DNA of 32,000 nt from Fidelibacterota bacterium (GCA_043822705.1 JBDRBK010000110.1:1-32000); one strand, 5' to 3'; counted from the stretch's first letter, positions 1 to 32,000 are shown. Numbers and translations are program-made. Notes: generated by a model from the sequence alone, not told the origin.

Positions 1-134
1 CCATAGGACTGTGCCGTCGGGTCACCCAGCCGGAAGGCCATCCAGGCATGGGCGAACTCATGGAACGAAAGCGCAAAAATTATCACCGGCAACAGAATTA
101 CCTGGACGGCCGGATCGAGACTGATTATTCCCAT
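1..134 (-). CDS. Peptidase M50 (site-2 protease) family membrane metalloprotease, N-terminal fragment running off the window
   Basis: Not in the ORF track (too short). Hand translation of the minus strand from ATG at 134..132 gives MGIISLDPAVQVILLPVIIFALSFHEFAHAWMAFRLGDPTAQSY..., open to position 1. It has a hydrophobic helix, then an HEFAH (HExxH) zinc motif and RLGDPTA, which is typical of small M50/SpoIVFB-like proteases. Confidence 0.55.
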   Translation of the reverse strand, partial: MGIISLDPAVQVILLPVIIFALSFHEFAHAWMAFRLGDPTAQSY

Positions 135-166
135 GTTAACATATTTCTTATCACTATTTACCTTCC

Positions 167-1057
167 TCAACGCGGATGAAACGTGCGATGAACCTCCTTT
201 AAATAAGCCTTATCCAGATGCGTATAAATCTGCGTCGTGCTGATGTCGGTGTGTCCCAGCAATTCCTGCACCACCCGCAGGTCGGCGCCGCCTTCCAGCA
301 GATGGGTGGCGAATGAATGCCGAAGCGTGTGCGGACTGACCGATTTAGCGATACCGGCTTCCGCCGACCAGCGTTTCAGGATATTCCAGACCACCATGCG
401 CGTCAACTGCTGACCGTTACGACTCAGAAACAGGTAGCCGCTATGCCGGCTTTTCCGGGCCAGGCCGGGCCGCTGATGTTTCAAATATTCATCCAGAACC
501 CGGGCGGCCTGATCGCCCAGCGGAACAAACCGCTGCTTGGAGCCTTTTCCGGTTACCCGCAGCATGCCGTCGTCGGCCAGAATCGCGCTGAGCTTCATAT
601 CGCAGAGTTCCGATACGCGTAGCCCGGCCGAGTACAGCAGTTCCAGAATCGCATAATCGCGGATTGCCAGTGGCAACTGCGGATCGACGGCCCCCAGGAT
701 GGCCTCCACTTCAGCGACGGTCAGTACCTCCGGCAATTTCCGTGGCAGCCGCGGTGCTTCCAGCAACTGCGTCGGATTCTCGCTGACCAGTTTCTCGTCT
801 TTCAGGAACAGGTGATAGGATCGAATCGCCGAGAATATCCGGTTGACGCTGGCCGGTGCCAGGTTGGTGTCATTTAGATGGCGGATAAAACCGCGGATAT
901 GTTTTTGCTGAATCCGGTTCAAGTCGGTCAAGCCGGCCGAATTCTGTAAATAATCCAGATATTTTTTCAAATCCCGTTGATAAGCGGTAATGGAATTGGC
1001 CGCCAGGTTGCGTTCGACCCGCAACATGATCAGATAATCCTTGAGGTAGGTTTCCAT
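167..1057 (-). CDS. xerD: Site-specific tyrosine recombinase, XerC/XerD family
   Basis: 296 aa. The N-terminal SAM-like core-binding domain reads YLIMLRVERNLAANSITAYQRDLKKYLDYL. The catalytic signature is present: AGLRVSEL (Arg), HTLRHSFATHLLEGGADLRVVQELLGHTDISTTQIYTH (H-x-x-R, His, Tyr nucleophile). The choice between XerD and XerC is not certain. Confidence 0.85.
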   Translation of the reverse strand: METYLKDYLIMLRVERNLAANSITAYQRDLKKYLDYLQNSAGLTDLNRIQQKHIRGFIRHLNDTNLAPASVNRIFSAIRSYHLFLKDEKLVSENPTQLLEAPRLPRKLPEVLTVAEVEAILGAVDPQLPLAIRDYAILELLYSAGLRVSELCDMKLSAILADDGMLRVTGKGSKQRFVPLGDQAARVLDEYLKHQRPGLARKSRHSGYLFLSRNGQQLTRMVVWNILKRWSAEAGIAKSVSPHTLRHSFATHLLEGGADLRVVQELLGHTDISTTQIYTHLDKAYLKEVHRTFHPR

Positions 1058-1066
1058 GGTACCCGG

Positions 1067-1642
1067 TCAGCCCAGGACCGCTTGCTCGATCAGATCGCAG
1101 ATAATATGTCCCGTTAAGATGTGGCCTTCCTGGATGCGCTGGGTGTCGCCGGCGGGGATAATAATGGTAACGTCGGCTGTCCGCCCGAGCCGGCCGCCGG
1201 TCCCGCCGCAAAAGACCACGGTTTTGAGGCCCTGGTCGCGGGCGGTGCTGATCGCTGCGATCACGTTGGGGGAATTTCCGCTGGTGGTGATGCCCACCAG
1301 CACATCGCCGGGCGCACCCAGTGCTTCCACCTGGCGGGCGAAAATCAGGTCCGGATCGGCATCGTTCACCCAGGCCGTCAGAAAGGAAGTATCGGTGGTC
1401 AGGGCCAGCGAAGCCACCGGTTTCCGAATCTGCCGCAGTTTTCCCACCAGCTCGGCCGACAGGTGCTGAGCGTCGGCGGCGCTGCCGCCATTGCCGCACC
1501 AGAGGATTTTTTTCCCGGCTTTCACCGCGGCCAGTAACAGTTCGGCCGCCTGGGCAATATCACCAGCGCAGTTTTCCTGCATCGCCTCTTTGGTAGCGGC
1601 GCTGTCACGAATCTGTTGCCGGATATAATCGATCGTTGCCAT
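1067..1642 (-). CDS. gmhA: D-sedoheptulose-7-phosphate isomerase (SIS domain, GmhA/DiaA family)
   Basis: 191 aa. Contains the GmhA-like motifs CGNGGSAADAQHLSAEL and GITTSGNSPNV, plus the C-terminal IQEGHILxxH. Length matches GmhA. Starts 3 nt after the upstream gene stop. Confidence 0.8.
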   Translation of the reverse strand: MATIDYIRQQIRDSAATKEAMQENCAGDIAQAAELLLAAVKAGKKILWCGNGGSAADAQHLSAELVGKLRQIRKPVASLALTTDTSFLTAWVNDADPDLIFARQVEALGAPGDVLVGITTSGNSPNVIAAISTARDQGLKTVVFCGGTGGRLGRTADVTIIIPAGDTQRIQEGHILTGHIICDLIEQAVLG

Positions 1643-1645
1643 GCT

Positions 1646-2398
1646 TTAAATTTTGTAATGTACGGCCGTCGCCAGTTCGCGCATTAAACTTCCGTCGGTT
1701 TGCTCTTCGGTGACTGTCCCGGTCACCACGATCGCCGCTCCCGCCTCCACCCGCTGGCGGGCGGCTTCCGGCGTCCGGATACCGCCGCCGACAACCGCCG
1801 GTATTTCCAGTTCGCCGGCAACTAATCGTACCGTTTCCGTGGGAATCGGATTTTTCGCACCGCTGCCGGCCTCCAGATACACCAGCCGCATCCCCAGATA
1901 CTGCGCCGCCAGGGCATGGGCCAGGGCGATATCCGGCCGGTTCAGCGGAATCGGGATCGTATTGCTCATGAACTCCACCGCCGAAGACCCGCCGCCATTG
2001 AACAACAGGTAGCCGGTGGGAATGACTTCGATGCCCAGATCACGAACGATCGGAGCGGCCAGCACCTGCTCGCCGATCAGATAATGCGGATTCCGACCGG
2101 ATAGGATGCTCATGAACAGAATCGCATCGAAATGCGGCGACAACTGGCTCAATCCGCCGGGAAAGAAAATCACCGGTACCCGCGCCTGCTCCTTGATGCG
2201 CCGGACGCGTTCCTGGCAATGGCTGTCCATAATCAGGCTGCCGCCGACAAAAATGGCGTCCACTCCCGATTCGTTGATCTGGGCGACCCGTTCCTCGATT
2301 ATTCCGTCATTCTTGCGATCGGGATCGATCAAGACGACATAGGCCGCACCTTTTTCCGAGCGGACATCCTGCAAATATTTATAGATTGCCTGTTTCAT
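1646..2398 (-). CDS. Geranylgeranylglyceryl / heptaprenylglyceryl phosphate synthase family protein (GGGPS/PcrB, TIM barrel)
   Basis: 250 aa. Shows the family hallmarks LIDPD near the N-terminus, DAIFVGGS, YLEAGSGA and the VGGGIRT phosphate-binding loops. Resembles the longer archaeal/Bacteroidetes-type GGGPS more than Bacillus PcrB (judged from memory). Its start ATG overlaps the gcvPA stop as ATGA (2395..2398). Confidence 0.75.
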   Translation of the reverse strand: MKQAIYKYLQDVRSEKGAAYVVLIDPDRKNDGIIEERVAQINESGVDAIFVGGSLIMDSHCQERVRRIKEQARVPVIFFPGGLSQLSPHFDAILFMSILSGRNPHYLIGEQVLAAPIVRDLGIEVIPTGYLLFNGGGSSAVEFMSNTIPIPLNRPDIALAHALAAQYLGMRLVYLEAGSGAKNPIPTETVRLVAGELEIPAVVGGGIRTPEAARQRVEAGAAIVVTGTVTEEQTDGSLMRELATAVHYKI

Positions 2399-3756
2399 CG
2401 GCCGTTGTTCTTCAGTATCTCCGCCAGTTGGTCAATATCGTTTTTGGTGCGTTTTTCGGTGACGGCGATCCTGAGCAGGTCAGGCGCACCCGCAACGGTC
2501 GTGCCGGCCAGCACGCCCTGTTGGAGGGCGGCAGCGATGACTTCAGTGGCCGGCCGGGGACAGCGAACTACAAATTCCTTGAAAAAGTTTTTGCCATAGG
2601 CCAGCTCGAAACCAGGCAGGGCGGCGATCCGATCGGCGCAATAATGACTTTTCTGGAAACACAGCCGGGCCAGTTGCCGAAAACCCTGCTTGCCCACCAG
2701 ACTCAAATAAATCGCCGTCGAAAGCGCCATCAGTCCCTGGTTGGTGCAAATATTACTGGTGGCCTTTTCGCGGCGGATATGCTGCTCGCGGGTCTGTAGC
2801 GCCAGAACAAATCCCGGCCGACCATCGATATCGCTGGTGGCGCCGATTATCCGGCCCGGCATTTTGCGGACATGCTGCTGCCGGATGGCGAAAAGTCCCA
2901 GGTAAGGGCCGCCAAACGATTGCGAATTGCCCAGTCCCTGCCCTTCCCCAACGTAAATATCGGCGCCGCATTCGCCGGGAGTGGCGAACATTCCCAGCGC
3001 CAGCGGATCACCGACCGCCACGAACAGGGCCGGTTGGTCACGACAGATGTCGCCGATTGTGGCCCAATCCTCGATCAACCCGAACCGGTTGGGTGACTGT
3101 ACGACAACGGCGGCCACATCGGAAAAATCCGCCGCCTGCAGAAATTCCAGATCCACCAGACCTGCCTGCTCCGGCAGTATTTCGATCGCCAGGTCGTTTT
3201 GTTGCAGATAAGTTTCGACTACCTGCCGGTAATTATGAAACAGGCCGGCGCTGACTAACAATCGTCTTTTCCGGGAAACACTGCCGGCCACCAGACAGGC
3301 CTCGGCGACGGCGGAAGCACCATCGTATAGCGAGGCATTGGCGACATCCATGTCGGAAATTTCGCAGATCATGGACTGGTATTCGTACATGGCCTGCAAG
3401 GTCCCCTGACTCACCTCAGCCTGATAGGGCGTGTAGGCTGTATAAAATTCCGAACGCATTACTAACGCAGGAATTATGCTGGGTACGAAATGATCGTAAC
3501 TGCCACCCCCCAGAAACGACGGCAGGGCGGCTGCGAGAACATTCCGGGCGGCCATTTCCTGCAATACCGGCAGGACCTCCAGTTCGGAGAGCGGTTCGCC
3601 CACCGGCATACCAAATTCTTTTCGCAGCTCCGCCGGAATCGCCGTCAGCAGATCGGCAAAGGAAGCAATACCGATCGCCGCGAGCATTTCCCGCTCATGC
3701 TCGCTGGTGTTGGGAATATAGCGTGATTGCTCAGTCAAGGAGTTTTTTATAGTCAT
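2395..3756 (-). CDS. gcvPA: Glycine dehydrogenase (decarboxylating) subunit 1, glycine cleavage P-protein alpha
   Basis: The ORF-track ORF extends to 3903, but that extension overlaps gcvH. Homology begins at ...SRYIPNTSEHEREMLAAIGIASFADLL, the typical GcvPA N-terminus. The most plausible starts are ATG at 3756 or TTG at 3738, and both overlap the gcvH 3' end. This gives about 447-453 aa, the normal size. Confidence 0.85.
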   Translation of the reverse strand: MTIKNSLTEQSRYIPNTSEHEREMLAAIGIASFADLLTAIPAELRKEFGMPVGEPLSELEVLPVLQEMAARNVLAAALPSFLGGGSYDHFVPSIIPALVMRSEFYTAYTPYQAEVSQGTLQAMYEYQSMICEISDMDVANASLYDGASAVAEACLVAGSVSRKRRLLVSAGLFHNYRQVVETYLQQNDLAIEILPEQAGLVDLEFLQAADFSDVAAVVVQSPNRFGLIEDWATIGDICRDQPALFVAVGDPLALGMFATPGECGADIYVGEGQGLGNSQSFGGPYLGLFAIRQQHVRKMPGRIIGATSDIDGRPGFVLALQTREQHIRREKATSNICTNQGLMALSTAIYLSLVGKQGFRQLARLCFQKSHYCADRIAALPGFELAYGKNFFKEFVVRCPRPATEVIAAALQQGVLAGTTVAGAPDLLRIAVTEKRTKNDIDQLAEILKNNGR

Positions 3757-4108
3757 CGGCACTGAGCAATTCATCAATTTCGGAAATATCGGATGCTTCG
3801 ATCTTGATAATCCAGCCTGCTCCGTATGGATCGCTGTTGATTTTGGCCGGCTCATCATCCAAATCCTGATTGACATCGATGATTTTCCCGGATACCGGTG
3901 CATATAAATCAGCTACCGTTTTGACCGCCTCGATCGTTCCGAAGGGGTCCCCCTGAGAAAATTCCTGTCCTACCGCAGGTAATTCGACAAAGATAATATC
4001 GCCCAGTTCACCCTGGGCGAAATCTGTGATGCCGACGGTAATTTCACCACCTGAATTCGATGCCCATTCATGATCGTTGGTGTAAAACAAATGCTTGGGA
4101 ACACTCAT
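3731..4108 (-). CDS. gcvH: Glycine cleavage system H protein (lipoyl carrier)
   Basis: 125 aa. Reads YTNDHEWA...GITDFAQGELGDIIFVELP and carries the lipoyl-lysine motif IEAVKTVADLYAPVSG. A GGAGG SD lies about 7 nt upstream of the ATG. Confidence 0.92.
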   Translation of the reverse strand: MSVPKHLFYTNDHEWASNSGGEITVGITDFAQGELGDIIFVELPAVGQEFSQGDPFGTIEAVKTVADLYAPVSGKIIDVNQDLDDEPAKINSDPYGAGWIIKIEASDISEIDELLSADDYKKLLD

Positions 4109-4152
4109 GAATCAACCTCCATCTCGATATGCTATTTTTTTTGAAAATTAGG

Positions 4153-5502
4153 TTAGTCTGGATTGTACTCAAAACTCTCAAGAAAACTGGTATCATATTC
4201 ACCGGCGCGGAATTTTTCATCATGCATGATGGCCTGATGGAATGGAATCGTGGTCTTCGGACCTTCGATGATGCATTCCTCCAGCGCCCGCTGCATCCGG
4301 TTGATCGCTCCCTGGCGACTGTTGGCACGGACGATCAGCTTGGCGATCAGTGAATCGTATTGCGTCGGTATCTGATAGCCGGCATAGACATGCGTATCGA
4401 TCCGCACGCCCTTGCCACCGGGCATGTGAAAACTATCGACCCAGGCTGGTGACGGAACAAAATTATGCGCCGGATCTTCGGCGTTGATCCGACATTCGAT
4501 CGCATGCCCGCGCAATTTAACATGTTTGAAATAATCGGGAAAGCGTTCACCGGCATGCATCCGGATCTGCTGTTTCAGCAGGTCACAACCAATGACCATC
4601 TCCGTGACCGGATGCTCAACCTGAATTCGGGTGTTCATCTCCATGAAATAAAATTTCTTATCCTTATCCAGCAGAAATTCGACCGTACCGACACCGATAT
4701 AACCCACTGCTTTGGCACCCCGGATCGCCGCATCACCCATTTTCTGGCGCAGCTTGTCGTCGACAGCGGATGAGGGCGATTCCTCGATCAATTTCTGATG
4801 ACGGCGCTGTATCGAACATTCACGCTCACCCAGATGAACCACGTTACCAAACGCATCGGCAACGATCTGAATCTCGATATGCCGCGGTTTTTCGACATAT
4901 TTTTCAACGTAGATATCACCGTTTCCAAAAGCGGTCAATGATTCGGCCGTAGCGGTTTTGAAGGCTAATTCAATTCCCTCCGCCGAACGTACCACCCGCA
5001 TACCGCGACCACCACCACCGGCGGAGGCCTTGAGGATCACCGGGTAACCGATTACATCCGCCTGCTCCCTGGCTTCCCTGGCGTTTTTCACCACGCCCGC
5101 ACTCCCCGGAATCACCGGAACGCCCGCCGCCTTCATGGTCAGTTTGGCCTGGGATTTATTCCCCATGGCATTGATGATCTCGGCACTGGGGCCGATAAAG
5201 GCAAAGTCGTTTTCGGCACAAATATTGGAGAAGTTGGCGTTCTCCGCCAGAAATCCGTACCCGGGATGAATGGCATCGGCATCGGTGATTTCGCCGGCGG
5301 CGATAATGTGTGGAATATTCAGATAGCTCTCGCTGCTGGCAGGCGGACCAATACAGACCGCTTCGTCGGCAAACCGCACATGTAGCGACAGCTCATCGGC
5401 GGTGGAATAAACCGCGACGGTTTTAATTCCCAATTCGTGGCAGGCGCGGATTATCCGCAGGGCGATCTCGCCGCGATTGGCGATGAGAATTTTCTTAAAC
5501 AA
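4153..5502 (-). CDS. accC: Acetyl-CoA carboxylase, biotin carboxylase subunit
   Basis: 449 aa. Starts [20 protein letters not shown] and has the ATP-grasp glycine loop [13 protein letters not shown] and [14 protein letters not shown]. Canonical size and position after accB. Confidence 0.95.
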
Positions 5503-5541
5503 CCGACACCCCGCCCACTTGCGTTTGATCCGGGAAAAAAA

Positions 5542-5988
5542 TCATTCGATCAAGAATAATGGCTGGTTGAATTCCACCGGCTTGCCATTTTCCACGAGTA
5601 CTTTCTTGACCGTACCGCCGATGCTGGTTTCGATTTCATTCATGATCTTCATCGCTTCGACGATGCATAGCGAATCGCCCTTTTCCACCCGGTCGCCGAT
5701 TTGGACGTATGGTTCAGATTCGGGATTCGGGGCGCAGTAAAATGTGCCGGGCATCGGCGACTTGACTTCAACACCATTTTCAATGACACTATCCACCGCG
5801 GATGCTGAATCAGCATCCGGGCTGTTTACCGGAGCTGTATTCACTGTCGTGGCTGGCGTCGTTGTGCTGTGAAATGACCCGGGATTTTTCACGACCCGGT
5901 ATTTGCGTCCCCAGAACGTAGCTTCGATCTCGTTTACATCGCTTTGCTCGAGGATATAGATCATTTCTTTCAGTTTATTCTTCCACAT
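5542..5988 (-). CDS. accB: Acetyl-CoA carboxylase biotin carboxyl carrier protein
   Basis: 148 aa. Has an Ala/Pro/Thr-rich linker and a C-terminal biotinyl domain with CIVEAMKIMNEIE (the EAMK biotinylation motif). Confidence 0.9.
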   Translation of the reverse strand: MWKNKLKEMIYILEQSDVNEIEATFWGRKYRVVKNPGSFHSTTTPATTVNTAPVNSPDADSASAVDSVIENGVEVKSPMPGTFYCAPNPESEPYVQIGDRVEKGDSLCIVEAMKIMNEIETSIGGTVKKVLVENGKPVEFNQPLFLIE

Positions 5989-6017
5989 CGGCTTGCCCTT
6001 CTACCTTTCCGGGATGA

Positions 6018-6584
6018 TTATCCAATCTGGACCCGCTCGATATATTCACCGGTCCTGGTATCAATTTTCAGGATATCGCCGGTATTGATGAACAACGGTA
6101 CCGTGACGGTATAGCCCGTCTCAACGGTGGCGGGCTTGGTGGCGCCGGTGGCGGTGTTACCTTTCATTCCCGGTTCGGTATGGGTTACGGTCAGCTCGAT
6201 ATGAGCCGGCAGCCGCACATCCAAAGCTTCCGTACCATCAAAAATAAGATCGACATTCAGTCCGGGCTTTAAAAAATTCTTGCCTTCGGCAACGACTGCT
6301 TCCGGAACCTGAACCTGATCATAGCTGTCGTTGTCCATAAATAAGTAAGATTCACCATCCTCATACAAGTATTGCATCTGTCGGGCCTCGATCCGGATGG
6401 TCTCGATCCGGGCACCGGAATTGAAAGTGTGATCGATTACCTTGCCGGTCTGGATATCTTTTAATTTGGTGCGCACAAAAGCGCCGCCCTTGCCGGGCTT
6501 GACGTGTAAAAACTCCACAACTTTCATCCTTTTACCGCGATGCAACAGTACTACACCATTTTTTATTTCAGCCGTCGTCGCCAT
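6018..6584 (-). CDS. efp: Translation elongation factor P
   Basis: The ORF-track ORF (to 6761) carries a 59-aa unrelated extension that overlaps the upstream gene. The true start is ATG at 6584 (MATTAEIKNGVVLLHRGKRMKVVEFLHVKPGKGGAFVRTKLKD...), preceded by AAGGAG about 10 nt upstream. The KPGKGGAF loop contains the conserved modified Lys. 188 aa. Confidence 0.93.
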   Translation of the reverse strand: MATTAEIKNGVVLLHRGKRMKVVEFLHVKPGKGGAFVRTKLKDIQTGKVIDHTFNSGARIETIRIEARQMQYLYEDGESYLFMDNDSYDQVQVPEAVVAEGKNFLKPGLNVDLIFDGTEALDVRLPAHIELTVTHTEPGMKGNTATGATKPATVETGYTVTVPLFINTGDILKIDTRTGEYIERVQIG

Positions 6585-6618
6585 TAAAAATATTCTCCTT
6601 TTGAACGTAAAATTTACG

Positions 6619-7608
6619 TCAGGCGGTCGGACTTTCAAATTTTGATTCACCGCTATCAGCGACCGAATTTTGTTTCCAGATGGAGACGGTGGCGGCAATA
6701 AAATTTCCGGCCTGATCGAGATCGGTCCGGCAAATCTCCGGTGTCGGAATCTGCCGTGCAAATTTTATCAGGTCAGATCGTTTCAGCATCTCCAGCCATT
6801 CGTCCACCAATCCGGTCGGAAACGGCAGCAACCGGCGATTTTCTTCGATCTCAGTTGTGGTCATCTCAAGCGTTTTAATGTACACGCTGTTTTCAACATA
6901 CTCACGCAGAAGATAAGATAAATCGAAATAATAATCCTTGACCCGCCCCTTTTCCCAGGGCCGGTCAGTACCAAGACGTTTCAATTTGGCCAACGCGATC
7001 ACATCCGCCGGTTCCGTCGGCACTGTTGCCACCCCTGGCCGTACGGGAGCAACAAAACGACGGCGCCAGAGCAGCACCAATGTTGCCATCAAAGTAAATA
7101 GAAGTGAAATATATAACATTGTTTTCCAGGGCCAGGGAAAACGAACCGGTACCGGCCCTTTGATTGGACGCAAGCCGCTTTGGGTCGTCGCTCCGATCAG
7201 GGATTGCACGCGGATCGGAACCGGATCGGTGGTCAGGATGAAACTGTCACCAGTTTCCGGTACCGTGATCCGGACGGGAAAGGCCGGGATTTCCAGACGT
7301 CCCGTGTCCCAGACGGCGATACCGATAGCCAACCCATAGTCGTCGCGGTACTCACCGGTTAATTCCCGGCGATCCCTGATTTCCAGACGACTGGAATCCA
7401 CTTCCCAGTTCAGGAATTCAACCACGCGCTTTCCGGCCCCGTGCACCCAGATTCGATAGTCGATCACATCACCGATAGTGGCGATGGTCGTATCCACTTG
7501 TGCCTCGATATAAAAGGATTCGGGTGAGTAATTCGAGCCACAACCGGAATACAGCACCAGCGATAGAGTGAGCAAAAATAGCGGTGACCGGGGCCGGCTG
7601 TTTTTCAT
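6619..7608 (-). CDS. Membrane-anchored lipoprotein, BatD-N-like beta-rich domain fused to a DUF4381-like TM/helical domain (Bat/aerotolerance-operon type)
   Basis: 329 aa. Has a signal peptide with the lipobox-like LVLYSGC, and a mid-protein TM segment MLYISLLFTLMATLVLLW followed by RRRF. The C-terminal helical part (ALAKLKRL...YYFDLSYLLREYVEN...TTTEIEE...LIKFAR) matches my memory of DUF4381. Lies directly downstream of MoxR-DUF58, with a 1-nt stop/start overlap. Family assignment is from memory, not a search. Confidence 0.45.
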   Translation of the reverse strand: MKNSRPRSPLFLLTLSLVLYSGCGSNYSPESFYIEAQVDTTIATIGDVIDYRIWVHGAGKRVVEFLNWEVDSSRLEIRDRRELTGEYRDDYGLAIGIAVWDTGRLEIPAFPVRITVPETGDSFILTTDPVPIRVQSLIGATTQSGLRPIKGPVPVRFPWPWKTMLYISLLFTLMATLVLLWRRRFVAPVRPGVATVPTEPADVIALAKLKRLGTDRPWEKGRVKDYYFDLSYLLREYVENSVYIKTLEMTTTEIEENRRLLPFPTGLVDEWLEMLKRSDLIKFARQIPTPEICRTDLDQAGNFIAATVSIWKQNSVADSGESKFESPTA

Positions 7609-8483
7609 CAGTAACGTTTTTCGCGCTTTCTGAAATAGGCCATAATCGGTTCGACGAAATCGTCACGGGTGGAGATCTGAATCAGGTCGAATTTCATCTG
7701 GTCGCAGGTTTTTTTAAAATCTTCAAATTCCTGCTGGCGCGCAGTCTTAAAGGCCAGTCGCTCTTTGTATGAACCGGTATCGATCCAGAACTGCTGGTCG
7801 TTTTCCGGATCGTGCACTTTTACCAGCCCGATGTCGGGCAGTTCCGTTTCCAGCGGATCGAACAACTGGATGCCGATAAAGTCGTGTTTTCGATTGGCGA
7901 TCCGCAGTGATTTCAAATAATCCTGATCGATAAAATCGGAAATCAGGAAAACAACGCTGCGTCTTTTGGCGACCTGCAGTAAAAAATCCACCGCATTGGC
8001 GATTGACGTGCCCTTGCCTTCCGGCTTGTGGTATAACAGTTCACGGACCACCCGCAGCACATGCGACCGTCCTTTTTTTGGTACAATATATTTTTCGACT
8101 TCTTCGCTGAACAGGATCAGACCGACTTTATCATTATTTTTAATCGCGGAAAATCCCAGGACCGCCCCGATCTCGGCGCCGATTTCAGTCTTGAATTTGT
8201 CGCAACTGCCAAAGTGGCCGGAGCGGCTCACATCGACGAGCAGGAAAACCGTCAGTTCACGTTCTTCTTCAAAAACTTTGATAAACGGATTGCCGGTACG
8301 GGCGGTGACATTCCAGTCAATCAGGCGGATATCATCCCCGGGTTGGTATTCCCGCACTTCGGAAAACATCATACCGCGCCCTTTAAATACGGAATGATAT
8401 TCACCGCCAAACAGCTCGTTGACCAGTCCCCGGGTGCGAATCTCAATCCGCCGGACTTTGCGCAGAACTTCCTTTGGGATCAT
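7608..8483 (-). CDS. DUF58 domain protein (vWA-like, MoxR partner)
   Basis: 291 aa. The N-terminus LRKVRRIEIRTRGLVNELFGGEYHSVFKGRGMMFSEVREYQPGDDIRLIDWNVTARTG is the canonical DUF58 signature. A VFLLVDVSRSG MIDAS-like segment is present. Sits 6 nt downstream of MoxR. Confidence 0.85.
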   Translation of the reverse strand: MIPKEVLRKVRRIEIRTRGLVNELFGGEYHSVFKGRGMMFSEVREYQPGDDIRLIDWNVTARTGNPFIKVFEEERELTVFLLVDVSRSGHFGSCDKFKTEIGAEIGAVLGFSAIKNNDKVGLILFSEEVEKYIVPKKGRSHVLRVVRELLYHKPEGKGTSIANAVDFLLQVAKRRSVVFLISDFIDQDYLKSLRIANRKHDFIGIQLFDPLETELPDIGLVKVHDPENDQQFWIDTGSYKERLAFKTARQQEFEDFKKTCDQMKFDLIQISTRDDFVEPIMAYFRKREKRY

Positions 8484-8489
8484 AATAAA

Positions 8490-9482
8490 TCAGGGAACTT
8501 CGATGGAATCAAACAGTCGCTGAATGATATCCTCGGAGGTCAATTCTTCGGCTTCCGCCTCGTAGGTCAGTATAATCCGGTGCCGCAGCACATCGGCCCC
8601 GATATAGCGCACATCCTCGGGAGTTATATAGCCACGGTGCTGCAGAAAAGCCCGCGCCTTGGCCGCCAGAATCAGATTGATCGAAGCCCGCGGCGAGGCG
8701 CCATAGGCGATCAGGTCACCGAGATCATTCAATTTATAATGCCGGGGATCGCGGGTGGCAAAAACCAGGTTCAGTACATAATTCTCGACTTTCTCGTCGA
8801 CATAAATTTCACTAATGGTTTTCTGGGCCTGAATAATCTGTTCCGGCGTGATGACCGGCTGAATTTCTGCGGGCTGTCCGGTCCGGGCGACTTGCCGAAT
8901 TATCTGGCGTTCTTCCTCGAAATTAGGGTAATCCACCTTCAGTTTCAGCATGAAACGGTCGACCTGCGCTTCCGGCAACGGATAAGTTCCTTCCTGTTCG
9001 ATCGGATTCTGCGTGGCCAGCACCAAGAACGGTTCATCCAGTTTGAAGGTGTTCTCGCCAATCGTGACCTGCCGTTCCTGCATCGCCTCCAGCAAGGCGC
9101 TCTGGACCTTGGCCGGGCTTCGATTGATTTCGTCTCCAAGGATAATATTGGCGAAAATCGGTCCCTTGCGGGTCTTGAAACCACCGGATTTCTGGTCGTA
9201 GATCAGGGTGCCGATCAAATCCGCCGGTAGCATATCGGGCGTGAACTGGATCCGTTGGAAGTGGGTGTTGATAGCCTGGGCCAGGGTCTTTACGGTCAAG
9301 GTTTTCGCCAGACCGGGAACCCCTTCCAGTAGAATGTGGCCGTTGGCCAGCAGGCTGATTATGATCTTGTCGATCAGTTCGGATTGGCCGACAATTACCT
9401 GCCGTAACGCTCGTTTAAGATCGTCGACAAAAGCCGATTCGCGGGCGATCCGCTCATTGATTTCGCTTAGACTGAATTCCAT
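8490..9482 (-). CDS. MoxR-family AAA+ ATPase
   Basis: 330 aa. Has Walker A LLEGVPGLAKT, Walker B ILGDEINR, and the typical MoxR tail YGASPRASINLILAAKARAFLQHRGYITPEDV. Confidence 0.9.
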   Translation of the reverse strand: MEFSLSEINERIARESAFVDDLKRALRQVIVGQSELIDKIIISLLANGHILLEGVPGLAKTLTVKTLAQAINTHFQRIQFTPDMLPADLIGTLIYDQKSGGFKTRKGPIFANIILGDEINRSPAKVQSALLEAMQERQVTIGENTFKLDEPFLVLATQNPIEQEGTYPLPEAQVDRFMLKLKVDYPNFEEERQIIRQVARTGQPAEIQPVITPEQIIQAQKTISEIYVDEKVENYVLNLVFATRDPRHYKLNDLGDLIAYGASPRASINLILAAKARAFLQHRGYITPEDVRYIGADVLRHRIILTYEAEAEELTSEDIIQRLFDSIEVP

Positions 9483-9512
9483 GATTCCCTAATACCAAAT
9501 GAAGGTGAATAA

Positions 9513-10004
9513 TCAGGAGGTAATATTTTTCAATACCTCGATTTCATTAATATCTTTGCCCAGATACTGTAGTTCAAACCTGACCGAAGGAGCCAGCTCG
9601 TGGTCCGGGAATTTCCCCAGAAATGCCTCATATTCGATCTTGGCTTTTTCAAATTGAGACAGAATGTTACTGTAAATATAACCGATCATGAACCGGGCAT
9701 GTGGTTCTTCAGGCGCATTGTCAAAATCATCGATCACCTTGCGGTATTCTTTGATCGCCTGTTCAAAATCACGCAGATCATTCATGTATATGTCACCGAT
9801 GATATACTGTGATTTAGTAACCAGATTATCGCCGCTGAAATGCTGAACCAGCAATTTAAGATCGTTGATGGCAAATTCTGTTTCCTTGGCCTGCCGATGT
9901 TTTTCCGCCCGGTTGAACAGTTCCATCGCCGTCTTGGGAATTTTTTCACCGCAGGCCGACAGCAACAGGATAACGACAGTAATAAGAATTAGTTTAACCT
10001 TCAT
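9513..10004 (-). CDS. Small TPR-repeat lipoprotein (BamD/YbgF-like helical repeats)
   Basis: 163 aa. Has a signal peptide with the canonical lipobox LLLSAC, followed by TPR-like repeats (AINDLKLLVQHFSG..., YIIGDIYMNDLRDFEQAIKEYRKVIDDF, ARFMIGYIYSN..FEKAKIEYEAFLGKFP). The BamD-like relationship is inference from architecture and from its position after the Omp85 gene. Confidence 0.6.
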   Translation of the reverse strand: MKVKLILITVVILLLSACGEKIPKTAMELFNRAEKHRQAKETEFAINDLKLLVQHFSGDNLVTKSQYIIGDIYMNDLRDFEQAIKEYRKVIDDFDNAPEEPHARFMIGYIYSNILSQFEKAKIEYEAFLGKFPDHELAPSVRFELQYLGKDINEIEVLKNITS

Positions 10005-10043
10005 GGTTCCCCTTTTTAGTAGCTTAAACAGTTATGCAATTTA

Positions 10044-10072
10044 TTTATCGGTGTTTTTGCCATTCAAGTCAA
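10044..10072 (-). promoter_or_regulatory. Candidate sigma-70-type promoter for TPR-lipoprotein/MoxR/DUF58 operon
   Basis: The minus strand reads TTGACT (10072..10067)-N17-GATAAA (10049..10044), in the 113-nt gap after the Omp85 gene. It is followed by AAAAGGGGAA (SD-like) just before the ATG at 10004. Confidence 0.3.
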
Positions 10073-10117
10073 TTCACACGGTGCTGTAGGCCCGGATCGC
10101 GTCCTTATCCTGTCAGA

Positions 10118-11944
10118 TTAAAACGCATATAGTACGCCCAGCAGCAGCATTCTGTTCCGCGTATTTTCCGTCTGAATGGCATAATCCACCCGAATCGGCC
10201 CCAATGGCGACTGCAACACCAGGCCAGCACCGGCATTCCACTGCATCTCACCCACCGACAGCGATTGAAATGAATCGGCCAGATACCCACCATCCATGAA
10301 TAATTCGCAGCCAATCTGCCGGTAGATTGGAATTCGCAGTTCCCAGTTGGTCATTATGCGGTAGGGCTTTCCTAACGGAATCGTATAGGCATCACCATCA
10401 CCGTCGATTAATTTTTCTTCCAGAAAGCGGAACGTATCCCAACCGCGCATGCTGGTACTGCCGCCCAGGTAGAATTTATCAAATTGCGGGTCGTCGTATT
10501 TAGTATCATCCCAGCCGTATATGAAACCGTATTTGACACGCCCGGCCAGGACTATCCGCCAAAACAGCGGCGTGTAGGTGGTCAAGCCCAGGTCAATTTT
10601 GATGAAATCACGATTGCCGCCGAGAATACCTCCGGCACTGGTCAGGTTCACCTGGGCAACCGATCCCTGGGTCGGGTTCAGCGGATTGTCGGAACCGTCG
10701 AGCCGGACATCGGCATTGATCGTCCGCTTTTCGATTTCAGTCGTGCTGGGGCTTTCGGGCTGCAGAAATTTTTCCCACTGCAAGCCGGTTCGCACGAAAG
10801 ACCGTTCCGATAGTCGGTATAAATAGGTCAGGTCAACACCGTACCGTTGGATTCGCGGATTATCTTCCAATGCAAAATCGGAGTAGGTTATGTAATATCC
10901 CGACAAACTGGTGGGCAACCTGAAACCCAGGAACCATTGCGATGAAAGTGTCATGGCGCTGGTGAATTTGATAAATTGCCACTGATTGATGGTTTCGATG
11001 ATCGGCAGATTGGCGGAGGTTTTGATACTGAACCGGCGCAACGATTCGAACAGGTTCCGATTGCGCCACTCAATATTTCCGCCGATACTGGGAAGTTCCT
11101 CGGCAACTTCCTTGTACTGAAAAGGATAAAAGCCGCCTTCGGAGATCAACTCCCGCGGTTTGAATTTGCGTAACTCGATTGTCAGATCCACGCGGCTATC
11201 AGAATCACTGACACGGGTCGGTACAATATTCACATAGGAAAATATACCAGTTTCCGTTATGCGCTTTTCGGTCTCGTCGACTAACTCCTGCTGGTACAAA
11301 CTGCCGGGATTGAAAACAACTTCACGTAATATATATTTTGCATCAATATTTTCATTTCCTCGTACAAGGATATCATTTATAAAAACATCGGGACCTTCCA
11401 CAATCTCGAGCACTAATTCGATAGTATCTTCAATTGACTCAAATACTTTAATATCAGTAAACAGCTTGCCGATTTTGGAATATTCTCCCTCCAGCAGACT
11501 CATCCTGGTATTCAAACCAATCGGGTTATAGGATCGGCCCGTTTCCAGATCCAACGTCTTTAATATTTTTTTTGTCAACAACGATTGATTGCCGTTCACT
11601 ACCACCGATCCCAATATAGTCCGGGGTCCCTCATTGACCCGGAAAAACAAATCCACTGTGTTGTCTTCGCGCAGGGCAAAAGAATCAGTGACGGAGGCCG
11701 TCAGGAATCCACGGGAAATGTAATAGTTCTTCAGGATAATTGCGTCCAGTCGCAGAATCCGACGGTCGAAGTCGGATTTGGTGATCAGCCGCGGCTCCTT
11801 AAGCCGCAAAATCGATCGCAATTCACGATCCTTGATGGCAGTGTTGCCGGAAATATCAATTCGGTTGACCGTAATTGTGGTATTATCGGCACAAAACAAC
11901 GTACCGGTGAGCAGCAGTATTGAAAAGAAATTGTTATTTGACAT
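10118..11944 (-). CDS. Omp85-family outer membrane protein, BamA/TamA-like (about 3 POTRA + beta-barrel)
   Basis: 608 aa. The N-terminal signal peptide is followed by POTRA-like repeats (INRIDISGNTAIKDRELRSIL..., VVVNGNQSLLTKKILKTL..., ILVRGNENIDAKYILREV...). The C-terminal barrel has the FYLGGSTSMRGW motif and a terminal aromatic residue (..LLGVLYAF). Lies 4 nt downstream of the tamB-like gene. Confidence 0.8.
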   Translation of the reverse strand: MSNNNFFSILLLTGTLFCADNTTITVNRIDISGNTAIKDRELRSILRLKEPRLITKSDFDRRILRLDAIILKNYYISRGFLTASVTDSFALREDNTVDLFFRVNEGPRTILGSVVVNGNQSLLTKKILKTLDLETGRSYNPIGLNTRMSLLEGEYSKIGKLFTDIKVFESIEDTIELVLEIVEGPDVFINDILVRGNENIDAKYILREVVFNPGSLYQQELVDETEKRITETGIFSYVNIVPTRVSDSDSRVDLTIELRKFKPRELISEGGFYPFQYKEVAEELPSIGGNIEWRNRNLFESLRRFSIKTSANLPIIETINQWQFIKFTSAMTLSSQWFLGFRLPTSLSGYYITYSDFALEDNPRIQRYGVDLTYLYRLSERSFVRTGLQWEKFLQPESPSTTEIEKRTINADVRLDGSDNPLNPTQGSVAQVNLTSAGGILGGNRDFIKIDLGLTTYTPLFWRIVLAGRVKYGFIYGWDDTKYDDPQFDKFYLGGSTSMRGWDTFRFLEEKLIDGDGDAYTIPLGKPYRIMTNWELRIPIYRQIGCELFMDGGYLADSFQSLSVGEMQWNAGAGLVLQSPLGPIRVDYAIQTENTRNRMLLLGVLYAF

Positions 11945-11948
11945 TTAC

Positions 11949-14900
11949 TCAGTAAGAATAGCGGAGGCGGTATTTTACCTGCAGATTTCCTGTTTCATCA
12001 TAATTACCAACCAGGGAAAGATAACGATTTAATTTATATTCCACACCAACTAATTGCTGGTCCGGATTAGTTAAACCAAAGGACCGCCGATAGGAATAAG
12101 TATAATTCAAAGCAAGTTTATTGGACAATTGCTTCTGGGCGGTGATTTTGGTAACATCCTCTGTCGTACCGTTACCAATGGCAGCCTGACTGGTGGTTCT
12201 GATATCGACTTCATCGATGATACCAAGCTGACGGGTCACCTGCAGCAGATTCTTTTCTAATTGCTGGCCGAACCAGGCACTTAATATTGACGACGGCAAC
12301 TGCCCAAAACCGGTGCTGGCGAAATCATAATCCTCAATTCGTCTGCGCAGAGTCAGCAATTGCAGTATGTCACTTTGCGACAAAGTTGGATCCGATTCGA
12401 AGGTCAATGTGGGATTATCGAGTTTGCCGGTTAATTGAACATTGATTCTGTAAATATCAATATTAGTATAGGCAGCAATGTCCATTGTCGGATTGAATCC
12501 GCGGCCATCAAAGATCATCGAGCTGCCTTCAATGATGGTAAAGACATCGCCGGTATAATAGAATTTGCCGCCACGCACGAATAATTCACCGGCATAATCC
12601 GCATCTTCCTCTCCATACTGTACCAGACTCAGTTCACCGGACAGATCAGCATCTAACTGCGTATTCACCAGTTTGAAATCACCGGTAATCGGGAAGGTCA
12701 ATTTATAGACCGTCACGATTGAACCGGGCTGGTGGGTTGATTCGTCGATTTCAGACGATGAGAATTCTTGTTTCATTTCCACATTAAGGGGCGTGATACG
12801 ACCGGAATAGGTAATTATTTCCCGACCGGTCATGGTCAAATCAGCGTCGACCAGGCCTTCAATATCGCCTAAAAGAGTGCGGATGTAGGCATTGCTGGCC
12901 TTGAGATTCAGATCGAAATGCGGTTTGAAAAACCGGGTCAGATCCATCCCGCCTGAAATTGTCAGGTTCTGCTTGGTTGATTTCTTCTGGGCCGTCAACG
13001 CGGCCCGTAAATTCGATCTGCGGTTAAAATCCGCCGATGGAGGCAACGCGCCTCTGAACCGATCAATTTTCAGTTGATTGTCCGTGATTGTCAGACCTGC
13101 GGAAATATTTTCGATTGTATTATCAAGTAAAACAGTGTAAACCCTTCCATTCTCAACAGTCATCTGTCCATTGCGTAGAATTTTTTCCGGTACGCCGGAC
13201 AAAGTCAGCCGGATATCAAAATTCCCTTTCAGAGAATCGGCGGCATCAAGGTAATTGCTTAAAAATACCAGGTCTTCGGTAATGGCAGCCACATCCAGAT
13301 ACAATGAGTCGCCCTGGACCATTCGCCCGAATCTGGAAGAGGCAATATTAAAATCCATCGGGAGATAACCATTGGCCGAAATACTGTTACCACGATATTT
13401 CGACTGTAACTGGTGGAAATCGACTCGTTGTTCGCTGTAGCTTCCTCGACCGCTGACGGTACCCAATGGGATAATATCAAAAATGGCATCGGCGATTGTC
13501 AGATTAAAGTCGAACTCCGTGTCCGAAGTGCTGCCGCTTAAATTGAAATCACCGGATATTTTACCTCCCAGATAGAAAAATTCCGGCATGAACTGATGAA
13601 TGATGGCAAAATCCACTGAGCGTAATTGTGAGAATAGTTCAATCGGAACCGACTGCGTAAGCTTTGATCCCAAAGGTATTACACCACTAAGCTGGATGCC
13701 TACATCATTACCGTGGGTCAATGTGAATTCCTCAAAATGGATAATGCTGTCGGCCAATACAGCGGAAACGACTAGATCGTCAAATTGCTGGTTTAAAATT
13801 CCGCCATTTTTAACGGAGAGTTCAATTTCGACAACCTCCTCGCCGGCCAGTCCCGACATTGTAACCTCGCCGAATAAAAGACCGCTCAATCCAAGAAATC
13901 CCTTGGGGGTGTGTTCGAGTACCGCATCGGAATCAAAATTCGAAAAGCGCATGCGACCTTCCCGGTAATCAGCGGAACTGAAAAATCCTTCCAGGATACC
14001 GTCATCAATATGGACCACAAACGGTTTCAGGTTAAAACTATTTTCGGTCCAACCAATATCGATCGGATGGGTGCTGACGAAATAATGCTGATTGTAGGCC
14101 ATTTGGAATTGATCGAGGTGCAGCGCACCAGAAGGATCAATATTTCCGTTCATCTGAATAAAGTTAGCCTGATCCTTGAGGTGAGCGCTGTTGATTTTAA
14201 TCAGTTTATCCTGCAGGGAAATATCGAAGAATCCCTCTTTAAACGAGTATTGGCGCCAGTTGCCGTTAGCAACATCCAGGGTCACCGTGCCGGCAATATC
14301 CACCGGTGTACCACGTAACGTCGATAAAAGATTAACCTGTTCAAGTCTGATTCCCTGATAATCAAGGTTCCGGATCACCAGATTGGCATTGACCAGCGGT
14401 GTTCTTATTGATCCTTCCTGTTTGAGATTGCCGGAGATCGTTCCCCCATTCAGGTTGATTTTACCGATTCCGTTTCCAAGCGTCAGATCAATATTGGTCA
14501 AATCAGCCCTGATTTCGGATTTCTTGGCTTGCCAATCCAGCCATCCATCTATAACAATATTTCCAGTATCCAGGGATATGCTGACCGGATTATCCACACT
14601 GATTAATCCATCGCGAATCAGCAGCGTACCCGACGCGGTCAGCGATTTGTCCGGAATCAGTACCGTATCCTGTAATTCCAGAGATATCCACACCGCGGGC
14701 CGGACCAGTCCCGGGGCCGTCATTTCCACCAGCACAATTCCATTCTGATTGGTCTTCGGAGCCTGTTTGATAAACCGGCTGATATCAAATCCGTGCAATT
14801 CTACACGTCCGCCGATTCGTCCATCGGGTTCCACGATTCCCCTACCAATCACCCGTGAAACACCCGCTGCTAATTCGATCCTTTCGATCTGGTAGGAATC

Positions 14901-15800
14901 AGCAATTCCGGTGATAATAGCATCGCCCCTGATCGAATCTTCGCCGGCAAAGACGATAAACCGGCCAGTATGGCGCTTCAAATCGGAGTCGAAATGCAGA
15001 CTGATATCCACTGTATCCCATTGAGCCCACAACATTGTTTTTAAAGTACTGTCTGCCGACCAGCAATAATTCTCCAGGTTCAAATTGCCCGACAATGAAA
15101 TTTCCGGACTGAACCGCGCTACCAGATCGCCGGAAAAATCCTGTTCATTAAGTGTCCCAATAAATGATTTTATTATCAATTCCTCAGGGAATAATTGGAA
15201 TCCGGAATCAGTCAATGTGAAATTGCGCCGATTATCCGAATCGCGGTAGCGGAAGTGCTGGGCGAAAACGAATGATCCATTAGGCCGGTACCGGATACGT
15301 CCCGAGAAGCCAATTTCACCGGTTTCCCGGGAACGATTTTTCAACTGCCAGTCGATCATTCCGGATACGGTAAAATTCTTGATGTAAATATCCACATTAA
15401 GCAGCGAATCAGTCGAAAATACCGGACGTTCAGTTGGCAATCTTTCAACGGTGTCAAGATACACCGCCGTAAAATCTTCTACTGTCACTTTTCTGAAGTT
15501 GTACTCACCATATAACCATGGAATCGGATTAATATTAAAACTCATCCGGGGAGCGGCAAAGACCTGTGATGAATCGCGGTTGTAGTATAAAAAATCAGTA
15601 ATGACCGTTTCCGTCAATAAATGACCGTTGATACTGCCGTAGCGGATCGTCCACTCGCCCTGCGCATTCAAAAGCTCATCGATGTGGGCGGCAATGTAAT
15701 CGGACCAGACTGCCGGAGTCAAAATAACGAACAGTCCGATCGTGATCAACGCGATCAGGACAATCAGTGACAGGATGATATTTTTAAGATACCTTTTCAT
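11949..15800 (-). CDS. tamB: Translocation and assembly module protein TamB-like (AsmA-like superfamily, DUF490 C-terminus)
   Basis: 1283 aa. Has a single N-terminal TM anchor (IILSLIVLIALITIGLFVIL), then a long beta-rich body with repetitive amphipathic strands. The C-terminus ...LALNYTYSYRRSFGL...VGVEYKLNRYLSLVGNYDETGNLQVKYRLRYSY is typical of the TamB DUF490 domain. Confidence 0.8.
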   Translation of the reverse strand: MKRYLKNIILSLIVLIALITIGLFVILTPAVWSDYIAAHIDELLNAQGEWTIRYGSINGHLLTETVITDFLYYNRDSSQVFAAPRMSFNINPIPWLYGEYNFRKVTVEDFTAVYLDTVERLPTERPVFSTDSLLNVDIYIKNFTVSGMIDWQLKNRSRETGEIGFSGRIRYRPNGSFVFAQHFRYRDSDNRRNFTLTDSGFQLFPEELIIKSFIGTLNEQDFSGDLVARFSPEISLSGNLNLENYCWSADSTLKTMLWAQWDTVDISLHFDSDLKRHTGRFIVFAGEDSIRGDAIITGIADSYQIERIELAAGVSRVIGRGIVEPDGRIGGRVELHGFDISRFIKQAPKTNQNGIVLVEMTAPGLVRPAVWISLELQDTVLIPDKSLTASGTLLIRDGLISVDNPVSISLDTGNIVIDGWLDWQAKKSEIRADLTNIDLTLGNGIGKINLNGGTISGNLKQEGSIRTPLVNANLVIRNLDYQGIRLEQVNLLSTLRGTPVDIAGTVTLDVANGNWRQYSFKEGFFDISLQDKLIKINSAHLKDQANFIQMNGNIDPSGALHLDQFQMAYNQHYFVSTHPIDIGWTENSFNLKPFVVHIDDGILEGFFSSADYREGRMRFSNFDSDAVLEHTPKGFLGLSGLLFGEVTMSGLAGEEVVEIELSVKNGGILNQQFDDLVVSAVLADSIIHFEEFTLTHGNDVGIQLSGVIPLGSKLTQSVPIELFSQLRSVDFAIIHQFMPEFFYLGGKISGDFNLSGSTSDTEFDFNLTIADAIFDIIPLGTVSGRGSYSEQRVDFHQLQSKYRGNSISANGYLPMDFNIASSRFGRMVQGDSLYLDVAAITEDLVFLSNYLDAADSLKGNFDIRLTLSGVPEKILRNGQMTVENGRVYTVLLDNTIENISAGLTITDNQLKIDRFRGALPPSADFNRRSNLRAALTAQKKSTKQNLTISGGMDLTRFFKPHFDLNLKASNAYIRTLLGDIEGLVDADLTMTGREIITYSGRITPLNVEMKQEFSSSEIDESTHQPGSIVTVYKLTFPITGDFKLVNTQLDADLSGELSLVQYGEEDADYAGELFVRGGKFYYTGDVFTIIEGSSMIFDGRGFNPTMDIAAYTNIDIYRINVQLTGKLDNPTLTFESDPTLSQSDILQLLTLRRRIEDYDFASTGFGQLPSSILSAWFGQQLEKNLLQVTRQLGIIDEVDIRTTSQAAIGNGTTEDVTKITAQKQLSNKLALNYTYSYRRSFGLTNPDQQLVGVEYKLNRYLSLVGNYDETGNLQVKYRLRYSY

Positions 15801-15817
15801 TAGTTACTAAACTAATG

Positions 15818-15846
15818 AATATAACTGTGCCTGGTTCCAAATACAA
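15818..15846 (-). promoter_or_regulatory. Candidate sigma-70-type promoter for tamB operon
   Basis: The minus strand reads TTGTAT-N17-TATATT, immediately after the dnaK terminator and about 18 nt upstream of the tamB ATG. The -35 is weak and no SD is present. Based on the pattern only. Confidence 0.25.
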
Positions 15847-15875
15847 AAAAAGCGGGATCGCGCCCGCTTTTTTTG
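15845..15875 (-). terminator. Rho-independent (bidirectional-type) terminator downstream of dnaK
   Basis: The minus-strand RNA reads AAAAAAA-AGCGGG-cgcgau-CCCGCU-UUUUUUUG. The perfect 6-bp stem spans 15851..15856 / 15863..15868, flanked by an A-run and a 7-U run. It begins about 18 nt after the dnaK stop. Confidence 0.75.
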
Positions 15876-15892
15876 TCGGTCAAATAAAAATA

Positions 15893-17800
15893 TCAATTAA
15901 CTACTTCGAAATCGGCATCTTCAATCTCGCCGTCATCCTTGCCGGACTTTTTATCCTTGGATGGCCCGGCCGTCGGTTCGCCCTGAGGCGGGGCTTGTTC
16001 TTTGGCGGCATCGTACATTTTTGCCGATAATTCATTCCAGGTTTTAGTTAATGCCTCCAAAGCCGATTTGATGTCACTGCTGTTTGAGCCGGCCGCGGCC
16101 TTTTTCAAGGCCTCTACCTTTTCCTGCAGTTTCTGTTTGCCATCATCGTCCAGCTTATCACCGAATTCCTCGATATTCTTCTCGGTCTGATAAACCATTT
16201 GATCGGCCTGATTACGCAAATCAATTTCCTCGCGCTTGGCCTTGTCCTCGGCTTCATGATTTTTGGCATCATTGACCATTTTTCCGATTTCAGACTCATT
16301 CAATCCGCTGGATGCCTCAATCCGGATACTCTGCTCCTTGCTGGTGGCTTTATCCTTGGCGGTCACATTCAGAATCCCGTTGGCATCAATGTCAAAGGTC
16401 ACTTCGATCTGCGGAATACCGCGTGGTGCCGGTGGAAGCCCGTCCAGATGGAAACGACCGATCGTTTTGTTGTCATTGGCCATTTCCCGTTCGCCCTGCA
16501 GGACATGAATCTCAACCGTGGTCTGACTGTCGGCGGCGGTACTGAACACCTGGGATTTTTTCGTCGGAATCGTTGTGTTCCGCTCGATTAATTTGGTGCA
16601 TACACCACCGAGAGTCTCGATACCCAGTGACAATGGCGTCACATCCAGCAGCAGGATATCATCCACCTCGCCGGCCAGTACGCCACCCTGAATAGCCGCA
16701 CCCAGTGCCACAACTTCATCGGGATTGACGCTGCGGTTCGGTTCCTTACCAAATATTTCCTTGACTTTATCCTGGACCATGGGAATTCTGGTGGAGCCCC
16801 CGACCAGAATCACCTCATCGATTTCCGCAGCCGACAGACCGGCATCCTTCATTGCGCGAAGACAGGGTTGAACCGTTCGCTCGACCAGGTGACGTACCAA
16901 TTCTTCAAATTTCGCCCTGGTAAGGCTCAAATTCAGATGTTTTGGCCCGGAAGCATCGGCCGTGATGAACGGCAAATTGATTTCAGTCTGCTTGGAACTG
17001 GACAACTCCTTCTTGGCATTTTCACCGGATTCCTTCAAGCGTTGCAATGCCATAGGATCTTTCCGCAGATCAATTCCGTCGCTCTTGAGAAACTCACCGG
17101 CGATCCAGTCGATCAAAACCTGGTCGAAATCATCGCCGCCGAGATGAGTATCGCCATTGGTTGATTTTACCTCGAACACCCCATCACCCAATTCCAGGAC
17201 GGAAATATCAAAGGTACCGCCACCCAGGTCAAACACAGCAATTTTTTCATCTTTTTTCTTGTCGAGACCATAACTCAAAGCAGCGGCGGTTGGTTCATTA
17301 ATGATCCGGCGGACATTCAACCCGGCTATTTTTCCCGCATCCTTGGTTGCCTGACGCTGAGAATCGTTAAAATAAGCCGGAACGGTAATAACGGCATCGG
17401 TGATCTTGGACCCAAGATGCTCTTCCGCCATCTGTTTCAATTTCTGGAGAATCATGGCACTGATCTCCGGTGGCGTGTACTTTTTGTCACCAACTTCCAC
17501 GACAACCCCGGATCCGGATTGCTTGCCGACTTTATAAGGCACTTCCTTGATTTCCGTGCCCACTTCATCGTAAATCCGTCCCATGAACCGTTTAATGGAA
17601 AAGATCGTGTTGTGCGAATTGGTTACCGCCTGCCGCTTGGCCGGCTGGCCTATCAGGCGTTCGCCATTTTTCGTAAAAGCAACTACCGACGGCAGCGTCC
17701 GACCGCCTTCGGGATTGGTGATAATCGTTGGTTCGCCACCTTCCAGAACCGCCACACAGGAATTCGTCGTACCGAGGTCGATTCCAATAATTTTACCCAT
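15893..17800 (-). CDS. dnaK: Molecular chaperone DnaK (Hsp70)
   Basis: 635 aa. Contains [25 protein letters not shown] and [14 protein letters not shown]. An AGGAG SD lies about 10 nt upstream of the ATG. Confidence 0.97.
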
Positions 17801-17977
17801 TTTTCTAATCTCCTAATTCCGATTTAATAAAATTTATAATCAGGCGAACAATAAACGTGCCGTCGGAGATACTAAGTCCTTTTGGCAGAAAAACAGGATT
17901 AAACAATATATGTGGCAGAAACCGTCATCTGGAAATTGACAGTCTGCCGGAGCTTGGCCACCGGCCTTGTTGATCGA

Positions 17978-20434
17978 TTACGAGGTCGTATTGACAGTCA
18001 GCGCTTTATCAGTAGCCGAAAAAATGAACTCGCCCTTGATGTAATCGATTTTAATCAGATCGCCGGCAACAAACGTCTGTTGCAATAATTTTTCTGATAT
18101 CACATCTTCAATGGAAGTCTGAATCTCCCGACGCAGATAGCGGGCGCCATAGTCACTGTTAAAACCCTTTTCAAGTAACTTCAAACGGGCACGTTTGGTC
18201 AGAGTCAGACCGATATTCAGTTTACCCAGATTAACAATGACATCCTGGAGCTGTAGATCGATAATCTGTAGTGCATCCTCCCGCGACAAGGAATGAAACA
18301 CAATCGTCTCATCGACCCGGTTCAAAAATTCCGGATTAAATTGAGTTTTGACATGTTCCAGCAGTTTATCACGCAACGCTTCATACCCGGCTGACTCGGT
18401 CGCTTCAATGAATCCGATCGATTTACCATACAAAATATCTTTAGAACCGGTATTGGACGTCATGATAATGATCGTGTTCTTGAAATCCACTCTCCGCCCG
18501 AGTCCGTCGGTCAGTACACCTTCATCAAATAATTGCAGTAAAACATTGTAAACGTCAGGGTGCCCTTTTTCGATCTCATCGAATAGAATCACCGAATACG
18601 GGTTGCGCCGGACCCGTTCGGTCAGTTCACCACCCTCTTCATACCCGACATATCCCGGCGGTGCGCCGATCATGCGCGAAACCGAGAAACGTTCGCCATA
18701 TTCCGACATATCCAGTTTGATCAGCGCGTCGTGACTGTTGAACAGATAGGTCGCCAGCGCTTTGGCCAGTTCGGTTTTGCCGACACCGGTCGGTCCCATA
18801 AATAAAAATACACCGATCGGCCTTTTGGGACTCTTCAACCCGGCCCGCGCCCGTTGAATCGAACGCGTCAGACTGTCGATTGCCTGATCCTGGCCGATTA
18901 TGTAGCGATGCAGACCTTCTTTCATTTTCAACAGTTTCTGGGTCTCGGTCTGGGCGACTTTGGTTACCGGAATCCCGGTTACCACCGAGACTACTTCGGC
19001 GATCTGTTCTTCGTCGATTACCACCGGGTTGGCGCGGTCATCTTCCTGCCAGATTTGCTGCTCATGCGCCAGCTTTTCCAACAATTGCCGTTCGCTGTCA
19101 CGAAGAGCGGCCGCGTCTTCGAAACGCTGATCCGCCACGACCTTTTCCTTCTCGACCCGGATTTTATCGACTTCTGTCTCGAGTTCGAAAATGCTTTTCG
19201 GCACCTTCACATTCAACATATGCGCCCGCGAGCCGGCTTCGTCCATGATATCGATTGCCTTGTCCGGCAGGAATTTATCGGTGATGTAGCGATCGGCCAG
19301 TTGCACACAGGCGGTGATCGCCTCATCCCGGTATACTACATTGTGATGCTTCTCGTAATGTTCCTTGAGGCCCATCAGGATATGCAGCGATTCCTCGATT
19401 GAAGGCGGATTAATCGTAATTTTTTGGAAACGCCGTTCCAGAGCACCGTCTTTCTCGATATATTTACGATATTCATCCATGGTCGTGGCGCCGATACAAT
19501 GAATATCGCCGCGGGCCAGAGCCGGCTTGAACATGTTCGATGCATCCAGCGAACCGGACGCGCTGCCAGCCCCTACCAGCGTATGTAATTCATCGATAAA
19601 TAGGATCAGATCAGCACTGGATTCTAGTTCCAGCATGATCGTTTTCATCCGTTCTTCGAATTGTCCGCGGTACTTGGTTCCGGCCACCAGCGCGGCCAGA
19701 TCGAGCGATAAAATTCGTTTATTGTAAAGCAGGCGCGGGACCGATTTCTCTACAATTCTCTGTGCCAGTCCCTCGATAATCGCCGTTTTACCGACGCCCG
19801 GTTCACCGATCAGAACCGGATTGTTTTTCTTGCGCCTGGTCAATATCTGGGCCACGCGCTCGATTTCCCGCTCGCGTCCGATGACCGGATCGAGTTTAAG
19901 CAACCGCGCCAAATGGGTTATATCGCGGGCAAAATGATCCAGTGCCGGCGTCGTCGATTTCTTGGTCTTATCGGCTACTGCCATTTCACCGGCGGCCCGA
20001 ACCATCCGATCATCCCGAATGAATGTCAGAACCCCATCATAATCAATGTTGAAGAATGATAATGCCTCGAAGGCAATCCCTTCTTCCTCTTTCAGCAACG
20101 CCAACAGCAAATGTTCGTCGTCAGCAGCCAGCGCCCCCAGACCAACAGCTTCGGCATAGGAATTCCGCAAAATACGCTCAGCCCGCCGCGTCAATGGGAT
20201 ATGCCCCAACGTCATCGTTCCCCCGGAAGATTTGATTACTTCGATAACCCGGGAGCGCAAATCATTCAAGTCGCAGTTAAAATTCTCGAAAATTCGGATG
20301 CTGTTGGCGCCGGCTTCGCGCAGCAGTCCCAGCAACAGATGTTCGGAACCGACATAACTGTGCCCCAGCCGAATGGCCTCTTCGCGGGACAGTTTCATGA
20401 TATTCTGGACGCGTTTGGAAAAATTTTCTTTCAT
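17978..20434 (-). CDS. clpC: ATP-dependent Clp protease ATP-binding subunit ClpC-type (Clp_N repeats, two AAA+ modules, UVR-like middle motif)
   Basis: 818 aa. The N-terminal double Clp_N repeat includes [15 protein letters not shown] and [10 protein letters not shown]. Walker A motifs are [10 protein letters not shown] and [15 protein letters not shown] short UVR-like linker ([19 protein letters not shown]) is present rather than a long ClpB M-domain. Confidence 0.9.
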
Positions 20435-20460
20435 CTTGTAGTCAATTTACCGCTTGAAGA

Positions 20461-21141
20461 TCAATCTGTCAATTCAGCCGGTTTCAGAATTCCTGATTCC
20501 AGTTCCAACTGGCGGTCGCCGATTGCAGCCACGGCCGGATTATGGGTCGTTATCACCAGCGATTGTTTAAAATCATGATTTATCAACCGGAACAGGTTGA
20601 TCAGTTTAGACGCATTGGCCTCGTCAAGGTTCCCGGTGGGCTCATCGGCCAGAATTATCTGCGGCCGATTGATCAATGCCCGCAGGACGGCGATCCGCAG
20701 GCGCTCGCCCCCGGACAATTCGGACGGGTAGTGATCACTGCGATCACTCAGTCCGACATATTCCAGTAATTCCAGCGCCCGGCTGTTCCGCTCCTGACTG
20801 CCACCACCGATCAGGCTGGGAATCAGGACATTTTCCAATGCAGTAAATTCCGGCAGCAGATGGTGGAATTGAAAAACGAAACCAATCGATCGATTGCGCA
20901 GAGCCGCTAACTCCAGGTCCGGCAGGGTGCTGACATCATGGCCATTGATCAGCAGCGTACCGGTCGTCGGCTGGTCCAGCGTCCCCAGGATATTGAGCAG
21001 GGTCGACTTGCCCGATCCGGACGGCCCCATAATGGTGACGATTTCACCTTCTGCCAGTGAGAAGTCAATCCCCCGCAACACACTCAGGGTTTTGAATCCG
21101 TTTGAAAAAGTTTTATGGATATTTTTTGCTTCAAGTATCAT
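20461..21141 (-). CDS. lolD: Lipoprotein-releasing system ATP-binding protein LolD (ABC ATPase)
   Basis: 226 aa. Has Walker A GPSGSGKST, signature LSGGERLR and Walker B ILADEPTGNLD. There is a 4-nt overlap with the upstream FtsX-like permease. MacB/FtsE-type alternatives cannot be excluded without a search. Confidence 0.78.
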   Translation of the reverse strand: MILEAKNIHKTFSNGFKTLSVLRGIDFSLAEGEIVTIMGPSGSGKSTLLNILGTLDQPTTGTLLINGHDVSTLPDLELAALRNRSIGFVFQFHHLLPEFTALENVLIPSLIGGGSQERNSRALELLEYVGLSDRSDHYPSELSGGERLRIAVLRALINRPQIILADEPTGNLDEANASKLINLFRLINHDFKQSLVITTHNPAVAAIGDRQLELESGILKPAELTD

Positions 21142-22331
21142 TTTTCCAACTGCACCGCATCTTTAGGTTTTATTGAAACCGCCCGCCGGCTGGCGATGAT
21201 TGACGCCAGGATGATCAGGACGAAGGCGATCGCCGGAACGGCCGCCAGATCATGCCAGTAAAGCAGCATCGGCAGAGCGTCAATAATATAAATCTCCGAT
21301 GGCAGGGGGATAATTCCGGTCAACTGCTGAAGCAGCACCAGCAGCAGGCTCAGGACCAGTCCGGCCGCGGCCCCCAAACCGCCGATGATCAGTCCCTGCA
21401 CCAGCAGAATATTCCTGATCCCGCGCACCGGCACGCCCATGGTGCGCAGAATCCCGATTTCACGAATTTTCTGGTAGGTAATCAGCACCAGAGTCGAGGC
21501 CAGATTGAAGGATGCCACCAGAACAATCAGACTGAGCACCACGACCGCGCCGATCCGTTCCATCCGCATGGCGCTGAACAGCCCCTGATGCATTTCGCTC
21601 CAGCTTTCCGAATGGACACCGGCCGGCAGCAAATCATCGATCCAGCGCCGTTGCCATTCGAAATCAGACAATGGCAGGAACCGCAGGTCAACGCCATCCA
21701 GTCCCTGTTTGCGGGTGAAAAGCTGCGTTCCTGCCGATAACGGGATAAATACCGTGCGATCGTCGAAATCGAGTACTTCCGCCCGGAAGATTCCGGCCAC
21801 CGGCAATCGCACGATCCGCGGCAGACCGATCCCCGCCGGGGCATCGATCGGACTCATGATTCGCAGGTAATCGCCGACCATCAGGTTCAGCCGCTGGGCC
21901 AGCAACGCCCCCACCAGTACGGCGGGACCGTCCCGGACGCTATCCAGACCCAGGTCATAAAAAGTCAGAGCCCTTTCCATATCGACTGCTTTCAGATCGA
22001 CCATGCGATTCTCATCAAAATCGTTGATCACCAGCCCTTTGCGTTCCATAAACGGCATATACCCTGCCAGCAATCCCTGTGATTGCCAGTCCTCAGCCAG
22101 TCGAACGATATCGACCGTTGCCGTATCAGCACTGATCCGCAGATCACCTTCGAAACCAATTATTTTTTCCGTGACCCGCGCTTCGAAGCCATTCAACACG
22201 GCCAGGGATATGATCAGTGCGAAGCAGCCGACCGCCAGACCGATTACGGCTATCCAGCCGGTGAAACGGCTGGTGCCGCTGCCTTTCCCGCCCAGCATGA
22301 AACGTTTGGCTACCAGGACGGCAAACTTCAT
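21138..22331 (-). CDS. Lipoprotein-releasing system permease, LolC/LolE family (FtsX-like, MacB-type periplasmic domain)
   Basis: 397 aa. The N-terminus VAKRFMLGGKGSGTSRFTGWIAVIGLAVGCFALIISLAVLNGFE is typical of LolC/E. Has a large periplasmic loop and the C-terminal FtsX 3-TM bundle with REIGILRTMG. Confidence 0.75.
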   Translation of the reverse strand: MKFAVLVAKRFMLGGKGSGTSRFTGWIAVIGLAVGCFALIISLAVLNGFEARVTEKIIGFEGDLRISADTATVDIVRLAEDWQSQGLLAGYMPFMERKGLVINDFDENRMVDLKAVDMERALTFYDLGLDSVRDGPAVLVGALLAQRLNLMVGDYLRIMSPIDAPAGIGLPRIVRLPVAGIFRAEVLDFDDRTVFIPLSAGTQLFTRKQGLDGVDLRFLPLSDFEWQRRWIDDLLPAGVHSESWSEMHQGLFSAMRMERIGAVVVLSLIVLVASFNLASTLVLITYQKIREIGILRTMGVPVRGIRNILLVQGLIIGGLGAAAGLVLSLLLVLLQQLTGIIPLPSEIYIIDALPMLLYWHDLAAVPAIAFVLIILASIIASRRAVSIKPKDAVQLEK

Positions 22332-23533
22332 TCGTAGCGTAACGCTTTCGCCGGACGAACCGCCGCCGCCCGTGCCGTTGGTCCCAGTGCCGCCAGTAGC
22401 GCCGCTCCGACACCGATAACGATAAATGTAATGACGGTCAGACCATCGAGATAAGCCGGAACCCGATCCATGAAATAGACATCTTCGGGAATCCTGATTA
22501 ATTGGAAACGATCCTGCAGCCAGATCAGAATGGTAGCGACCAGGGCGCCGCCTGCGGAACCGGTCAACCCGATGATGCCGCCTTCAATCAGGAATATCTG
22601 CCTGATCCGGCGGCGGGTGCAACCCATCGATTTCAGGATACCGATCTCGCGGATTTTCTCGAGCACGATCATGGCCAGGGCCGCCACAATATTGACCACG
22701 CCGACCAGGGCGATCAGGCCGAAAATTATCAGTATCGGCCATTTCTGAACCGCCAGCCAGTTGAACAGGATCCGATGTTTTTCTTTCCACGACAGAACGA
22801 AATAAGGGTAGCCCAGGCTGTTTTCCAGTGTCTGCAGCGCCTGATCGAGCGCTTCGGCCCGATCCAGAAATACCACGCGCCCGGTGATCTGTTCCGGCAG
22901 TGCGAACAGGCGCTGGGCGGCAGCCAGGTCCAGGTACACCATCAGACCATCGTATTCCTGCAAACCGGAGTGATAGATACCGGAAATCGTAAATTGCCCC
23001 AAGCGCCGGGCGCTGGACACCCGGTGTATATTCGCCAGGTCGAACAGGATAATTTTATCACCCAGTTTCAGACCCATTTTTCTGGTCAGTTCACTACCGA
23101 CAACGACGCTCTGTTCATCCAGCCGGAATTCGCCTGCGCTGAGCAGGGAAAGGAGTCCCGCCGGGATCGATTCGCCGCGATAGGCTTCCACCACGATCCC
23201 TTCAGCCTGCTGACCATGCCGCAGAATAGCTGGTTTCTGGATGTAGGAATAGACCGCGCAGCCGGCAGTCAGGCGGGTCAGGGCCGAATCTACCAGAACA
23301 TCGGACATACCGAGCGCTTGATCCATAAAGTGCTCAATGCGGATATGCCCATCGAAATCAGTCAATTTGGCGCTGAGCGTGCGTTCGAATCCGGCGAGGA
23401 TACTGAAGGTCAGGATCAGGGCCGCGATTCCCAGACCCAATCCGGTCATCGCCATGACACCGGCATAACGCGAAAAACTCGATAGCTGCGGAATACCAAG
23501 ATGGCGCCGGGCGATCTTGAAAGTCAAGCTCAT
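22328..23533 (-). CDS. Lipoprotein-releasing system permease, LolC/LolE family (paralogue of the next gene)
   Basis: 401 aa. Same architecture as its paralogue (IARRHLG....FSRYAGVMAMTGLGLGIAALILTFSILAGFE; REIGILKSMG). There is a 4-nt overlap with the downstream paralogue. Confidence 0.75.
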   Translation of the reverse strand: MSLTFKIARRHLGIPQLSSFSRYAGVMAMTGLGLGIAALILTFSILAGFERTLSAKLTDFDGHIRIEHFMDQALGMSDVLVDSALTRLTAGCAVYSYIQKPAILRHGQQAEGIVVEAYRGESIPAGLLSLLSAGEFRLDEQSVVVGSELTRKMGLKLGDKIILFDLANIHRVSSARRLGQFTISGIYHSGLQEYDGLMVYLDLAAAQRLFALPEQITGRVVFLDRAEALDQALQTLENSLGYPYFVLSWKEKHRILFNWLAVQKWPILIIFGLIALVGVVNIVAALAMIVLEKIREIGILKSMGCTRRRIRQIFLIEGGIIGLTGSAGGALVATILIWLQDRFQLIRIPEDVYFMDRVPAYLDGLTVITFIVIGVGAALLAALGPTARAAAVRPAKALRYE

Positions 23534-23655
23534 GCCGACTGAATTTCAATTAATCTATGAATAGTATGCATAGCTTTCCGCCGATCACAGCCGGATCGGT
23601 GGATAATGAACCGGACACTGAATTGTCCCGGTAATTAAGCTTCCCGTAGTTCCGG

Positions 23656-25146
23656 TCAATCGATTTTACGCATAGCGGGAAAGAGCACCACATCGCGGAT
23701 CGAGCGTTGCTCACCCAGCAACATCACCAGCCGGTCGATGCCCATACCGACACCACCGGTAGGCGGCATGCCGCATTCGACGGCCTGCAGGAAATTCTCA
23801 TCCGGAACCTGGGCTTCCTCGTCCCCGGCCGCCTTCAGGTTCGCCTGCGCCTCAAAGCGCTCACGCTGATCCAGCGGATCGTTCAGTTCGGAAAAGGCGT
23901 TGCAGAATTCGGCACCGCCGATGAACAGTTCGAAGCGTTCCACCAGTTCCGGATCGCCACTGCGATGCATTTTAGCCAGGGGTGAGATCGCCTTGGGGTG
24001 ATCGGTCACAAATGTTGGTTGCAGTAAATTAGGCTCGACCAGTTCACTCATCATGAGGTCCAGTAGATTGCCGTAATTAGCTTTATCGGGGACGACAATT
24101 TCAAACTCGGCGCAGATTTCAGCCATTTCCCGGACGGAGGCATTGCCCAGATCGTGCCCGGTGGCTTCCTTCAGCAGTGTCAGAATCGGTTTGCGAACAA
24201 AGGGACGGTTCAAGTTGATCTCAACACCGTTCCAATTAACTTTTGTTTTTCCAACCGCCTGCGCCACCGTTCGGATCAGATCCTCGACCAAGTCCATCAT
24301 ATAGTTGTAATCCACATATGCCTGGTAAAATTCCAGCATTGTGAATTCCGGGTTGTGATTCCGGTCCATGCCCTCGTTACGGAAATCCTTGGAGATTTCA
24401 TAAACCCGGTCAAACCCGCCGATAATCAGCCGCTTTAAGTACAGTTCGTCGGCGATCCGTAGGTACAAAGTCTGATCCAGGGCATTGTGGTGCGTAGTAA
24501 ATGGCCGGGCATTGGCGCCGCCGTACAGCGGCTGCAGCACCGGCGTCTCGACTTCGAGATAGTCACGCTGATCAAAATAGCGGCGCACGGCGGTAATAAT
24601 TTTACTTCGCAGGATGAAAATATCCCGGACTTCCGGGTTGACAATCAAATCCAGATGACGGTGACGATAACGCAGTTCCTTGTCCTGGAAGGCATCGAAG
24701 GTTTCGCCATCCTTTTCCTTGACCACCGGCAACGGCCGGATACTTTTACTCAGTATCGTAATTTCCCGGGCATGAATGGAAATCTCGCCGGTCTTGGTTG
24801 TAAATACATAACCGGCCACACCCAGAAAATCACCGATATCCAGCTTTTTGAATACCTCGTAGGAATCGTTGCCGATATCGTCGCGGCGCAGATAGCACTG
24901 AATCCGGCCGGCATGGTCCTGAATATGGACAAAAGCAGCTTTACCCATGATCCGCAGCGACATGACCCGTCCGGCCACTGCCACATCGCAGCCCTCCAGT
25001 TCGGCGTAATTATCGCTGACGGCCAGACTCAAATGCGTGGGCTGGTAACCATACGGGTAAGGATTGACACCGGCATCACGAATCGCCTGCAGTTTTTCCT
25101 TACGAAACTGGATGATCTGATTTAAACTTTGTTTTTCTTCTGACAT
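23656..25146 (-). CDS. lysS: Lysine--tRNA ligase, class II
   Basis: 496 aa. Has an N-terminal OB anticodon-binding domain (VAVAGRVMSLRIMGKAAFVHIQD). Class II motifs are present: FRNEGMDRNHNPEFTMLEFYQAY and GGVGMGIDRLVMLL. Sits 9 nt downstream of prfB, the conserved prfB-lysS pairing. Confidence 0.95.
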   Translation of the reverse strand: MSEEKQSLNQIIQFRKEKLQAIRDAGVNPYPYGYQPTHLSLAVSDNYAELEGCDVAVAGRVMSLRIMGKAAFVHIQDHAGRIQCYLRRDDIGNDSYEVFKKLDIGDFLGVAGYVFTTKTGEISIHAREITILSKSIRPLPVVKEKDGETFDAFQDKELRYRHRHLDLIVNPEVRDIFILRSKIITAVRRYFDQRDYLEVETPVLQPLYGGANARPFTTHHNALDQTLYLRIADELYLKRLIIGGFDRVYEISKDFRNEGMDRNHNPEFTMLEFYQAYVDYNYMMDLVEDLIRTVAQAVGKTKVNWNGVEINLNRPFVRKPILTLLKEATGHDLGNASVREMAEICAEFEIVVPDKANYGNLLDLMMSELVEPNLLQPTFVTDHPKAISPLAKMHRSGDPELVERFELFIGGAEFCNAFSELNDPLDQRERFEAQANLKAAGDEEAQVPDENFLQAVECGMPPTGGVGMGIDRLVMLLGEQRSIRDVVLFPAMRKID

Positions 25147-25155
25147 GCTGTCCTG

Positions 25156-26272
25156 CTATACTTTTTTCCCGGCGCTATCCTTCATCTGCCATAGCAGGTA
25201 GGCCCGGATAAAACGGTCGATCTCGCCGTCCATGACCGCCTGAACGTTGCCGGTCTCTTCTTTGGTACGGTGATCTTTGACCATGTTGTAGGGATGAAAT
25301 ACATATGACCGAATCTGACTGCCCCAGCCAATATCCAGTTTACTTTTCTCCAGCTCAGAATGAGCATCCCGCTCACGGTCGATTTCAATCTGGTACAACC
25401 GTGATTTCAGAACCTTTAAGGCCTGGGCCTTGTTTTTATGCTGTGAGCGTTCATTCTGGCAGGAAACCACGATTCCGGTGGGCAGGTGGGTGATCCGGAT
25501 CGCTGAATCGGTTTTATTGACATGCTGTCCGCCGGCCCCGCTGGCCCGGAAGGTATCGATCCGCAATTCACTGGGATTGATTTCGATTTCGATATCCTCG
25601 GTGACGGCCGGATAGACAAATACCGATGCAAATGAGGTGTGTCGACGGCTGTTGGCATCGAATGGCGAGATGCGCACCAGGCGGTGAATGCCGGCTTCGG
25701 CCTTGAGCAGTCCGTAGGCATAATCGCCCTGAATCTCGAAGGTCACGTCCTTAATGCCGGCCTCGTCGCCTGGTTGATAGTCCAGGATGTCGACCTCGAA
25801 TCCTTTTTTTTCGAACCAGCGCTTGTACATACGCGACAGCATATCAGCCCAGTCCTGGCTCTCCGTTCCACCGGCGCCGGGGTGAATTTGCAGAATCGCC
25901 GGCAGGACATCCTGCTCTTCGCCCAGCATCATTTTTAATTCCAGATCTTCGATGATGTGTCGGTACTCCCGCAATTCGAGCTGTACTTCGTCGCTGGTCG
26001 CTGCGCCGGCTTCGGCAAATTCCATTAACACTTCCAGATCGCCGTGACGGCGTTCCAGATCGTTCCAGAGCGCAATTTCTTTTTCCAGGAGGGATATTTT
26101 TTTCAGAACGGACGAAGCAGCGGCATTGTCATTCCAAAATGCGGGAACCGCCGATTGCTCCCGGAGCTGATTCAGTTGGGCTGTGTGCGAATCCAGGTCA
26201 AAGATACCTCCGCAATTCGAGGTATTTTGTCTCCGTGGCGGTAAAATGCTCTCTTAGCTCGGCTAATTCCAT
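25156..26272 (-). CDS. prfB: Peptide chain release factor 2, expressed via programmed +1 ribosomal frameshift
   Basis: The ORF track shows only the 3' part (25156..26031). Hand translation from ATG at 26272 gives MELAELREHFTATETKYLELRRYL, then an in-frame TGA (26200..26198) within CTT TGA C. Shifting +1 (skipping T26200) reads DLDSHTAQLNQLREQSAVPAFWNDNAAASSVLKKISLLEKEIALWNDLERRHGDLEVLMEFAEAG..., continuous with the track ORF. The SPF motif (RISPFDANSRRHTSF) and GGQ motif (SGAGGQHVN) are present. About 371 aa in total. Confidence 0.93.
26197..26211 (-). other. RF2 autoregulatory +1 frameshift site: internal SD-like GGAGG, 3-nt spacer, slippery CTT TGA C
   Basis: The minus strand reads GGAGG TAT CTT TGA C. 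GGAGG is at 26211..26207, CTT at 26203..26201, TGA at 26200..26198 and C at 26197. This is the same layout as the E. coli prfB site (AGGGGG TAT CTT TGA C). Confidence 0.9.
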
Positions 26273-26310
26273 GAAGAAAATTAAGCAGATTCAGGAAATA
26301 ACAGCGACGG

Positions 26311-26339
26311 AAAATATGCGGGCGTAACACCGCACGCCC
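26311..26339 (-). terminator. Possible intrinsic terminator after the cytochrome cluster
   Basis: The minus-strand RNA folds as GGGCGU-gcgguguu-ACGCCC (6-bp GC-rich stem, 8-nt loop), followed by GCAUAUUUU. It lies about 130 nt downstream of the nonaheme cytochrome stop and about 40 nt upstream of the prfB ATG. The U-tract is short and interrupted. Confidence 0.35.
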
Positions 26340-26468
26340 CGATATGTCAATCAGAAATAACCGGTCAGGAACCGAGCCGCCGGTCTGCCGGATAATCTGC
26401 CGGACACGACCACTGCCATTCGACAATCAGCGGCCGTCAGTCACCGGACGAGCGCCGCAACTATCCGA

Positions 26469-27710
26469 TCAATTCGGTTTTTTCTCGATGGCCCGGATGT
26501 AAAGGTACAGCACTATTGCCAGGAAACTGATCATGATTGTAGCGATTCCCAGACCGATACGGCGCCAGCGAAAATCAGCGATCAGTTCATCGACACCGAG
26601 AATTACGGCACGGGCGATTGCCAGCCCGGGACCGGTTGATTCGGTCACCTGGTCAAGATCGAAACTATGTACCGTAGTGCGTGATTGAACCAGGCTGGTA
26701 TGGCCGTTCTGGATATCAAATATCAGATTTTCGGTTTCCAGCCCCTGCTGCTCGGCCAGTTTCACCGCCGTCTCAGCCGCCTCCAATTCGTCGTTCAATT
26801 CGTTCAAAGCAGCCTTAATGCCGTCACCGATTTGGGCTCCCGGATCGCCGTCGGCATGGCAACTCCCGCAGATACCGGGCGCTGCAACACCGATCATTGC
26901 TTCCGAAGGATGGATAATCGCATGGGCGGTGTGGCAGGCGGCACAGCCATGAATGTCATTTTCGAGGAAAACAGTATGCATAACCGTTCCGTTGAACAAA
27001 GCCTGGTTTTTCACATGGCAGGTACCACAAACCTCCTGAATCGATCCCAGCGCCGGCGGGGCGGCACCATGATTGCCGTGGCAATTATTGCAGGTGGGAG
27101 CCGCCAGGTCGCCCTTTTCCAGCAGGGCGATGCCGTGAACACTGGCTCGGTATTGACCAACCGATTCGAATGGCAGCCCGTATTTGCCCATCAATTGCCG
27201 GTCACTGTGACAGCGACCGCAGGTTATATCGACATTGGCATGGTACACGGAGGCGGCCGGGTCGTTCTTCTTCCTGATTCCATGCACGTCATGACAGGAG
27301 ACGCAGGTCGCCATGTCAACGTTACCCTGTTTAAGGCTGGCACCGTGACCGCTGGTCCAGTATTTGGCTTCCTGATCGGTGGGCATATTGGGATTGTATG
27401 TCCGCATGAATTGTGGATTACTGTGACACTTGCTGCAAACTTCAATAATTCCAACGCCGGCAGGGACACCAATAAATCCCGCCTTTTCAGATTTAGCCTC
27501 ATCATAATCCCAGGCTTCCGGATCGCCGCCATGGCAGATGGTGCAGTTAAATCCGGCGACCGAATGGACATCATCAGCGAACAGTTCGACCGGGGCGTTT
27601 AAAGGCTGGTCCAGTTCCTGATGGCAACCGGCACAGGATACAGCTTCATTTTGAGCAAAGACGCTGACAGTGATCGCCAGCCAACTGATAATAAGTTTTG
27701 TTAGTTTCAT
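26469..27710 (-). CDS. Nonaheme c-type cytochrome, periplasmic with C-terminal TM anchor (putative cytochrome c subunit of the Rieske/cyt b complex)
   Basis: Preferred start is ATG at 27710 (MKLTKLIISWLAITVSVFA|QNE signal peptide), which overlaps the cyt b stop as ATGA. Nine CXXCH motifs are present: CAGCH, CTICH, CSKCH, CVSCH, CGRCH, CNNCH, CGTCH, CAACH, CGSCH. These are followed by a helical/coiled segment and a TM helix, IGLGIATIMISFLAIVLYLYI. Confidence 0.85.
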   Translation of the reverse strand: MKLTKLIISWLAITVSVFAQNEAVSCAGCHQELDQPLNAPVELFADDVHSVAGFNCTICHGGDPEAWDYDEAKSEKAGFIGVPAGVGIIEVCSKCHSNPQFMRTYNPNMPTDQEAKYWTSGHGASLKQGNVDMATCVSCHDVHGIRKKNDPAASVYHANVDITCGRCHSDRQLMGKYGLPFESVGQYRASVHGIALLEKGDLAAPTCNNCHGNHGAAPPALGSIQEVCGTCHVKNQALFNGTVMHTVFLENDIHGCAACHTAHAIIHPSEAMIGVAAPGICGSCHADGDPGAQIGDGIKAALNELNDELEAAETAVKLAEQQGLETENLIFDIQNGHTSLVQSRTTVHSFDLDQVTESTGPGLAIARAVILGVDELIADFRWRRIGLGIATIMISFLAIVLYLYIRAIEKKPN

Positions 27711-28771
27711 ACCAGGTACCCCCATACGGTCATGATGAGGATGTAAAGAATTATGATCGACCCAATAATCTTTAATCGCCGGTAGCGACGGACATCATCC
27801 TTGCGGTCCAGAAATGGCACCAACAGCCAGATCAGCCCGCCGATCATAAATCCGAGGATTCCCAGCACCTCACCCTCGATAAACCAGACATGTCCGGGAA
27901 TAAATTTCAGGGTCTGGAACATGAACATAAAGTACCATTCGGGCCGGATATTGGCCGGTGCCGAAGCGAATAAATCCGCTTTCGATCCCAATTCCCAAGG
28001 AAAAAACACCGCCAGAATCGCCAGCACGTTCAGGACGATCAGCCACAGGAGTATATCACGCAAAACAAAACTGGGGAAGAATGGCATAAATTTGCGTTTT
28101 TGTTCCGGCAATTTTTCCCAGTTATGGGGAGTGGACATCCCCTGGATTTGGATCAGGGCCAGGTGAATCCCCAAAAACACCACAAAAATTCCAGGGAAAA
28201 TGGCCACATGAAAACCGAAAAACCGTGGTAGCGTAGCGCCGGTAACATCGGGACTACCACGGAGCACGGTCATGATGCCCTTGCCGACAACCGGAATGGC
28301 ACCCACGATTTCCGTTCCCACTTTCGTTGCGAAAAAAGCCAGTTCATTCCAGGGTAACAGATAACCGCTGAATCCGAAACCGAAACCCAGCAACAGCAGG
28401 ATAACACCACTGACCCAGGTCAGTTCACGCGGTTTGCGATAGCTACGATCGAAAAACACAGAAAACATGTGTATGAAAGCAGCCAGGATCATCAGATTGG
28501 CCGACCAACTATGCACGGATCTGATCAACCAGCCGAACTTCACCTTGGACATGATAAACTGAATCGATTCAAACGCCTCGCTGGCACTGGCCTTGTAATA
28601 CATCAGCAGCAATATGCCGGACAAGACTTGCACCACGAACAGGAATAGGGCCACTCCGCCCATATAGTACCAATACCAACCGGGACCGGCCGGTACTTTT
28701 TTCTTGGCCATGAATAGAACTATCGGCTCGAAATCAAAGCGTTCTTCCAGCCAGGCTCTGATTGTCTTCAT
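27707..28771 (-). CDS. Cytochrome b of a Rieske/cytochrome b (bc1/b6f-type) complex, unsplit b6 + subunit IV
   Basis: Preferred start is ATG at 28771 (MKTIRAWLEERF...), overlapping the Rieske stop by 1 nt (TGATG). The helix B His pair is in SVHSWSANLMILAAFIHMF, with 13 residues between. The helix D His pair is in FHVAIFPGIFVVFLGIH, with 14 residues between, which is b6-like. The Qo-site PEWY motif is present (NIRPEWYFMFMFQ). 354 aa. Confidence 0.9.
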   Translation of the reverse strand: MKTIRAWLEERFDFEPIVLFMAKKKVPAGPGWYWYYMGGVALFLFVVQVLSGILLLMYYKASASEAFESIQFIMSKVKFGWLIRSVHSWSANLMILAAFIHMFSVFFDRSYRKPRELTWVSGVILLLLGFGFGFSGYLLPWNELAFFATKVGTEIVGAIPVVGKGIMTVLRGSPDVTGATLPRFFGFHVAIFPGIFVVFLGIHLALIQIQGMSTPHNWEKLPEQKRKFMPFFPSFVLRDILLWLIVLNVLAILAVFFPWELGSKADLFASAPANIRPEWYFMFMFQTLKFIPGHVWFIEGEVLGILGFMIGGLIWLLVPFLDRKDDVRRYRRLKIIGSIIILYILIMTVWGYLV

Positions 28772-29247
28772 CAAGCCTCCTTTCGCGAAACCCAAATTTC
28801 GCCATTGGACTTGATATTGACGGCAAATTCCTCCAGCGGGCGCGGCGGCGGACCGGATAGGATATTACCATTAATATCAAATTTTGCGTTATGACAGGCA
28901 CACCAGATATACTTGTCCTCCTGCTGATACTGGACGATGCAGGATAAATGGGTGCAGGTCGCCGACAAGGCTCGATAATTGCCTGTTCCGTCCTTGAATA
29001 AAATGCCCGGTTTGCGTCCGAAAGGAAAAATCTTAAATGCTTTCTCCCAGGTATCGTCGATTCGGCCCACCTGAATGGAATTGACAGCTGCTTCTCCGGC
29101 CGGGGGCGGAATCAGGTAGCGGATTACCGGGTAAGTGATACTGCCCAGCCAACCCAGTATACCTAATCCAAGTAGTTTCTGTAGAATGCTTCTCCGATCG
29201 GTACCGACTACTTTTTCGTCGGTGACCGCCTGTTTTTTTTCCATCAT
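28771..29247 (-). CDS. Rieske [2Fe-2S] iron-sulfur protein with twin-arginine (TAT) signal/anchor
   Basis: 158 aa. The TAT motif TDRRSILQKLLGLGILGWLG is present. Cluster box I is CTHLSC and box II is CACHNAKF, about 19 residues apart, and both disulfide cysteines are present. Confidence 0.88.
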   Translation of the reverse strand: MMEKKQAVTDEKVVGTDRRSILQKLLGLGILGWLGSITYPVIRYLIPPPAGEAAVNSIQVGRIDDTWEKAFKIFPFGRKPGILFKDGTGNYRALSATCTHLSCIVQYQQEDKYIWCACHNAKFDINGNILSGPPPRPLEEFAVNIKSNGEIWVSRKEA

Positions 29248-29285
29248 ACCTAGCGTTCCCGTTTGTTAGACTGTGAATCAGTTGA

Positions 29286-29301
29286 TGCTTGTACAGTGCC
29301 A
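29286..29301 (-). promoter_or_regulatory. Candidate sigma-54 (RpoN) -24/-12 promoter upstream of the Rieske gene
   Basis: The minus strand reads TGGCAC-tgtac-AAGCA. The -24 hexamer is perfect and the GG-N10-GC spacing is correct. The -12 element is AAGCA rather than TTGCA. It lies about 40-55 nt upstream of the Rieske ATG, inside the only sizeable gap (120 nt) in the cluster. Confidence 0.3.
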
Positions 29302-29367
29302 ACTCCCCCGCTAGATCAATTTTGGGCAATAATCTGAATTTAGCCGTCGGATAAATTCCAGTGGCAT

Positions 29368-30867
29368 TCAGTTACTGGTCCGTAAAAATTCCTCCTGCAG
29401 ATACTTATGCAAAATTGCCTCCCTGCCGGCAATCCCCGACTTTTCCAGGTATTCAAAAATCTGGTCTGAACGTTGTGCCAGAATCGAATGGCAGAGGGTG
29501 CAGTTAGCGGAAATATTGTTCCCCTGATCATCCAGCAGATACTGGTTATGACAACGATAACACCCCAGATCATGCTCGTGACCGACATGATCGGGATAGC
29601 TGCCCCAGGTGATGCTCATCCGGGGGTGGATGTTGCGCTTATAGACGTCCTGAAGTGTTGCGATCGCCTGATCTAACAGGTCCTGGTTGGCGGCCGTGAA
29701 TTCCGGATAATTATGATTATAATAGGACTGGATAATAAATCGGATTTTTTCCAGACCATTTTCCTTAGTCCGGAAATTGGAATTCTTTAACGCTTTCAAT
29801 CCCTCGCGCTTGATGTATGGAATCCGGCGATCAATCAGGCCAGAGCGAATCCGGTCATCGATGGCGTTATCCGGATCCTCGTAAATATGAGTCGCCCGGT
29901 TATGGCAATCGACACAGTCGAGAGTGCGAACTGTTTCGGAATTAATTTCCGAATTATTCAGATTGCGGTTGTTGTAGCGCTTGTAACTACCGTCCGGTTG
30001 CAGCACTTCGACCCAGGCGATTTCCTCACGTTCATCGGTAACCGAAACAAATCGTACTTCATTCTCCCGGGCGATGTGCCAGTGAATCCCCGACGGCTGC
30101 GCCCCCTTTCCCGCATCGATTTTCAGCAACAGCGTGGTATACTGCGGATTCGAATGCTCGTCCTGACCATAGTGAATTGTCGATTTCAGGCGCCGACCGT
30201 AAAATTTGTCCGGCCAGTGGCATTTTTCGCAGGTTTCCCGGGCCGGGCGCAGGTTGTGCACCGGCGTTGGAATCGGTCGATTATAAAGATCGAAAGTGGC
30301 GGAAACCATCTGCCAGACACCATTCAATTTGGCATCAAATTTGGCGCCGACCCCTTCACCGATATGGCAATCAACGCAGGCCACCCGAGCATGCGGACTC
30401 TGCTGATAGGCCGCCCATTCGGGTCCCATGACGTCGTGGCAGGCGGTCCCGCAAAATTCGGAGGAATCCATGAAATGCAGCGCATTGATACTGACCGAAC
30501 TGAGAAATACAATACTGGCGACGGTTAGGATGGTGACAATCCACAAAGCTCGCGAACCGGTAATCCGTGCTTTCAAATCATCAGGATCGAAACTTTCCGC
30601 GAACAGTTCACGGGTGGTTTTTCCGGTTGTTTTCCGGAATTGCCACCAGCCGATCGGTACCAGGATCAGGCCCAGAATGAACAGGGCCGGGAATAAAAGA
30701 TAGGCAATCAGTCCGGCATAGGCATTAGCGAATAGTCCGATGAATTGCAGTATCTGGAAAAAGAAAAAAGATACCGTCGACGACAAGATCAGGATCACAC
30801 CCACCTTACCGGTCCAATGTCGTGATAGACGCCGGACGATATTGATATATTTTAGAAAGCGGTTCAT
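29368..30867 (-). CDS. Membrane-bound multiheme c-type cytochrome, NapC/NirT-like quinol-interacting module with extended periplasmic domain (ImcH-like architecture)
   Basis: 499 aa with three N-terminal hydrophobic helices. The NapC/NirT-like segment reads FCGTACHDVMGPEWAAYQQSPHARVACVDCHIG. There are five CXXCH motifs (CVDCH, CEKCH, CVDCH, CYRCH, CTLCH) plus one CX3CH (CGTACH). Its start overlaps the HAO-like gene stop as ATGA (30864..30867). Confidence 0.8.
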   Translation of the reverse strand: MNRFLKYINIVRRLSRHWTGKVGVILILSSTVSFFFFQILQFIGLFANAYAGLIAYLLFPALFILGLILVPIGWWQFRKTTGKTTRELFAESFDPDDLKARITGSRALWIVTILTVASIVFLSSVSINALHFMDSSEFCGTACHDVMGPEWAAYQQSPHARVACVDCHIGEGVGAKFDAKLNGVWQMVSATFDLYNRPIPTPVHNLRPARETCEKCHWPDKFYGRRLKSTIHYGQDEHSNPQYTTLLLKIDAGKGAQPSGIHWHIARENEVRFVSVTDEREEIAWVEVLQPDGSYKRYNNRNLNNSEINSETVRTLDCVDCHNRATHIYEDPDNAIDDRIRSGLIDRRIPYIKREGLKALKNSNFRTKENGLEKIRFIIQSYYNHNYPEFTAANQDLLDQAIATLQDVYKRNIHPRMSITWGSYPDHVGHEHDLGCYRCHNQYLLDDQGNNISANCTLCHSILAQRSDQIFEYLEKSGIAGREAILHKYLQEEFLRTSN

Positions 30868-32000
30868 TCAGAATCGTAAAAACGCCGGTACAAAGCTTCC
30901 AGCTCGCCACTGTGAATCGCTTTTTTCAACTCGCTTTCAGAGCGGTTCATCCAGTTGTGCAGTGGATCTTCAATCAGCAACCGATCGATCATCGCATTCA
31001 CTTCGGCATCGTTCAGTTTCCGCGCTTCCGGTAGCAACTTGAAATAGAAATTATGCGCCACATCGTACATCCCGTGCCACCAGGCGTAATCCGGACCTGC
31101 CATCGCCACACCATGACGCGCCCGGCGGCCTTCATGATGCCACAGTTCCCAATAAATCCATTCGATTCCATTGCCGAAAGCCGCCTGGTTCTCCAGCAAT
31201 CCTTTCTTCTTGATCAGATCGATCAGCTCAGTGGCCGGACGGGCAAATTTTTCATCGTACAGTTTTACGAAGCTATCGAATTGGTAAAAATGACCGGAAA
31301 TAAATGTTGAAGTATGGCAGGCCTGACAGACATCCTTCATATTCTTGCGCTTCTCGGAATAATCATCTTTAAGCTGTGAGATTGGAGGCCGTAGCGACCA
31401 TTGAATACGGTTTCCCACATCATGGGTGGATTCCTGAAAACGGGTGGCTCCCATATGGCAGGTAACACAGGTCGGCGCTTCATAATAATCCTCGCCGACT
31501 ATCCAACTGTATGAATCAAGATTCATCTTATCCCGGTTGGTGTAATAAATATTACCGTGCTTGGATTCCTCATATACTTCTTTCTGAGGATGATCCGGCC
31601 CTAAATGACATTTCGAGCAGGCTTCCGGCTGGCGGGCCTGGGCCTTGGAAAAACCGTGCCGGGTGTGGCAGGCATTGCAGGAGCCTTTGGATCCATCGGG
31701 ATTGATGCGACCGATCCCGGAATTGGGCCAGGATTGGCGATCCAGCTTGTTCGGCGAATTGGGATCGATTTTTATTCGAGCCCCATGGCAACTTTCACAA
31801 CCGGTAACCACTACCTGATGACCGCCGAGCACATTCGCCAGATAGGCATCCTGCGATTCGAGGATCATTCCGGCCGTGGCATGATAGGAAGCGCCGACTT
31901 CCTCCATTTCCTTCTCATGGCAGATGCCGCAATCATCAGGTGTGACCAGGGTTGCGACATAACTATCTTCGTGCAGGAAGGCATCCACGTCGTCTTCCGC
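30864..32000 (-). CDS. Hydroxylamine oxidoreductase (HAO)-family multiheme cytochrome c, 5'-truncated by the window edge
   Basis: The reading frame stays open to position 32000 (..AEDD before the track GTG). Six CXXCH motifs are visible: CGICH, CESCH, CNACH, CSKCH, CVTCH, CQACH. The block CNACHTRHGFSKAQARQPEACSKCHLGPDH...SKHG...APTCVTCHMG closely parallels the haem 5-7 region of Nitrosomonas HAO as I recall it. The C-terminal WELWHHEGRRARHGVAMAGPDYAWWHG is also HAO-family-like. Haems 1-2 and the signal peptide are presumably off-window. Confidence 0.8.
   Translation of the reverse strand, partial: AEDDVDAFLHEDSYVATLVTPDDCGICHEKEMEEVGASYHATAGMILESQDAYLANVLGGHQVVVTGCESCHGARIKIDPNSPNKLDRQSWPNSGIGRINPDGSKGSCNACHTRHGFSKAQARQPEACSKCHLGPDHPQKEVYEESKHGNIYYTNRDKMNLDSYSWIVGEDYYEAPTCVTCHMGATRFQESTHDVGNRIQWSLRPPISQLKDDYSEKRKNMKDVCQACHTSTFISGHFYQFDSFVKLYDEKFARPATELIDLIKKKGLLENQAAFGNGIEWIYWELWHHEGRRARHGVAMAGPDYAWWHGMYDVAHNFYFKLLPEARKLNDAEVNAMIDRLLIEDPLHNWMNRSESELKKAIHSGELEALYRRFYDSE

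Follow-up and report, generated by a model that had tools for sequence, protein, structure and literature searches.

In Campylobacterota haoC precedes haoA. The reverse-HURM/HaoCA module of these bacteria is the subject of Haase et al. (2017), as cited in PMC8042395. In Geobacter, ImcH, CbcL and Cbc load a periplasmic multihaem network. The reverse-HURM/HaoCA module of Nautilia profundicola and Campylobacter (Campylobacterota; PMC3701875) joins [HaoA]n to a NapC/NrfH-type tetrahaem cytochrome. ImcH is GSU3259 of Geobacter sulfurreducens; it and its homologues (PMC4251993, PMC6295460, bioRxiv 10.1101/2023.05.03.539133) share an architecture of ~495-519 aa, with three N-terminal TM helices, a CX3CH by TM3 and 5-9 CX2CH (PMC6295460). 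Rieske/cytochrome b genes have also been found in multihaem surroundings. Caldithrix abyssi possesses a Nap-Rieske/cyt b-εHao cluster (Cabys_2564-2556), in which the Rieske/cytochrome b complex was proposed to feed nitrite ammonification (PMC5317091), and the ExtO and ExtP proteins of Geobacter (Cbc6) are encoded in extHIJKLMNOPQS (PMC5877670).

We analysed a stretch of 32,000 nucleotides (the window) from the MAG of a marine Marinimicrobia bacterium (Candidatus Neomarinimicrobiota). Five co-oriented ORFs occupy the minus strand from 26469 to 32000, and the features are as follows.

30864..32000, minus strand: predicted εHao-type octahaem cytochrome c, truncated by the window end (residues 61-438 of 438; 6 of 8 CXXCH visible)
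29368..30867, minus strand: predicted ImcH-family (NapC/NirT-related) hexahaem quinol dehydrogenase, 499 aa, its ATGA shared with the εHao stop
29248..29367, minus strand: intergenic gap of 120 nt between modules A and B
28771..29247, minus strand: Rieske [2Fe-2S] subunit, 158 aa, with Tat signal
27707..28771, minus strand: fused b6-like cytochrome b with subunit-IV-like C-terminus, 354 aa, ~8 TM, in TGATG overlap with the Rieske gene
26469..27710, minus strand: nonahaem cytochrome c, 413 aa, with signal peptide and C-terminal TM anchor, in ATGA overlap with the cytochrome b gene
26316..26339, minus strand: terminator-like GC hairpin with T-rich tail, 130 nt past the nonahaem stop

The overlaps were checked on the minus strand (ATGA at 30864-30867, TGATG at 28769-28773, ATGA at 27707-27710) and agree with the preliminary description of this DNA, as does the single gap of exactly 120 nt; the true starts are therefore ATG 28771 for cytochrome b and ATG 27710 for the nonahaem protein. 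The cluster resolves into module A (εHao and the ImcH-family protein) and module B (Rieske, cytochrome b and nonahaem). The 21 haem motifs counted earlier (6+6+9) stand as 21 sites, of which 20 are CXXCH and one is CX3CH, and to these are added the Rieske centre and the b6-like cytochrome b. Since the remaining 20 window genes (8371 aa) contain no CXXCH at all, the density of haem sites in the cluster is far beyond chance. The surrounding genes are diderm housekeeping genes, and the FCB-like, non-anammox context that had been proposed is correct.

The visible portion of the octahaem protein (residues 61-438, six CXXCH) matches PF13447 at 1.5e-29 (Pfam). It is 100% identical over its 378 residues to a full-length protein, P0001, of 438 aa with eight CXXCH and a signal peptide, through which we find the eight motifs in one periplasmic polypeptide of ~440-550 aa that characterize the HAO family. 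Its best solved relative is IhOCC (4qo5, 2e-43; profile 2.7e-59). N. europaea HAO (4fas/1fgj) matches at 3.3e-25 and 6h5l at 1.1e-21; hydrazine dehydrogenase is also homologous. D196/H197 align with NeHAO D267/H268, a catalytic Asp/His pair that is invariant in the family alignment. In the εHao signature Trp replaces the cross-link Tyr, with Met eight residues upstream (PMC8940962), and this is the arrangement of W368 and M360, a Met-x7-Trp motif invariant in 16 homologues; the Tyr-to-Trp assignment follows the literature motif spacing, no computed alignment having reached NeHAO Tyr467. By these motifs the octahaem is classed as εHao-type, the reductive HAO subclass. The homology to N. europaea HAO and hydrazine dehydrogenase, together with a NapC-family partner analogous to cM552, might be taken to point to a hydroxylamine- (or hydrazine-) oxidising octahaem that passes electrons through the NapC-like protein to the quinone pool, as in nitrifiers. 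We regard this direction as highly improbable, given Trp368 and Met360 in place of the cross-link Tyr, the absence of amo and hzs genes nearby, and the finding that the HAOs lacking the cross-link that have been tested are reductases with negligible oxidation (PMC8042395).

The 499-aa partner of εHao contains five CXXCH and one CX3CH (CGTACH, residues 139-144), and we therefore speak of six sites rather than of six canonical motifs. PF03264 covers its residues 108-192 (1.7e-9, Pfam) and its sole PDB match is NrfH. It has N-terminal hydrophobic helices at ~19-37, 52-70 and 107-125, with the CX3CH adjoining TM3, as in the published ImcH architecture. H144/K180/Q186/Y195 correspond, at a constant offset of +7, to H137/K173/Q179/Y188 of G. 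sulfurreducens ImcH, which reproduces the His/Gln haem-1 site with its conserved Lys and Tyr. The six haem sites do not vary among 14 homologues, and neither do H144, K180 and Q186. No curated ImcH model in NCBIfam or Pfam matched the protein, and NrfH itself (TIGR03153), a tetrahaem protein with a single TM, was rejected for this protein of three TM and six sites (54.4 bits versus a cut-off of 134.2). From published architecture and residue positions, we assign the protein to the ImcH family.

In module B, the Rieske protein matches PF00355 (1.5e-12, Pfam) and carries the boxes CTHLSC and CACH and the Tat motif DRRSIL. Cytochrome b matches PF00033 (3.2e-50) and PF00032 (9.1e-10; both Pfam), with the haem-ligand histidines H87/H101 and H188/H203 spaced 13 and 14 residues apart and PEWY at 277. 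The nonahaem protein has nine CXXCH, all invariant in 14 homologues, and a TM at 385-403. The boxes, the four histidines, the PxWY Qo motif and the adjacency of the genes place the complex in the Rieske/cytochrome b (bc1/b6f) superfamily. A cytochrome b6f proper was rejected: cytochrome b is fused rather than split, the third subunit is a nonahaem protein, and the haem-ci Cys is absent, the Met of WYYMGG presumably sitting where b6 has this Cys. The NCBIfam scores are likewise below their cut-offs, both for the PetC-like Rieske model (1.7e-18, 66.6 bits versus 250) and for cytochrome b6 (5.9e-67, 225.7 bits versus 325). Cytochrome b also fell short of the equivalog cut-off of 290 for ExtP (NF040969; 6.6e-60, 202.5 bits), and the Geobacter ExtM equivalog (NF040943) gave 15.8 bits versus a cut-off of 800. 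We take module B to be a variant cytochrome bc complex and a quinol:cytochrome c oxidoreductase. All five family assignments made earlier, including "ImcH/NapC-like", stand.

Are the two modules parts of one machine? The genes are co-oriented, no terminator-like hairpin was detected in the gap at 29248-29367, and the five genes recur in the same order in one related MAG (L166), at 62-84% protein identity. These observations would fit a single five-subunit supercomplex of the Kuenenia R/b-3 type (Kuste4569-4574), in which the ImcH-like protein serves as an anchor or as a second entry point, a reading that we consider rather unlikely. In such a complex the high-potential electron of the Rieske/cytochrome b pair would pass through the nonahaem protein to bound εHao, coupling nitrite reduction to a Q cycle, and this route too strikes us as doubtful, although the same one has been proposed for the Rieske-cyt b-εHao cluster of Caldithrix abyssi (PMC5317091). 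The Kuenenia subunits do co-migrate (PMC12954380), and HAO-family genes lie by a trio in two other loci: in L004 the trio is followed by an HAO-family octahaem, and in the KSB1 locus L024 genes for an ImcH-like protein, Rieske2, cyt b2 and an HAO (45% identity) adjoin a trio. Further, approximately 22 of 70 εHao orthologues lack a neighbouring cytochrome gene, and their electrons must be supplied by something else.

The distribution of the modules argues against the supercomplex. Of 70 informative metagenome loci, 46 have the ImcH-like gene as the next gene downstream after εHao, and the pair is also adjacent in L001, L083 and L167. The closest εHao relatives (L001, 84%; L083, 76%; BLASTP) have the pair without the trio, as does L167, where the ImcH-like partner is 60% identical (the L167 εHao was not scored), and none of the 24 metagenome pairs with enough flank has a trio downstream. 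Conversely, the trio is complete in 75 of 80 nonahaem genome loci, distributed among Marinimicrobia, Ignavibacteria, Acidobacteriota, Gemmatimonadota, Zixibacteria, KSB1, Calditrichota and Rokubacteria, and no close εHao orthologue stands beside it in the 80 trio loci. The separate conservation of each module is a matter of observation, as are the gene content, motifs and families. In addition, a quinol dehydrogenase of its own is already coupled translationally to εHao, and neither the cluster nor the window sequence downstream of it contains a gene for an NAD(P) oxidoreductase, a subunit of the Kuenenia complex. The preliminary description had taken the five genes as one unit, and had named the independent occurrence of pair and trio in relatives as the result that would speak against it; this is largely what we find, only L166 repeating the order.

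The chromosomal setting points the same way. Relatives share the frame ZnuABC...TrmO/PrfB-LysS (TrmO 80-81%, PrfB 82%), within which L001 carries the pair only, the window and L166 the pair plus the trio, and L002 and L082 a module of 17-haem, 8-haem, FeS and NrfD genes followed by the trio, so that there the trio comes after a different module. This suggests a variable "respiratory slot" of the Marinimicrobia lineage, in which modules are placed side by side. The 120-nt gap shares no conserved element with the gaps of L166, L082 and L002, and a σ54-like TGGCAC-N5-AAGC at 29301-29287 was discarded as unconserved and at chance level. The hairpin at 26316..26339 (7 pairs, 5 GC, tail ATATTTTC), which separates the cluster from the prfB start (26272), is probably the end of the transcription unit. 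Since no terminator was detected in the gap and L166 has the five genes in the same order, they may be co-transcribed and functionally coupled in this sub-lineage.

A different possibility is that the ImcH-like protein and the trio are alternative quinol oxidases of an inner-membrane gateway to extracellular or periplasmic metal reduction, loading a periplasmic multihaem network in which the octahaem is a carrier or a non-nitrogen enzyme. The ImcH architecture of the 499-aa protein is consistent with this, as is the resemblance of cytochrome b to ExtP, whose gene in Geobacter accompanies that of the Rieske protein ExtO in multihaem surroundings (PMC5877670). ORFs of 8 to 19 haems and ImcH paralogues surround the trio in Acidobacteriota, Zixibacteria, KSB1 and Calditrichota, and a 17-haem NapC-like gene lies within the slot in L002, L082 and L166. 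In 16 of 80 loci the trio has ImcH-family paralogues no more than 10 kb away, a hint that the two types of quinol oxidase are in some way linked. The trio-linked paralogues are only 33-40% identical to the εHao-linked clade. Downstream of the cluster, over the 26 kb that the window covers, there is neither a porin-cytochrome conduit nor another multihaem gene, and εHao retains the invariant catalytic Asp/His pair. At other loci the pair is flanked by Rrf2 regulators, hemerythrin-domain proteins and Alginate_exp porins, the first two of which give these loci an N-oxide-stress flavour. On this evidence we judge a gateway to be distinctly unlikely.

We favour, with a probability of about 0.65, two separate quinol-oxidising respiratory modules lying side by side, a menaquinol-driven reductase (A) and a bc-type complex (B). 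In module A the ImcH-like protein would draw electrons from menaquinol on the periplasmic side, close to its atypical first haem (CX3CH, His/Gln-type), and its six haems would conduct electrons to the periplasmic octahaem. Because it lacks the Tyr cross-link, εHao is expected to act as a reductase that forms ammonium, most likely from nitrite and/or hydroxylamine or NO. The most likely model for how module A works is NrfHA or the [HaoA]n-cM552 module of reverse-HURM. In module B quinol would be oxidised at the PEWY Qo site, one electron passing from the Rieske centre to the nonahaem protein (replacing cytochrome c1/f) and on to periplasmic acceptors, the other crossing the two b haems. We infer, rather than observe, the substrates, the way in which electrons flow and any feeding of εHao by module B in this organism. 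The earlier interpretation is partly supported. Its quinol-dependent N-oxide role is plausible, and its "unknown substrate" has been narrowed, since the HAO is of the reductive εHao type.

The cluster can be compared with several known systems. Like reverse-HURM, module A combines an octahaem lacking the cross-link Tyr (Trp, with Met eight residues before) with a membrane NapC/NirT-family quinol dehydrogenase, and would carry out quinol:nitrite or hydroxylamine reduction. However, the partner is a 499-aa, 3-TM, six-haem protein of the ImcH type rather than a 1-TM tetrahaem one, the lineage is Marinimicrobia/FCB, and the enzyme gene comes first and is translationally coupled, unlike the Campylobacterota order. 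With ImcH the partner shares its size of ~500 aa, the three TM, the CX3CH by TM3, the haem-1 His/Lys/Gln/Tyr spacing and a NapC/NirT similarity that spans TM3 and the first haems; compared by published features, it differs from GSU3259 in having 5 rather than 6 CX2CH and in being coupled to an εHao gene, not to EET cytochromes.

The combination of Rieske/cytochrome b with HAO had been described as best known from anammox planctomycetes, which is incomplete. It does occur in Kuenenia stuttgartiensis, but an εHao gene beside Rieske/cytochrome b has already been described in Caldithrix abyssi, also of the FCB superphylum (PMC5317091), and ExtO and ExtP sit among multihaem genes as well (PMC5877670). 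As in Caldithrix, the εHao locus here directly adjoins Rieske and cytochrome b genes; the Caldithrix cluster differs in its Nap genes and its Rieske-b-εHao order, and an ImcH-like or nonahaem gene is unmentioned there (PMC5317091). No nap genes lie downstream of our cluster in the window, its upstream side being cut off. Module B recalls ExtO/ExtP as a Rieske protein and a b6-like cytochrome b among multihaem cytochromes, but ExtP is a 23-kDa b6 part only and the Geobacter cytochromes have 12, 10, 5 and 4 haems. Kuenenia R/b-3 likewise has a Rieske protein, a b6-like cytochrome b, an anchored multihaem protein for cytochrome f and an HAO-like octahaem (PMC12954380), and at our locus, too, an octahaem and an anchored multihaem subunit are encoded with Rieske/b. 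The split b6/SUIV, haem cN, NAD(P) oxidoreductase subunit and co-migrating subunits belong to Kuenenia only (PMC12954380); here cytochrome b is fused and without the haem-ci Cys, an ImcH-like gene is present, and in place of joint inheritance the modules are separable in relatives. Because widespread modules that normally sit apart have come together, we view the cluster as a local pairing of known kinds and not as a new five-protein machine: a probable membrane-anchored nitrite/hydroxylamine reductase directly adjoining a variant cytochrome bc complex.

The cluster consists of five ORFs on the minus strand, spanning positions 26469-32000 of the window, and is laid out as follows.

30864-32000, minus: octahaem cytochrome c, probably εHao-type, cut by the window end
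29368-30867, minus: predicted ImcH-family partner of the octahaem, 499 aa
29248-29367: gap of 120 nt
28771-29247, minus: Rieske protein
27707-28771, minus: fused b6-like cytochrome b
26469-27710, minus: nonahaem cytochrome c

A direct count confirms the haem-binding motifs reported in the preliminary description: six CXXCH in the visible part of the first gene, five CXXCH and one CX3CH (CGTACH) in the second, and nine CXXCH in the fifth. The remaining twenty genes of the window, with 8371 aa in all, have no CXXCH. The first gene runs past the window end, and an identical full-length database protein (P0001, 438 aa; NCBI source label Candidatus Neomarinimicrobiota) possesses a signal peptide and eight CXXCH. 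The stop/start overlaps (ATGA at 30864-30867, TGATG at 28769-28773 and ATGA at 27707-27710) and the single 120-nt gap are also as described. From the overlaps it follows that the real starts are ATG 28771 for cytochrome b and ATG 27710 for the nonahaem cytochrome, the latter being the start used in NCBI protein P0121. Searches with Pfam and NCBIfam profiles bear out the family calls of all five genes. The rest of the window is the ordinary housekeeping context that had been recognized, and comprises XerD-like, GmhA-like, PcrB, GcvP, AccBC, EF-P, MoxR/DUF58, Omp85/TamB, DnaK, ClpB, LolCDE-like proteins, LysS and PrfB; Rfam and tRNA scans of the window gave no match.

Two further features of this context were observed.

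26197-26272, minus: programmed +1 frameshift site of prfB, with ATG at 26272, an SD-like GGAGG at about 26211-26207 and the shift sequence CTTTGAC at 26203-26197; the frame goes on in ORF 25156..26031
6619-10004, minus: Bat-like (MoxR-VWA) cluster of a MoxR AAA ATPase, a DUF58/VWA protein, a 329-aa ORF with no Pfam match and a TPR protein

The listed EF-P ORF (TTG at 6761) overlaps the 329-aa ORF, and its true start probably lies further downstream.

Judged from its sequence, the octahaem protein is probably a reductive HAO of the εHao type. Its nearest solved relatives are the octahaem cytochrome IhOCC (4qo5; 2e-43, or 2.7e-59 with a profile) and N. europaea HAO (NeHAO; 3.3e-25), and Kuenenia HAOr (6h5l), which is without the cross-link, is also among the closest. 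The distal pair D267/H268 of NeHAO aligns with D196/H197, neither of which varies among 16 homologues. According to the published signature (quoted in PMC8940962), an εHao has Trp where nitrifier HAOs have the cross-link Tyr, and Met eight residues before that Trp; the window protein has M360 and W368, both invariant. Y365, within PDYAWW, was considered as the cross-link Tyr and set aside in favor of the published Met-x7-Trp register, with W368 at the Tyr position; Y365 aligns with a Val of Kustc0458 and a Trp of IhOCC. We take W368 to occupy this position from the motif spacing and the NeHAO sequence; HMM alignments to NeHAO, whether made with the single sequence or with the profile, stopped short of Tyr467. 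The HAOs without a cross-link that have been assayed to date reduce nitrite and hydroxylamine and hardly oxidize hydroxylamine (PMC8042395). The family is very large, with 7997 of 8000 scored candidate proteins matching at E ≤ 1e-10. The best 120 matches, the identical P0001 apart, are 65-84% identical and derive from Melioribacteraceae, Zixibacteria, Thermoanaerobaculales, Marinimicrobia and proteobacterial MAGs; many carry the automatic name "hydroxylamine dehydrogenase". An AlphaFold2 model of the protein was poor (pLDDT 56.8).

The 499-aa partner is a predicted ImcH-family quinol dehydrogenase, by its match to published descriptions of ImcH. Pfam recognizes only the NapC/NirT N-terminal region (residues 108-192), and the sole solved relative is NrfH, with a score below the NrfH equivalog cut-off. 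Three N-terminal hydrophobic helices are followed directly by the atypical CX3CH and then by five CX2CH, the layout by which Zhong and Shi define ImcH homologues in their survey (PMC6295460). The residues highlighted in G. sulfurreducens ImcH, the haem-1 His137, Lys173, Gln179 and Tyr188 (bioRxiv 10.1101/2023.05.03.539133), have counterparts in H144, K180, Q186 and Y195, at a constant offset of +7. The six haem sites, H144, K180 and Q186 show no change across 14 homologues of the partner.

The εHao and ImcH-like genes form a conserved two-gene module. A metagenome scan seeded with an εHao alignment gave 80 loci, 70 of them with at least 500 nt of downstream sequence, and in 46 of these 70 an ImcH-like gene lies downstream of εHao on the same strand, at a spacing of 10-121 nt. 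The pair is likewise adjacent in the closest relatives, which by BLASTP against the window's proteins are L001 (εHao 84%, partner 78%), L083/L084 (εHao 76%) and L167/L168 (partner 60%). About 22 of the 70 εHao orthologues have no adjoining cytochrome gene (for example L088, L089, L104, L129, L132 and L148-L151), and in these the electron donor must therefore be encoded elsewhere. No description of the pairing was found in the literature naming both ImcH and hydroxylamine oxidoreductase.

Several neighbors recur at εHao loci of other phyla, with or without an ImcH-like gene. Rrf2-family regulators lie directly upstream in L087, L154 and L159, hemerythrin-domain proteins are nearby in L146, L148 and L151, and AlgE-like outer-membrane porins (Alginate_exp) occur in ten loci (L089, L094, L096, L097, L098, L106, L116, L134, L160 and L163). 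These neighbors suggest N-oxide-responsive regulation and an anion uptake channel, and lend mild, indirect backing to an N-oxide or anion substrate.

The Rieske, b6-like and nonahaem genes are likewise a conserved module, of three genes and distributed across many phyla. When a genome scan was seeded with a nonahaem alignment, 80 loci were returned, and in 75 of them a Rieske and/or b6-like cytochrome b gene directly adjoins the nonahaem gene; of the five exceptions, four run into the end of a contig. These loci belong to Marinimicrobia, Ignavibacteria/Bacteroidota, Acidobacteriota (including Chloracidobacterium), Gemmatimonadota, Zixibacteria, KSB1, Calditrichota, Rokubacteria and Elusimicrobia. 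The nonahaem homologues keep all nine haem sites and the C-terminal anchor, with a two-haem insertion in the Ignavibacteria type. In the window cytochrome b the His residues are spaced as in b6 (13 and 14) and the Qo motif is PEWY, with no Cys at what we take to be the haem-ci ligand position of b6. Its family probably belongs to the single PEWY clade in which Kao and Hunte (PMC4122944) place the cytochromes b of Chlorobi, NC10 and Acidobacteria. The nonahaem cytochrome has a signal peptide and a C-terminal transmembrane helix and would therefore occupy the place of cytochrome c1/f in canonical complexes; no description of this third subunit was found in the literature searched. Its AlphaFold2 model was poor (pLDDT 68.5), and Foldseek against the PDB returned nothing significant (best E 0.61, TM 0.25).

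Two kinds of trio neighborhood were also seen in other genomes. An unannotated polytopic membrane protein of about 555 aa lies directly beside the trio in nine loci from several phyla (L013, L016, L018, L020, L022, L024, L027, L041 and L095; for example L095:7697-9400, minus strand); the window showed no ORF like it. In Acidobacteriota (Blastocatellia, Pyrinomonadaceae and Chloracidobacterium; L011, L012, L017, L022, L030, L032 and L033) the trio stands in very haem-rich islands, with conserved 8-, 9-, 4-, 9- and 10-haem ORFs and an ImcH paralogue with seven CX2CH, which look like candidate extracellular-electron-transfer loci.

Conservation of all five genes as one unit had been proposed as a check, and for the most part it does not hold: pair and trio are mostly found apart in relatives. 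None of the 80 trios has a close εHao orthologue within 10 kb, the only HAO homologues in that range being those of L024 (45%) and of L004 and L059 (28% each). Conversely, a trio follows none of the 24 pairs whose downstream sequence continues for at least 1.5 kb, and in one of them, L095, a trio lies 2.4 kb upstream in divergent orientation. Within the window's own lineage the flanks are shared, with ZnuABC upstream and either TrmO (80-81% identity) or PrfB-LysS (82% and 73%) downstream. Three contents occur between them: in L001, L083 and L167 the pair alone; in L002 and L082 genes for a 17-haem NapC-like protein, an 8-haem cytochrome, a 4Fe-4S protein and an NrfD-like protein, with the trio behind them; and in the window and L166 the pair, again with the trio behind it. 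In L166 a 17-haem NapC-like gene is also present in the slot, upstream of εHao. This frame, corresponding to 25156-32000 of the window, thus behaves like a swap-in slot for respiratory cassettes.

L166 is the sole second case of the five-gene order among the loci compared, with identities to the window of about 72% (εHao), 69% (partner), 72% (Rieske), 84% (cytochrome b) and 62% (nonahaem). Its εHao gene (L166:4935-6217) is frameshifted over two frames, with residues ~241-252 unaligned at the break, where the window counterpart includes the end of the seventh CXXCH. ZnuB is also frameshifted (L166:1660-2461), and assembly indels are a more likely explanation of both than pseudogenes. Together, L166 and the slot contents imply that the juxtaposition is real, has persisted in a sub-lineage and is needed by neither module.

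Co-transcription of the two blocks is plausible. No terminator-like hairpin was found in the 120-nt gap, and one is present at 26339-26316, 130 nt past the nonahaem stop and ahead of prfB. A candidate σ54 promoter in the gap (TGGCAC-N5-AAGC, 29301-29287) was rejected: there were two occurrences against 0.91 expected, 20% of shuffles reach two, and none of 74 related loci has the motif ahead of Rieske. Alignment with the gaps of L166, L082 and L002 revealed no conserved regulatory element, and scans for σ70-type promoters, which do not cover FCB-type promoters, stayed at background level.

Indications of a weaker link between the modules come from other loci. Of the 80 trio loci, 16 have ImcH-family paralogues (33-40% identical, 5-7 CX2CH) no more than 10 kb from the trio, a clear excess because, by a rough estimate, an unlinked single-copy gene would be expected there in far less than 1% of genomes. 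In L025, L033, L043 and L065 the paralogue immediately precedes Rieske, and in L058 and L072 it immediately follows the nonahaem gene; several 8- to 19-haem ORFs usually surround it. In L024, from KSB1, a trio is followed by an ImcH-like gene, a second Rieske, a second cytochrome b and the 45% HAO, a series resembling the Nap-Rieske-cytochrome b-εHao cluster of Caldithrix abyssi, for which electron flow from Rieske/cytochrome b to εHao has been proposed (PMC5317091). On the strength of this likeness and of the paralogue excess, the bc-type module may possibly feed εHao in the window organism as well. The fullest form of this idea, in which a single transcription unit in the window/L166 sub-lineage wires εHao to both an electroneutral ImcH-type and an electrogenic Rieske/cytochrome b-nonahaem quinol oxidase, seems to us improbable. 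If it were true, redox conditions could decide whether nitrite ammonification runs fast or is coupled to the Q cycle so as to conserve energy, and abundant oxygen-minimum-zone bacteria would possess a non-anammox counterpart of the Kuenenia R/b-HAO system. It would also follow that a large clade of "ImcH homologues", usually taken to indicate metal reduction, instead serves as partner to an enzyme of the nitrogen cycle.

As a whole, we favor, with a probability of roughly 0.65, two independent quinol-oxidizing modules that adjoin in a variable respiratory locus of this Marinimicrobia genome: one, of εHao/ImcH type, reducing nitrite or hydroxylamine, and the other a Rieske/b6-like/nonahaem complex. 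The preliminary description stands as observation, and as interpretation only in part. In oxygen-deficient ocean water, where it matters whether nitrite is kept as ammonium or lost as N2, Marinimicrobia (SAR406) are abundant. The conserved εHao/ImcH-type module would give NrfA-independent nitrite ammonification or N-oxide detoxification, a route that nrfA-based gene surveys would miss. ImcH-family genes that adjoin εHao, as in the 46 loci, should not be counted toward extracellular metal reduction.

Compared with known systems, the novelty is at the level of variants, namely the ImcH-type partner of εHao and the little-described third subunit of a widespread bc complex. The pair differs from the reverse-HURM/HaoCA module in its larger ImcH-type partner and in gene order. 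The analogy drawn to anammox is apt in outline, since Kuste4569-4574 comprise a Rieske protein, a b6-like cytochrome b, an anchored multihaem cytochrome c and an HAO-like octahaem whose subunits co-migrate (PMC12954380), but the defining extras of the Kuenenia complex, an NAD(P) oxidoreductase subunit, split b6/SUIV and haem cN, are absent from the window. Rieske/b6-like pairs among multihaem genes exist beyond anammox in Geobacter ExtO/ExtP (PMC5877670), although the window cytochrome b scores below the ExtP cut-off. With εHao beside Rieske/cytochrome b already published for Caldithrix abyssi, a specialist's surprise would be modest, and the five-gene juxtaposition is a lineage-specific arrangement of known parts.
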